A DNA stretch of 64,000 nt, from contig JAPLME010000010.1 in NCBI GenBank assembly GCA_026387175.1, forward strand, positions 138,490-202,489. The letters are read 5' to 3'. The position numbers and the translations under genes were made by a program. This document shows positions 1-64,000 of this stretch, one piece after another; within the stretch, counting starts at the first letter, position 1; each line of letters begins with the position of its first letter. The notes beneath the pieces are model-generated. The model did not search any database and was not told the DNA's origin. It saw only the letters and a program-made list of their open reading frames with translations. The stretch comes from Candidatus Omnitrophota bacterium (GTDB lineage Bacteria > Omnitrophota > Gorgyraeia > 2-01-FULL-45-10).

Positions 1-324
1 CCTTTGATCGATATACCCAAACTCGCGGCAATAGCCCAAAATATGGTCAAGACAGCTATAGATTCATTCGTAAAGAGCGATATCGAATTGGCCAGGCAGG
101 TCCTTCTCTCCGATCCCGAAGCGGATCGGCTCCGTAACGAGATACAGAAGGAGCTGGTTGAGGGATATCTGTCAAAAGACGGCTCCACGGCTCCGAGGGC
201 GGTACAGCTTCTATTGATAGCGCGCTTCCTGGAGAGGATATGCGACCATACGACCAATATCGCCGAGGATGTGATATATCTGGTCCAGGCTGAAGTGATG
301 AGGCACCATCCGGAGAAATTATAG
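1..324 (+). CDS. phoU: PhoU-family phosphate transport regulator, C-terminal part (5-prime end lies outside the window)
   Basis: Reading frame is open from nt 1. PhoU-like helical repeat with the conserved acidic/His motif (ERICDHTTNIAEDV). Stop at 322-324. Confidence 0.7.
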   Translation, partial: PLIDIPKLAAIAQNMVKTAIDSFVKSDIELARQVLLSDPEADRLRNEIQKELVEGYLSKDGSTAPRAVQLLLIARFLERICDHTTNIAEDVIYLVQAEVMRHHPEKL

Positions 325-813
325 ATGGTAAATAAGCCGGTGATGATCGTGATATCGAGGTTCTTAAAGGCCGTATATCTCAAGATATTCAGGATAAATG
401 ACACTCCGCAAAAGATAGCGTTGGGCCTGGGGTTGGGCGTATTTATGGGGGTCCTTCCGGGCACCGGCCCGATCGCGGCGCTGGCTCTCGCTCTTCTATT
501 CAGGGTAAACCGCGCTAGCGCTCTATTAGGAAGCATACTCACCAATACCTGGCTGAGCATACCCGTATTCCTGTTATCCCTGCGAACCGGCGCTGTTATC
601 ACCGGCGTAAGCTATCAGGCGCTTAAGAATGACTGGTCCCTCCTGATAAAAGATTTTCACTGGGCAACTCTCCTGGACCTGGGGGTGTATAAAATTTTAA
701 TGCCCATCCTTGCCGGATATGCGCTGATCTCCCTATCTATAGGAATAATCGCTTACGCCCTGACGCTTATTGTAGTAGTATACGGCAGGCGTAAAAAGAT
801 CAAAATCATTTAA
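325..813 (+). CDS. DUF2062-family small membrane protein
   Basis: Start abuts the phoU stop. Gly/Pro-rich GLGLGVFMGVLPGTGP motif followed by TM helices, typical of DUF2062 proteins that follow phoU. Confidence 0.55.
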   Translation: MVNKPVMIVISRFLKAVYLKIFRINDTPQKIALGLGLGVFMGVLPGTGPIAALALALLFRVNRASALLGSILTNTWLSIPVFLLSLRTGAVITGVSYQALKNDWSLLIKDFHWATLLDLGVYKILMPILAGYALISLSIGIIAYALTLIVVVYGRRKKIKII

Positions 814-1041
814 ATATTATGTATCTTATTGCGGTAAAGCGTGATACAATGTTTAATATGAAAACGATCAGAACTTCATCCAGGAGAAGGAAATGCAGGG
901 TCCGTCAGTGCGAACAGATATTGAGCATTTATAATCATGAGGTCTATTGCCATGCCCATCTGAAGGGCATGAGCTTTCAGACCGCCCTTTCGCACCCCGT
1001 CGTCTGCAGCAGTAAATAAGAATAGAAATAGAAATTAATAT

Positions 1042-1085
1042 AAAAAAACAGAGCAGGTTTACGCCTGCTCTGTTTTTCTGTTTTT
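1042..1085. terminator. Bidirectional Rho-independent terminator
   Basis: Hairpin CAGAGCAGG-tttacg-CCTGCTCTG (1049-1072) flanked by an A-run upstream and a T-run downstream. Lies 3-prime of the minus-strand csp gene and of the plus-strand upstream genes. Confidence 0.8.
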
Positions 1086-1104
1086 TGCCGCTATATTACA
1101 GCAA

Positions 1105-1305
1105 TTACAGCTTTGTTACGTTCGTGGCTTGTTTGCCTTTTGGTCCCTGAGTTATTTCGAACTCGACTTCCTGACCTTCGGCTAACGTCTTAAAGCCCTC
1201 ACCCTGAATTGCGCTGTGATGTACGAATACATCCTTGCCATTCTCGGGAGTGATAAAGCCGTAACCTTTTGCGTCGTTGAACCACTTCACTTTCCCTTTT
1301 ACCAT
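1105..1305 (-). CDS. csp: Cold-shock protein, CspA family (S1-like cold-shock domain)
   Basis: 66 aa, [18 protein letters not shown]...[11 protein letters not shown]1/RNP2 motifs. About 130-nt leader upstream, as is usual for csp mRNAs. Confidence 0.92.
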
Positions 1306-1491
1306 TGCTAACTACCTCCTTCCGTTCAAATTGAGGTAAATGTCAGATATTAATAAAAAAACCGCGAGGTTAGTAGTGCATCCTCCCGGTGTAAGATACC
1401 TGAATAACCATTTACCACGTGTGTAAAGATACCATTATTATGTAGTATTGTCAAGAATTATTTTATATAATATACGAAATCCGATTTTCGC

Positions 1492-1568
1492 GTGCCTGTA
1501 GCTCAACTGGATAGAGTAGCGGGCTTCGAACCCGTTGGTTGCAGGTTCAAGTCCTGCCAGGCACGCCA
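1492..1568 (+). tRNA. tRNA-Arg (anticodon TCG)
   Basis: Manual fold: acceptor GTGCCTG/CAGGCAC, D-arm GCTC..GAGT, anticodon stem GCGGG/CCCGT with loop CTTCGAA, T-arm GCAGG-TTCAAGT-CCTGC, discriminator G, encoded CCA. Confidence 0.8.
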
Positions 1569-1591
1569 TATTAGATATAGAAAATTTGCAG

Positions 1592-1676
1592 GCGGACGTG
1601 GCGGAATTGGCAGACGCGCACGGCTTAGGACCGTGTGCCTTCGGGCTTGAGAGTTCAACTCTCTCCGTCCGCACCA
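1592..1676 (+). tRNA. tRNA-Leu (anticodon TAG), long variable arm
   Basis: Acceptor GCGGACG/CGTCCGC, anticodon stem CACGG/CCGTG with loop CTTAGGA, long variable arm, T-arm GAGAG-TTCAACT-CTCTC, discriminator A, CCA. 85 nt. Confidence 0.8.
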
Positions 1677-1897
1677 TTTAGATTTAACAGATTCGCTATC
1701 AGAAATGTCTGCACTTGCCAGCCCTGTTAGCATATAAAAAAGTTTATCATGTATGTTTGACATCACTTCTTTTTTCATGTATACTTATATGTAGGTAGAA
1801 GAGATTCTATAGATACTGTCTGGAATTCAGGTATTTTCAGGCAGATATTTTTTCGGTTGTTATATTATAGTTTTAAAAAGTATAAGGGGATAATAAA

Positions 1898-4060
1898 ATG
1901 AAAAAGCTAATAGCGATCTTGATATGCCTTGCAATTGTGGTGTTGGTAGGAATGCCGGCTTTTGCCGCGAACAGTAGTGACATTGTGAAGAAACAGCAAA
2001 CGTCGATTGTGAAGGTAGCGCCGGATATAAAATTGCAGGGTGCTAAAATTGGAGTTAAAGGTGCTATCATCACACCGATCAAGAGTATCGATCCTTACGC
2101 TGTGGCAACACAGTATCTTGCCAGTATGGTAAATCCCGATTCATACAAACTTGTAGGCACAAAACCTATGGGTACAGATACTATCATGTATGTATTCAAA
2201 ATCCCGAATGGTTCCGTAATTAATGTGTATGTAAATAAACTTACGTTTAAAGCATCAATAGATCAACGTATACAGGATGCATTGACCGCTGCCCGGGCGA
2301 ACGCTGCACTCCATACGGGCGTGGAAATAGGAACGGTCCATGTAAATGGGATAGAAGATGTTTCCAATAATCTCGCAGGTATCGCATACCGTATATCATT
2401 AAGGGTTAATAATTTTGACATAGCATTTATGTACTCACAGAAATCCCTTACCACGCATATGCAGCCCTTATCCATTGTGGATCGGACTACCGGTGTCGAT
2501 GTTCTCAAGAAGGCCGTTGATTACCTATCGGGATTCTTGAATCCAAGTGATTTTCCGATAGCTAGCTGGGCAGTTTCTACTAGCGGCAACATATCTTTCA
2601 AATTCGCGCTCAATCGGGAACAGTTTTATAAACCGGACTATATAATACTGGTAACGGTTAATTCGGTTACCGGTGTTGTTAGCACAACGTTCCCAAAACT
2701 CAAGGAATGGGTTATGTCCGCAAACGAAATGATGAAAGAATATTTTAACGCTGAGACAGTGCATATTGTCGATATGATTAACGTTGATGGCATTGCGGCG
2801 GATGGAGCGCCTCTTTTTTATATTGGCTACTCAATTATGGGAAAAGAGATCGGCTTCCATGTTAACCGGGATACCGGTGTAGCATACTTTGGAACGATGG
2901 GCGACTGGCGCTGCGCCACCATTGTCCTCGAAACAAGACAGAACGTAGCGTCGCACATGGGCTTGGATGATATAGGAAAAGTGTATACAAATGATTTCGC
3001 GATCCTGTATGCCGCCTCCTATGAAGTCGTGATGAGCTTGACGTTCAGGGTCGATAATTACACGATTAAAATGCAATATGATTATCACTATGCCGGGCTG
3101 CCGGGCTGGCAAGGTATCTCCTTGAGGTCCTTCATTGATAATAACACGGGAAGAGATTATGTGGAAAAGGCTAGAGAGCAATTAGGCAATCTGTTTAATA
3201 TAAAGTGGGGCGATTCATCCAAATTTATGGTAAAAGACTGGATTATAAAGGATGGCGAGCTTCAACTTAATATTTTTGACAGCACGATCAGCAGCGATAT
3301 TATTATGTCAGTAACCGTTAACTTAAGCACAGGGTATATTGCGATTGATCGGACTATGGTTGATTTAGTGATGGCGGTGCGTAACGATGTATCTAAGAAG
3401 CTAAGTACGGATATCGCGGACGTGCACATAAACTTCATACAATATAAATATGAAGGCAAGGCTGGCGGGTGGAACACAAACATATATTGCTTTAATATTA
3501 GCACGTCGCAGTTTACCCTTAAATATGAATACAACAGAGAAACCAGCGTTACAAAGCTGGCTTCCTGCAAAAACAACGCTAACGGTATAGACCTGTATGC
3601 TAATGCCGTCAATTATTTGCATCAAAACTACGGCGAAGATCCGAATCTTACAAATTGGAACATCGAGAAGAATGGTGCAAGTGTACTTTTCGACTTCAAG
3701 TTGGCCAACGGCGAAACAATAAAAATAAGGGTTGTCATAGGAACTGGTGAACCCCAGCTTATACGTTCTCCCGGACCTTATCTTAACCAGGATAAGCTGA
3801 CTATTAATTCGCCGCTGAGTACGAAGAATCCTGATTCGCCTCAAAGCCCATCGGCGCCAATCGGGCCCTACCTCAATTCGTCTCCCGGGCCGACCGCATC
3901 AGCTCCGACTGTAACGCTTCAACCGAATAATACAGAAATTAGCCAGCAGAAAACTTTAGAAACTCAAATTGAGCTAAAAGGGAATGGGGAGAATTACACA
4001 GTCTCCGGGCAGATGGCAAGTGCGCCGAAGGGAGCTATTCCAGTTCAGAAAAAGCAGTAA
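1898..4060 (+). CDS. Secreted hypothetical protein (720 aa) with a Pro/Ser-rich low-complexity C-terminal region
   Basis: N-terminal signal peptide MKKLIAILICLAIVVLVGMPAFA. GGGG RBS-like run upstream (GGGGATAATAAAATG). No recognisable catalytic motif. PDSPQSPSAPIGP...SSPGPTASAPT linker near the C-terminus. Confidence 0.7.
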   Translation: MKKLIAILICLAIVVLVGMPAFAANSSDIVKKQQTSIVKVAPDIKLQGAKIGVKGAIITPIKSIDPYAVATQYLASMVNPDSYKLVGTKPMGTDTIMYVFKIPNGSVINVYVNKLTFKASIDQRIQDALTAARANAALHTGVEIGTVHVNGIEDVSNNLAGIAYRISLRVNNFDIAFMYSQKSLTTHMQPLSIVDRTTGVDVLKKAVDYLSGFLNPSDFPIASWAVSTSGNISFKFALNREQFYKPDYIILVTVNSVTGVVSTTFPKLKEWVMSANEMMKEYFNAETVHIVDMINVDGIAADGAPLFYIGYSIMGKEIGFHVNRDTGVAYFGTMGDWRCATIVLETRQNVASHMGLDDIGKVYTNDFAILYAASYEVVMSLTFRVDNYTIKMQYDYHYAGLPGWQGISLRSFIDNNTGRDYVEKAREQLGNLFNIKWGDSSKFMVKDWIIKDGELQLNIFDSTISSDIIMSVTVNLSTGYIAIDRTMVDLVMAVRNDVSKKLSTDIADVHINFIQYKYEGKAGGWNTNIYCFNISTSQFTLKYEYNRETSVTKLASCKNNANGIDLYANAVNYLHQNYGEDPNLTNWNIEKNGASVLFDFKLANGETIKIRVVIGTGEPQLIRSPGPYLNQDKLTINSPLSTKNPDSPQSPSAPIGPYLNSSPGPTASAPTVTLQPNNTEISQQKTLETQIELKGNGENYTVSGQMASAPKGAIPVQKKQ

Positions 4061-4080
4061 ACCCTCCGCGATCGCAAGAC

Positions 4081-4113
4081 AAAAGGGCTCGCTAAATATA
4101 GCGAGCCCTTTTA
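4081..4113 (+). terminator. Rho-independent terminator
   Basis: AAGGGCTCGC-taaatata-GCGAGCCCTT followed by TTTT, 20 nt after the stop of the 720-aa protein gene. Confidence 0.8.
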
Positions 4114-4167
4114 CTTGCTTTTGATTACCTATTTTGATATAATCAACCCCTAAATGCAGCAGGCTTT

Positions 4168-4243
4168 GCCCGCATAGCTCAATTGGCAGAGCAGGACACT
4201 CTTAATGTCAAGGTTCCAAGTTCGATTCTTGGTGCGGGCACCA
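4168..4243 (+). tRNA. tRNA-Lys (anticodon CTT)
   Basis: Acceptor GCCCGCA/TGCGGGC, D-arm GCTC-AATTGGCA-GAGC, anticodon loop CTCTTAA, T-arm AAGGTTCCAAGTTCGATTCTT region, discriminator A, CCA. Confidence 0.75.
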
Positions 4244-4273
4244 AAAAGGTGTAATTTAAGTTTTGGCTTTAAT

Positions 4274-4348
4274 GCGGCGGTAATTCAGTGGTAGAATGCG
4301 ACCTTGCCAAGGTCGATGTCGAGGGTTCGAACCCCTTCCGCCGCTCCA
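4274..4348 (+). tRNA. tRNA-Gly (anticodon GCC)
   Basis: Acceptor GCGGCGG/CCGCCGC, anticodon stem CGACC/GGTCG with loop TTGCCAA, T-arm GAGGG-TTCGAAC-CCCTT, discriminator T, CCA. Confidence 0.8.
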
Positions 4349-4412
4349 TTTTACAGCGCAGAAATTCGGTTTTGCGCTTGATATTTAAGAAAGCTAAGGA
4401 GGAAGTGCACGA

Positions 4413-4877
4413 ATGAAGATAATGGATTTTTTGAGCACAAAAGCGGTTATTGCCGATCTTAAGGCGACGGATAAAGATGGGGTAGTAAGGGAACTCGTCG
4501 ATTCTCTCGCCAAGGCAGAAAATATTAAAAATAAAGAAGAGCTTGTAAAGGCTCTGCTCACCAGAGAGTCGCTCGGCTCCACGGGAATAGGCCAGGGTAT
4601 AGGAATACCTCACGCTAAGACCCAGAGCGTTAAAAGCCTCGTCGCCGCGTTCGGGCTCTCCCGTAAGGGGGTCAGCTTCGATTCTCTCGACGGCGAGCCG
4701 GTCTATATATTCTTCCTGCTTATAGCGCCGGAAGAGTCGGCCGGCCCTCACCTGAAAGCGCTTGCCAGGATCTCCAGGATGCTTAAGGATAAGTACTTCA
4801 GGGAGCTTCTTAAGAAATCAAAAGACGAAAAAGATATACTTCGCATAATCCAGGAAGAAGATTCCAAGAAGTATTAA
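4413..4877 (+). CDS. ptsN: PTS EIIA(Ntr)-type nitrogen regulatory protein (PTS IIA type 2)
   Basis: 154 aa. Active-site His in GIGIPHAK and the typical LAPEE..HL motif. AAGGAGG RBS upstream. Confidence 0.85.
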   Translation: MKIMDFLSTKAVIADLKATDKDGVVRELVDSLAKAENIKNKEELVKALLTRESLGSTGIGQGIGIPHAKTQSVKSLVAAFGLSRKGVSFDSLDGEPVYIFFLLIAPEESAGPHLKALARISRMLKDKYFRELLKKSKDEKDILRIIQEEDSKKY

Positions 4878-4952
4878 GTCGGTTACGGAATTTTTTAAAT
4901 CTAGAGATAGTTGGATATTTAACCTGGGTATTGCGATAGGGAGAGTTGTCCG

Positions 4953-6197
4953 GTGAGGATATTAAAAGCTTTTAAGTGGCTCTACCCCGGCATGTGGGTA
5001 AAGAGATGGATACTCCTCTCCGTATTCGGCATCATCATGATATCGATGGGGTTTGTCGTAATGCTCCTGGAGCAGAACCCCAAAAGCAAACTATACGCCA
5101 CGACCATCATACTTATCGGTATCGTTACGGTAGTGACCGGGATAAAGAGGATAATCAAATCTTTCATAACCGTATTTTTGCCGGAGCGCGAAGGTGAGCT
5201 CGTTGACAGGATCTACCTGAAGAGGGTGCTCGAGAGAGGGCCGCGCATTACGGTGATAGGCGGCGGCACAGGGCTCTCGACCATGCTCCACGGCCTTAAG
5301 GAATATACGTCGAACATCACCGCGATAGTTACGGTAGCCGATGACGGCGGATCATCGGGACGCCTCAGAAAAGATTTTAATATGCTGCCGCCCGGCGATA
5401 TTCGCAACTGCCTGGTAGCGCTGGCGGACTCCGAGCCGCTGATGGGCCAGCTCTTTCAGTTTCGTTTCGAAGAGGGCGACGGCCTTAAAGGGCACAGTTT
5501 CGGGAATCTCTTCATAGCGGCCATGACAAAGGTCGCCGGCAGTTTCGACGCGGCCATCAAAGAATCGAGCAGGGTGCTTGCGATACGCGGAAGCGTGGTT
5601 CCGTCCACGCTGGATAAGGCGGTGCTGGTAGCCGAGCATGCCGATGGGCATGAGACGATCGGAGAGAGCGATATCCCCAAAGCGAACAGGCCCATAAAGC
5701 GGATATCGTTAAGGCCGGGCAATTGCCGCGCCACGTCTGAGGCGATAGACGCCATACGCAAGGCCGATGCCGTTGTGCTCGGGCCGGGCAGCTTGTATAC
5801 GAGCATAATACCTAACCTGTTGGTCGGCAATATATATAGAGAGCTGATGTCGTCGAAGGCCATAAAGGTATATGTCTGCAATGTAATGACCCAGAAAGGC
5901 GAAACCGACGGCTATAAAGCCAGCGATCACCTGAGGGCGATAATAGACCATACGGCTCCGGGCATTATTAATTACTGCATAGTCAATACGGCGAGGATAT
6001 CGCAGGAGATGTTGAAAAAATATGAGGGCGAATTTTCTTATCCTGTGGCAGCCGATATCGAAAACCTGAAGAAACTGAAGGTCAAGGCTGTAGAGGCTCA
6101 TATAATAAGCACTAAGGATTACGTCAGGCATGATTCGGTAAGGCTTGCTAAGATCATAGTGGATCTCGTAGGCAGTTTGAAAAAAGAGAAAAATTGA
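4953..6197 (+). CDS. YvcK/CofD-family (UPF0052, gluconeogenesis factor-like) protein with an N-terminal two-helix membrane anchor
   Basis: ITVIGGGTGLSTMLHGLK...TAIVTVADDGGSSGRLR motifs of the YvcK/2-phospho-L-lactate transferase family. GTG start and hydrophobic N-terminal 70 aa. Confidence 0.8.
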   Translation: MRILKAFKWLYPGMWVKRWILLSVFGIIMISMGFVVMLLEQNPKSKLYATTIILIGIVTVVTGIKRIIKSFITVFLPEREGELVDRIYLKRVLERGPRITVIGGGTGLSTMLHGLKEYTSNITAIVTVADDGGSSGRLRKDFNMLPPGDIRNCLVALADSEPLMGQLFQFRFEEGDGLKGHSFGNLFIAAMTKVAGSFDAAIKESSRVLAIRGSVVPSTLDKAVLVAEHADGHETIGESDIPKANRPIKRISLRPGNCRATSEAIDAIRKADAVVLGPGSLYTSIIPNLLVGNIYRELMSSKAIKVYVCNVMTQKGETDGYKASDHLRAIIDHTAPGIINYCIVNTARISQEMLKKYEGEFSYPVAADIENLKKLKVKAVEAHIISTKDYVRHDSVRLAKIIVDLVGSLKKEKN

Positions 6198-6214
6198 AAT
6201 AAGGTTCTATAAGC

Positions 6215-6493
6215 ATGATCATAGAAAAAGTGATTACCATAAAAAATAAACAGGGTTTGCACGCTCGCCCTGCCGCGCTATTTGTGCAGATAGCCAATAA
6301 GTTCAATAGCGAGATCACGATCTCCAAGGGCAGGCATAAAGTGAACGGCAAGTCCATAATGGGGATAATGATGCTCGAGGCGGGAAGCGGCTCCAAGGTG
6401 ACTATGATCATAAACGGCGATGACGCGGAAGCGGCCATGAAAGAGCTGGAGATCCTGCTCGTTTCGGACGATATCGACGAATTGGTGGTATAA
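6215..6493 (+). CDS. ptsH: Phosphocarrier protein HPr
   Basis: 92 aa with the His15 region GLHARPA. Confidence 0.9.
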   Translation: MIIEKVITIKNKQGLHARPAALFVQIANKFNSEITISKGRHKVNGKSIMGIMMLEAGSGSKVTMIINGDDAEAAMKELEILLVSDDIDELVV

Positions 6494-6500
6494 AGACTTT

Positions 6501-8264
6501 ATGAAAAAGAAAGAGACTATACTTAAAGGTATTCCGGCCTCTCCCGGCATAGTGAGCGGCAAGGCCTTTCTTTATGGAAGGGAACAGTACACCATTGCCC
6601 GGCGCGCCGTAAAAGAAGAGCAGATACCGAACGAGTTAAAGCGTTTTAAAGACGCTCTCATCCAGACGAAGAACGAGATCCTCGATATAAAGAAGCGTAT
6701 CTCCGAAGAGATGAGCGCGAAACATGCCCAGATATTCAGCGCCCACCTCCTTGTAATAGACGACAGCATGCTGATAGAGGAGGTCGTCTCCAAGCTTAAA
6801 AAAGACAAGCTCTCGATAGAGTATATCTTCCAGGATGTCCTTCGCCGCTACATAAAAGTCTTCTCGGAGATGGATGACGAATACCTCAAAGAGCGCATAA
6901 GCGATATAAATGACGTCGGAAGGCGCATACTGCGCAATCTTATAGGCGCCAAGGAAGACGTATTGGGCAACCTTAAGGAAAAAGTCATAGTGATAGCATA
7001 TGACCTTTCGCCTTCCGATACCGCCACGATGCATAAGAAGAATGTGAAAGGTTTTGCCACCGATATAGGCGGCAGGACCTCCCATACCGCCATTATGGCG
7101 AAATCTCTTGAGATACCGGCCGTCGTCGGCCTCGAAGTATTGACGAAGAAGGTGGAGTCGGGCGATGAGATTATAATCGACGGCACTCACGGTATCGTGG
7201 TGGTGAACCCCGCTCCCAGGACGATGAAGAAGTATGAGCAGGATAGGGAAAAATTCGCCACTTTCGCGAAGCACCTGCTGGAACTGAAGGACCTGCCATG
7301 CGTCACTCTGGACGAAAAGAAGATAGGGCTGGCCGCGAATATCGAGGTCCCGGAAGACGTGCCTTCGGTAATGGCCCATGGCGCTGAAGGTATAGGCCTT
7401 TACAGGACAGAGTATTTCTATATGAACCGCAAGGATCTGCCGACCGAGGAAGAACAATTCAGGGCATATTCGTCCGTAGCGAAAAAGATGAAACCCCACC
7501 CCGTGACCATAAGGACGATGGACCTCGGCGGCGACAAGTTCCTTTCACAGCTCGATGTCCCGCAGCAGATGAACCCGTTTCTCGGGTGGAGGGCCATCAG
7601 GTTCTGCCTGGCGCGGCCGGATATATTCAATGCTCAGCTAAGGGCGATACTCAGGGCCTCCGCATACGGGAAGCTCAGGGTCATGTATCCGATGATATCC
7701 GGTATCGAAGAATTGAAACAGGCCAACGCATTTCTGGAAAGCTCGAAGAAAGAGCTTAAGAAAGAGGGCCTGGCATACGACGAAAATATAGAGGTGGGCG
7801 CCATGATAGAGGTGCCGTCCGCCGCTTTAACGAGCGATATATTAGCCAAAGAGGCCGATTTCTTCTCTATAGGCACCAATGACCTTATACAATATTCTCT
7901 GGCCGTGGACCGCGTTAATGAGAAGATCGCTTATCTTTACGAGCCCACTCACCCGGCGATACTGCGCCTGATAAAAAAAGTTGTCGAGAACGGCCATGAG
8001 GCCGGGATATGGGTGGGAATGTGCGGAGAGATGGCAGGCGATATAATCATGACCATAATACTTCTCGGCCTGGGGCTCGATGAGTTTAGCACCTCGCCTA
8101 TAGCGACGCCTGAGATAAAACGCGTAGTAAGGTCCGTAACTATCAGCCAGGCCAAAGAGGTGGCGGAAGGGGCTCTTGCCCTTTCTACCGGTAAAGAGGT
8201 TGAGGCCTACGCGAAGAAGAAGCTCATGGAGATAGTGCCGGATATAGCGGCGGAACTAGGGTAG
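6501..8264 (+). CDS. ptsI: Phosphoenolpyruvate-protein phosphotransferase (PTS Enzyme I)
   Basis: 587 aa. Phospho-His loop GGRTSHTAIMAKSLEIPAVVG and PEP-utilising C-terminal domain motifs. Confidence 0.9.
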   Translation: MKKKETILKGIPASPGIVSGKAFLYGREQYTIARRAVKEEQIPNELKRFKDALIQTKNEILDIKKRISEEMSAKHAQIFSAHLLVIDDSMLIEEVVSKLKKDKLSIEYIFQDVLRRYIKVFSEMDDEYLKERISDINDVGRRILRNLIGAKEDVLGNLKEKVIVIAYDLSPSDTATMHKKNVKGFATDIGGRTSHTAIMAKSLEIPAVVGLEVLTKKVESGDEIIIDGTHGIVVVNPAPRTMKKYEQDREKFATFAKHLLELKDLPCVTLDEKKIGLAANIEVPEDVPSVMAHGAEGIGLYRTEYFYMNRKDLPTEEEQFRAYSSVAKKMKPHPVTIRTMDLGGDKFLSQLDVPQQMNPFLGWRAIRFCLARPDIFNAQLRAILRASAYGKLRVMYPMISGIEELKQANAFLESSKKELKKEGLAYDENIEVGAMIEVPSAALTSDILAKEADFFSIGTNDLIQYSLAVDRVNEKIAYLYEPTHPAILRLIKKVVENGHEAGIWVGMCGEMAGDIIMTIILLGLGLDEFSTSPIATPEIKRVVRSVTISQAKEVAEGALALSTGKEVEAYAKKKLMEIVPDIAAELG

Positions 8265-8269
8265 ATTTC

Positions 8270-9340
8270 ATGATAGGCCTGGACAGTTTAAGCGCTGTAA
8301 AGAAGTATGACCGCTCCGGCATGGTTTCCGTCATCGAGGGCTTCCCAAAGCAGTGCCGCGACGCGGAAAAGATAGGTCTCCTTTCGAATATCCCCGATTC
8401 ATTTAAAATAAAATACCGGAATATAGTATGCACGGGCATGGGCGGATCCGCGATAGGCGCCGATATAGCCAGGTCATATACCGCGGATGAGTCCCGGACG
8501 CCGATATTCGTTAACAGGAATTATAAACTGCCCGCTTTCGTGGGCAGGGACTCGCTCGTAATAGTCTCCAGCTATTCCGGAAATACGGAGGAGACTATAA
8601 GCGCGTTTAAAGACGCCGTAACTAAAGGCGCTCGTATAATAATGATAACATCCGGCGGCGCTCTGAAGGGCCTCGCCGAGCGCCGGTCGATCCCGGTCAT
8701 TATAGTGCCTCCGGGCCTTCAGCCGCGTGCCGCGATAGGGTACTCTTTTTTTACTCTTATAACCGTGCTTTCTAAAATAGGTGTGATCAGTGACAAGCGA
8801 AAGGATATAAGAGAGGCTATAAAAGGCTTGGAAGAGCTTGAGAAGACGAGCATCGGGTTAGCTGTGCGCGCGCCTAAGAACCTGGCTAAAGATATAGCGC
8901 GGAATATCCATTCAAAGATCCCTGTTATATATTCGGAAGCGGACCATCTGGACGCGGTCACCACCCGGTGGAGGGGCCAGCTGGCGGAGAACGCGAAAAC
9001 GATCGCCTCCAGCAATCTATTCCCTGAGATGACGCACAACGAGATCGTCGGCTGGGAATGTCCTGAAAAGGCGCTGAAGGATTTAGCGGTCATTATGCTG
9101 AAAGACCGGGATGATAATCCCAGGGTCGCGAAGAGGATGGAGATCGTTAAGAAGATAGTATCCGGCCTGGGCGTTAAGGTTATCGAGGTCAATTCCCGTG
9201 GGACGGGCTTACTGGCCAGGATCTTCTCCTTAATATATATAGGCGATTACGTAAGTTACTATCTTGCGATATTAAATAAACGCGATCCGACACCGGTAGA
9301 GAGGATAGCTTATTTAAAGAAAGAGATGGCGAAGAGATGA
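8270..9340 (+). CDS. Bifunctional phosphoglucose/phosphomannose isomerase (SIS-domain PGI/PMI family)
   Basis: 356 aa. SIS motifs CTGMGGSAIG and VSSYSGNTEET. Typical length for archaeal-type PGI/PMI. Confidence 0.7.
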   Translation: MIGLDSLSAVKKYDRSGMVSVIEGFPKQCRDAEKIGLLSNIPDSFKIKYRNIVCTGMGGSAIGADIARSYTADESRTPIFVNRNYKLPAFVGRDSLVIVSSYSGNTEETISAFKDAVTKGARIIMITSGGALKGLAERRSIPVIIVPPGLQPRAAIGYSFFTLITVLSKIGVISDKRKDIREAIKGLEELEKTSIGLAVRAPKNLAKDIARNIHSKIPVIYSEADHLDAVTTRWRGQLAENAKTIASSNLFPEMTHNEIVGWECPEKALKDLAVIMLKDRDDNPRVAKRMEIVKKIVSGLGVKVIEVNSRGTGLLARIFSLIYIGDYVSYYLAILNKRDPTPVERIAYLKKEMAKR

Positions 9341-10080
9341 AAATTATAATCTTAGCCGCAGGCTATGCCGTAAGATTACAGCCGCTCACCCTGAATATGC
9401 CGAAATCGCTTCTGCCGGTCGGTGGCAGAACCATTATCGACCGCATACTCGATAATGCCCGCCGTATTGAGGGTTGGGACAGAATTTACGTCGTTACAAA
9501 TGACAGGTTCACCGGTAAGTTCGATGAATGGCTCGGGACCGTCTCTATCAAAGACAAGATATCGATTATAAACGACGGCTCTACCACTAATGATAACCGC
9601 CTGGGCGCCATAAAGGATATGGCTCTTGTCATAAAGGATAATGCTATAGATGACGACGTACTCGTTGTCGCGGGAGATAACCTCTTCGAACTGGACCTGG
9701 CGCGCTTCATGAAATTCGCAAGGGCCAATAACGGTGTTTCGGTGGCATTGTATGATATAGGAAGCGTGACTCTCGCTAAAAATTTCGGGGTCGTTAAGAT
9801 CGATGAGCGCAATGTGATCGTTGATTTTGAGGAGAAACCGCCAGCGCCGAAATCGTCCCTTGTATCGACCGGCATATATTATTTTCCGAAAAATAAACTT
9901 CCATTTATTCAGAAATATGTTAAAATGCACTCTAATTTAGATGCGCCGGGCTACTATATAGGCTGGCTGAGCAAAGAAGATAAGGTTTACGGGTTCAGGT
10001 TTCTTGAAGACTGGCACGATATAGGAAATATCGAATCTTATAACAAGGCCGATCGTAAATATACAGAAAAGGAGAAATAG
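9337..10080 (+). CDS. Sugar-phosphate nucleotidyltransferase (NTP_transferase fold, mannose-1-P/glucose-1-P type)
   Basis: ATGA start/stop overlap with the upstream gene. N-terminal IILAAGYAVRLQPLTLNMPKSLLPVGG nucleotide-binding motif. Confidence 0.75.
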   Translation: MKIIILAAGYAVRLQPLTLNMPKSLLPVGGRTIIDRILDNARRIEGWDRIYVVTNDRFTGKFDEWLGTVSIKDKISIINDGSTTNDNRLGAIKDMALVIKDNAIDDDVLVVAGDNLFELDLARFMKFARANNGVSVALYDIGSVTLAKNFGVVKIDERNVIVDFEEKPPAPKSSLVSTGIYYFPKNKLPFIQKYVKMHSNLDAPGYYIGWLSKEDKVYGFRFLEDWHDIGNIESYNKADRKYTEKEK

Positions 10081-10083
10081 GAT

Positions 10084-11256
10084 ATGTCGAAGAAGAAATT
10101 TCTTTTCACTTCCGAAAGCGTGACCGAGGGCCATCCCGATAAGGTCTGCGACCAGGTATCGGACGCGGTGCTGGATACTGTCTTAACGCAGGACGAGAGG
10201 GGAAGGGTCGCGTGCGAAACGTACGTTACCATGGGGCTCCTTATAATAGGGGGAGAGATAACGACGACCGCGTATGTGGATATACATAAACTCTGCCGCG
10301 ATCTTCTGAAAAACATAGGTTACACCCATCCGAAATACGGTTTCGATTACCATACCTGCGCTATACTTAACGCTATACACACCCAGTCGCCCGATATCGC
10401 TATGGGAGTGGACGCCGGAGGAGCGGGGGACCAGGGCATGATGATGGGTTACGCTTGCCGCGAGACGCCGGAGCTTATGCCTCTGCCGATAATGCTTTCG
10501 CACGGGCTCTGCAGGAAGCTTGCCGATGTGAGAAAGAAGAATATCCTGAAATATCTCGGGCCCGACGGTAAGGCCCAGGTCACTGTGGAATACCATGACG
10601 GAAAACCCGGCCGTGTTACATCGGTCGTAGTGGCGACTCAGCATACAGAGGAAGCCGTGGACAAGAAGACCGACCTGATGTCGGACGACGCCAGGCGCGA
10701 GATAATAGAGAAGATCGCCAAACCCGTATTGAAAAACTACATCGATAAAGATACGAAGTTTTATATCAATCAGACCGGCAAGTTCCTGATCGGCGGGCCC
10801 CAGTCGGATACGGGCATGACGGGCAGAAAGATAGTCGTCGACACCTACGGCGGATCAATAGCCCACGGTGGAGGAGCGTTCTCCGGCAAGGATCCCACAA
10901 AGGTCGACCGTTCGGCGGCCTATATGTGCAGATACATCGCGAAGAACCTCGTTGGCGCGGGTATAGCCGACAGGCTGATGATACAGCTGGCTTATGTCAT
11001 AGGCAAGGCTGAGCCCCTCTCTATAATGGTAGATACATACGGCACCGGCAGGGTCAGTGACGAAAAGATAGTCGGTATTATCAGGGATCACTTTGAGTTG
11101 ACGCCTCACGGGATAATTGCTGAGCTCGACCTGCGCAATTCCGACGGCAAACGTTTCACGAAGACAGCGGCGTACGGCCATTTCGGAAGAGAAGAAGCGG
11201 GCTTCACATGGGAGAGGACGGACAAGGTTAAGGATCTGAAGAAATACGTTAAATAG
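10084..11256 (+). CDS. metK: S-adenosylmethionine synthetase
   Basis: [24 protein letters not shown] and [19 protein letters not shown] motifs. Confidence 0.95.
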
Positions 11257-11280
11257 TCCACAGCAAATAAAGGATAAGAG

Positions 11281-12537
11281 ATGAAATATGACATTAAGAA
11301 TATAAAGCTGGCTCCCAAGGGCAAGCTTCGCATCGAATGGGCGAATGAGTATATGAACGTCCTCACCCTTATAAGAAAGCACTTCTCGAAAGAGAAACCG
11401 CTCAAGGGCCTTAAAGTCGCATGCTGCCTGCACGTCACCACCGAGACGGCAAACCTCGCGATCACGCTGAAGGCAGGAGGCGCTCAGGTTTACATATGCG
11501 CGTCGAACCCGCTGAGCACGCAGGACGACGTCGCGGCGTCGCTGGTCAAAGACTACGGCATACCGACCTTTGCCATCAAGGGCGAAGATAATAAGACTTA
11601 TTACCGCCATATAGTGGACGCTATTTCGTGCGGCCCGAATATCACGATGGATGACGGCGCGGACGTAGTATCGCTGATACATAAGGAGAAGAAGCATCTG
11701 GTGGGCGATATCCTTGGAGGGACCGAGGAGACGACGACCGGCGTGATCCGGCTGCGCAGCCTGGAGAAACAGGGCCTCCTCTTATATCCCATCATAGCGG
11801 TTAACGACGCCGACACCAAACATCTCTTCGATAACCGTTACGGCACGGGGCAATCGACGATCGACGGAGTGATACGTGCCACCAATGTGCTCATTGCCGG
11901 AGCCAATGTTGTGGTGGTGGGCTACGGTTGGTGCGGCAGAGGCGTGGCAATGAGGGCCAGGGGTCTGGGAGCGAATGTCATCATCGCCGAAGTGGATCCC
12001 ACAAAGGCGCTTGAGGCCGTAATGGACGGTTATAATGTGATGCCCATTAAGGATGCTTGCCGCAAGGCGGATGTATTCGTGACCGTGACCGGCGACATCC
12101 ATATATTAAGGAAAGAGCACTTCGAAGCCATGAAGGACGGAGCCATAATCTCCAATTCCGGGCATTTCAACGTAGAGATAGATATACCGGCGCTCGCGAA
12201 GATGGCGACGAAAGTACGCAAGATCAGAGAATTCGTGGACGAATATACCTTAAAGGACGGGCGCAGGATCAATCTTCTGGGCGAAGGAAGGCTGATCAAC
12301 CTGGCCGCGGCCGAGGGCCATCCGGCCAGCGTAATGGATATGAGCTTTGCCAACCAGGCGCTCTGCAGCGAGTATGTGGCCAAGAACTATAAGAAGCTCG
12401 CCAAAAAGGTATATAAGGTACCGGAATTTATCGATAAGAACATAGCGAAACTGAAACTGGCATCGCTCGGCGTCAGGATAGATACTCTTACGAAAGAACA
12501 GAGGAAGTATCTCGAGAGCTGGGAAGCTGGAACTTAA
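11281..12537 (+). CDS. ahcY: Adenosylhomocysteinase (short, archaeal-type form)
   Basis: 418 aa. NAD-binding GYGWCGRG and the N-terminal substrate domain. Confidence 0.9.
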   Translation: MKYDIKNIKLAPKGKLRIEWANEYMNVLTLIRKHFSKEKPLKGLKVACCLHVTTETANLAITLKAGGAQVYICASNPLSTQDDVAASLVKDYGIPTFAIKGEDNKTYYRHIVDAISCGPNITMDDGADVVSLIHKEKKHLVGDILGGTEETTTGVIRLRSLEKQGLLLYPIIAVNDADTKHLFDNRYGTGQSTIDGVIRATNVLIAGANVVVVGYGWCGRGVAMRARGLGANVIIAEVDPTKALEAVMDGYNVMPIKDACRKADVFVTVTGDIHILRKEHFEAMKDGAIISNSGHFNVEIDIPALAKMATKVRKIREFVDEYTLKDGRRINLLGEGRLINLAAAEGHPASVMDMSFANQALCSEYVAKNYKKLAKKVYKVPEFIDKNIAKLKLASLGVRIDTLTKEQRKYLESWEAGT

Positions 12538-12562
12538 AAGACTGAAAGGAGCTGGCTTTAAG

Positions 12563-13891
12563 ATGGGCAGAAAAGGGATTGATATAGACGCTCTGGCGCT
12601 TGATTTGATATTGAACGATAATACGGACGAGAAGAAGGCGATAGCCGATAAGATTAAGAGCATCGCGTATAAAAAAGGCATCTTCCTGGCGAGCATTAAC
12701 GGGTTCTACATGGCCCGCGGAAGGGGAGAGACCGCTACCGATTTCACGGTGCCCGCGATGAACCTGAGGGTGCTTACCTATGATCTGGCCAGGGCCATAT
12801 TCAGGTCCGCTAAGAAGATCACCGCCGGATGTTTTATATTCGAGATAGCGAAGTCTGAGATGGGATATACGAACCAGCCGCCGGTCGAGTATACGGCTGT
12901 TATACTTGCCGCCGCTATTAAGGAAGGATGGTCCGGGCCGGTATTCGTCCAGGGTGATCACTTCCAGATCAACGCTAAAAATTTCAAGCAGGACCCCGAG
13001 AAGGAACTCGGCAATATACAGACGATCATTCTGCAGGCCATCGAGGCCGGGTTCTACAATATAGATATAGACTCCTCCACGGTGGTGGATCTTGAGAAGA
13101 AAGATGTAAAGAAACAGCAGAGGGCGAACTACGAGTCATGCGCCAGGCTGACCAATTTCATCCGCCAGCACCAGCCGAGGGGTATCGAGGTGTCGGTGGG
13201 CGGCGAAATAGGCGAAGTCGGCGAGAAGAATTCTACCGTCGAGGATCTCGAGGCTTTCATGAGCGGATTTAACAAAAAACTCAGGAAAGGCCGCGTAGGG
13301 ATCAGCAAGGTCAGCGTACAGACCGGGACATCTCACGGGGGCATCGTATTGCCTGACGGGACCATGGCCAAAGTGAAACTCGATTTCGAGACACTCAGGA
13401 CCCTCTCGAAAGAAGCGCGCGAGAAGTATGGCATGTCGGGCGCGGTACAGCACGGAGCCTCGACTCTTCCATCGGACGCTTTCGGCAAGTTCCCCGAAGT
13501 CGGCACGGCTGAGGTGCATCTGGCAACCGAGTTTCAGAATATGGTATATGAGAACCAACACTTCCCGAAAGAGCTGAAAAGCAAGATGTATGAATGGATC
13601 AATAAGAACTTAGCCGGCGAGCGCAAGGCGGGCCAGACCGACGAACAGTTCATATACGGCGCGCGCAAGAAAGCTCTCGGGCCCTTCAAGAAAGAGATCA
13701 TGGGTCTCCCGCAGGCGACCAGGGACGCGATAGCCAAAGATATAGAGGCGAGATTCGAATTCCTGTTCGAGAAGCTTAACGTGAAGAACACCAAAGACGC
13801 GGTATTGAAGCATACTGCCCTGAAGCGTGTTATACACAGGAAGCCTAAAGCGCACGGCGCGGTGGACATGAGCGGAGAAGGCGCGGATTAA
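12563..13891 (+). CDS. Class II aldolase-superfamily protein (FBA/tagatose-bisphosphate aldolase-like, GatZ/KbaZ-length)
   Basis: 442 aa. FTVPAMNLRV, VQGDHFQIN and AGFYNIDIDSS align by eye with the class II aldolase motifs (yAVPAFNvnn, HxDHG, GFTSVMiDGS). Confidence 0.5.
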   Translation: MGRKGIDIDALALDLILNDNTDEKKAIADKIKSIAYKKGIFLASINGFYMARGRGETATDFTVPAMNLRVLTYDLARAIFRSAKKITAGCFIFEIAKSEMGYTNQPPVEYTAVILAAAIKEGWSGPVFVQGDHFQINAKNFKQDPEKELGNIQTIILQAIEAGFYNIDIDSSTVVDLEKKDVKKQQRANYESCARLTNFIRQHQPRGIEVSVGGEIGEVGEKNSTVEDLEAFMSGFNKKLRKGRVGISKVSVQTGTSHGGIVLPDGTMAKVKLDFETLRTLSKEAREKYGMSGAVQHGASTLPSDAFGKFPEVGTAEVHLATEFQNMVYENQHFPKELKSKMYEWINKNLAGERKAGQTDEQFIYGARKKALGPFKKEIMGLPQATRDAIAKDIEARFEFLFEKLNVKNTKDAVLKHTALKRVIHRKPKAHGAVDMSGEGAD

Positions 13892-13957
13892 AAAAAAGGG
13901 ACAGGCATATTTTTACATAGTATGACTAGAATAAAAATATGCCTGTCCCTTTTTTTA
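13891..13957. terminator. Long bidirectional terminator hairpin between convergent genes
   Basis: About 23-bp stem AAAAAAAAGGGACAGGCATATTTTTA..TAAAAATATGCCTGTCCCTTTTTTT. Confidence 0.85.
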
Positions 13958-15046
13958 CGCCCGCTTACGGACCAGATATATTCCCCAGATACCGAATAGG
14001 ACATTGCCCAGCCATGCGGCCGCTATAGGCGGAAGCAATCCGGCCTTGCCGAAGGCCAGAAATATCGCTATAGAAGCATAATATAGCAGGCCTATCGCTA
14101 TACTCATACCTATTCCCATAAGCACCCCGCCTCTCGTATTTACGATGGCAAACGGCGCGCCTATCAGGATTATGATAAAGCTTATAAACGGAAAAGCGAT
14201 CTTATAGTGGAGATCCACGAGAAGCCCTCTGATCAGCCTTGACCCGGCATTCTGGAAATTATCTATATAGCCTTTAAGCTCATTGTAACTCATATAATCG
14301 GCGCGCCATTCATTTGCGGCAAAGTCGCTCGGCCGTTCTTTAAGCTCCACGATCTTTTCATCGAAGAACTCGGGCGGTTTAAGTATCCTCCCGGAGTTGT
14401 CGATAGTGTAAAGTATCACCTTACTGAATTTCCAGCCGTCTTTTGTCCAGGCGCCTCTCTGGGCGGTGATCTTTGATGTCAGGTTCTCTTTGGTATCATG
14501 CTTATGTATTATTATGTCGGAGAGAGTCTTGTTTTCGGTGTCATAGTCACGGGCGAATATGATGCGGTTGCCGACGCCGTAGATCGCGATGTTCTTAAGT
14601 ATCCTGGACTTACCTTCTTTAAATTTATGGCTCTCCAGCTCTTCGCGCCTGATGTAATTGGCGGTCTTGGAAAATATCGGGTTGATCTTGTCGCTTATGA
14701 TAAATACGAAACTGCTTACCAGGAGGCCCAGTGCTAATAGCGGCGTGAGTATCCTCCACATGCATATTCCGCTCGATTTCATCGCGGTGATCTCGCTGTT
14801 CTTGTTGAGGTTAGACAGGAAATATACAGTGGAGAGAAGAGCGGCCATCGGCGCCACCTGCAAAAGTATCGTGGGAGTATAATAGAAGTAGAAAGCCGCG
14901 ATTGAGGTGAAAGGTATCTTGAACTTGATTATTTCATCGATAAAAGAGAATATGTCGATTATTATGGCCATCACGACGAATAATATCATGCACCAGGAGA
15001 ACGGCGCCAGGAACCCCTTAGCCATGTATTTGTCGATAAGTTTCAT
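13955..15046 (-). CDS. LptF/LptG-family LPS export ABC permease (YjgP/YjgQ)
   Basis: 363 aa, six TM helices with a periplasmic beta-jellyroll segment. N-terminus MKLIDKYMAKGFLAPF is typical of the family. Confidence 0.8.
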   Translation of the reverse strand: MKLIDKYMAKGFLAPFSWCMILFVVMAIIIDIFSFIDEIIKFKIPFTSIAAFYFYYTPTILLQVAPMAALLSTVYFLSNLNKNSEITAMKSSGICMWRILTPLLALGLLVSSFVFIISDKINPIFSKTANYIRREELESHKFKEGKSRILKNIAIYGVGNRIIFARDYDTENKTLSDIIIHKHDTKENLTSKITAQRGAWTKDGWKFSKVILYTIDNSGRILKPPEFFDEKIVELKERPSDFAANEWRADYMSYNELKGYIDNFQNAGSRLIRGLLVDLHYKIAFPFISFIIILIGAPFAIVNTRGGVLMGIGMSIAIGLLYYASIAIFLAFGKAGLLPPIAAAWLGNVLFGIWGIYLVRKRA

Positions 15047-15778
15047 TTAAATACCTCTCGCCAGCGTAAGGCAGCGCACGGACTTAGCGCCGCGGTCAAT
15101 AAGCGCGCGGCTCGCTTCATTCAGCGTGGCGCCTGTCGTCATCACATCGTCTATTATCAGCATATCGGCGCCTTCGACGGCTTCCGATTCAATATTCGGC
15201 TTAATTCTGAACACATTTTCGAGATTAACGAGCCTCTCTTCTCTCGAGAGTTCATTCTGGTTTTTTGTGACGCGCGTCTTCTCGAGGCAGCTTATTACCG
15301 GTATGCCCAGTTCTCTTCCTACGAGTTCGGCCAATAACTCGGACTGGTTAAAGGCGCGCGTGAGCGCTCTCTTCTTATGCAAAGGCACGAATGTGATGGC
15401 GCCTGCACCTTCTATGATCTCGGGAACGTCTTTGATGAAATCCAGCATTATCCCGGTGAATACTCCGGAGAGCATCCGTCTATTATTATATTTGAACTTA
15501 TGTATCAATTCTTTTAAAGGGCCCTCATACAGGCATGCTGAATATGCGGCGCTGAAATAGGGGCGCATCTTCCGGCATTCCTGACAGATATCTTCAGGGC
15601 CCTGCATCGATCTCCCACAAGAAGCGCAATAGGGCAGAGGGTTACGCTTTATCTGTTTCAGGCAGAAACCGCACACGCCGTCTTCATTCGCGCTCTCGAG
15701 ATGTTTTCCGCAAGAAGCGCAATGCAGGGGATAGACCAGGTTAATGAGGCTCTTAGCCAGCGCAGCTACTCTATTCAC
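15047..15778 (-). CDS. comF: ComF-family phosphoribosyltransferase-like protein
   Basis: N-terminal paired CxxC zinc-finger motifs. C-terminal PRTase motif LIIDDVMTTGATL. Confidence 0.8.
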   Translation of the reverse strand: MNRVAALAKSLINLVYPLHCASCGKHLESANEDGVCGFCLKQIKRNPLPYCASCGRSMQGPEDICQECRKMRPYFSAAYSACLYEGPLKELIHKFKYNNRRMLSGVFTGIMLDFIKDVPEIIEGAGAITFVPLHKKRALTRAFNQSELLAELVGRELGIPVISCLEKTRVTKNQNELSREERLVNLENVFRIKPNIESEAVEGADMLIIDDVMTTGATLNEASRALIDRGAKSVRCLTLARGI

Positions 15779-15878
15779 AGCGCATATGATAACATGCCTT
15801 ACGGAAGCTTGTCAAACATCCAAAAGTCCTGATTTTTATTTGCAAATAAGCGGAAGATGGTATATACTTAATTATGAA

Positions 15879-15916
15879 AAGTAATATAGTTTAGTTATAA
15901 CTAAACTATATTACTT
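15879..15916. promoter_or_regulatory. Perfect 38-bp palindrome (putative operator) ending 7 nt upstream of the abiEii start
   Basis: AAGTAATATAGTTTAGTTATAACTAAACTATATTACTT is an exact reverse complement of itself. Confidence 0.7.
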
Positions 15917-15923
15917 ACTATTT

Positions 15924-16709
15924 ATGGATCAATATACTCACTTACAATTACGGGAAGTTTTTCATCTTGAATTCCTGAGATGGTTTGGCAGGAAGGTAAA
16001 GGCGGGAGATTATGCTGTTAAGGGAGGCGTGAATTTGCGCCTCTTCTTTAAAAGCTTCCGTTACTCCGAGGATATGGATCTGGATGCGCGCGGTGTCAAA
16101 GTTATTGAGCTCAAAGAGATAGTGATGAAGATACTTAACGCTTCCGCGTTTCAAAATAATCTGAAACCGTTCGGCATAATGAGTATAATGCCGCCGGATA
16201 TCCGCAAAGCAAAACAGACCGAAACGACGCAGCGTTTTAAGATACACCTTATCGCGTCTTCAGGGGAGGACCTCTTTACAAAGGTTGAGTTTTCTCGAAG
16301 AGGCTTTGCCGGAAAAATTGTTACAGGGGCGGTTGACGATGCTATTTTGCGAACTTATAAGCTGGCGCCATTACTGGTACCGCATTATGACGTGCGCTCC
16401 GCTATCGCGCAAAAGATGAGTGCCCTTGCCGATAGAACAGCTGTACAAGCAAGAGACATTTTCGATATTTACCTTCTCAGCTCTCAATATATCGCCGGCG
16501 CCGGGGCATGGATCGACAATATTAAGTTCGGCGTCCTTTCGAAAGCGTATGAACGTGTCTTTGAAGTCGAATTTGAACAGTTCAGGGATACCGTGGTCTC
16601 ATATCTATCCGTCGAAGACCAGCCGGTGTATGATAACCCGCAAACATGGGAAGAGATTCGGCTGAAAGTCGCTCATTTTATCGAAGAGGTGCGCAAGTCC
16701 TATGCGTAG
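15924..16709 (+). CDS. AbiEii/AbiGii-family nucleotidyltransferase toxin (type IV TA system)
   Basis: VKGGVNLRLFFKSFRYSEDMDLD matches the AbiEii N-terminal hallmark (KGGTaLrL..g..RfSeDiDf). 261 aa. Confidence 0.8.
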   Translation: MDQYTHLQLREVFHLEFLRWFGRKVKAGDYAVKGGVNLRLFFKSFRYSEDMDLDARGVKVIELKEIVMKILNASAFQNNLKPFGIMSIMPPDIRKAKQTETTQRFKIHLIASSGEDLFTKVEFSRRGFAGKIVTGAVDDAILRTYKLAPLLVPHYDVRSAIAQKMSALADRTAVQARDIFDIYLLSSQYIAGAGAWIDNIKFGVLSKAYERVFEVEFEQFRDTVVSYLSVEDQPVYDNPQTWEEIRLKVAHFIEEVRKSYA

Positions 16710-17343
16710 AAGATCGATACTTCTGACTATTAATAAACTCAGTAACCGGATATTTACTACCCGTGAAATCGCTATGTCCTCCGGGAAATCATTGTCGGTG
16801 GTCACCCAATCTCTTAATAATCTGGTGCGGAATGGGGTTGTAACTAAGATATGTAGAGGCGTGTGGATGAAAGAGGGGAGTGAAGCGGTGAGCCCATACG
16901 CTGTTATCCCATATTTATTTCCCAGACATCGCGCTTACATCTCATTTATAACGGCGCTTCATCTTTATGGCATTATCGAGCAGATTCCGCAGGTAACGAC
17001 GCTCGCCTCAACAGACCACTCCAGGATCATTCGCACTAAAGCCGGAGTTTTTTATACGCATCATATAGCGCCTTCGTTCTTTGCCGGGTTCGGATGGTAT
17101 AAAGGGAATGCGGGTTTTCTGATCGCCGAGCCTGAAAAAGCGTTGGTAGACAGCCTGTATCTCTCGGCCCATAAGAAGAGGCAGTTTGGCCATTTCCCCG
17201 AGCTTCATTTTCCGGGTTCATTCAGTTTTAAACGCGCTAAGGAGTGGGTGGGTAAAATTAATAGTCCCGCCACGCGTATTTACGTTAAGAGTAAACTCGA
17301 AGCTATTAGAGCGCAATCAAAGATCGCGCCAATATCCTCGTAA
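16702..17343 (+). CDS. AbiEi-family antitoxin/transcriptional regulator
   Basis: Overlaps the upstream stop by 8 nt (ATGCGTAG). N-terminal wHTH ending in the RGVW (RGVY-type) motif, then the AbiEi C-terminal domain (ISFITALHLYGIIEQIP). Confidence 0.75.
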   Translation: MRRRSILLTINKLSNRIFTTREIAMSSGKSLSVVTQSLNNLVRNGVVTKICRGVWMKEGSEAVSPYAVIPYLFPRHRAYISFITALHLYGIIEQIPQVTTLASTDHSRIIRTKAGVFYTHHIAPSFFAGFGWYKGNAGFLIAEPEKALVDSLYLSAHKKRQFGHFPELHFPGSFSFKRAKEWVGKINSPATRIYVKSKLEAIRAQSKIAPISS

Positions 17344-17354
17344 ATACATAAGGC

Positions 17355-17390
17355 ATCGAACCGGTTACAGTTTGTGACCGGTTCTTTTCG
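17355..17390 (+). terminator. Rho-independent terminator
   Basis: CGAACCGGT-tacagtttgtg-ACCGGTTC followed by TTTTCGTTC. Confidence 0.75.
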
Positions 17391-17449
17391 TTCTACAAGG
17401 GTTATTTTTGTTGACGATATGAGGTTAAAGTAGTAATATTTAACCGGCC

Positions 17450-19171
17450 ATGAAGACCACCCGCCTTATAATATTACTGGTAATGACGCTACTTTTAGCG
17501 CCGCCGCGAGCTTTCGCCCAGCCGCCCAATCCTAGCCAGGAGATCGGCGGTATCCAGAGGACTCGCGAGATGGAAGAGAGGGCGAAGAAATTAACATCGG
17601 AAGTTCAAGCGAAGAAACAGAAGCCTAAGATAGAAGAAGAGAAATTACCGTCCGAAATAGCTCCGGCCCTCCCCAACGAAAAGATCCTGATCAAGAATGT
17701 AGTGGTTATCGGTGCCACGCTGATACCGGAAAAAGACATCAGGGCCATAGTCGATCCTTTCGAAAATAAAGAGCTTTCTATTGCGGAGATGCAGAAGGCG
17801 GTGGACCTGATAACGGATGCCTACCGCAAAAAAGGGTATATAACGTCGCGCGCTTATATCCCTCCCCAGAAGATCGAAAATAACAGGTTTGAGATAAGGG
17901 TCATCGAGGGAAAGATGGGAGATCTCGACGTAACGGGTAACCGCTACTATAAGAACTTTCTCTTTAAAAAAAAATTCCTGCTGAAAAAGGGCGAGGCCTT
18001 TAACTACTATGTCCTCGCCAGGACCCTGCGCAAGATAAATGAGCAGCCGGACAGGTTCGCAAAGGCGGTCCTGGTTCCCGGTAAAGAGCCTGGCGCCACG
18101 GATGTCGTGCTGGAAGTGAAAGACGACCTGCCCGCTCATGCGGGAGTTAATTACGACAATTACGGCTCGCGCTACATCCTGAACGACCGCTATCAGTTCA
18201 ACGTTTCACACAATAATCTTTTGGGTTTCGAGGACCTGTTTCAATTCCAGTATACTATGACGCAGGCTGAGACGTATCGTCTTATAGGCGGAAGCTACGT
18301 TCTCCCGCTGACAGAGAAACTTAAAGTGGGATTCTCCGCTCTCTGGGCAAAACTGCATCTATTGAATGACTATAAGCCGCTCGATGTGCGCGGCAAGAGC
18401 GAGCTATACAGCATCTTCGCCACGCAATCTATCCTGGATGAAGAAAAATACAGCGTGAATTTGAATGCCGGATTCGATATAAAAGACGTCTTTAACTTTC
18501 AAAACGACCAGGAGACGAGCCGCGACAGGATGCGCGTAGCTAAGATAGGAATAGACGCCGATCTCACCGATCCGCTCGGGCGAAGTATATTTACAAACGG
18601 AGTAGAGATAGGCATACCGGGCTTCATGGGCGGCCTTAAATACAAGGACCCGCGAGCTTCCACTGTCGGTTCAGGCGGCGAGTTTGTAAAGTATGTTATG
18701 AACTTTTACCGGTTACAGCCGATGCCGTTCGAATCATCGATCCTTTTCAAAAACCAACTGCAGGTTTCGAACAAGCCGCTTACGTCTACTGAACAGTTTC
18801 AGATAGGCGGCATCATCAATACGAGGGGGTATCCTCCGGCTGAACTCGTAGGCGATCAGGGTTTTTCCAGCACGACCGAGTGGTCCTTCCCGGTATATTT
18901 ACTGCCTAAAGACGCGAAGATCCCGTCGACGCAGATCAATTGGTATGATACCGTAAGATTTGTCACTTTTTATGATTACGGCAACGTCCGCTTAAGAAAA
19001 CCGGGAGGCAACGCGAGTAAATTCGGCCAATTAAGCGATTTCGGATGGGGAATCAGATTTAACCTGCCGAAACATTTTTCTTTCAAAGTGGATTTCGCCT
19101 ATCCCATTGATAAAGGCGCTTCCGATGGCAAAACTAACCGCACCTGGATGCAGATCTCGTCGAATTTTTAA
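17450..19171 (+). CDS. Two-partner secretion outer-membrane transporter (TpsB; ShlB/FhaC/HecB family)
   Basis: Signal peptide, POTRA region (ITSRAYIPPQKIENNRFEIRVIEGKMGDLDVTGN) and a C-terminal beta-barrel ending in an aromatic residue. Confidence 0.85.
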   Translation: MKTTRLIILLVMTLLLAPPRAFAQPPNPSQEIGGIQRTREMEERAKKLTSEVQAKKQKPKIEEEKLPSEIAPALPNEKILIKNVVVIGATLIPEKDIRAIVDPFENKELSIAEMQKAVDLITDAYRKKGYITSRAYIPPQKIENNRFEIRVIEGKMGDLDVTGNRYYKNFLFKKKFLLKKGEAFNYYVLARTLRKINEQPDRFAKAVLVPGKEPGATDVVLEVKDDLPAHAGVNYDNYGSRYILNDRYQFNVSHNNLLGFEDLFQFQYTMTQAETYRLIGGSYVLPLTEKLKVGFSALWAKLHLLNDYKPLDVRGKSELYSIFATQSILDEEKYSVNLNAGFDIKDVFNFQNDQETSRDRMRVAKIGIDADLTDPLGRSIFTNGVEIGIPGFMGGLKYKDPRASTVGSGGEFVKYVMNFYRLQPMPFESSILFKNQLQVSNKPLTSTEQFQIGGIINTRGYPPAELVGDQGFSSTTEWSFPVYLLPKDAKIPSTQINWYDTVRFVTFYDYGNVRLRKPGGNASKFGQLSDFGWGIRFNLPKHFSFKVDFAYPIDKGASDGKTNRTWMQISSNF

Positions 19172-19260
19172 GTGTAATTTGAATTCATGTAAAATATAAA
19201 AAAGTAAGCTTTTCTGATTGACTTTCGTTTCCCCAGGGTGTAAGATGAAGATGAGGGAAG

Positions 19261-28854: not shown

Positions 28855-29488
28855 AGTACTGGAGATCGAAGCCCTGGAAAGGATGAATAGCGGCAGATTC
28901 CTTGAACCGCTGGTATTTGGCGGCGGCACAATGCTCAGGCTGTGTTACGAGCTGAACAGGTACTCTGTAGATCTCGACTTTTGGTTTGTGAAAAAGACCG
29001 ACCCTGAATTATATTTTACTAAATTAAAAAAATACCTTGCCGAACAATATGAATTGACCGACGCCTGGATAAAACATTATACGATTTTGCTGGAGTTGCG
29101 CGCCAAAGGCTATCCCAAAAGGCTTAAACTTGAAATACGCAAAGAGGTAAAAAAGTGCGATTTTGAGGAGCGGATAGCGTTCTCTACCTTTAGCTCAAAG
29201 CAGGTTATCTTAAAGGTCATGTCTTTAGAGCAGATGATGAAGAATAAGATCGAGGCGGCTTTGGAGCGCCATGAGATAAGGGATTTCTATGACATAGAGT
29301 TTTTACTCAGAAAGGGGATAGCGCTAAAAGCGTCCCGGGAAGATTTAAATGGGTTATTGCGCGTGTCAAACAGGTTTAAAGAAAGCGACTTCAGGGTTGC
29401 CCTAGGTTCACTGGTAAAGAAGGATGTCAGGGAATATTACATAACACACAAGTTCACTTATCTGCAGGAAAAGATAGCCGCCTCCTAG
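28832..29488 (+). CDS. AbiEii-family nucleotidyltransferase toxin (second copy)
   Basis: FGGGTMLRLCYELNRYSVDLDF hallmark motif. Overlaps the antitoxin gene by 23 nt. Confidence 0.8.
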   Translation: MDTFERHEVLEIEALERMNSGRFLEPLVFGGGTMLRLCYELNRYSVDLDFWFVKKTDPELYFTKLKKYLAEQYELTDAWIKHYTILLELRAKGYPKRLKLEIRKEVKKCDFEERIAFSTFSSKQVILKVMSLEQMMKNKIEAALERHEIRDFYDIEFLLRKGIALKASREDLNGLLRVSNRFKESDFRVALGSLVKKDVREYYITHKFTYLQEKIAAS

Positions 29489-29609
29489 AGCCCGGGGCCA
29501 TCCTCACTAGAGCCCGGGGCCATCCTGGAAGGGGACACCCTGGGAGCAGGATGGAGCTCATAATTCTAAGGTAGTGAAGGGTAAGTGAATAACTTGCCCT
29601 TTCTTTTTT
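29486..29609 (+). repeat. Boundary element copy D, with a 19-nt tandem duplication of its 5-prime end
   Basis: TAGAGCCCGGGGCCATCCT x2 (29486-29504, 29508-29526), then GGAAGGGG..GGAGCTCATAATTCTAAGG, then GGGTAAG-tgaataac-TTGCCC + TTTCTTTTTTT. Confidence 0.8.
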
Positions 29610-29666
29610 TAGAAGGTATAATACTAGAAAAGATCGTTACTTACAATTAGCGACCAGGAGGGTTAT

Positions 29667-30233
29667 ATGATAAGGAAAAGATATCTATTATTCTTATTAT
29701 TGGCATTTTTCTTCGTAAGCGGCTGCTGTCAGAAGCCATGCAAAGTTGCTGACAAAGACACGGTTGTAAAGATAAACAGCTACACCATTACACGCGACGA
29801 GTTCGAGCAGGAATTTAAGGATTCCGCCTATGGCAAGATAGACAGCCTTGAGTCCCGCCAGAATTTCCTGACCACCCTGATCGACCGAAAACTGATACTG
29901 CAATATGCGCAGAAGGAGGGGCTCGATAAGGAGAAGGGTTTCTTAAGGATGATCGAAAAATTCTGGGAGCAGTCCCTGTTAAAGATAGCGCTGGATCAAG
30001 AGACAAAGAAGATAAAGGAGTCGTCATTCGTGACCGATGATGAGGTCAGAAGGGCATACGATAACATACTGAAGGAAGGCAACATAAGTGAATCGTACGC
30101 GAACGCTTATAAACGCATAAAATGGGACCTTGCCAGGTCGAAAGAGACAAAGATCATTAACGACTGGATCGCCGGAATGCGGAAAAAGTCGCATATAACC
30201 GTAAATAACGATATCCTGAAAGAGAAAAAATAA
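29667..30233 (+). CDS. Lipoprotein with SurA N-terminal-like chaperone domain
   Basis: Lipobox LLLAFFFVSGC. DRKLILQYAQKEGLDKEKGFLRMIEKFWEQSLL resembles the SurA_N region. TATAAT at 29625. Confidence 0.55.
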   Translation: MIRKRYLLFLLLAFFFVSGCCQKPCKVADKDTVVKINSYTITRDEFEQEFKDSAYGKIDSLESRQNFLTTLIDRKLILQYAQKEGLDKEKGFLRMIEKFWEQSLLKIALDQETKKIKESSFVTDDEVRRAYDNILKEGNISESYANAYKRIKWDLARSKETKIINDWIAGMRKKSHITVNNDILKEKK

Positions 30234-30243
30234 GGGAGCATAT

Positions 30244-30837
30244 ATGACAAACGCCGGAACGCCTCCTCGCCGGATAAGGCGAAAGAATTATTTTATCGAT
30301 AAGAAGTTCCAGGGGACCTTCATCCTTAAATTCTGTATGCTTGTGGCCGCCACGGGCCTGTTCATAATGGTGGTATTGTATTCATTGTCGAATAAGGCCA
30401 CCACAGTCTCTTTCATTAATTCTCGTGTAGTCGTCCAGACCACGGCCGACTTTCTCTTCCCGCTGCTCATACAGACATTTGTCATCGCCACGGTATTTGT
30501 AGGTATCGCTACCATATTTATTACTCTATTTATTTCACACCGCATAGCGGGCCCGGCCTACAGGTTTAAGAAGACGCTCGCCGATCTGAGCGGCGGGAAT
30601 TTCTCCGAAAATTGCCATCTGCGCAGAAAAGATTCACTGCAGGATGTCGCGAAAGCCCTCAACGATATGATGTCCAATGTGCGTAAGGGCCTTACAGCGG
30701 TCAATAGCTCGCTCACCAAATTGAAAAATAAGCTTGGGGATGTGCAAAAGAGTAAAAGCGTGGACGACTCGGAGCTGAGAGAGCTGAAGAAGGAAGCCTC
30801 GGAACTTGACGAGGCGTTGCACCATTTTAAATTTTAG
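30244..30837 (+). CDS. Two-TM membrane protein with a HAMP domain and no output domain
   Basis: Two hydrophobic helices, then RIAGPAYRFKKTLADLSGGNFS (HAMP-like), then a coiled-coil tail. Confidence 0.55.
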   Translation: MTNAGTPPRRIRRKNYFIDKKFQGTFILKFCMLVAATGLFIMVVLYSLSNKATTVSFINSRVVVQTTADFLFPLLIQTFVIATVFVGIATIFITLFISHRIAGPAYRFKKTLADLSGGNFSENCHLRRKDSLQDVAKALNDMMSNVRKGLTAVNSSLTKLKNKLGDVQKSKSVDDSELRELKKEASELDEALHHFKF

Positions 30838-30844
30838 AGCTTCA

Positions 30845-31438
30845 ATGACCCTGACAATGCGTCGTCATAAAATAATCCGCGTATATATCGTGCTGATCGC
30901 TCTATTTTTGAGCGCCGGCGCCGCATATGCGTTTGACGATGGTTTCGGCTCAGCGAAGAAGATCGAGAGCAAATACGCCGTACTTTATTACCCGCCGGAA
31001 GCCGATGTTACAAACCTTATCCGAAGTCTTAATGTGCGGCAGGCGGATAAGGTGCTGTCCGGCCTGACACTGGGCGGCGCCTCTTCATATGAGGATGAAC
31101 TCGGGCTTATGATCGACGCTCTATTCGGCCAGGTCTCCGATGTTCTCGATATGCATATCTATAGCCTTAAGATAAATATCAAGATATGCCGGAATAACGG
31201 CCTCCTGAAAGATGTCTATAAGCGTATGTTTAATGCGGATCTTCAGGATAAGCAGTCTTTTTATTTTTACAGTTTAAATACCATTTATACATCCGAAGAG
31301 GGATTTAAGCGCGAGATCGTGGGCCACGAAATGGCCCATGCCATTATAAGCCATTATTTTGTGGTGCCCGCCCCGATTAAGATCCAGGAAGTCCTTGCGA
31401 TGTATGTCGAGTATAATCTTCGCAGAGCAGAACAGTAG
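30845..31438 (+). CDS. Secreted hypothetical protein with HExxH motif (putative zinc-dependent hydrolase)
   Basis: Track ORF starts at 30806; the plausible start is 30845 or 30857, giving signal peptide IIRVYIVLIALFLSAGAAYA. Contains VGHEMAHAII. Overlaps the upstream gene. Confidence 0.45.
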   Translation: MTLTMRRHKIIRVYIVLIALFLSAGAAYAFDDGFGSAKKIESKYAVLYYPPEADVTNLIRSLNVRQADKVLSGLTLGGASSYEDELGLMIDALFGQVSDVLDMHIYSLKINIKICRNNGLLKDVYKRMFNADLQDKQSFYFYSLNTIYTSEEGFKREIVGHEMAHAIISHYFVVPAPIKIQEVLAMYVEYNLRRAEQ

Positions 31439-31533
31439 ATGTGAAATAGCCGTCATTTCCCGTTTTCGCTCACTATTTTTATTGACCTGATAAGGGCTAT
31501 TATATAGTATATTAGGATAAATAAAGGCAATTT

Positions 31534-33360
31534 ATGGCTCAGGAAAAAGTAGATCTGCTTAAGACGCTCTCATCCGATAAGTGGAAGGCGATAGGGACCC
31601 ACAAGCGCGCGGGCCTCTTGGTCCCGTTATTTTCGGTATATTCGAAGAATAGCGCGGGAATAGGCGACCTGGACGATCTGAAACTTCTGGTGGACCTATG
31701 CGAAAAGACAGGAGTCTCTATCCTGCAGCTCTTGCCGATGAACGAGATAGGGGTGACATTTTGTCCCTACGACGCCATAAGCTCGTTTGCTCTTGAGCCG
31801 TCTTATATATCTTTCAACGCGGCCCCTTTAACCTGTAACAAGGCGATAAAAACGAAGATAGACAGGATACGGAAGTTCTTTCCCGCGGGAAGCGGACATG
31901 TCGATTATGCCATACGGGAAGAGAAGCGCCAGATGCTATGGGATATATTTGCCGCGGAGGCCGTCGCCTCGCCTGAATTCAAGAAATTTACAGGAGCAAA
32001 TAAATACTGGCTGGACGATCTGGCCCTCTATAAGGTCCTTAAGAACCGCCACTTGGGGAAGCCGTGGTATGACTGGGAAGAAGGATATGCATACCGCGAC
32101 GAGGATGCGCTCTCGCTCTTTGAAGAAGACCATAAAAAAGATATCACATTCCAGAAGTGGATCCAATGGGTGCTGTATAAACAATTCAAGGCGGCAAAAG
32201 AATACGCCGTTTCGAAGCATGTCCTGATAAAGGGGGACCTGCCGATATTGATATCGCGCGACAGCGCCGATGTCTGGGCACATCCCGAATACTTCAAGCT
32301 CGATTTCGCGGCAGGGGCTCCGCCTGATATGTATTGCTCCAAAGGGCAGAGATGGGGCATGCCCACATACGACTGGGAAAAGATAGCCGCCGATAAGTAT
32401 AAATATTTTAAGGAGAAATTAAAATATGCAGAGAACTTTTACGACATCCTGAGGATCGATCACGTCGTCGGCTTGTTCCGTATATGGAGCATACCTTATA
32501 ATGAGCCGCTCGAGAACGAGGGGCTAAAAGGATCTTTCGACCCGGCGGATGAAAATGTATGGAGCGATCACGGCAGACGGATATTGTCGGTCCTGACGGA
32601 CAATACTAAGATGCTGCTCTCGGCGGAGGATCTCGGTATGATACCGAAGGCCTGCCCGGAGATGTTGAAGGAGTTCGGCATACCGGGAAATGAGGTTCAG
32701 AGATGGGTAAAGGACTGGTCGGTGAGCCACGATTTCCTCGCGCCTAAGGAATACCGCGCCGCAGCGGTCGCGATGCTCTCCACGCACGATACGACTAACT
32801 GGGCGGCATGGTGGGAGAATGAGGCCGGCACCGTTGACGAGGCGTTATTCATCAGGAAGTGCGGCGAACGGGGCATAAATTACGAACGCGTTAAGGGAGA
32901 GCTCTTCGATCCCGAACGTTCCGGGCGCGGGCGCCTGCGCTGGAACGATGAGGTAAAGACGAAAGAGATTTACATTGGAATTCTGGGTAAGCGCGAGGAA
33001 GAGCTGAAGGACTTTCTCGATATGTACGAAAATACGTACATGGAGAAGGAAAAGCTATGGGCGCGGTTTAAGCTTAATGGCGCAATGAAGGAAAAGTGCG
33101 ATGCCCGGATCATGCGCTCGGCTCTCAATATAACTTTAAGCTCGCGCGCGGTATTCTCGATAGAGCTTCTTATAGATTACCTCTACGTTGGCGGCATATT
33201 TATCGGAGACCCTTACCAGTACAGGATAAATGTGCCGGGCACGATCGCAAAGACCAACTGGTCCCTGACGATACCCCTTGCGCTCGAAGAGCTGCTGAAG
33301 CACGGGGTAGTCGATGATATAAAGGAACTGGTGGATGCCTCCGGCAGAAAAGCATTATGA
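31534..33360 (+). CDS. malQ: 4-alpha-glucanotransferase (GH77 amylomaltase)
   Basis: 608 aa. N-terminal RAGLLVPLFSVYS...GIGDLDDL and the catalytic-region motifs of GH77. Confidence 0.85.
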   Translation: MAQEKVDLLKTLSSDKWKAIGTHKRAGLLVPLFSVYSKNSAGIGDLDDLKLLVDLCEKTGVSILQLLPMNEIGVTFCPYDAISSFALEPSYISFNAAPLTCNKAIKTKIDRIRKFFPAGSGHVDYAIREEKRQMLWDIFAAEAVASPEFKKFTGANKYWLDDLALYKVLKNRHLGKPWYDWEEGYAYRDEDALSLFEEDHKKDITFQKWIQWVLYKQFKAAKEYAVSKHVLIKGDLPILISRDSADVWAHPEYFKLDFAAGAPPDMYCSKGQRWGMPTYDWEKIAADKYKYFKEKLKYAENFYDILRIDHVVGLFRIWSIPYNEPLENEGLKGSFDPADENVWSDHGRRILSVLTDNTKMLLSAEDLGMIPKACPEMLKEFGIPGNEVQRWVKDWSVSHDFLAPKEYRAAAVAMLSTHDTTNWAAWWENEAGTVDEALFIRKCGERGINYERVKGELFDPERSGRGRLRWNDEVKTKEIYIGILGKREEELKDFLDMYENTYMEKEKLWARFKLNGAMKEKCDARIMRSALNITLSSRAVFSIELLIDYLYVGGIFIGDPYQYRINVPGTIAKTNWSLTIPLALEELLKHGVVDDIKELVDASGRKAL

Positions 33361-34025
33361 GTAAAAACGATAAGAAGATAAAAAACTGCGTTGTATTCTT
33401 CGATTTCGACAATACGATCACCGAGATCGACGTGTTGGACGACATGCTGGAACGTTTCTCGCGCGACGATAAATGGATGCAGCTTGAGGAGGAGTGGAGG
33501 CTCGGCAAGATAGGCTCCAGAGAGTGCCTGGACGGTCAGATGAGGGGCATTCGCCTGGCCCGTGAACGGCTCGATAAGTATCTCACTACGATAAAGATAG
33601 ACCCTTTTTTTAAGAAAATCTTAAAATTATGCGGCTCCAAGAAGATAAAGACGGTGATATTAAGCGATAATTTCGAGTACATACTGAAGGGCATACTGAA
33701 GAATAACGATATAGAAGGCCTGGACGTTTATTGCAACTCGTTAAAGATGCTTGAGGATGTGATGATCCCGTCATTTCCGCATAGCGATAAGAAGTGCGGC
33801 GGGTGCGCCCATTGCAAGAGTAAGAATATGCTGGCTAATGTCAAAGCCGGCTTCACATCGATATATATAGGGGATGGTTTATCCGATCTATGTCCTTCCA
33901 GAAAAGCGAAGCTGGTATTCGCGAAGAGCTCGCTTAAGGAACACCTGAAAGCGGAGAAGGTGCCTCACGTTCCGTTTGACGATATGAAGGATGTTTACGA
34001 ATATCTTAAAAGGAGACTAGCGTGA
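33357..34025 (+). CDS. HAD-IB family phosphatase (MtnX-like)
   Basis: DFDNT motif I (VFFDFDNTIT). GDGLSD motif near the C-terminus. Overlaps the malQ stop. Confidence 0.65.
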   Translation: MSKNDKKIKNCVVFFDFDNTITEIDVLDDMLERFSRDDKWMQLEEEWRLGKIGSRECLDGQMRGIRLARERLDKYLTTIKIDPFFKKILKLCGSKKIKTVILSDNFEYILKGILKNNDIEGLDVYCNSLKMLEDVMIPSFPHSDKKCGGCAHCKSKNMLANVKAGFTSIYIGDGLSDLCPSRKAKLVFAKSSLKEHLKAEKVPHVPFDDMKDVYEYLKRRLA

Positions 34026-35464
34026 ACCAGAAAGTAAAGGTTATGACGAAAAGCAAAGAGAAGAGAGATGTTAAAGACCTCAGCAGCCGGCTCACCCACC
34101 AGGAGCTGATGAAGCTGGAAAGCAAATATTGTTCATGGGGCGACACGGTCCATTATGTCCATGAGCCCAATATATTTAAAAGCTGCCACGGCTCGTTTCT
34201 ATACGACAGAGAGGGAGTGGAATTTCTGGACCTCCAGATGCTCTATTCCGCCGTTAACTTCGGGTACAGCAATGGGCGCGTCAGTAACGCTCTGAAGCGC
34301 CAGATAGACGCGTTGCCGCACCTGGCGTGCCAATACCTGCATGAGGAGAAGATCCTGCTGGCGACTAAGCTTGCCCGGAGGGCCGAGAAGACGTTCGGAG
34401 AAGACGGGCGTATCCATTTCAATGTCGGAGGGGCATCCGCGGTAGAGGACTCACTGAAACTTGTCCGTAACCATACGGGGAAAAATCTCGTATTCGCTTT
34501 TATGGGAGGCTACCACGGCAGGACGCTGGGGGCTTCGGCCATAACATCGAGTTACCGCTACAGGGAGAGGTTCGGCCATTTCGGCGACAGGGCGCTGTTC
34601 GTTCCGTATCCGTACTGCTTCAGGTGCCCGTACGGCGAGAAGAGAGAATCCTGCGATATGTTCTGTCTGAAACAGTTCGAAAAACTCTTCGCGACGGAAT
34701 ATTACGGCGTTGTTAACAAGAAGAACAATAATTGCGAATTTGCCGCGTTCTATGTCGAACCGGTGCAGGGCACGGGCGGATACGTGGTGCCGCCGATGGA
34801 ATATTTCCCGGCCCTTAAAAAGATATTGGATAGATACAATATAATGCTCGTCGACGATGAGATCCAGATGGGATTCTTCAGGACGGGAAAGTTCTGGGCC
34901 ATCGAGCATTTCAACGTATCGCCCGACATAATAGTCTTTGGCAAGGCCCTCACGAACGGCATGAACCCCATCTCCTGTATATGGGCGAAGGAGAAGCTGA
35001 TCAACCCTAAGGTCTTCGGGCCGGGCTCGACCCATTCGACGTTCTCATCCAACCCTCAGGGCACCGCAGCGGGGCTCGAGGTGATGAAGATTATAGAGGA
35101 ATCGGACTTTGCTACAGAGATACCGAAAAAAGGCAAATATTTCCTCTCGAGGCTGAAAGCCTTGCGTAAAAAGTATCCGCAGATAGGAGATGTCGACGGC
35201 CTCGGCCTCGCGCTGAGGATCGAGATCTGCCAGAAGGACGGGTACACTCCTAATAAAGAGCTCACCGATAGGATAGAAGAGATAGGCCTGAGCGGGCGTC
35301 TCACCACAGGTGGAAAGACCCGCGGGCTTGTGCTCGATGTCGGAGGATACTATAAGAATGTCTTCACGCTCGCGCCTTCATTCTATATCACCGAAAAAGA
35401 GATGGATCTCGGAACGGATCTCTTTGAAGAGGCTCTCGTCAAAGCGATAAAAGAGACCTCGTAG
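34022..35464 (+). CDS. Class III PLP-dependent aminotransferase
   Basis: 480 aa. VDDEIQMGFFRTGKFWAIEHF and the FGKALTNGM lysine motif. Confidence 0.8.
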   Translation: MNQKVKVMTKSKEKRDVKDLSSRLTHQELMKLESKYCSWGDTVHYVHEPNIFKSCHGSFLYDREGVEFLDLQMLYSAVNFGYSNGRVSNALKRQIDALPHLACQYLHEEKILLATKLARRAEKTFGEDGRIHFNVGGASAVEDSLKLVRNHTGKNLVFAFMGGYHGRTLGASAITSSYRYRERFGHFGDRALFVPYPYCFRCPYGEKRESCDMFCLKQFEKLFATEYYGVVNKKNNNCEFAAFYVEPVQGTGGYVVPPMEYFPALKKILDRYNIMLVDDEIQMGFFRTGKFWAIEHFNVSPDIIVFGKALTNGMNPISCIWAKEKLINPKVFGPGSTHSTFSSNPQGTAAGLEVMKIIEESDFATEIPKKGKYFLSRLKALRKKYPQIGDVDGLGLALRIEICQKDGYTPNKELTDRIEEIGLSGRLTTGGKTRGLVLDVGGYYKNVFTLAPSFYITEKEMDLGTDLFEEALVKAIKETS

Positions 35465-35484
35465 GCATACCAGCGCTAAAACGG

Positions 35485-37044
35485 ATGGATATGGCGAATA
35501 AGCGGCAGACCTGGGGGACAAAGCTGGGTATCATAATGGCGGTGGCCGGAAGCGCCGTCGGGCTGGGAAATTTTCTGAGATTTCCCGTCCAGGCAGCCTC
35601 TAACGGAGGCGGCGCGTTCATGATACCGTACTTCATAGCCCTCTTACTTTTAGGCTTACCGCTTATGTGGGTGGAATGGACGCTCGGCCGTTACGGCGGC
35701 GGGTTCGGGCACGGCACGGCGCCCGGCATATTCCACACGATGTGGGAAAAGAACCGCTTCATAAAATACTTCGGCGTCATCGGGATATTCGGCCCGCTCA
35801 TCATATTCATCTATTACGTTTACGTAGAATCCTGGACCCTTGCCTACAGCTTCTTCGCTATCATCGGGAAGTATTCCGGCTCGGGCACGGAGGGCGCGAT
35901 GCAATCCTTCCTGCGCGGCTTCCAGGGGCTCGAAAAGAATCAGTATTTTTCGAGCATCATTCCGGCCTATACATTTTTCGTGATAACATTTTTGGCCAAT
36001 ATATGGGTGATATATCATGGTATCAAGGGCGGCATCGAAAAGCTGTGTAAAATAGCCATGCCGCTTCTTTTCATCTGCGGGTTCATAGTGATGGCCAGGG
36101 TCCTCTCGTTAGGCACTCCCGACCCTTCCAGGCCGTCATGGAACCTTATGAACGGGTTAGGGTTCCTGTGGAACCCGGACTTCTCGGCGCTCCTTAGCGC
36201 TAAGGTGTGGCTCGCCGCTTCGGGCCAGATACTCTTTACGCTCAGCGTAGGCATAGGCGTTATACTCACTTATGCCAGCTATCTCTCTAAGGGCGATGAT
36301 GTGGTGCTGTCGGGACTTTCCGCCGCTGGAACCAATGAATTCGCCGAGGTAGTCATCGGCGGAAGCATCATTATTCCCGCTGCATTCGTATTCTTCGGGC
36401 CCCAGAATATCCAGACTATAGCCCGAGGCGGAGCGTTCAATCTCGGGTTTGTCACGATGCCGCTGATATTTCAGAAGGTGGCGTTCGCGGGCCTCTTCGG
36501 CGGAGCATGGTTTATGTTGTTATTCCTATCAGGGATAACCTCGTCCATATCGCTGGCTCAGCCGGCAGTCGCGTTTCTGGAAGACGAGTTTAACATAACC
36601 AGGTTTCGCGCCGTGCAGATATTCGGCGCCGTCACTTTTGTGCTCTGCCAGCCGGCGATATTCCTGATAGGCAAGGGCGTTGTGAACGAGCTCGACTTCT
36701 GGGGCGGCACGTTCTGCCTCGTATTCTTCGCGACCATCGAGATAATACTCTTTGCCTGGATATTCGGGATGGAGAAGGCGTGGAAGGAGATACACCATGG
36801 CGCCGATATGAACATTCCGAAGATCTACAAGTTCATAATAAAGTATATAACTCCGCTTTTCCTGTTCGCGATACTCGGCTTCTGGTTTTACCAGGACGGC
36901 ATACCCACGATACTTATGAAGAACGTGCCGGATGCCGACAAGCCTTTTGTCCTGGGGACGAGGCTATTCCTGATAGCGATATTTATCGCCCTGGCGGTTA
37001 TGGTGAAGGTGGCGTGGGCGAGAAAGAGGAGGACCAGGCTATGA
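35485..37044 (+). CDS. Neurotransmitter:sodium symporter (NSS/SNF) family transporter
   Basis: 519 aa. N-terminal WGTKLGIIMAVAGSAVGLGNFLRFP motif, 11-12 TM helices. Confidence 0.9.
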   Translation: MDMANKRQTWGTKLGIIMAVAGSAVGLGNFLRFPVQAASNGGGAFMIPYFIALLLLGLPLMWVEWTLGRYGGGFGHGTAPGIFHTMWEKNRFIKYFGVIGIFGPLIIFIYYVYVESWTLAYSFFAIIGKYSGSGTEGAMQSFLRGFQGLEKNQYFSSIIPAYTFFVITFLANIWVIYHGIKGGIEKLCKIAMPLLFICGFIVMARVLSLGTPDPSRPSWNLMNGLGFLWNPDFSALLSAKVWLAASGQILFTLSVGIGVILTYASYLSKGDDVVLSGLSAAGTNEFAEVVIGGSIIIPAAFVFFGPQNIQTIARGGAFNLGFVTMPLIFQKVAFAGLFGGAWFMLLFLSGITSSISLAQPAVAFLEDEFNITRFRAVQIFGAVTFVLCQPAIFLIGKGVVNELDFWGGTFCLVFFATIEIILFAWIFGMEKAWKEIHHGADMNIPKIYKFIIKYITPLFLFAILGFWFYQDGIPTILMKNVPDADKPFVLGTRLFLIAIFIALAVMVKVAWARKRRTRL

Positions 37045-37145
37045 GACCGTCGGGCTGGGCGTTTCTGGTCCTGTCATGGGGATTCATAACAGCGCTAGTT
37101 ATATTCTGTTTCTACAAGATCTTCGCCAAGAAAAAAATCTCCTAA
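37041..37145 (+). CDS. NSS-associated small membrane protein (34 aa, MetS-like partner subunit)
   Basis: ATGA overlap with the NSS stop. AGGAGG 9 nt upstream. One TM helix (WAFLVLSWGFITALVIFCFY) plus a KKK tail. Confidence 0.6.
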   Translation: MRPSGWAFLVLSWGFITALVIFCFYKIFAKKKIS

Positions 37146-37162
37146 AAGACCTAATAGTTACT

Positions 37163-38194
37163 ATGGATAAAACTGATATAAAGAACCTGTCGAAAGCGGA
37201 GCTCGGCCCGGCGCTGGAGGAACTCGGCGCTGAGGACTACAGAGCGAAGCAGATATTCCGCTGGCTCTATAAGTCCGGAGTGAGGTCGTTCGATGAGATG
37301 ACTGACCTCTCGGATGAGCTGCGCCATAAGCTCAAGGGCAGATTTCATATCACGCACCCGGTTATGCTCGACTCCAGGCGCTCGGCCTCGGATGGCACTA
37401 CGAAGTATCTGTTGAAGCTGGAAGACGCGAGCACGATCGAGACGGTTTTCCTGCCGGAAGGAGAGAGAGCGACGATATGTCTGTCGAGCCAGGTCGGCTG
37501 TAAGTTCGCCTGCAGTTTCTGCGCGAGCGCTCCTTTCGGATTTGTGAGGAACCTTAAGGCCTCGGAGATACTGGACGAAGTCATCTTTGTGAAATCAAAA
37601 AATCCGGGGGCGCCTGTTACGAACCTGGTCTTCATGGGGATAGGCGAGCCGTTCGATAACTATGATAATGTATTGAGGGCGGTGAGGCTATTCAATGACC
37701 CGGATGCGTTCAATATAGGAGCCAGGAAGATCACCATCTCGACCTGTGGTATAATACCCGGGATAGAGAGATTGGCGGACGAAGCCCTTCAGGTCGAGCT
37801 TTCGGTATCGCTCCATTCTGCCGATGACGATCTCCGCTCAAAACTTGTCCCTATAAATAAGAAGTATCACATTAAAGAGTTGATACGCGCCTGTGATGAG
37901 TATATAAAGAAGACTAACCGCGTTATAACGTTCGAATACATATTGATAAAAGGCGCCAATGCTTCGCCTATAGACGCGCTTAAGCTTGTGAAGCTGATAA
38001 AAAATGTGAAGTGTAAAGTGAATACGATAGCTTACAATAAGATAAGGATCAAGGGTTACTCCGGGCCGTCGCTTACCGAGATAAAAGCCTTTTTGGGGAT
38101 CCTTAAGGATAATGGTATAAACGTGACCCACCGCAAGTCGAAGGGTGAAGACATAGACGCCGGATGCGGCCAGCTCAGGATATCGAGGTTATAA
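37163..38194 (+). CDS. rlmN: 23S rRNA/tRNA adenine-C2 methyltransferase RlmN (radical SAM)
   Basis: CxxxCxxC (CKFACSFC) and the C-terminal GCGQL motif. Track ORF starts at 37076, but the ATG at 37163 (MDKTD) follows the small-ORF stop. Confidence 0.85.
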   Translation: MDKTDIKNLSKAELGPALEELGAEDYRAKQIFRWLYKSGVRSFDEMTDLSDELRHKLKGRFHITHPVMLDSRRSASDGTTKYLLKLEDASTIETVFLPEGERATICLSSQVGCKFACSFCASAPFGFVRNLKASEILDEVIFVKSKNPGAPVTNLVFMGIGEPFDNYDNVLRAVRLFNDPDAFNIGARKITISTCGIIPGIERLADEALQVELSVSLHSADDDLRSKLVPINKKYHIKELIRACDEYIKKTNRVITFEYILIKGANASPIDALKLVKLIKNVKCKVNTIAYNKIRIKGYSGPSLTEIKAFLGILKDNGINVTHRKSKGEDIDAGCGQLRISRL

Positions 38195-38195
38195 T

Positions 38196-39140
38196 ATGAG
38201 GCCCATAGATAAGATAGGAAGGGCGATAGCGTTCTATTTTTCGGTGATGCTGTTCTGCGTGCTGCTGCCGGTGATATTGTCGTATGCGCTTGGCTATAAG
38301 ATAGATTATCGCAATTTCAAGATATATAAGACGGGCATCCTTTACATCGCGAGCCGCCCGGCAGGCGCTTCGATATATTTAAACGGCGCCATGCGCCAGG
38401 AACTTACACCCGCCCAGATAGAGGAGCTGAAGCCCGGCGATTATAAGGTAGAAGTGCGCAAGGACGGTTTTTATCCGTGGGAGAAGGATATAGTCGTCAA
38501 GCCGAACATGGCGACGAAGGCGGACCGGATAATCCTCTTTCCGATCACTCAGGAGATGAAGGCCATAAGCCAGAGGGGTATACACGACTTTATCGTCTCG
38601 AATAAAAATTACATATACTATATGAAGAAGTCGGGGTTCTTTCGTTCCGATATGGACGGAGGCAATATGACGAGGCTGGCAACTTACGGAAATTGGCCCG
38701 ACGGTATCATCGGCAAGAGATTTTCTTCAGATGGTAATGACCTCCTTTTTTTCTCTCCCGGCACGCTCGGAGTGATCCATATGCAGCAGGAAGCCGTGAA
38801 GGTGGAAGAGGTCTTTACGGGCGACGGCCTTATCATTGACGCGTTCTGGTATCCCAGCGCAAATTACATAATAGTGGTCACCCATAAAGATATAAAGGTG
38901 GTGGAGTTATCCGGCGCCGGAACGCGCAATATAGTGTCATTGTACAAATTTAATTCGAAGCCGCAGAATGTCGGTTACGATGAGAATAGCGGCTCATTAT
39001 ATTTCATCGATACGCACATAGGCGCGGATTCCAAAGAATCGAACTACCTGTACAGGCTTAACCTTAAACAGAAATTCTTCGACAGCATAATACAGAGTTT
39101 GATTAAGAAAGAGCAGGAAGCCGGATATGAAAAGAGATAG
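38196..39140 (+). CDS. PEGA-domain membrane-anchored protein
   Basis: N-terminal TM, then PAGASIYLNG...LKPGDYKVEVRKDGFYPWEKDIVV (PEGA pattern), then a beta-rich C-terminal region. Confidence 0.6.
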   Translation: MRPIDKIGRAIAFYFSVMLFCVLLPVILSYALGYKIDYRNFKIYKTGILYIASRPAGASIYLNGAMRQELTPAQIEELKPGDYKVEVRKDGFYPWEKDIVVKPNMATKADRIILFPITQEMKAISQRGIHDFIVSNKNYIYYMKKSGFFRSDMDGGNMTRLATYGNWPDGIIGKRFSSDGNDLLFFSPGTLGVIHMQQEAVKVEEVFTGDGLIIDAFWYPSANYIIVVTHKDIKVVELSGAGTRNIVSLYKFNSKPQNVGYDENSGSLYFIDTHIGADSKESNYLYRLNLKQKFFDSIIQSLIKKEQEAGYEKR

Positions 39141-40638
39141 GTTCTATAGAAGGCTTTTCGAGATAATCCCGGGGCTCCTCACATGGACGACGATCCTGGG
39201 GCTATTTATTTTTGCCTTCATAAAACCGCTCTGGGTGGCGATATTTGTAATAACCTTCGACCTGTACTGGGTGATAAGGATGACATACCTCAGTATGCTG
39301 CTGCTCTTCGCCTACCGCCGCCTTGCCAGGGAGCGGAACTGGGACTGGTTTAAGAAATGTGAATTGCTGGGCAGGGTCAGGGGCCTTGAGCATAAAAATA
39401 TCTATCATGCGGTGCTCTTTCCCGTGTATAAAGAGGGCCCCGAGATATTGAAACCGTCGATCGAGTCGATCGAGAATTCCAACTACCCTAAAGATAAGAT
39501 GATAATGGTCCTGAGCGTGGAGGAGAGGGCTGGTAAGGATGCCTGGAATAACGCGCTGGCTCTCAAGAAAGCGCACGAGAAGAATTTCTGGAAGTTTTTA
39601 GTGACGTCTCACCCCGATGGTTTACCCGGAGAGATAAAGGCAAAAGGCGCTAATGCCACCTGGGGCGCGAGAGCGATAAAGGATTTTCTCGATTCCAACA
39701 AGATAGATTACGAGCATGTGGTGATATCATGCTTTGACGCCGATACCTGCGCTGACAGGGAATACTTCGGGTGCCTTACATACCAATATATTGCCAGTCC
39801 CGACCGGACGCGTTCGAGCTACCAGCCTATTCCCGTCTACAATAATAATATATGGCATGCCCGTTCTATTGCCAGGCTATTGGAGCTTGGCTCCAGTTTT
39901 ATGCAGCTGGTGGAGACCATGAGGATCGAAAAGTTCGTCACATTCTCGAGCCACAGCATGAGTTTTAAGACGCTGGTCGAAGTCAACTATTGGCCATTGG
40001 ACATGATATCCGACGATTCTGTAATATACTGGAAATGTTTCCTGCATTTTGACGGGCACTACGCCGTCGTGCCCATGTACGTAACGGTCTCAATGGATGT
40101 CGCCACGGAAAGTAAAGTCCTGCCCACTATCGTAAAGCAATATAAGCAGAAGCGGCGCTGGGCGTGGGGTGTCGAGAATTTTCCTTACCTGGTGATCGGT
40201 TTTATGCACAATAAGAAGATACCGCTCCTGACCAAGATAAGAAGGTCGCTGAATATACTCGAGAGCCATTATACCTGGGCCGTCTGGGCCATAATAGTCA
40301 CGTTCATCGCGCCCCTTCCCATAATATTCGGCGGCGGGCTCTTCAGACAGACGGCGATGGGGTACAATCTTCCGAGCGTTTCCGCCACACTCTTTAACAT
40401 GTCGTTATTTACGTTATTCATATTAATATTTGTGAGCATAAAGCTCCTGCCGCCAAGGCCGAAAGATGTGAAACCGCAGAAGCACCTCGTGATGTATACG
40501 CAGTGGCTGCTCGCGCCGTTCGTTGCGGCGTTCCTCGGCTCGACTCCCGCTATCGACGCGCAGACGCGCCTGATGCTCGGCAAGTATATGCACTTCCAGG
40601 TCACCGAAAAGAAGCGCCACCACGCCCGCGCTAAGTGA
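39127..40638 (+). CDS. Membrane glycosyltransferase, GT2 family (cellulose-synthase-like)
   Basis: 503 aa. Cytoplasmic GT-A domain with DAD (CFDADTCAD) and a QxxRW-like (KRRWAWG) motif between TM segments. Confidence 0.65.
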   Translation: MKRDRFYRRLFEIIPGLLTWTTILGLFIFAFIKPLWVAIFVITFDLYWVIRMTYLSMLLLFAYRRLARERNWDWFKKCELLGRVRGLEHKNIYHAVLFPVYKEGPEILKPSIESIENSNYPKDKMIMVLSVEERAGKDAWNNALALKKAHEKNFWKFLVTSHPDGLPGEIKAKGANATWGARAIKDFLDSNKIDYEHVVISCFDADTCADREYFGCLTYQYIASPDRTRSSYQPIPVYNNNIWHARSIARLLELGSSFMQLVETMRIEKFVTFSSHSMSFKTLVEVNYWPLDMISDDSVIYWKCFLHFDGHYAVVPMYVTVSMDVATESKVLPTIVKQYKQKRRWAWGVENFPYLVIGFMHNKKIPLLTKIRRSLNILESHYTWAVWAIIVTFIAPLPIIFGGGLFRQTAMGYNLPSVSATLFNMSLFTLFILIFVSIKLLPPRPKDVKPQKHLVMYTQWLLAPFVAAFLGSTPAIDAQTRLMLGKYMHFQVTEKKRHHARAK

Positions 40639-40703
40639 CTATTTTCTCTTGTTTCCGGGACTCTTATGTGCTATACTTTCACTGTTAATCTAAGGAGGGG
40701 CCA

Positions 40704-40907
40704 ATGGGAAAATATACCGGCGTAGTAGTAGGCGCCATAGCCGTTTTGATCGGAATAGTCGGACTCATGAAATGGTGGTATTATTTTGCGGCGCTTCTCA
40801 AAGGCTCGATCCCCCCGATAATAATATTTGCCGGAGCGATAGCTGTGATAGCGGCCTTGAGCGAAATTAAAGATGAGGCCGCGGCAAAAAAAGAAGAGAC
40901 AAAATAA
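40704..40907 (+). CDS. Small two-TM membrane protein
   Basis: 67 aa. AAGGAGGGG RBS. TGcTATACT extended -10 upstream. Confidence 0.5.
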   Translation: MGKYTGVVVGAIAVLIGIVGLMKWWYYFAALLKGSIPPIIIFAGAIAVIAALSEIKDEAAAKKEETK

Positions 40908-40944
40908 ATAGCAGCCGACGGTAAAAACACTACTAATAGTATTT

Positions 40945-40979
40945 TTAAAAACACTACATACAATATGTAGTGTTTTTTC
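40945..40979 (+). terminator. Rho-independent terminator
   Basis: ACACTACAT-acaat-ATGTAGTGT + TTTTTT. Confidence 0.8.
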
Positions 40980-41008
40980 TTGACAGCATATCCCGCGCGT
41001 GATATTAT
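40980..41008 (+). promoter_or_regulatory. Consensus sigma70 promoter of nrdJ
   Basis: TTGACA(40980-40985)-17 nt-TATTAT(41003-41008). GGAGG at 41048 precedes ATG 41067. Confidence 0.65.
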
Positions 41009-41066
41009 CTCCAAGGTCTATTTAATCGGTTATAAACAAGGAAAAGTGGAGGCCGCGAGAAAGAGA

Positions 41067-43376
41067 ATGGGGAAAGATACGGGCGTGAATTCGAAGTTGT
41101 CTGAGAATGCGGTAAAGGTTTTAGAGAAAAGGTATCTGAAGAAAAACGATGATGGTAAGCCTGTAGAGACGCCGGCAGATATGTTCCGGCGCGTAGCGAA
41201 GAATATCGCCACGGCCGATTCGTATTACGGCAAGACCTCCAGAGAGGTGGCGAAGACCGAAAAAGAATTTTTCGAGATGATGACAGATCTTGATTTCCTG
41301 CCCAATTCCCCGACCCTGATGAACGCCGGGCGCGAGCTGCAGCAGCTGTCGGCATGTTTCGTACTCTCGATAGACGACTCGATGGAGTCGATATTCGAAA
41401 CGATAAAAGACACGGCAATGATACATAAATCGGGCGGCGGTACCGGCTTCAGTTTTTCGCGTTTGAGAGGGAAGAACTCTCCCGTAAGATCTACTGGCGG
41501 CATTTCGAGCGGCCCTGTCTCGTTCATGAAGGTATTTAACGCGGCCACCCAGGCTGTGAAACAGGGCGGCACGCGCCGCGGCGCGAATATGGGCATCCTG
41601 AGGATAGACCATCCGGATATCCTGGAATTCATCACCTGCAAAGAAAAAGACAAAGAGATCACCAACTTCAATATCTCCGTGGCCATCACGGAAGATTTTA
41701 TCGCTAAGGCATTGAAGAACGAGGAGTACGACCTGATAGACCCGCGCTCGAAGAAATCGTTCGGAAAACTGAACGCCAGGGAAGTTTGGGACCTTGTGAT
41801 AAAGATGGCGTGGCAGAACGGAGAACCCGGCATAATATTCATAGACAGGATAAATAAGGATAATCCCACCCCTCAGTGTGGAGAGATAGAGTCGACCAAC
41901 CCGTGCGGCGAGCAGCCGCTTTTGCCTTACGAGAGCTGTAACCTCGGCTCCGTAAATCTCGCGAATATGGTATCTTCCGGAGGGATCGATTGGAACAAAC
42001 TCGGGGATACGGTCGAGAAGGCCGTCCATTTTCTCGATAACGTAATAGACATGAACTCCTATCCTTTGAAGAGGATACAGGATATGACAAAGTCGAACCG
42101 CAAGATCGGGCTCGGGGTCATGGGATTTGCCGATATGCTTTTCATGCTCGGGGTAAGGTACGACTCAAGCGATGGGATAAAACTCGCCGAGAAGACCATG
42201 AAGTTCGTCCTGGAGCGCGCGACCTCGGCGTCCCAGAAACTGGCCGCGGAGAGAGGGGCCTTCCCTAACTTCAAAGGAAGCATATATGATACCAAAGGCG
42301 CGAAGCCGCTCCGGAACGCGACCCTCACCACGATAGCTCCTACGGGTACCCTTTCGATCATAGCCAATTGCTCCAGCGGGATAGAGCCCATATTCGCCAT
42401 ATCCTATATAAGGAACATAATGGACAACGTGAAGATGGTCGAGGTCCATCCTTATTTTAAAGAGGTGGCGGAGGCAAAAGGTTTCTACACGCCCGAACTG
42501 ATGAACCTGATCGCGCAGCACGGCACTATACGCGGGATGCAGGAGATCCCGGAAGAGGTGCAGGCATTGTTTGTGACTGCGCATGATATAGCGCCGAACT
42601 GGCATATAAAGATGCAGGCGGCATTTCAGAAATATACCAATAACGCGGTATCGAAGACCGTAAACTTGCCGCAGGAAGCTACTGTGGAGGACGTGCGCGT
42701 CATATATATGCTCGCGTACGAAAGCGGCTGCAAAGGCGCCACTATCTACAGGGATAATTCCAGGGCGGAGCAGGTATTGAGTAAGCCTCAGGAGTCGAAG
42801 GATGCTTCATCCAAAGAGAAGGCCATGCCGGTAAAGATCATACCGAGGCCTCGCCCGAACGTCACTGTAGGCACCACCACAAAGATAGCCACAGGCTGCG
42901 GAAACCTCTATGTTACGATCAACGTGGATGAGAAGGGGCTGCCTTTCGAAGTCTTCATGTCCATGGGTAAAGCGGGTGGTTGCGCTATGAGCCAGCTTGA
43001 GGCTCTGGGAAGGCTCGTATCGCTGGCGCTCAGGAGCGGCATAGAAGCTACGGCTATAATAGAACAGATCCGCGGCATAAGATGCCCGTCCCCGAGTTGG
43101 GAAAAGGGCGGCAGGATATTCTCCTGTTCGGACGCTATAGCGCGCGTCCTGGAAAGAAGGCTTCATGGCGCCTCTAAGGCCAAGGCCCAGGTAAACGTAC
43201 TTGAAAATACAAAGGTGGCCATTGAGGCCCAGACATCCTCCGGCGAAAGCACTTACAAGCCCGGTAACAGTAAAAAAGGCGATATAGTGGGGGTCTGCCC
43301 GGATTGCGGAAGCGCTCTATGGCATATAGAAGGCTGCATGGTCTGTAACTCCTGCGGCTATTCGAAATGCGGTTAA
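41067..43376 (+). CDS. nrdJ: Adenosylcobalamin-dependent ribonucleotide reductase (class II, NrdJ)
   Basis: TNPCGEQPLLPYESCNLGSVNL active-site region. C-terminal CxxC...CxxC zinc ribbon. The track ORF uses a TTG at 40980 that is actually the -35 box. Confidence 0.9.
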   Translation: MGKDTGVNSKLSENAVKVLEKRYLKKNDDGKPVETPADMFRRVAKNIATADSYYGKTSREVAKTEKEFFEMMTDLDFLPNSPTLMNAGRELQQLSACFVLSIDDSMESIFETIKDTAMIHKSGGGTGFSFSRLRGKNSPVRSTGGISSGPVSFMKVFNAATQAVKQGGTRRGANMGILRIDHPDILEFITCKEKDKEITNFNISVAITEDFIAKALKNEEYDLIDPRSKKSFGKLNAREVWDLVIKMAWQNGEPGIIFIDRINKDNPTPQCGEIESTNPCGEQPLLPYESCNLGSVNLANMVSSGGIDWNKLGDTVEKAVHFLDNVIDMNSYPLKRIQDMTKSNRKIGLGVMGFADMLFMLGVRYDSSDGIKLAEKTMKFVLERATSASQKLAAERGAFPNFKGSIYDTKGAKPLRNATLTTIAPTGTLSIIANCSSGIEPIFAISYIRNIMDNVKMVEVHPYFKEVAEAKGFYTPELMNLIAQHGTIRGMQEIPEEVQALFVTAHDIAPNWHIKMQAAFQKYTNNAVSKTVNLPQEATVEDVRVIYMLAYESGCKGATIYRDNSRAEQVLSKPQESKDASSKEKAMPVKIIPRPRPNVTVGTTTKIATGCGNLYVTINVDEKGLPFEVFMSMGKAGGCAMSQLEALGRLVSLALRSGIEATAIIEQIRGIRCPSPSWEKGGRIFSCSDAIARVLERRLHGASKAKAQVNVLENTKVAIEAQTSSGESTYKPGNSKKGDIVGVCPDCGSALWHIEGCMVCNSCGYSKCG

Positions 43377-43460
43377 CGGTAAAATTACGTCCGTCGCTCT
43401 TGCCAAAACAGGATTACATGGTATAATATTACCATTAATACTAATTAAGGGAGGTGTTGG

Positions 43461-44135
43461 ATGGATAATTTGAACGTTGTGGTGATGGAGCCGATAAAAG
43501 TTATGGCCATTAAGATATGGAGCTATATTCCGGCCATAATGGGAGCCATAATCATCCTCGTAGTAGGGTGGCTGTTGGCTAAGCTTATAGAGGCGGTAGT
43601 TACAAGGGTTCTCAAGACTGTCCGTCTGGACATGGCAAGCGATAAGATAGGTATCTCCAAAGTGCTGGCGCAGGGCGATATAAAACTTTCCCTGTCCGAG
43701 CTCATTGGCGCGATAGTTTACTGGCTTGTTATGCTTGTGGCGGTAGCTACGATGCTGGATGCCCTTAACCTTAAGATGGCGTCCGATCTTATATCCAGAG
43801 TGGTCGAATATATACCGAATATAATAGCCGCTGTGTTCATTCTTGTAATAGGAGCGTTTCTTGCCAATTTCATCGCCACGGTGATACGCACCGCCGGCTC
43901 GAATGCGGGCCTTAAGAACGCGAAGTTGATGGCTCAGCTTGCCCAGGTGATCCTGATAGTATTCACCGTTATAATAGCTATTGAGCAGCTTAAGGTAGCT
44001 ACAGCTCTTCTGGTGCTAGCGGTAAATATAGTCCTGATATCGATAGGCGTGGGCATGGCGCTTGCCTTCGGCCTTGGCTGTAAAGATATCGCCGGCAAGT
44101 TCATGCAGGATGTTATCAATAAGCTGAATAAATAG
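43461..44135 (+). CDS. Mechanosensitive-channel-related membrane protein (conserved TM-helix repeat family)
   Basis: Four or five TM helices with repeated ...VIGAFLANFIATVIR... units. TTGCCA-16 nt-TATAAT and AAGGGAGGTG upstream. Confidence 0.5.
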   Translation: MDNLNVVVMEPIKVMAIKIWSYIPAIMGAIIILVVGWLLAKLIEAVVTRVLKTVRLDMASDKIGISKVLAQGDIKLSLSELIGAIVYWLVMLVAVATMLDALNLKMASDLISRVVEYIPNIIAAVFILVIGAFLANFIATVIRTAGSNAGLKNAKLMAQLAQVILIVFTVIIAIEQLKVATALLVLAVNIVLISIGVGMALAFGLGCKDIAGKFMQDVINKLNK

Positions 44136-44153
44136 GACGAAAGTCTAAAATAC

Positions 44154-44188
44154 AGTTTCGCTAAAGGAGGCGCGTTGAAGACGCGCCT
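44154..44188 (+). terminator. Rho-independent terminator
   Basis: GGAGGCGCG-ttgaaga-CGCGCCTCC + TTTTTT. Confidence 0.85.
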
Positions 44189-44208
44189 CCTTTTTTATCC
44201 CGGAACCC

Positions 44209-45339
44209 ATGGAAACCTCTTTATATATCCATATACCTTTCTGTAAACGCAAATGTTTTTACTGCGATTTTTACAGTGAGATCTATGACCGTGAACTCTC
44301 CGCCGCTTATATCGATGTGATAATAAACCAGATAGAGGAACTGCCACAAGCCTTCTCGACCATATATATCGGCGGCGGGACCCCGAGCGCCCTCGAGCCG
44401 GAACTCCTGGAGCGCCTTTTGAAGGCATTAAAGCCGAAGTTCGCCGGCGCAAGCCCCGAATTCACCGTGGAGGCCAATCCGGAAAGCCTGGACGATCACC
44501 GGATAAAGGTTTTGCTGGATTCGGGAGTGACGAGGCTCAGCATCGGCGTCCAGTCCTTCGATGATAGAAAACTTAAAAAACTCGGGCGTCTCCATAACGC
44601 CGAAAAGGCCCGCGAAGCGGTTTATCTGGCGGCAAAGAGAGGCTTTTCTAATATAAGCATCGACCTGATATTCGGCGTATGGGGCGAGGCTTCCGAAAAC
44701 TGGAAGAGTGAAATCGAAGAGGCTGTCAAACTTCCGGTGAGCCATATATCCTGCTATTCTCTCACATACGAAAAAGGCACGCCTCTCTTTAAGGCTATCC
44801 TCGATAAGAGTATCGCGCCCATTGAGGATGACCTCTCCTCGGCGATGTACGAGACAGCAATGGAATTATTGGCTGTACGGGGATTCAAACAATATGAGAT
44901 ATCGAATTTCGCCAAAGATGAAGGTTTCCGGTGCAGGCATAATTTAAATTATTGGGAAAATAATCCCTATGTTGGCCTCGGCGCATCGGCCGTATCATAT
45001 ATGGACGGCGTAAGGGCCAAAAATGTCTCGAGTATCCGGGAATATATAAAACGCTATCAGTCCGGCGCGAGCCTTATCGAGTCGAGCGAGAAGCTGTCGC
45101 CTGTAAGAAGGGCGAAAGAGACGGCCGCGATAAAGATCAGGACCAGGGACGGTATAGATCTCAGGTGGTTCAGGGAGAAGACGGGATATGATCTTCAGGA
45201 GCTCGAGCGTAAGTCTTTACTGGAACTTGCGGATAAGGACCTGATCAAATATAAGAGAGAGGGCGCTTCCATAACCGGTATCGCGTTAAAACACAAGGGG
45301 ATCCTCTTCTGCGACACCGTCTCCGCCGCTTTTCTGTAG
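44209..45339 (+). CDS. hemW: Radical SAM family heme chaperone HemW (oxygen-independent coproporphyrinogen oxidase-like)
   Basis: LYIHIPFCKRKCFYCDF radical SAM motif and HemN C-terminal domain. Confidence 0.85.
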   Translation: METSLYIHIPFCKRKCFYCDFYSEIYDRELSAAYIDVIINQIEELPQAFSTIYIGGGTPSALEPELLERLLKALKPKFAGASPEFTVEANPESLDDHRIKVLLDSGVTRLSIGVQSFDDRKLKKLGRLHNAEKAREAVYLAAKRGFSNISIDLIFGVWGEASENWKSEIEEAVKLPVSHISCYSLTYEKGTPLFKAILDKSIAPIEDDLSSAMYETAMELLAVRGFKQYEISNFAKDEGFRCRHNLNYWENNPYVGLGASAVSYMDGVRAKNVSSIREYIKRYQSGASLIESSEKLSPVRRAKETAAIKIRTRDGIDLRWFREKTGYDLQELERKSLLELADKDLIKYKREGASITGIALKHKGILFCDTVSAAFL

Positions 45340-45387
45340 AGCATAATTATTGACTAACAAGCAGTAAAGGTTTATATTTAAATCATT

Positions 45388-46563
45388 ATGATAATATCCA
45401 AACGCCATAAAAGACTGCCGTTCAAAACCAAAGTCTTTAGAAGGATGGAAGATATCTCCCCGGAGACCTGGAATAAAGTCTATCCCGATATCCTGGAAAG
45501 TTATAATTTTTTCAGGACCTTAGACGAATCCGGCCTTGATCAATTCTCTCTCTATTATATCCTGGCCTATGAGGGCAAAAATGTCGTCGGGGCGGCAAAC
45601 TGTTTCTTGATGGACTACTCCCTCGATACCAGCATCAGCGGCCCGCTCCGTAGATTGTCTAATGCCATAAAGCGCATTAAGGGCAATATATTCAGCCTCA
45701 AGGCGTTTATATGCGGCATGCCGATCGGACAGGGCAGGATAGGATTTGGGGGCGATAAGGATAAGGTGATGCACGCCCTTGTAAGGCGCATAGAACAGAT
45801 CGCAAGTAAAGAGAAGTGCGCTATAGTGGCGTTCAAGGACTTCGACCATTCATATACCGGCGCGCTGGACGGGCTTCAGAAAGAAGGGTTCATAAAGCTC
45901 GACAGCCTGCCGACGACCGAGATGAACATATGGTTTAAGGACTTTGAGGAGTATCTGAATACTTTGAGCGGCGCTTCCAGATACGACCTGAGAAGAAAAT
46001 TCAAAAGGGTGGACGGCCATGTCAAAATCGATATGAAGATGGTCGGCGCGCTTAATGAGCATGAGCTCAGGGAAGTGTATAAGCTCTACCTGGACATAGT
46101 CGACAAACATGATATGGGATTCGAGCTTCTGCCGATGGCATTCTTTAAAAATCTGTCTAAAAACATGCCGGAAGAGACGAAATACTTTTTATGGCATATA
46201 GACGGGAAGCTTGCCGCTTTTCTTCTGTGCCTTGTATCGAAGGACCGGTTCATAGATTATTACGTAGGGATGGATTACTCGATTGCGCATAAATACCACC
46301 TTTATTTTATAAAGTTCCGGGATGTTATGAACTGGTGCATCAAGCATAAGATAAAGACGTATGAGATGGGCATCACCGGCTACGAACCGAAGAGAAGGCT
46401 CGGTTTTGAGTTCATCCCTCTTTACATCTACGCAAAGCTCCGGAACAGATGGATGAGGCCCGTATTTAAAATGGCATGCCGGTTCTTAAAATTCGAAAAT
46501 TTTGATCCGACATTAAAGAAAGGCAAGAACCATAAATCGCAGAAGGCGCCTGATGAAAAGTAG
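45388..46563 (+). CDS. GNAT-fold acyltransferase, DUF482/FemAB-like family
   Basis: 391 aa, two GNAT-like halves. TTGACT-17 nt-TATATT promoter upstream. Confidence 0.5.
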   Translation: MIISKRHKRLPFKTKVFRRMEDISPETWNKVYPDILESYNFFRTLDESGLDQFSLYYILAYEGKNVVGAANCFLMDYSLDTSISGPLRRLSNAIKRIKGNIFSLKAFICGMPIGQGRIGFGGDKDKVMHALVRRIEQIASKEKCAIVAFKDFDHSYTGALDGLQKEGFIKLDSLPTTEMNIWFKDFEEYLNTLSGASRYDLRRKFKRVDGHVKIDMKMVGALNEHELREVYKLYLDIVDKHDMGFELLPMAFFKNLSKNMPEETKYFLWHIDGKLAAFLLCLVSKDRFIDYYVGMDYSIAHKYHLYFIKFRDVMNWCIKHKIKTYEMGITGYEPKRRLGFEFIPLYIYAKLRNRWMRPVFKMACRFLKFENFDPTLKKGKNHKSQKAPDEK

Positions 46564-46963
46564 CGGCCTCACTTTAAAGATATTCCTGCTGATAGTCTTA
46601 AACGACGTCGGTGATACGATCGCCCAGCTTCTGATGAAGAAAGGGCTGATCAAGACAGGGATCGATAATATCAATTTCGGTAATATAGCGGAATTCGCCG
46701 CCAGGAATATATCATCGCCGCTTGTCTGGCTGGGGATATTCGTATTTATCTTGAACTTTTTCGTATGGATAATCATCCTGTCGCGTGTGGACCTGAGCAT
46801 CGCGATGCCCGTGGGCAGCACTTCCTATATATTTGTTCCTATAGCGGCCATGATCTTTCTGCATGAACATGTGGGCATCTTAAGGTGGGCCGGAATATTA
46901 TTGATCGTGCTGGGAATACATTTTGTTTCACAGAGCCGAAAGCCTGAAAAAGGGATATCCTGA
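46553..46963 (+). CDS. SMR/EamA-like 4-TM transporter subunit (ArnE/ArnF-like pair, first)
   Basis: 136 aa, 4 TM helices. Overlaps the upstream gene. Confidence 0.6.
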   Translation: MKSSGLTLKIFLLIVLNDVGDTIAQLLMKKGLIKTGIDNINFGNIAEFAARNISSPLVWLGIFVFILNFFVWIIILSRVDLSIAMPVGSTSYIFVPIAAMIFLHEHVGILRWAGILLIVLGIHFVSQSRKPEKGIS

Positions 46964-47334
46964 TGACGAAAGTCCTGATCTTCATAATAATAGCCGAAAT
47001 CTGGACCGCGGTAGGGCAGGTGCTCTTCAAGAAGAGCACCAACTCCATCGAGCATCACAGCCTGCGCAGCTATGACAGCCTGATGAGCTTTATTAAGAGT
47101 GTGCTCTCAAAGCCCATGATCTGGACCGGGTTATTAGCGATGACTATCGGCATGGCCGTCTGGCTTATGGCGCTGGCGCAGGCGGACTTAAGCCTCGTAT
47201 TTTCCATAGGCAGCATTCAGTACATCATGATACTCTTCCTGGCGCACTACTTGCTGGGCGAGAAGATAGATAAGATGAAGTTAGCCGGAACTTTCCTTGT
47301 GGTCCTGGGCATAATCCTTATAACGATAAGTTAG
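46963..47334 (+). CDS. SMR/EamA-like 4-TM transporter subunit (pair, second)
   Basis: 123 aa, 4 TM helices. 1-nt overlap with its partner. Confidence 0.6.
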   Translation: MTKVLIFIIIAEIWTAVGQVLFKKSTNSIEHHSLRSYDSLMSFIKSVLSKPMIWTGLLAMTIGMAVWLMALAQADLSLVFSIGSIQYIMILFLAHYLLGEKIDKMKLAGTFLVVLGIILITIS

Positions 47335-47335
47335 C

Positions 47336-49759
47336 ATGACTAGAAGACTCATTCATGTCATAGTAGCGCTTGCCGTAATACTGGCGGGAGCCGTGTCTTA
47401 CCTCGGCGTTATCACTTTGCCCGTAAAGATCAATACGACAGTCGTCGAAGAGCTGGAGAAGGTGACCGGCAAGAAGATCCTGATAGAGGCCATCCGGTTC
47501 AATCTATTTAAAGGGCTGGTCCTCGAGGACCTGGTGATATATGACCGGAATGAGATATTCGTATGGGCAAAGAGCGTATCCTGCGGAATACCGCTTTCGG
47601 GGCTGCTTGAAAATAGGGTAGCGATACCTGCGGTGATGATTGATTCGCCTGCCGTATATGTAGATAGAAGGCCCGACAGCTCTTTTAATATAAGGGAACT
47701 GATCCCGGCGGCCTATAAGCCGAGCGCGGCAACCGTGGTGGTCCTACAGAGGATAATAGTAAAGAACGCCCGCGTGATATTCGTCGATAGGACGCTCGAG
47801 CCGGCGTTCAAAGAACGCATCGACGACATATCGATGGATATAAGGCTGTCTTTACCGGATAAGGTGGCATTGAACCTTTCCTGCGATATCCCGCTCAAGT
47901 CTTCGGCATATTTTAAATTCTCCGGGGTCTACTATACTTCAAGCATGGAACTTGCCGGCCGCCTGGGCGTGAAGAATTTCAATCCAAACGAGTTTAAAGA
48001 TTATTACAGGGCCTCCGGCATCTCTTTCCCCAGGGGCTTTATAGACGCGGAAGGCGACTTACGCGTAAAAGATAACGCGGTAGAGCTCGATTTCGACGGC
48101 CGGATAGAGGGCCTCGGTATCAATAAGGAGAAATTAAATATAAAGCTCGATTCCCTTATAAAACTGATGGCGCGGTATGAGCTTAAAGATAAGACGTTCG
48201 AGTATGCGGGTAAGCTTGATGTGAGCCGTATGGACCTGTCGGGTGTCGAAGCGGTGGGTAAACTGGAAAATATAAAGGCCAACATCGAATTCAATGATTC
48301 CAGGTTATGGTCGGAAAACATAATCGCGGACGCTTACGGCATGAGATGGAAGGCCAGGGTGAATATCTTTAATTTCGCTTCTCCCATATTCGACATATAT
48401 GCCGATTCCGAAGCCCATCTGAGCGTTATCCAGAATATGCTCAAAGAGGAGTTCAACATAAAATTACCGACCGATATCGCCGGTAAAGCGGGTATCAAGC
48501 TTGCTATACAGATGCAGCCCGACAAGCCCCTGAAGATGAACGGATATGTCACTCTCGATGGCGCGACGGTCTCGCTCGGCGCAGGCAATTTTCCGATAGA
48601 GGGCGTCACCGGCGAGGCCCAGTTTAATCTGGACGGCGCGAAATGGTCCGGGATAAAACTGAGGTACCGCGAGGCCTCATATGTTTCGTCAGGCTCTCTT
48701 GTGAATTTCGCCGCGCCTAAAATAGATATCGAGGCATCTTCGCCAGACCTCTCCTTTAAGTCCGCTCTCTCCGTGAAGGGCCCGGCCGTTAAGATTTCCA
48801 GCCTGAAGGGCAGGTATTTCGGTTCGACATTTTCCGTATCCGGTGACGCCGTATTTCCGGACCGGAAGCCGATTAAAGCCGATATTAAAGGCGCGCTGAA
48901 ACTCGATCTCACGGACCTTAAGAAGATGATTAAGGACTTTGCGGAGTTCGAAAAGATAAAGCTTGCCGGGAAGATAACGGCGGAGTTCAACCTTAACGGG
49001 GATCCGGGAAGCCTGAAGGCCTGTAAGATCCGCGCCAGGATAAAGAGCCCGGACGTGTCTGTTTACGGGTTGAAATTTACAGGCATGGCCATCGACTATG
49101 CGCAAACCGGCGGCGCCGGGCAGATAAAATTCATAAAGTCTCTGTTATACGGCGGGAGCCTTTATGCGTCGGGCGGCATTGACTGGAAGGCCGGAGACTT
49201 GCCGTATTCTTTCAATATCGATATTAAAGATGTTAAGCTCGAGGATCTTAAGGCGGATACCGGATTTAAGGATAAAGATGTTTCCGGCGACATAACGGCT
49301 TTAGCGAAGCTGACCGGAGCGTTTAAGGATAGCGCGAAGTTCTCCGGAACCGGCAGGCTATCGATTAAGAACGGCAGGCTTTGGCAGTTGAATCTTTTTA
49401 AGGGCCTGGGAGCGATAATATTTTCAAGAGATTTCAGCGATATCGCTTTTACTGAAGGCTCGTGCGATATAAAAATAGCGCGAGAATTCTTCACGGTCAA
49501 TAATTTTGTGCTTAATAGCGATCTCCTTAACCTTTACGGCTCCGGCACCATAGGGTTTAATAAGTCTGTCGACGCTGTACTGAGGCCCGAGATCAGGGAA
49601 TCGGCGGTAGATTACGGAAGCGCGGGAGCGATCGCTGTGGCGGTGAGCAGTAACACCGTTGTCAAGATAACAGGCACCTTAGAAAAACCCGAATATAAGA
49701 CTCAGGCGAACCTGGCGGATGTGATGGGCGGAATAGCAAATGCCATGTTTAAGCGCTAG
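47336..49759 (+). CDS. AsmA-family outer-membrane biogenesis protein
   Basis: 807 aa. N-terminal TM anchor, then an extended beta-rich region with the AsmA_2-like C-terminus. Confidence 0.7.
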   Translation: MTRRLIHVIVALAVILAGAVSYLGVITLPVKINTTVVEELEKVTGKKILIEAIRFNLFKGLVLEDLVIYDRNEIFVWAKSVSCGIPLSGLLENRVAIPAVMIDSPAVYVDRRPDSSFNIRELIPAAYKPSAATVVVLQRIIVKNARVIFVDRTLEPAFKERIDDISMDIRLSLPDKVALNLSCDIPLKSSAYFKFSGVYYTSSMELAGRLGVKNFNPNEFKDYYRASGISFPRGFIDAEGDLRVKDNAVELDFDGRIEGLGINKEKLNIKLDSLIKLMARYELKDKTFEYAGKLDVSRMDLSGVEAVGKLENIKANIEFNDSRLWSENIIADAYGMRWKARVNIFNFASPIFDIYADSEAHLSVIQNMLKEEFNIKLPTDIAGKAGIKLAIQMQPDKPLKMNGYVTLDGATVSLGAGNFPIEGVTGEAQFNLDGAKWSGIKLRYREASYVSSGSLVNFAAPKIDIEASSPDLSFKSALSVKGPAVKISSLKGRYFGSTFSVSGDAVFPDRKPIKADIKGALKLDLTDLKKMIKDFAEFEKIKLAGKITAEFNLNGDPGSLKACKIRARIKSPDVSVYGLKFTGMAIDYAQTGGAGQIKFIKSLLYGGSLYASGGIDWKAGDLPYSFNIDIKDVKLEDLKADTGFKDKDVSGDITALAKLTGAFKDSAKFSGTGRLSIKNGRLWQLNLFKGLGAIIFSRDFSDIAFTEGSCDIKIAREFFTVNNFVLNSDLLNLYGSGTIGFNKSVDAVLRPEIRESAVDYGSAGAIAVAVSSNTVVKITGTLEKPEYKTQANLADVMGGIANAMFKR

Positions 49760-49804
49760 GCCCAGGATTATATTGCAAAAACGCCGCCTATAGGGTATAA
49801 AGTA

Positions 49805-50356
49805 ATGAAATATATGAGATATTTACAGATCGTGATAACGCTTTCAATATTGCTCGGGTCCGCAGTAATTACTTATATGGCGGAAGCCATCGGCGTCGGA
49901 TACGATGAATTCGATTACTGGGAAGGCACTAAGACTGTGAGGACCTGCAGGCGCTATGACAGCGACGGACATCTCAGAGAGAAGATATTTTACTGGAAGG
50001 ATGGAGTAACTCCCCAGCAGGATGAGAAGTATGATCTCGAGGGCAATGCCGTAGAGAAGGTCCACTACAATACCGCGGGAAAGATGCAGACCAATATCGA
50101 CGGATGGGCGGCCATGAGGGCCCGCTATAAAGATAAGAAGCCTATGGTCGAGAGTTTCTACGGTGAGGATGGCAAGATAGTGGCGCGTAAAATATATAAC
50201 GAGTCCGGCAGGATGATTGTGAGACAGATGATGGGGGATAAGGACTTTGACCCTTACGAACAGTTTGAGGCTCAGCCGATAATGGGCGAGAAGGTGCTTT
50301 ACTACGACAGGAGCGGACAGCTCAAGGGCGGCGCCGGCGGTCACGGGCGGGACTAA
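49805..50356 (+). CDS. Hypothetical exported protein with MORN-variant (YwqK-like) repeats
   Basis: N-terminal hydrophobic segment. Repeated Y..dG.........Y... units. Confidence 0.4.
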   Translation: MKYMRYLQIVITLSILLGSAVITYMAEAIGVGYDEFDYWEGTKTVRTCRRYDSDGHLREKIFYWKDGVTPQQDEKYDLEGNAVEKVHYNTAGKMQTNIDGWAAMRARYKDKKPMVESFYGEDGKIVARKIYNESGRMIVRQMMGDKDFDPYEQFEAQPIMGEKVLYYDRSGQLKGGAGGHGRD

Positions 50357-50368
50357 AGCGGATAATAT

Positions 50369-51673
50369 ATGGCATTGCAAAATATGTTCCGGACATTGCG
50401 TTACCGCAATTTTCGGATTTTTTTTATAGGGCAGAATGTATCGCTCATCGGCACATGGATGCAGCAGATCGCGATGAGCTGGCTCGTCTACAGGCTCACG
50501 AACTCCGCTCTGCTTCTGGGCGTCGTAGCGTTTTCGAGTCAGATACCCACTTTCATATTGAGCCCATTAGGCGGAGTAGCGGCTGACAGGTTCGACCGCC
50601 GCAAGCTTCTGATAATTACTCAAGGCCTTTCTGCGGTGCAGGCGTTTATCATGGCCGCGCTGACGCTCACAGGCGTTATCCATGTCTGGCATATAATAGC
50701 TTTGGGGGTAGCCCTGGGATGCATAAACTCATTCGACATACCGGCCAGGCAGTCCTTCCTGGTAGAGATGGTCGAGAAGAAGGAGAACCTCGGTAACGCG
50801 ATAGCCTTGAATTCACTTATGTTTAACGCCTCACGTTTAATAGGGCCGTCTATAGCGGGGCTCGTTATAGCGATTTTGCAGGAGGGGATTTGTTTCCTGT
50901 TAAACGGCGTAAGTTTCTTCGCGGTCCTGTGTTCGCTCTTTCTGATGCGTATTAGACCCCGGGAGTCTAGGACTAGGCGCATAGCTGTGATGGAGGAATT
51001 GAAAGAAGGTTTTAAATATACATTCGGTTTCGAGCCGATAAGGCTCATATTGATACTTCTCAGCGTGATAAGTATCATGGGCATGTCGTATGTGGTGCTG
51101 ATGCCTGTATTTGCCAAAGATATTTTAAGAGGCGGGCCCCAGACGCTGGGTTTCCTGATGGCCTCCGGAGGCATAGGCGCGGCCGCGGCGACGATATATC
51201 TGGCCTCCAGAAAAAGCATCGTTGGGCTCGGCAGGCTAATTCCGGTTTCCTCGATGGTATTTGCCGTAGGGGTTATACTATTTTCATTATCCCGCATACT
51301 CTGGGTATCCATGGCGGTGCTCGCCGTAAGCGGTTTTGGGATGATGGTGAATATGGCCGCGTGCAATACGATCCTGCAGACCGTCTCAGATGACGATAAA
51401 CGCGGCAGGGTGATGAGCTTCTACACGATGTCGTTTATGGGCATGGCTCCTATAGGCAGCCTTGCAGCCGGCGCTTTAGCCGGCAAGATAGGTGTGACCG
51501 GCACTCTGGTAATAGGGAGCACGATCTGCATAGCGGCGTCGATATTCTTCGCAAGTAAGCTGCCGGTGATCAAGAAACTCATCCATCCTATATACCGGAA
51601 GATAGGTATTATTCCCGAAATGGCCTCGGGCATAAATACCGCCTCGGAACTTATCGTAAGGTCGGAAGATTGA
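50369..51673 (+). CDS. MFS transporter (EntS/enterobactin-exporter-like)
   Basis: 434 aa, 12 TM helices. N-terminal FRIFFIGQNVSLIGTWMQ motif. Confidence 0.8.
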   Translation: MALQNMFRTLRYRNFRIFFIGQNVSLIGTWMQQIAMSWLVYRLTNSALLLGVVAFSSQIPTFILSPLGGVAADRFDRRKLLIITQGLSAVQAFIMAALTLTGVIHVWHIIALGVALGCINSFDIPARQSFLVEMVEKKENLGNAIALNSLMFNASRLIGPSIAGLVIAILQEGICFLLNGVSFFAVLCSLFLMRIRPRESRTRRIAVMEELKEGFKYTFGFEPIRLILILLSVISIMGMSYVVLMPVFAKDILRGGPQTLGFLMASGGIGAAAATIYLASRKSIVGLGRLIPVSSMVFAVGVILFSLSRILWVSMAVLAVSGFGMMVNMAACNTILQTVSDDDKRGRVMSFYTMSFMGMAPIGSLAAGALAGKIGVTGTLVIGSTICIAASIFFASKLPVIKKLIHPIYRKIGIIPEMASGINTASELIVRSED

Positions 51674-51734
51674 TATCGGCCAATGGTTGATTTCAATTGA
51701 TTTAACTAACATGGTGTGATATTTTAATTCTGCT

Positions 51735-53393
51735 ATGGCATATATAGTCTTCGCGCGTAAATACAGGCCCAGGAATTTTGAAGAGATAACCGGCCAATCC
51801 CACATAACTACCACATTAAAAAACGCTATAGAGCAGTCCAGGGTCGCCCACGCCTATTTGTTCGCGGGTCCCCGAGGCGTGGGCAAGACCACTACCGCCA
51901 GGATACTGGCGAAGGCCCTTAATTGCGAGAAAGGGCCCACCACGAAGCCGTGCAATAAATGCGCGTCATGCCAGGAGATAACGTCGGGTTCGAGCCTAGA
52001 CATATTAGAGATAGACGGCGCTTCAAACCGGGGCATCGACGAGATACGGAGCCTCAGGGAGAACGCTAAGTTCATGCCGTCCAAGGGCGCCTTCAAGATC
52101 TATATTATAGACGAGGTCCATATGCTCTCGAACGAGGCGTTTAACGCGCTTCTGAAGACGCTGGAGGAGCCTCCGCCGCATGTGAAGTTCATATTCGCGA
52201 CGACTCATGCCCATAAGGTGCCGCCCACGATACTTTCGAGATGCCAGAGATTTGACTTCAGGCGCATCCCTACCAAGGATATTCTCGCGAATTTAAAAAA
52301 GATAACGAAAGAAGAGAAACTCGCTGTAGACGATGAAGCTCTGGGCCTGATCGCTAAATACGGCGACGGCAGTATGCGTGACGCCCAGGTCATTCTGGAC
52401 CAGATAGCGTCGTTTACCAAAGAGAAGGTGGGCGCGAGCGATGTGACCAAAATACTGGGGGTAGTCGACGACGAGATATTATTCGCTCTCTCCGGAGCCA
52501 TCCATAACAAGGACCCGAAGACGGCTTTAAAAATAATAGACGGGCTTGTTAATGGCGGCAAAGACGTCATGCAGGCCGTAGTGGGGCTGATAGAGCATTT
52601 CCGGAACATATCGATCGCGAAAGTGGCGAAGGAGCTCGATTCGCTGATCGACGCCGGAAGCGATAAGATAGAGCGTTACCGGGAAGAATCCGCGAAATTC
52701 ACGATAGAAGAGATGCTGTACATAATATACACATTATCTAACGCGATAGATTTTATGCGCAAGACCGATATGGCGAGAATACCGTTTGAAGCCGCGCTAG
52801 TTAAGCTTACTCTGAACGGCGGCATCGTGCCGCTTGCCGATATAATGAAAAGAATAGAAGCTCTCGAAGGTAAAACCACGGCCCACCAGGCGAGTATAGA
52901 GAGTGCGCATGTTGAGCCCGAAACAGAAGAATCCCGTCCCCGGATCGTCCCGCGGCAATCAGGCAGCCTCGATGAGATATTGAGCTCCTGGATGAAGGTC
53001 ATAAGTTATATAAAAGCTAAAAAGATTTCGATCGCGTCATACCTTCAGGAAGGGGATCCGATAGCGCTTGAAGGTAATACGCTCACTATCGGTTTCGCCA
53101 AAGAATTTCAATTTCATAAAGAGGTGCTGGAGTCTTCCGACAATAAGAAAACTATCGAGACTGCCATAAAAGATATGCTCGGCCTGGAACTGAGAGTTCT
53201 CCTTATTGTAACGGAGCCGGTCACAACCAGGGATCGTTCCTCCAATGAAGGCGCCCGGAGCGCGGATGATTCAGGACCCGGAAATGAAACGGCGGGTGAA
53301 GCGGCAATCGAAGAGACCGACCCGATAGTGAAGAAGGCGATAGAGATGTTCGGCGGCAAACTGGCCGGCGCTAACGGCAGGGGAAAGGCCTGA
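51735..53393 (+). CDS. dnaX: DNA polymerase III subunit gamma/tau
   Basis: Walker A GPRGVGKTT, zinc module CNKCASCQEI, Walker B IIDEVHML, sensor motifs. Confidence 0.9.
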   Translation: MAYIVFARKYRPRNFEEITGQSHITTTLKNAIEQSRVAHAYLFAGPRGVGKTTTARILAKALNCEKGPTTKPCNKCASCQEITSGSSLDILEIDGASNRGIDEIRSLRENAKFMPSKGAFKIYIIDEVHMLSNEAFNALLKTLEEPPPHVKFIFATTHAHKVPPTILSRCQRFDFRRIPTKDILANLKKITKEEKLAVDDEALGLIAKYGDGSMRDAQVILDQIASFTKEKVGASDVTKILGVVDDEILFALSGAIHNKDPKTALKIIDGLVNGGKDVMQAVVGLIEHFRNISIAKVAKELDSLIDAGSDKIERYREESAKFTIEEMLYIIYTLSNAIDFMRKTDMARIPFEAALVKLTLNGGIVPLADIMKRIEALEGKTTAHQASIESAHVEPETEESRPRIVPRQSGSLDEILSSWMKVISYIKAKKISIASYLQEGDPIALEGNTLTIGFAKEFQFHKEVLESSDNKKTIETAIKDMLGLELRVLLIVTEPVTTRDRSSNEGARSADDSGPGNETAGEAAIEETDPIVKKAIEMFGGKLAGANGRGKA

Positions 53394-53998
53394 TGAGCGG
53401 TTTCCCTGTTTCGATGCGTTCCCTGATAGAAGAGCTGTCCAAGATGCCGGGCATCGGGCCGAAGAGCGCCCAGCGCCTGGCTTTCTACATATTAAGATCT
53501 TCGAAAGAAGACGCCGCCGCGTTATCCGGCGCTATATTAAAGGTAAAGGACTCGGTAAGGTTTTGCAGGATCTGCAATAATCTAAGCGATGAGGAGATCT
53601 GCGAGATATGTAAGAGCAGCTCGCGGAATAAGGCGCTTTTATGCATAGTGGAAGAGCCCAATGATATCGTTACCATAGAGCGCGCGGGAGATTTTAACGG
53701 AGTTTATCATGTGCTATTGGGCTCGTTGTCGCCGCTAGATGGCATAGGCCCCTCCGACCTTAAAATAAAAGAGCTTTTGGACAGGGTAAAGAAAGAGAAG
53801 TTCAAAGAGATAATAATAGCTACTGATTTCAATACAGAGGGCGAGGCCACGGCCCTCTATCTGATAAAAGCGTTGAAAGGTTCAGGCGCCAGTATCACCA
53901 GGGTAGCCTATGGCATCCCTGTCGGCGGTGACCTGCAATACGCGGACCAGGCTACGATAATAAAGGCATTTGAGGGCCGCCGCGAGATCAAGGTATAA
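53393..53998 (+). CDS. recR: Recombination protein RecR
   Basis: HhH (LPGIGPKSAQRLAF), C4 zinc finger (CRICNN...CEIC), Toprim domain. ATGA overlap with dnaX; no ybaB between them. Confidence 0.9.
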   Translation: MSGFPVSMRSLIEELSKMPGIGPKSAQRLAFYILRSSKEDAAALSGAILKVKDSVRFCRICNNLSDEEICEICKSSSRNKALLCIVEEPNDIVTIERAGDFNGVYHVLLGSLSPLDGIGPSDLKIKELLDRVKKEKFKEIIIATDFNTEGEATALYLIKALKGSGASITRVAYGIPVGGDLQYADQATIIKAFEGRREIKV

Positions 53999-54005
53999 AT
54001 AGCAG

Positions 54006-54034
54006 TTGACTTCCGAAACTTTATTTGGTATATT
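54006..54034 (+). promoter_or_regulatory. Sigma70-like promoter
   Basis: TTGACT-17 nt-TATATT. Confidence 0.55.
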
Positions 54035-54052
54035 CTTAAAGCTTGTCTAAAA

Positions 54053-54158
54053 GGCCGATGTCAGAGACATCGGCACCTGGCTTGTAATACGGCTGAATAA
54101 ACTTGGCCGATATCAGAGATATCGGCACTTAGCCTACAATAGGGCTGAATAAACTTGG
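54053..54158 (+). repeat. Two tandem 53-nt repeats, each with a 9-bp-stem hairpin, in the 5-prime UTR
   Basis: Unit 1 is 54053-54105 (GCCGATGTC-aga-GACATCGGC...GGCTGAATAAACTTG). Unit 2 is 54106-54158 (GCCGATATC-aga-GATATCGGC...GGCTGAATAAACTTGG). Stem differences are compensatory (G-C to A-T). Unit 2 ends at the GGAGGG RBS. Confidence 0.8.
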
Positions 54159-54167
54159 AGGGTCATT

Positions 54168-54965
54168 ATGGGTATTATGGAAGCAATTAAGAAGGGTTTT
54201 GGTGTCGCATCCAAGGGATTGAGCCTGATAGTAGCGTTATTTGTCTTTAATTTTGTAAGTAATCTGGTAACTCTGCCGTTTACGCCCGCACCCGGCGCGA
54301 CAGCGGCGCCTCAAGCTGCCCTGCCTCTTTTAGCGATCAGTTTAATATTTATCATCATCAGCATATTTATCCAGGGAGGCGCTCTTGGCCTTATCAGAGA
54401 TATTATAAAGGAAGGCAAGATAAAGCTGGCTGCCATGGCTCAGTATGGAACCAAATATTTCATTCGTCTTCTTCTCCTTGGGGCTATAATATTGCTATTT
54501 GTAATAATAGTAGCATTGATAGCAGGGATTATTATAGCTGTTACCGCTCCGCTGAATAACGCGGTAATAACCGCAGTAGCGATAGTGGTGGCGATAGGGA
54601 TCGCCGTTGTAACGGCTTTATACTTCTTCATTCCGTTCATTCTTTCGCCGTACGCTGTCGTCTGCGATGATACCGGCGTGATAGAGGCGCTAAAGAAGAG
54701 CATCGCGATAGGCAGGACGCCATTCTCAAGAGTTTTCGCGCTATTGGCCCTGACGGTAGTATTGGTCCTGATCGCGCTGGGTGTAGGATTCCTTGTAGGA
54801 CTGGTGGTCGGATTGATATCGGCGGCGCTTCCCGTGATGGCTGGAAGGATATTGATGATATTAGTATCAAGCATTATAAATAGTTATCTTGGCGTTGTGG
54901 CTACAGCGGCTTTTATGCTGTATTATCTTTCTAAAAAAGAAAGCATTCCTCAAGGCATTAAATAG
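54168..54965 (+). CDS. Hypothetical multi-pass membrane protein
   Basis: 265 aa, 6-7 hydrophobic helices, Ala/Ile/Val-rich. Confidence 0.55.
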   Translation: MGIMEAIKKGFGVASKGLSLIVALFVFNFVSNLVTLPFTPAPGATAAPQAALPLLAISLIFIIISIFIQGGALGLIRDIIKEGKIKLAAMAQYGTKYFIRLLLLGAIILLFVIIVALIAGIIIAVTAPLNNAVITAVAIVVAIGIAVVTALYFFIPFILSPYAVVCDDTGVIEALKKSIAIGRTPFSRVFALLALTVVLVLIALGVGFLVGLVVGLISAALPVMAGRILMILVSSIINSYLGVVATAAFMLYYLSKKESIPQGIK

Positions 54966-54970
54966 TAAAG

Positions 54971-55549
54971 ATGAAAGATCTTATAGAAATTCGCTGGCAT
55001 GGTAGGGGCGGCCAGGGGGCAAAAACGGCCGCCCTCTTGCTTGCCGACGCGGCTCTCGCGTCAGGCAAATATATACAGGCTTTTCCAGAGTATGGCCCCG
55101 AAAGGATGGGGGCTCCTGTGGCCTCATTTAACAGGATCTCATCCGAGCCGATACGTCTGCACTCCGGCGTCACTAATCCGGACATCGTAATAGTGCTCGA
55201 TCCCACGCTTATGGACAGCGTCGATGTCACGGAAGGTATGCCATCCGATGGAACCCTGCTTGTGAATATCGATAAATCCCCGGCTGAAGTCAAGAGCTTC
55301 TTCGATATCGCTTCCGGAATAAAGATATGCACGGTAGACGCTTCCGGTATCTCCACGGATACCATAGGAAGGGATATCCCGAACACCCCTATGCTGGGCG
55401 CGCTTGTGAAGGCGACCGGCATTTTGGATTTTAAAGAGATGATCGCGGACACGAAGAAGAAGCTCGAGAAAAAGTTCAGGACGAAGCCCGAGGTCATAGA
55501 TGGAAACTTAAAGGCGATAGAACGCGCTTATAACGAGGTTAAGATATAA
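54971..55549 (+). CDS. porG: Pyruvate/2-oxoacid:ferredoxin oxidoreductase gamma subunit
   Basis: IRWHGRGGQGAKTAALLLA motif. Confidence 0.85.
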   Translation: MKDLIEIRWHGRGGQGAKTAALLLADAALASGKYIQAFPEYGPERMGAPVASFNRISSEPIRLHSGVTNPDIVIVLDPTLMDSVDVTEGMPSDGTLLVNIDKSPAEVKSFFDIASGIKICTVDASGISTDTIGRDIPNTPMLGALVKATGILDFKEMIADTKKKLEKKFRTKPEVIDGNLKAIERAYNEVKI

Positions 55550-55876
55550 ATGGCGACACAGAAGAAAGTTAAAAAACCCGGCTGGAAAGAGCTTCCCGAA
55601 GGGGACCTTATAATAGGAGGAGGCACCGCTTTCGAATTCAAGACGGGCGATTGGAGATCCAGGAGGCCCGTATTCCTGAAAGATAAGTGCATACACTGCC
55701 TCACCTGCTGGGCCTATTGCCCGGATTCGGCGATAATCACGGCCGACGGCAAAGTCGTGGGATACGATTATGAGCATTGTAAGGGCTGCGGCATCTGTTA
55801 TCATGAGTGCCCTGTGAAGGGTAAGGCGATAATGATGGTGAGCGAAAAAGAAGCCAAGGCAAAAGAGAAAAAATAA
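55550..55876 (+). CDS. porD: POR delta subunit (2x[4Fe-4S] ferredoxin)
   Basis: CIHCLTCWAYCP and CKGCGICYHECP cluster motifs. Confidence 0.85.
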   Translation: MATQKKVKKPGWKELPEGDLIIGGGTAFEFKTGDWRSRRPVFLKDKCIHCLTCWAYCPDSAIITADGKVVGYDYEHCKGCGICYHECPVKGKAIMMVSEKEAKAKEKK

Positions 55877-55878
55877 TC

Positions 55879-57069
55879 ATGGCAAATTCCAATATAGTGG
55901 CGAGGACCGGCAATGAGGCGATGGCGGAAGCCATGCGCCAGATCAATCCCGATGTAGTAGCGGCATATCCGATAACGCCGGCCACCGAGGTCGTCCAGAT
56001 ATTCGCCGGCTATGTGGCGGACGGCCTGGTCGATACGGAGTTCGTCCCGGTCGAGAGCGAGCACTCGGCGATGTCGGCTTGCATAGGATCCTCTTCCGCA
56101 GGCGGCAGAACGATGACGGGTACCTCGAGCCAGGGCCTGGCGTTGATGGCGGAGATGTTGTATATAGCGGCGGGATTGAGGCTTCCTATAATCATGGCTG
56201 ATGTCAACAGGGCCCTTTCGAGCCCCATCAATATACATTGCGACCACTCCGATACGATGATGGTGAGGGATTCAGGCTGGATCCAGATATTCTCGGAAAA
56301 CTGCCAGGAGGCTTACGATAACATGCTCCAGGCCGTAAGGATTGCGGAGAAAGCCAGGCTGCCGGTGATGGTCACGACCGACGGATTTATCATAAGCCAC
56401 GGCATGGAGAGGCTGGAGATATTGTCCGATGCCGACGCCAAGTCGTTCGTAGGCGCGTATAAGCCGGAAAATTACCTTTTGAATTTCGAAAAGCTGATCA
56501 CGGTGGGCGCTCTCGACCTTCAGGACTATTATTTTGAGCATAGGAGACAGCTTGCCGAAGCGATGAAGACTTCCAAGCAAGTGATACTCGATGTAGCTAA
56601 AGAGTTCGGAACGAAGTTCGGTCGCACATACGGGTTATTCGAGCAATATAAGATGGACGGCGCCGAGATCGCTATAGTCGCCATGGGTTCCACCGCCGGG
56701 ACAGCGAAGGTTGTGATAGACGGATTGAGGAGCAAGGGCCTGAAAGCGGGGCTCATAAAGCCCAGAGTATTCAGGCCGTTCCCGAAGGAAGAGCTGGCGG
56801 ACTCGCTTAAAGGCCTGAAAGCGGTGGCCGTAATGGACAGGTCGGACGCGATGAATGCCCAGGAAGGCCCGCTCGCTGTCGAAGTAAAGGCGGCGTTATT
56901 CGACGCTTCGGCTTCATCCGGAGCCAATAAGACGGTGCTCGATTACATATACGGCCTCGGAGGCCGTGAAATAAAACCCGAGGACATAGAGCATGTATAT
57001 AACGACCTTAGCGAAGCGGCGAAGGGCAAGGCAAAACAGAAAGTAACGTACCTGGGCGTAAGGGAATAA
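55879..57069 (+). CDS. porA: POR alpha subunit
   Basis: 396 aa, typical N-terminal region of the POR alpha subunit. Confidence 0.85.
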   Translation: MANSNIVARTGNEAMAEAMRQINPDVVAAYPITPATEVVQIFAGYVADGLVDTEFVPVESEHSAMSACIGSSSAGGRTMTGTSSQGLALMAEMLYIAAGLRLPIIMADVNRALSSPINIHCDHSDTMMVRDSGWIQIFSENCQEAYDNMLQAVRIAEKARLPVMVTTDGFIISHGMERLEILSDADAKSFVGAYKPENYLLNFEKLITVGALDLQDYYFEHRRQLAEAMKTSKQVILDVAKEFGTKFGRTYGLFEQYKMDGAEIAIVAMGSTAGTAKVVIDGLRSKGLKAGLIKPRVFRPFPKEELADSLKGLKAVAVMDRSDAMNAQEGPLAVEVKAALFDASASSGANKTVLDYIYGLGGREIKPEDIEHVYNDLSEAAKGKAKQKVTYLGVRE

Positions 57070-57070
57070 T

Positions 57071-64000: not shown

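Follow-up and report, generated by a model that had tools for sequence, protein, structure and literature searches.

Modules of the AbiE/MenAT type are studied as phage-defence, tRNA-targeting toxin modules, and all characterised cases are antitoxin-first. Dy et al. 2014 place the regulator/antitoxin gene before the nucleotidyltransferase gene in all pairs (PMC3985639). The window analysed here, a 64,000-nucleotide stretch of contig JAPLME010000010.1 from a Candidatus Omnitrophota bacterium, holds a locus where this antitoxin-first order is not found: a nucleotidyltransferase-like gene comes first, behind a long perfect palindrome. Is this pair a functional unit, is its reversed order a local accident, and what does the palindrome do? 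The segment 15840–17394 is probably one self-contained toxin-first AbiE cassette (DUF1814/COG5340) with its own control site.

Locus layout and the palindrome

The cassette would run from promoter through 38-bp operator, toxin gene and overlapping antitoxin/repressor gene to terminator, with the following features:

15840–15868, plus strand: sigma-70-type promoter from a promoter scan, TTGCAA (15840–15845), 17-nt spacer, TATACT (15863–15868)
15879–15916, no strand: palindrome, predicted ORF2 operator, with core TTTAGTTATAACTAAA (15890–15905) and outer triplets AAG/CTT at its ends
15924–16709, plus strand: ORF1, predicted toxin, 261 aa, DUF1814/AbiEii-type nucleotidyltransferase
16684–16691, plus strand: SD-like AAGAGGTG within the ORF1 3' end, 10 nt upstream of the ORF2 start codon
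16702–16709, plus strand: ORF1/ORF2 overlap ATGCGTAG, 8 nt, in which ORF2 starts and ORF1 stops; translational-coupling junction
16702–17343, plus strand: ORF2, AbiEi-like regulator and predicted antitoxin, 213 aa
17358–17394, plus strand: intrinsic-terminator-like hairpin GAACCGGTTACA-GTT-TGTGACCGGTTC followed by a T-rich run; cassette end

The initial annotation had described an AbiEii-like gene before an AbiEi-like gene with an 8-nt overlap, and a perfect self-complementary 38-mer ending 7 nt before the toxin start. Both descriptions hold: the two ORFs lie on the same strand, and the palindrome AAGTAATATAGTTTAGTTATAACTAAACTATATTACTT (38 nt) has arms of 19 nt, no spacer and 100% complementarity, with ACTATTT between its end and the ORF1 ATG (15924). 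It occurs once, and the element is not repeated elsewhere in the window. It is also the longest zero-spacer palindrome there (the runner-up has arms of 8 nt). Base composition predicts 2e-7 zero-spacer palindromes with arms of 19 nt or longer, and arms reached at most 10 in 50 shuffles. Uniqueness, expectation and shuffle maximum together rule out a chance origin. A residual −10-like TATATT lies inside the palindrome at 15907–15912.

Homology to related loci starts at the promoter/palindrome and ends at the ORF2 stop codon. The GC content of the cassette is 46–48%, like its surroundings, which rules out a compositional anomaly. A leader mini-ORF at 15874–15894 is not counted as a gene because its start codon is not conserved, being ATG, GTG, TTG or absent in relatives. 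Other toxin–antitoxin modules lie near the cassette within the window.

Identity of the two proteins

Pfam, the catalytic motifs and a MenT3/JHP933-like fold all place ORF1 among the DUF1814/AbiEii nucleotidyltransferases; it is not an RNase of the RelE, MqsR or HicA type. It matches Pfam AbiEii PF08843 at 58.3 bits (cut-off 22.5) and 24 AbiEii models in PADLOC. Its motifs are G34-G35, R46-Y-S48-E-D50-M-D52, K164 and R177-D178..D181; across 52 family members there is no variation at G34, G35, R46, S48, D50, K164, R177, D178 or D181, and at least 90% keep D52. The AbiEii residues mutated as catalytic, G49/G50, D67, D69 and D192 (PMC3985639), all have equivalents kept in ORF1, and the catalytic motif aligns with that of the window's canonical AbiEii and of JHP933 (4o8s), which a profile search also recovered. 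The AF2 model (pLDDT 90.9) matches MenT3 7c46 (E 2e-8), JHP933 (3e-8) and MenT4 (1e-6) in Foldseek, each with probability 1.0. In AbiEii the phospho-acceptor is T65 in the stretch R63-S-T65-x-D67-x-D69 (bioRxiv 10.64898/2026.01.19.700257). The ORF1 counterpart is R46-Y-S48-E-D50-M-D52, where S48 stands two residues before the first catalytic Asp, a match in residue presence only.

A PADLOC match (AbiEi PDLC02241, E 1.3e-20) and a fold that follows S. agalactiae AbiEi from end to end mark ORF2 as a two-domain AbiEi-like regulator. It also matches NCBIfam TAA_AbiEi (E 5e-13; score 49, below the curated cut-off of 150) and Pfam AbiEi_4 (21.8 bits, under the curated cut-off of 25), and a profile search found 6y8q and 9hlo at E 1e-5. 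Its AF2 model (pLDDT 86.9) aligns by Foldseek with 6y8q_A over its full length (E 2.3e-6, 209 columns, TM 0.47–0.51), at only ~20% sequence identity to the solved AbiEi. The recognition helix reads S30-L-S-V-V-T-Q36-S-L-N39-N-L. ORF2 keeps the antitoxin domain at its C-terminus as well as the loop for toxin binding, where I92-E93-Q94-I95-P96-Q97 lines up with T-D-E-I-P-Q of AbiEi; D85/E86 of that AbiEi loop touch AbiEii T65 (bioRxiv 10.64898/2026.01.19.700257), and E93-Q94 is the window's match. Both family assignments of the initial annotation therefore stand by profile, motif and fold matches, with the Pfam check of ORF2 sub-cut-off and the catalytic residues of ORF1, whose loss would have spoken against the assignment, intact in the alignment. 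Its "type IV" label is less stable: AbiE is now being reclassified to type VII, on the reading that the antitoxin induces auto-phosphorylation of the toxin (bioRxiv 10.64898/2026.01.19.700257).

Gene order and distribution among relatives

The order was compared with the window's second AbiE copy and with related loci. The second copy is arranged AbiEi then AbiEii, as first described, with genes at 28252–28854 and 28832–29488. Among relatives of the cassette, an ORF2 homologue directly follows ORF1 on the same strand in 77/77 genome loci, and in 137/137 genome and metagenome loci with at least 400 nt of downstream sequence. The 8-nt overlap recurs as ATGnnTAR in 102 of 152 related loci. The inverted order is thus real and, as 137/137 relatives share it, not peculiar to this locus, as had been implied. 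This order is also kept by a viral contig (40% identity) and by plasmids of cultured Miltoncostaea, Bosea and Acidiphilium. The viral contig collection gave only 1 relative, and phage carriage as the general setting was rejected.

The relatives share no flanking genes, and judged by these comparisons the genomic context is different in every locus. The window's ComF-like, ShlB-like and LptG-like neighbours found no match by tblastn against 160 loci, and even the most frequent cluster of flanking proteins is present in just 23 loci. On this sequence evidence, toxin-first order is a trait of a large clade across many phyla and not a local accident. Such a phylum-spanning clade with the opposite order means that the antitoxin-first rule is not general.

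Both gene orders occur at ~29% identity.

No description of a toxin-first AbiE clade turned up in literature searches, and the enriched pairs of TASmania list AbiEi_4.AbiEii only in the antitoxin-to-toxin orientation. There is also an annotation gap: RefSeq labels toxin-first AbiEi-like partners "hypothetical protein". All five toxin-first plasmid loci that were inspected carry this label; in four of them the partner matches AbiEi models.

Conservation and probable recognition of the predicted operator

Of 161 loci, 145 carry the core TTTAGTTATAACTAAA ahead of the toxin gene. The window's 38-base palindrome is, by alignment, the local form of a control site common to more than 100 related cassettes from many phyla. 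Mean pairwise identity at the operator is 82% over 42 nt, 27.5% in the adjoining flank and 64% in the best-conserved coding stretch. Symmetric cells are complementary in 1854/2580 cases against ~740 in slid controls, and 95 cells show a double change, compared with 49.5 ± 5.3 after shuffling, which indicates compensatory changes.

Across the aligned loci, changes in the core accompany changes in the recognition helix of ORF2, through few independent events, mainly in one Actinomycetota clade. Loci with the core TTTAC..GTAAA carry the recognition helix SLSNASKMLKTLEK in place of SLSxxTQxLNxL; in locus L040 a core TTGACG... goes with changes of Q to H and N to R in the helix. These natural variants pair helix with base, Q36/N39 with G against K/K with C, and offer a test of AbiEi-type DNA reading. 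Conservation within the window's own clade is confined to the core and the outer AAG/CTT, with mid-arm positions often not complementary, a pattern that fits protein contacts better than a stem.

The comparative data strongly back the palindrome as the predicted operator of ORF2. By analogy with S. agalactiae AbiE and MenAT, two ORF2 protomers would bind the two 19-bp half-sites and switch transcription off, with conserved contacts in each half-site at 4–8 and 17–19 bp from the centre. Characterised AbiEi monomers bind 23-3-23 inverted repeats overlapping the promoter (PMC3985639; PMC7319586), as two monomers on two repeats and not as a preformed dimer (PMC7319586). Of the suggestion that the palindrome is the operator of an AbiEi dimer, the operator part is favoured by conservation, dyad symmetry and co-variation; the preformed dimer is not.

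Promoter, leader and translation signals

The promoter takes two positions among relatives. In 74 of 129 unique loci TTGmAA-17-TATAAT lies within the palindrome, and 53 of 66 loci with the promoter there have the start codon 6–8 nt past the −10. This spacing implies a leaderless toxin mRNA in most relatives. The window's clade has a separate upstream promoter, TTGCAA/TTGCCA-17-TATACT, 18–24 nt before the palindrome core (L002, L003, L081, L083, L085, L088, L089 and others). From this conserved promoter the window's transcription start is predicted near 15875, which probably places the palindrome within the transcript in this clade. The transcript would contain a 17-bp stem (−19 kcal/mol, z = −5.3) ending 7 nt before the AUG.

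Translation signals are unequal. ORF1 is SD-less behind a predicted structured leader of roughly 49 nt, and its anti-SD pairing (+2.7 kcal/mol) is the weakest of 38 window genes; ORF2 has an anti-SD duplex of −7.1 kcal/mol at AAGAGGTG. An SD-like motif precedes ORF2 in 69/120 related loci against only 14/120 for ORF1. A promoter-like CTGAAA-17-TATAAT, which may be an antitoxin-only promoter, lies inside ORF1 of the window locus at 16161–16189, on a family-variable stretch (consensus FGIxxxxPPD). The reversed order had been taken to imply a different control of stoichiometry; the SD asymmetry together with the overlap agrees with this and would differ from the MqsRA solution. No conserved antitoxin-only promoter was seen.

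Proposed action and alternative explanations

By analogy with S. agalactiae AbiE and M. tuberculosis MenAT, ORF1 would add nucleotides to tRNA 3' ends and stop translation. ORF2 would neutralise it by docking onto it with the E93-Q-I-P-Q loop and setting off the auto-phosphorylation of S48, a route that is not used by every family member (MenT4/MenA4; bioRxiv 10.64898/2026.01.19.700257). The DNA binding and repression by ORF2, the toxicity of ORF1, its neutralisation and phosphorylation, and the point at which transcription begins are all predicted. We infer that the toxin-first layout would be made safe by unequal translation of the two cistrons, because the toxin cistron would be leaderless in most relatives, and here SD-less behind the leader hairpin, while the antitoxin cistron would have its own SD and be coupled to the toxin cistron through the ATGnnTAR overlap.

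The predicted transcribed stem invites the view that the palindrome acts chiefly at the RNA level, as a 5'-leader hairpin that governs how the toxin mRNA is translated or how stable it is, and not as protein-binding DNA. Transcription from near 15875, the folding energy and the closeness of the stem to the AUG all agree with it. The view is nevertheless unlikely: in the 74/129 relatives with an internal promoter the palindrome would be untranscribed and yet is equally conserved, the core follows the wHTH recognition helix, the clade that would transcribe it keeps only the core and AAG/CTT while its mid-arms often fail to pair, and Rfam families gave no match at E up to 1 in 15000–18000. A role in recombination or mobility of the cassette, for instance as a site-specific recombinase target, is hardly credible for the palindrome. 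The changing genomic context and the start of homology at the promoter/palindrome would suit such a site, but there is no second copy at the cassette 3' end, extra core-like sites occur in only 2/128 loci, no recombinase gene is linked, and the palindrome keeps a fixed register with −35, −10 and start codon, which points to transcription control.

Another explanation concerns the proteins: ORF1 might be a non-toxic nucleotidyltransferase with another cellular role and ORF2 only its dedicated transcription factor. An enzyme gene followed by its regulator, and a partner called "hypothetical protein" in RefSeq, are compatible with this. It is very unlikely given that all catalytic and phospho-acceptor residues of the toxic relatives are invariant and that ORF2 carries an antitoxin domain and a toxin-binding loop. 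The genes are also unseparated in all 137 loci and travel as a unit into unrelated contexts, as is typical of addictive or defence cassettes, and other toxin–antitoxin modules are close by.

Within the preferred reading of a toxin-first cassette under operator control, a more far-reaching proposal can be made tentatively, and is somewhat doubtful: the clade might be a host-independent expression cassette whose gene order is adapted for cross-phylum horizontal spread and is not a neutral inversion. A segment of ~46 nt would fuse near-consensus promoter, repressor operator and leaderless start codon, and the module would then be able to direct its own expression and repression in nearly any bacterial host. 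The toxin would have to be the first cistron because only the first cistron can be leaderless and thus weakly and universally translated. If true, this would account for a non-coding operator conserved above coding sequence across at least 10 phylum labels. The clade is also a natural experiment in how a toxin-first operon avoids self-poisoning with a catalytic, phosphorylation-inducing antitoxin in place of stoichiometric sequestration. Cultured carriers make experiments possible (Acidiphilium cryptum JF-5 pACRY02, Bosea and Miltoncostaea oceani).

Comparison with known systems

S. agalactiae AbiE shares with the cassette the DUF1814 nucleotidyltransferase motifs (GG, R-x-S/T-x-D-x-D, K, RDxxD), a two-domain wHTH + CTD partner with the loop motif D/E-x-IPQ, a bicistronic overlapping operon and long inverted repeats at the promoter, 23-3-23 there and 19-0-19 here. 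Its repeats are bound by two antitoxin protomers, and the same binding is predicted here. It differs in gene order, in an overlap of 4 nt against 8 here, and in an AbiEi identity of ~20%; the window's clade, moreover, has its operator on the 3' side of the promoter. In S. agalactiae, abiEi comes after a leader of 26 nt that carries a ribosome-binding site (PMC3985639), whereas the toxin cistron here is leaderless or SD-less.

M. tuberculosis MenA3-MenT3 (Rv1044-Rv1045) and MenA4-MenT4 (Rv2827c-Rv2826c) likewise pair an antitoxin of COG5340 with a toxin of DUF1814, and the best structural matches of ORF1 are M. tuberculosis toxins (7c46, 6y5u and 6y56). In MenT3 the antitoxin induces phosphorylation of S78, the equivalent of S48 here, and thereby neutralises the toxin. 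Unlike the window locus, the MenAT antitoxin gene comes first; sequence identity is 16–18%. Rv2827c has four 23-bp repeats with negative cooperativity (PMC7319586), also unlike the window.

The canonical copy at 28252–29488 resembles the cassette in its promoter (TTGACA-17-TATACT) followed at once by an inverted repeat (28229–28250). Its antitoxin is 27% identical to ORF2 over 164 aa, and both best match PDLC02241. It differs in being antitoxin-first, in its short 9-4-9 repeat, and in a toxin that shares only the catalytic motifs with ORF1.

The toxin-first type II modules MqsRA, HigBA and HicAB have the toxin gene upstream and a DNA-binding repressor as antitoxin, as predicted here, but their proteins are unrelated to ORF1 and ORF2. 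In MqsRA antitoxin excess comes from antitoxin-only promoters inside the toxin gene (PMC6918082); in the cassette the asymmetry lies in the translation signals.

Architecture of the toxin-first cassette

The initial annotation placed an AbiE pair with the toxin gene first behind a 38-bp palindrome. This finding is real, and its interpretation is essentially correct with four corrections. The principal features are:

15840-15868: promoter-like TTGCAA-17-TATACT, upstream of the palindrome
15879-15916: palindrome AAGTAATATAGTTTAGTTATAACTAAACTATATTACTT, two 19-nt arms with zero spacer and perfect complementarity
15924-16709: ORF1, toxin gene, 261 aa
16684-16691: Shine–Dalgarno (SD)-like motif AAGAGGTG, inside the end of ORF1, before ORF2, -7.1 kcal/mol
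16702-17343: ORF2, regulator gene, 213 aa
17358-17394: terminator-like hairpin with T-run, 3' of ORF2
17450-19171: ShlB/FhaC-type transporter with POTRA domains
28200-28205 and 28223-28228: TTGACA and TATACT, 17-nt spacer, promoter of the canonical pair (28252-29488)
28229-28250: inverted repeat TAATTAACA-AATA-TGTTAATTA, directly after this TATACT

The arms are 100% complementary, and 7 bases (ACTATTT) separate the palindrome from the ORF1 ATG at 15924, as annotated. The ORF coordinates likewise bear out the toxin-first order and the 8-nt overlap (ATGCGTAG). The palindrome occurs once in the window, where the next-longest zero-spacer palindrome has 8-nt arms. Arms reached a maximum of 10 in 50 shuffles, and base composition predicts about 2e-7 palindromes of this size.

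A mini-ORF at 15874-15894 (ATG AAA AGT AAT ATA GTT TAG) opens where transcription from the upstream promoter is predicted to start, and it stops within the palindrome core. Its ATG is present in five related loci (L081, L083, L085, L089, L100) and is GTG, TTG or missing in other close relatives; because its start codon varies in this way, it is probably not a gene.

Just 3' of the cassette, 17450-25272 holds a two-partner-secretion arrangement, in which the second gene is a repeat-rich ORF, at least 2003 aa long, that carries a duplicated block ...VEYTGTGTALKAGNSYTNLTFSGT... toward its end. Another toxin-antitoxin-like pair (27349-28037) lies directly upstream of the canonical pair, forming a small module cluster with it; a 96-aa ORF with no Pfam match overlaps a PIN_3 domain protein (VapC-like). 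An SD-like AGGTG suggests that the canonical AbiEi starts at ATG 28261, not GTG 28252.

Toxin and regulator proteins

ORF1 is a DUF1814/AbiEii nucleotidyltransferase, as claimed. It scores 58.3 bits against Pfam AbiEii PF08843 (cut-off 22.5 bits) and is matched by many PADLOC AbiEii models. Its AlphaFold model (pLDDT 90.9) matches MenT3/Rv1045, JHP933 and MenT4, each with probability 1.0. The catalytic residues are present in the alignment: 52 relatives share G34, G35, R46, Y47, S48, D50, K164, R177, D178 and D181 without exception, D52 is near-invariant, and these positions match the residues mutated in Streptococcus agalactiae AbiEii (G49/G50, D67, D69, D192; PMC3985639). S48 is the counterpart of the AbiEii phospho-acceptor segment R63-S64-T65 (bioRxiv 10.64898/2026.01.19.700257). 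The exact ORF1 protein is present in the protein collection searched.

ORF2 is an AbiEi-like regulator. The PADLOC AbiEi models (E 1.3e-20) and the fold carry this assignment, although the scores against Pfam AbiEi_4 (21.8 bits, cut-off 25) and NCBIfam TAA_AbiEi (49 bits, E 5e-13, cut-off 150) fall below the curated cut-offs. Its family profile retrieves S. agalactiae AbiEi (6y8q) and AbiGI (9hlo) from the PDB, and its model (pLDDT 86.9) matches 6y8q across 209 columns (E 2.3e-6). It shares 27% identity with the canonical pair's AbiEi. The recognition helix is near-invariant at S30, S32, Q36, L38, N39 and L41, and I-E93-Q-I-P-Q aligns with the AbiEi loop T-D-E-I-P-Q. The exact ORF2 protein was absent from the collection searched (best match 91%).

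Gene order among relatives

The comparison covered 80 loci from genomes, at 46-74% identity to ORF1, and 80 from metagenomes. Labels on the genome loci include Omnitrophota, Planctomycetia, Clostridia, Elusimicrobiota, Actinomycetota, Acidobacteriota, Chlamydiae, Thermodesulfobacteriota, Patescibacteria and Pseudomonadota, among others. In all 137 loci with at least 400 nt downstream, the gene next 3' of the toxin, in the same orientation, is an ORF2 homologue, and an 8-nt ATGnnTAR overlap marks the junction in 102 of 152. Judged from these sequences, toxin-first order is a clade-wide trait; the annotated inversion is real but not peculiar to this locus. The only clear interruption of the tight junction is in L023, an Omnitrophota locus, where an insert of about 600 nt (1050-1667), which carries an additional ORF, separates the two genes.

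The window's neighbour genes were not found in any related locus, flanks are heterogeneous, and homology runs from the promoter to the ORF2 stop codon; on these grounds the pair behaves as a mobile cassette of two genes. Toxin-first order recurs in a viral contig relative (40% identity) and, among cultured bacteria, on plasmids of Miltoncostaea oceani (44%), Bosea sp. ANAM02, Bosea sp. RAC05 and Acidiphilium cryptum JF-5. In each plasmid pair the second gene is a "hypothetical protein" in RefSeq; these partners (L162, L163, L166, L168) match PADLOC AbiEi at E 9e-23 to 8e-8. Matches in Acaryochloris and Pseudomonas amygdali, at similar distance, keep the canonical order.

Conservation of the predicted operator, and promoter layouts

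Allowing up to 5 mismatches, 145 of 161 loci have the core TTTAGTTATAACTAAA shortly before the toxin gene. Complementarity holds at 1854 of 2580 symmetric positions in the 129 unique upstream segments, against about 740 in slid controls and 1772 ± 11 in column shuffles. Cells altered on both arms number 95 versus 49.5 ± 5.3 in shuffles (maximum 67). Such double changes include TTTAC..GTAAA in Actinomycetota loci, TTTAGCTATAGCTAAA in L003 and L152, and ATG..CAT versus AAG..CTT at the outer ends. Strong conservation of the symmetric positions 4-8 and 17-19 from the centre is suggestive of a two-part half-site. The operator is much better conserved than the genes: the 74 type A loci (defined below) average 82% pairwise identity across 42 nt, compared with 27.5% in the adjacent flank, 64% in the best-conserved ORF1 coding stretch and 44% at its third codon positions.

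Where the core is the C/G variant, the ORF2 helix reads SLSNASKMLKTLEK in place of SLSxxTQxLNxL; L040, with a different core, has H for Q and R for N. This comparative evidence, drawn from few independent events, points to ORF2 as the reader of the palindrome. The proposed operator stands as a conserved, dyad-symmetric, co-varying predicted site; the proposed dimer binding does not, since characterised AbiEi proteins bind inverted repeats as monomers (PMC7319586). L119 (near 2188) and L121 (near 4121) each have another core-like site, with no more than 2 mismatches to TTTAGTTATAACTAAA, about 1.95 kb 3' of the first; it may mark a second module in tandem.

Two promoter layouts were distinguished. 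In type A (74 of 129 loci; consensus wATGTATTGmAA-TTTAGTTATAACTAAA-yTATAATACATAAtt-ATG), the TTGmAA -35 and TATAAT -10 lie 17 nt apart within the palindrome. The start codon follows 6-8 nt past the -10 in 53 of 66 loci, which implies a leaderless or near-leaderless toxin mRNA; the -35/-10/7-nt/ATG geometry is retained in the viral relative and M. oceani. In type B, the window's clade (mostly Omnitrophota, with toxin identity of about 69% or above), the hexamers inside the palindrome have degenerated (AATATA and TATATT), and a conserved TTGCAA-17-TATACT stands apart, 18-24 nt before the core, so placed that the operator spans roughly +4 to +41 from the predicted start. Perfect 19-nt arms occur only in the window and L152, both with the upstream promoter, consistent with freedom from the asymmetry imposed by -35/-10 hexamers. 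ACTTAT(T/C)A is conserved 4-8 nt before the toxin ATG in this clade (window 15905-15923; aligned region of L081-L110).

Translation signals

No SD sequence precedes ORF1; in the window's clade the toxin gene has a predicted leader (about 49 nt, with a -19 kcal/mol hairpin) lacking one. Anti-SD pairing before ORF1 averages about 0 kcal/mol in relatives and is +2.7 in the window, where it ranks last of 38 genes; roughly half the genes of this genome pair at -4 or better. Family means for ORF2 are -5 to -6. In bacteria, translation from a leaderless start codon, or from one without an SD, is usually less efficient than from one led by an SD. Because ORF1 lacks an SD and ORF2 has one, we infer that the antitoxin would be produced in excess, though encoded second.

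Proposed mechanism and comparison with known systems

By analogy with characterised relatives, two ORF2 protomers would occupy the two half-sites, like AbiEi monomers, and repress the operon. ORF1 would alter tRNA 3' ends and block translation, and ORF2 would bind ORF1 and induce S48 auto-phosphorylation, neutralising it.

The regulator gene precedes the nucleotidyltransferase gene in each case described by Dy et al. 2014 (PMC3985639), and the enriched pairs in TASmania include AbiEi_4.AbiEii solely in antitoxin-to-toxin orientation. The Discussion of PMC11375011 gives an order contrary to that in the 2014 paper, probably a wording slip. Literature searches found no paper on a toxin-first AbiE clade. 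Regulator-first order is the one defining AbiE feature lacking here, while all other testable ones are present; the cassette is therefore a variant within AbiE. AbiE membership holds, with the family's type IV label now giving way to type VII (bioRxiv 10.64898/2026.01.19.700257).

The annotated stoichiometry control is visible as an asymmetry of predicted SD signals, and probably not in the MqsRA mode: a promoter scan of the window and the family alignment made no conserved antitoxin-only promoter evident. The visible control lies in translation signals. Type A promoters resemble S. agalactiae AbiE, with hexamers embedded in two repeats (PMC3985639), and the canonical pair in the same window resembles the toxin-first cassette in placing the promoter before the inverted repeat.

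Follow-up and report, generated by a model that had tools for sequence, protein, structure and literature searches.

A tandem hairpin array ahead of a pyruvate:ferredoxin oxidoreductase locus as a probable copy pair of a dispersed, precisely inserting repeat of Omnitrophota

Results

Organization of the locus

The window analyzed here (a 64,000-nt stretch of DNA from a Candidatus Omnitrophota bacterium) carries a promoter, two tandem hairpin-bearing units and a ribosome-binding site between recR and the gene for a DUF7847 membrane protein (Table 1). The product of this gene has the same sequence as protein NTY76_06110 from an NCBI MAG of Candidatus Omnitrophica, and the four pyruvate:ferredoxin oxidoreductase (POR) subunit genes that follow are probably co-transcribed with it; POR_N/PFOR_II, Fer4 and TPP_enzyme_C domains were detected on a Logan contig identical to the window. 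The arrangement described in an earlier note on this DNA, in which two tandem units lie between the promoter and the RBS of a membrane-protein gene ahead of POR, was confirmed, as was the TTGACT-17-TATATT promoter, both hexamers of which are kept in the orthologous loci L058, L059, L060 and L061. The transcription start of the DUF7847 leader is predicted at approximately 54041. Since orthologous loci conserve the promoter upstream of the array, the array is very probably part of the DUF7847 5′ UTR, as the note had proposed. Unit 2 runs straight into the Shine-Dalgarno (SD) sequence GGAGGG, which is followed by the ATG at 54168.

Table 1. Features of the recR–POR interval of the window
Feature	Position	Strand	Basis
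dnaX, ahead of recR	51735–53393		synteny
recR, upstream gene	53393–53998	+	Pfam RecR domains, synteny
Sigma-70-like promoter, TTGACT-17-(TG)GTATATT	54006–54034	+	consensus scan, 10/12 matches; TG-extended -10
Left junction, A-rich AAAA then GG	54049–54054	+	empty alleles L005, L006, L061
Repeat unit 1, 52 nt, GGCCGATGTC...GAATAAACTT	54053–54104	+	covariance-model match, 57.1 bits
Hairpin 1 of unit 1, 9-bp perfect stem, AGA loop	54054–54074	+	pattern, fold, family covariation
Hairpin 2 of unit 1, weak, 4 bp with G-U pairs	54079–54094	+	fold
Repeat unit 2, 52 nt, GGCCGATATC...GAATAAACTT	54105–54156	+	covariance-model match, 81.9 bits
Hairpin 1 of unit 2, 9-bp perfect stem, AGA loop	54106–54126	+	pattern, fold
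Hairpin 2 of unit 2, 7 bp	54129–54148	+	fold
Unit 2 tail GGCTGAATAAACTT into SD GGAGGG (54157–54162)	54143–54162	+	sequence; arrangement recurs in 23/29 arrays
DUF7847 membrane-protein gene, 265 aa	54168–54965	+	Pfam PF25231, E = 6.9e-08
Four POR subunit genes (gamma, delta, alpha, beta)	54971–58030	+	ORFs, Pfam POR

Anatomy and folding of the units

Tandem Repeats Finder returned one array at 54053–54158 with a period of 52, 2.0 copies, 85% matches and a score of 156; the tandem pair thus stands, with a period of 52 nt and not the 53 nt given earlier. Both 9-bp stems with AGA loops are perfect, as described before (GCCGATGTC-AGA-GACATCGGC in unit 1 and GCCGATATC-AGA-GATATCGGC in unit 2), and the shared tail GGCTGAATAAACTTG is exact in each unit, at 54091–54105 and 54143–54157. 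Each unit also possesses a weaker second hairpin that the earlier note had missed. The predicted folds of units 1 and 2 reach -17.8 and -22.2 kcal/mol (z = -3.3 and -6.2), respectively. A degenerate version of the hairpin 21-mer, expected 0.02 times by chance in the window, was found solely at the two units, and neither a pattern search allowing three mismatches nor a covariance model run with filters off located a further copy within the 64 kb. The two-unit sequence recurs in four separate Logan assemblies (L008, L010, L011 and L012), hence the array is not an assembly artefact.

Alignment of the family members described below gave a unit of 51–52 nt with a constant order of parts: a 9-bp perfect or near-perfect hairpin, ACTTAG, the weaker second hairpin, and an A-rich tail (G/T)AATAAACT(T/A)G, with the consensus G-GCCGAT...ATCGGC-ACTTAG around the first hairpin. 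Most loops read AGA, with GGA or AGG in some units. The family helix of hairpin 2 (columns 27–31/38–42) is 84% paired and shows five pair types at its innermost pair. Units 1 and 2 differ in the stem by a single G-C to A-T double change, which the earlier note had called compensatory; this proved to be real family covariation, as evidenced by 19 A-U, 17 G-C, one G-U and one mismatch among 38 units at a pair that had been left N/N in the search pattern.

The covariation bears on the reading of the two 21-bp palindromes as DNA operators bound by a dimeric transcription factor or nucleoid protein. Perfect dyad symmetry, an in-phase spacing of 52 bp (about 5 helical turns) and the overlap of the palindromes with the early transcribed region just downstream of the promoter would suit such operators. 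We nevertheless consider them very unlikely, since the mid-arm changes (A-T to G-C in 17 of 38 units, T-A to G-C in 6) are compensatory and preserve pairing rather than half-site sequence. Moreover, one subfamily breaks the dyad at two positions, some sites lie within operons between a stop codon and the next SD, and operators leave unexplained the conserved, non-palindromic 31 nt beyond the palindrome.

Several other identities were examined and rejected. The GGA loops of CsrA-type sites are found in some units only, the loops being mostly AGA or, in some units, AGG. A sigma-54 promoter reading of GGCAC-N5 was set aside as, by eye, there is no conserved GC at -12. Conservation extends over the entire 52-nt period, from unit to unit and from locus to locus, leaving no unique spacers of the kind that a CRISPR array has. 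Sequestration of the SD is not supported either, for there is no conserved CCUCC and the predicted SD accessibility is not lowered (unpaired probability 0.44 with the array versus 0.29 without it). No sense-strand terminator was found in the array; the sole terminator-like match, the hairpin plus CAAGTTTATT, is on the minus strand and may explain selection against the reverse orientation.

Dispersal of the unit across metagenomes

JGI metagenome contigs were scanned once with the hairpin pattern alone, that is, without ACTTAG, the second hairpin or the AATAAACTWG tail. This yielded 44 stretches, 22 of which contained full units; the remaining 22, which were without the rest of the unit, were discarded as chance or coding palindromes. 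Although outside the search pattern, ACTTAG and AATAAAC turned out to be nearly invariant across metagenomes. The family as tallied comprises 42 units in 29 arrays, and all 11 multi-unit arrays are head-to-tail. An SD sequence adjoins 23 of the 29 arrays; a further five join directly onto a -35 box, and the last runs antisense beside RNase P RNA. Where a downstream ORF was callable, the start codon of SD-abutting arrays is located 6–15 nt past the tail, a range that leaves out infC (start call uncertain) and L018 (which ends at the contig end).

At least 20 functionally unrelated genes are preceded by the unit, including mraZ, infC, acpP, rpmE, rpoZ, fabG and hcp, a ferredoxin gene, a radical SAM gene and several genes for membrane or secreted proteins; some arrays are inside operons, between stop codon and SD. 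The sources were Omnitrophota wherever this could be checked (the window, L053 and L026). A further 150 kb of other Omnitrophota loci contained no units, indicating a patchy distribution, and the copy number per genome looks modest, with one cluster in the 64-kb window and at least three on an 830-kb contig. The hairpin pattern had 0 matches in viral contigs, and distant-mode blastn with the array gave no match in plasmid and phage collections.

The earlier note had raised the possibility of a regulator or attenuator dedicated to the downstream gene. Such a control element specific to the DUF7847-POR operon, be it a riboswitch, an attenuator or a leader with tandem protein-binding sites, would agree with the position of the array between promoter and SD, with its stable folds and with the compensatory stem change. 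This is highly improbable in view of the unrelated genes that share the unit and of the absence of the array from an identical contig and from most orthologous loci (see below); unrelated downstream genes and empty alleles together led us to reject the riboswitch and attenuator identities. In addition, the array contains neither an anti-SD sequence nor a sense-strand terminator, and the Rfam search that had been suggested as a way to find copies revealed no family: no match in the region passed the gathering threshold, and allowing E up to 10 gave just a spurious snoR121.

Units 1 and 2 differ at 8 of 52 positions and each has closer relatives at unrelated loci. The nearest relatives of unit 1 (L038 with 3 differences, L036 with 4) precede unrelated genes in other metagenomes, and that of unit 2 is L018 (2 differences). 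By sequence comparison, then, the two units are non-sister copies. A purely local tandem duplication of the VNTR-like slippage type, unrelated to sequences elsewhere, would account for the head-to-tail arrangement and for a copy number of 0, 1 or 2 at the locus; we give it practically no credence, as the family is dispersed, the two units are closer to copies elsewhere than to each other, and a zero-copy allele cannot come from unit-unit recombination.

Filled and empty alleles

Insertion polymorphism between close strains was evident at the POR locus itself. Over 1454 nt, contig L005 matches the window with 0 mismatches except that exactly the 104 bp of the array are missing, and L006, which is 99.5% identical to the window, is also empty. 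At the left junction the empty allele reads CTAAAAGGAGGG, the register being ambiguous by a common G or GG. Contig L009 stops exactly at the junction ...CTAAAAGG, as would be expected if filled and empty alleles coexist in one sample. The orthologous site holds two units in L059, one in L058 and none in L061, L060 and L007. A similar picture emerged at other genes: the infC site is filled in L026 and empty in L062–L066; the acpP site is filled in L027 and empty in L068; fabG is filled at both the -35 box and the SD in L053, and empty at both in L068 and L070. The unit is likewise absent from the orthologous rpoZ site of close relatives.

Five filled/empty comparisons revealed no target-site duplication beyond the common G or GG. 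On the 5′ side, the flanking sequence is rich in A and closes with AAG, TAG, CAG or TTG ahead of the ambiguous G, which amounts to a preference and not a fixed tetranucleotide. Junctions of the SD type read GG...GG, and the five right junctions of the -35 type read CTTG^ACA or CTTG^CAA, without GG. There are no terminal inverted repeats, the ends GGCCGATRTC... and ...AATAAACTTG not being complementary; with target-site duplications also lacking, the family does not fit a classical DDE-derived MITE, a class with which the array does share the trait of insertion polymorphism.

The window and L059 share the order of units (a GATGTC type followed by a GATATC type), with just 80% identity between their genes. 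It may therefore be that the array is old at the POR locus, and that units were lost from the empty alleles rather than gained by the filled ones. Between L058 and L059, a difference is seen at 1 of 52 positions in the unit and at 9 of 57 in the flank; this fits either constraint on the units or their recent spread.

Discussion

A dispersed and precisely inserting repeat

The array is best explained, and with good probability, as a dispersed Omnitrophota repeat that undergoes precise insertion and excision, is co-transcribed within a 5′ UTR, and has little predicted effect on access to the RBS. The data show directly that the units are dispersed, that they are present or absent without a scar, that they sit in a particular target context and that their stems covary. 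We infer further that the units are transcribed, that they affect expression mildly, and that an enzyme acting in trans on the hairpin mobilizes them. Under this explanation, units would be gained and lost precisely, leaving a G ambiguity of 1–2 nt at the junction, with insertion occurring after an A-rich run that ends in (A/T)(A/T)G. Such a target is found directly 5′ of SDs and inside TTG^ACA -35 boxes, and it resembles the 3′ tail of the unit, so that each inserted unit would provide a new target; this resemblance would account for the direct tandem arrays of mixed subfamilies. At either kind of site the tail would put back what the insertion had separated, namely the A-rich context at an SD and the TTG at a -35 box, and the interrupted signal would thereby survive. 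For the DUF7847-POR leader, two units would stretch the 5′ UTR from approximately 25 nt to approximately 130 nt and add stable hairpins. We infer that the units in the window are dispensable passengers, modulatory at most through mRNA stability or processing.

As to the mobilizing enzyme, our preferred, if tentative, candidate is an HUH (Y1) transposase that acts on single-stranded DNA, of the IS200/IS605 or RAYT type. Pfam analysis of 56 of the 57 ORFs called in the window revealed no transposase or recombinase and no Y1_Tnp domain, and tblastn over 553 kb with an IS608 TnpA query gave nothing significant, which is a weak test. Less probably, the unit would be an active non-autonomous element with an unusual homing rule, moving scarlessly in and out at mimics of its own A-rich 3′ tail and rebuilding the signal that it interrupts.

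A host-selected modular RNA element of the 5′ UTR, whose hairpins and A-rich tail would serve as a platform for a global post-transcriptional factor, an mRNA stabilizer or a ribosome standby site ahead of many genes, often highly expressed, and which would be mobile only incidentally, has to be weighed against the above. The strongly conserved unpaired segments across species, the near-uniform orientation and the SD adjacency would fit an RNA function selected by the host equally well. In all, 27 of the 29 arrays are co-oriented with the downstream SD or promoter, the tail always keeps an unstructured A-rich stretch ahead of the SD, the G-U pairs of hairpin 2 fit the sense strand, and the near-invariance of ACTTAG and AATAAAC concerns segments that the search had not specified. 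Units are also better conserved than the adjoining promoter flank, and many targets are housekeeping genes (infC, rpmE, rpoZ, acpP, fabG). On the other hand, a strain that is otherwise identical does without the array; units are absent at orthologous infC, acpP, fabG and rpoZ sites of close relatives; five arrays are upstream of a -35 box and hence outside the 5′ UTR of the gene that follows, and one is antisense; and the number of units varies from 0 to 3 with no tie to gene function. On balance, host selection as the primary explanation appears unlikely to us.

Comparison with known systems

Elements of the IS200/IS605 group insert 3′ of a fixed target of 4–5 nt, have subterminal hairpins without inverted repeats, cause no duplication, and excise precisely as single-stranded circles. 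Ends of the IS608 type require two hairpins, left and right, spanning approximately 100 nt. The Omnitrophota repeat resembles this group in its lack of terminal inverted repeats and target duplication, its scarless empty sites, a hairpin beside one end, and insertion after a sequence resembling the 3′ end of the element. It differs in that the 52-nt unit has one strong (5′) hairpin, the 3′ hairpin being 84% paired family-wide, and in that the target is loose, an A-rich run ending in WWG.

The MIRU-VNTR of mycobacteria are intergenic, operon-oriented units of approximately 50 bp in direct tandem whose copy number is polymorphic between strains, and some MIRUs occupy the gap from the stop codon of one gene to the start codon of the following one. 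The Omnitrophota units share the size, the direct tandem arrangement, the operon orientation and the polymorphic copy number. In contrast, MIRUs are without dyad symmetry and carry short ORFs for translation coupling, whereas the Omnitrophota units impose stops in three frames (TAA, TAG and TAG in frames 1, 2 and 3 of unit 2) and, at 52 nt, are not a multiple of 3.

REP, BIME and REPIN elements are mobilized by RAYT transposases (Di Nocera et al., 2013, PMC3733652; PMC3116915; PMC3337134). The likeness lies in short palindromic repeats that are extragenic and dispersed, are plausibly transcribed, and form hairpins as RNA or single-stranded DNA. A REP is an imperfect palindrome of 20–40 bp; the Omnitrophota unit combines a 21-nt hairpin with a conserved 31-nt non-palindromic 3′ part within 52 nt. 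Neither strand of the stem flanks has GTAG/CTAC or CGTC/GACG, GTAG or CGTC being the REP tag (PMC3733652). REPs occur as inverted pairs, mostly downstream of ORFs (PMC3733652); the Omnitrophota units are in direct tandem in 11 of 11 multi-unit arrays, 28 of 29 arrays adjoin a downstream SD or -35 box, and the copy number appears low, unlike that of REPs. The earlier note had taken many dispersed copies in random contexts as pointing to a simple REP-like repeat. Dispersed copies are essentially what we found, but the contexts are not random, almost all copies being co-oriented with, and adjoining, an SD or a -35 box.

Serine-recombinase transposons of the IS607 family have no inverted repeats or duplication, a terminal GG and an invariant target GG (Chen et al., 2018, PMC6188088). 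The Omnitrophota repeat is similarly scarless, with GG...GG at its SD-type junctions; the five -35 arrays, however, lack GG on the right side, so that an invariant GG does not hold. IS607 ends also bear several subterminal direct repeats in place of the hairpin seen here, and no serine transposase partner was found by Pfam among 56 of the 57 ORFs of the window.

Among structured interspersed repeats are the pneumococcal BOX (boxA-boxB(n)-boxC), RUP and SPRITE and the Neisseria Correia elements; these were judged parasitic, although they can change the expression of genes or give rise to promoters (Croucher et al., 2011, PMC3049150). As is predicted for the Omnitrophota units, such elements are co-transcribed with their neighbors, and the tandem number of boxB varies between strains. 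Terminal inverted repeats, target duplications and links to DDE-type IS characterize BOX, RUP and Correia elements, whereas the Omnitrophota family is without inverted repeats or duplications and its targeting of SDs and -35 boxes is much tighter. Finally, the TAACTGA heptamer repeats of Beggiatoaceae and cyanobacteria lie in forward orientation a few nt from the start codons of unrelated genes, show indels of whole repeats between strains, and have been proposed as post-transcriptional binding sites (MacGregor, 2015, PMC4679880). They resemble the Omnitrophota units in being lineage-restricted and forward-oriented near the starts of functionally unrelated genes. They are, however, 7 nt long, unstructured, and replace the SD, whereas the Omnitrophota units are 52 nt long, structured, and keep a canonical SD.

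Significance

The Omnitrophota are an uncultivated phylum of mostly ultra-small cells. Limited literature searches returned nothing relevant on Omnitrophota repeats, and the small interspersed repeats reported here are apparently undescribed. The family shows an unusual mix of traits: its tandem arrays are direct and combine different subfamilies, inverted repeats and duplications are lacking, scarless alleles occur in a single population, and placement is almost exclusively at an RBS or a -35 box, with the signal restored. For annotation, the array should be recorded as a copy pair of a lineage-wide repeat and not as a riboswitch-like POR leader. A covariance model of the unit can be used to mask or annotate copies in MAGs, and the family explains assembly breaks at such sites in these genomes.

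If the homing rule is true, the element lands exactly 5′ of the SD or between TTG and ACA, and would be a natural plug-in module of the 5′ UTR, or of the region upstream of a promoter, able to retune any Omnitrophota gene. The driver might then be an uncharacterized hairpin-recognizing recombinase; alternatively, the unit might, after domestication, serve a global RNA-binding factor as its platform. If active, the repeat would provide a compact model of transposition guided by a hairpin and by target mimicry, and natural variation in expression would arise from it.

The tandem pair upstream of the DUF7847 gene

The array preceding the DUF7847 membrane-protein gene had been described in the earlier note as two 53-nt hairpin repeats forming a possibly regulatory 5' UTR. 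The pair is real, since Tandem Repeats Finder reported one array there (54053–54158, 2.0 copies, 85% matches) and the two-unit sequence was recovered in four independent Logan assemblies; its period, however, is 52 nt. The perfect stems with AGA loops, the upstream promoter-like site and the run of the second unit into the ribosome-binding site were all found as described (see table), as was the common 15-nt tail, GGCTGAATAAACTTG, which is identical in both units. The stems differ from each other by a single G-C to A-T double change, in keeping with the compensatory change that had been claimed. A pattern search of the window with the degenerate hairpin 21-mer, expected 0.02 times per window, located these two sites only. 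The predicted folding energies of the units are -17.8 and -22.2 kcal/mol (z = -3.3 and -6.2), and a weaker second hairpin was predicted in each. The DUF7847 gene is followed by four subunit genes of pyruvate:ferredoxin oxidoreductase (POR), and dnaX and recR lie 5' of the array. One base is common to these latter two genes (51735–53998), and no ybaB/EbfC-type gene separates them; the orthologous loci are arranged likewise.

Features of the window array and of orthologous recR-DUF7847 loci
Sequence	Position	Feature	Detail
Window	54006–54034	Promoter-like site	TTGACT-17-TATATT with TG extension
Window	54054–54074	Unit 1 hairpin	Perfect 9-bp stem, AGA loop, at unit start
Window	54106–54126	Unit 2 hairpin	Perfect 9-bp stem, AGA loop, at unit start
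Window	54157–54162	GGAGGG	Directly after unit 2 end at 54156; then ATG at 54168
L061		recR-DUF7847 locus, 0 units	Gene 83% nt identity to window
L058		recR-DUF7847 locus, 1 unit	Gene 81% nt identity to window
L059		recR-DUF7847 locus, 2 units, subtype order as in window	Gene 80% nt identity to window
L060		recR-DUF7847 locus, 0 units	Gene 72% nt identity to window
L007		recR-DUF7847 locus, 0 units	Gene 60% nt identity to window

A putative transcription start near 54041 would give a leader of ~25 nt in an allele without units and of ~130 nt in one with both. Partition-function folding gave an unpaired probability for the Shine-Dalgarno (SD) sequence of 0.44 for two units, 0.23 for a single unit and 0.29 in their absence, and the -20 to +15 region was unpaired at ~0.5 in all three cases. 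No anti-SD sequence was found in the array, nor a U-tract after its hairpins in the sense orientation. Given this SD accessibility and the lack of both elements, the array would be expected to have little effect on initiation and to act at most on mRNA stability or processing. On the opposite strand, CAAGTTTATT comes after each hairpin, a terminator-like arrangement that may account for the co-orientation of nearly all copies with the gene.

Dispersal of the repeat family

No Rfam 15 family matched the array region, whether the gathering threshold was applied or E values up to 10 were allowed. JGI metagenome contigs were scanned once with the hairpin pattern alone, the covarying pair being given as N, and 44 stretches were returned. 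In 22 of these the remaining unit came after the hairpin, namely ACTTAG, then a second hairpin, then (G/T)AATAAACT(T/A)G, although the search pattern had included no part of it. The others were chance palindromes without the remaining unit. With neighbouring units and orthologous loci included, the family amounted to 29 arrays and 42 units. An SD sequence abuts the end of 23 of the 29 arrays, and the start codon lies 6–15 nt past the tail wherever the downstream ORF could be called, infC excepted (its start call is uncertain). Five arrays are fused to a -35 box, the tail CTTG being continued by ACA or CAA and followed by a good -10 hexamer, and one lies in antisense orientation, with an RNase H gene on one side and RNase P RNA on the other. 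Unrelated genes follow the arrays: mraZ, infC, acpP, rpmE, rpoZ, fabG, hcp and genes for an SPFH protein, a ferredoxin, a radical SAM enzyme, two DUF1016 nucleases and various membrane or secreted proteins. The tandem pair is thus not specific to the DUF7847 gene, and the regulatory reading is only partly supported.

The window DUF7847 protein is identical to an NCBI protein from a Candidatus Omnitrophica MAG (NTY76_06110), and its named homologues all belong to the same phylum. Two further unit-bearing loci also assign to Omnitrophota. Among the Logan contigs from the window locus (L001–L004, L008 and L010–L012), the upstream ones all stop at ...GATATCGGCACTTAGC (four samples) and the downstream ones all begin at CACTTAGCC..., within unit 2 (three samples), as would be expected if those k-mers recur in other copies in the genome and so interrupt the assembly graph.

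Two contigs showed additional arrangements. In L014 a class A bacterial RNase P RNA (426–974, minus strand, 174.7 bits) is flanked on both sides by arrays, at 247–300 (-) and 986–1090 (+). The latter, the sole antisense case, is separated by 12 nt from the 5' end of rnpB, and on the reverse strand it looks terminator-like, following the RNase H gene. L028 carries two near-identical modules (3019–3230 and 4290–4490) before two strongly diverged DUF1016/YhcG nuclease paralogues, each comprising a solo tail, a unit, TTGACA-17-TATATT, a ~65-nt leader and a hairpin with a T-run, an arrangement suggestive of a copied cassette of larger size, a small RNA or an attenuator. No such module accompanies the window YhcG gene (26223–27260). 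This gene belongs to a defence/toxin-type cluster (15924–16709 and 26223–29488) of two AbiEii nucleotidyltransferase toxins, a PIN-domain protein and the YhcG PDDEXK nuclease, interspersed with ORFs without a Pfam match. Elsewhere in the window, ORF 19261–25272 encodes a 2003-aa two-partner-secretion exoprotein (TPS domain and 10 PATR repeats), its ShlB/FhaC-type transporter gene (17450–19171) immediately preceding it, and contains a perfect 72-bp tandem duplication (24859–25003, 2.0 copies, 100% identity).

Covariation within the hairpins

Since 19 of the 21 hairpin positions are fixed by the search pattern in matching units, unbiased evidence comes only from the two positions searched as N and from units picked up because they adjoined a match. 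At the search-free stem pair, an alignment of 38 units held 19 A-U, 17 G-C, one G-U and one mismatch. A second stem pair changes from U-A to G-C in the six units of the CTCGG subfamily, in which two adjoining pairs are opened into an internal loop. The covariation score of 0.197, against 0.095 in shuffles, was reached by none of 500 shuffles, and slid controls all dropped to about 30–42% paired. For hairpin 2, pairing reaches 84%; its innermost pair occurs in five types, and G-U pairs are frequent on the sense strand, which lends moderate support to a conserved helix. Judged from the alignment, the constraint on pairing is compatible with a hairpin in RNA or single-stranded DNA and not with a double-stranded half-site.

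Filled and empty alleles

L005, a contig from another sample of the same study, matches the window over 1454 nt with 0 mismatches and lacks exactly 104 bp, leaving the empty site CTAAAAGGAGGGTCATTATG. L006, 99.5% identical to the window, is also empty; the recR end bases at its positions 1–20 are replaced by unrelated tttctattttggcttgacac, a change that points either to another arrangement upstream or to a short contig that is chimeric. Contig L009 stops exactly at ...CTAAAAGG, as would be expected if the assembly graph forks between both alleles in one sample. Among the orthologous loci (see table), the promoter hexamers are kept in L058–L061. The corresponding site of L060 (1440–1500) reads AAAGGCCGTAAGCGGATATGATATAAGGACAAAGGAGG, with a unit-like start, AAAGGCCG, but otherwise unrelated, and may be a decayed unit remnant.

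Other genes gave equivalent pairs. At infC, the filled L026 (...AAAAAATAG[unit]GAGGTG) contrasts with the empty L062–L064 (...AAAATCAAGGAGGTG), and at acpP the filled L027 (...AAAAACAAG[unit]GAGGGAAAATG) with the empty L068 (...AAAACAAGGGAGGGAAAATG). At fabG, L053 carries two units within the -35 box, between TTG and ACA, plus a third before the SD; both sites lack units in L068 and L070. When 160 kb of Omnitrophota loci (L058–L070) were scanned with the covariance model, units were detected in L058 and L059 only, and none in the about 150 kb from other MAGs (L062–L070). One of these MAG loci, L065, has a free-standing LAGLIDADG_1 ORF (1614–2069, 151 aa) between yidC and parA that is absent from the syntenic L062–L064 and L066.

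Junctions and mode of spread

One register accommodates every junction: GCCGAT...CT(T/A)G following ...(A/T)(A/T)G, or its equivalent displaced by a single G. Units have no terminal inverted repeats, and no duplication was seen beyond the common G or GG. The 12 nt 5' of the first unit are A-rich (A in 17–25 of 31 flanks at positions -1 to -5), and in some arrays (L028, L037) this stretch repeats the tail letter for letter. The target is therefore similar to the 3' end of the unit itself, which explains direct tandem arrays of different subfamilies. Local duplication of the window units was ruled out: they differ at 8 of 52 positions, whereas unit 1 has three differences from the unit of L038, upstream of an unrelated gene in another metagenome, and unit 2 has two from L018.

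That the same two-unit order occurs in L059 suggests that the array at the window locus may be old and may have undergone repeated precise losses. L058 and L059 differ at 1 of 52 unit positions versus 9 of 57 flank positions, a contrast that suggests either strong constraint or recent re-insertion.

Single-strand HUH systems (IS200/IS605 or RAYT) are marked by scarless sites, absence of inverted repeats and duplications, a terminal hairpin and a sequence-directed target. The repeat units share the scarless sites and the lack of inverted repeats and duplications, and they have a hairpin at one end and a preferred target, but are too short for two IS608-like ends and carry no GTAG or CGTC tag of the kind seen in REPs (PMC3733652). 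Neither Pfam analysis of 56 of the 57 called window ORFs nor tblastn with an IS608 TnpA sequence against 553 kb of collected DNA, the latter a weak test, turned up a transposase. Exchange at a GG core, as in the IS607 type (PMC6188088), would account for the SD junctions but not for those at -35 boxes.

Place among known repeats

The closest kinds are REP/REPIN, IS200/IS605-derived miniatures, MIRU-VNTRs, pneumococcal BOX and boxB arrays, Correia elements (PMC3049150) and the Beggiatoaceae TAACTGA repeats found before start codons (PMC4679880); the units do not match any of these in all of the defining features tested. The family behaves like a small non-autonomous interspersed repeat, and the two copies in the window are an ordinary pair of it. 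Its targeting of the ribosome-binding site or the -35 box, with the signal restored, appears to be a family behaviour not described before.
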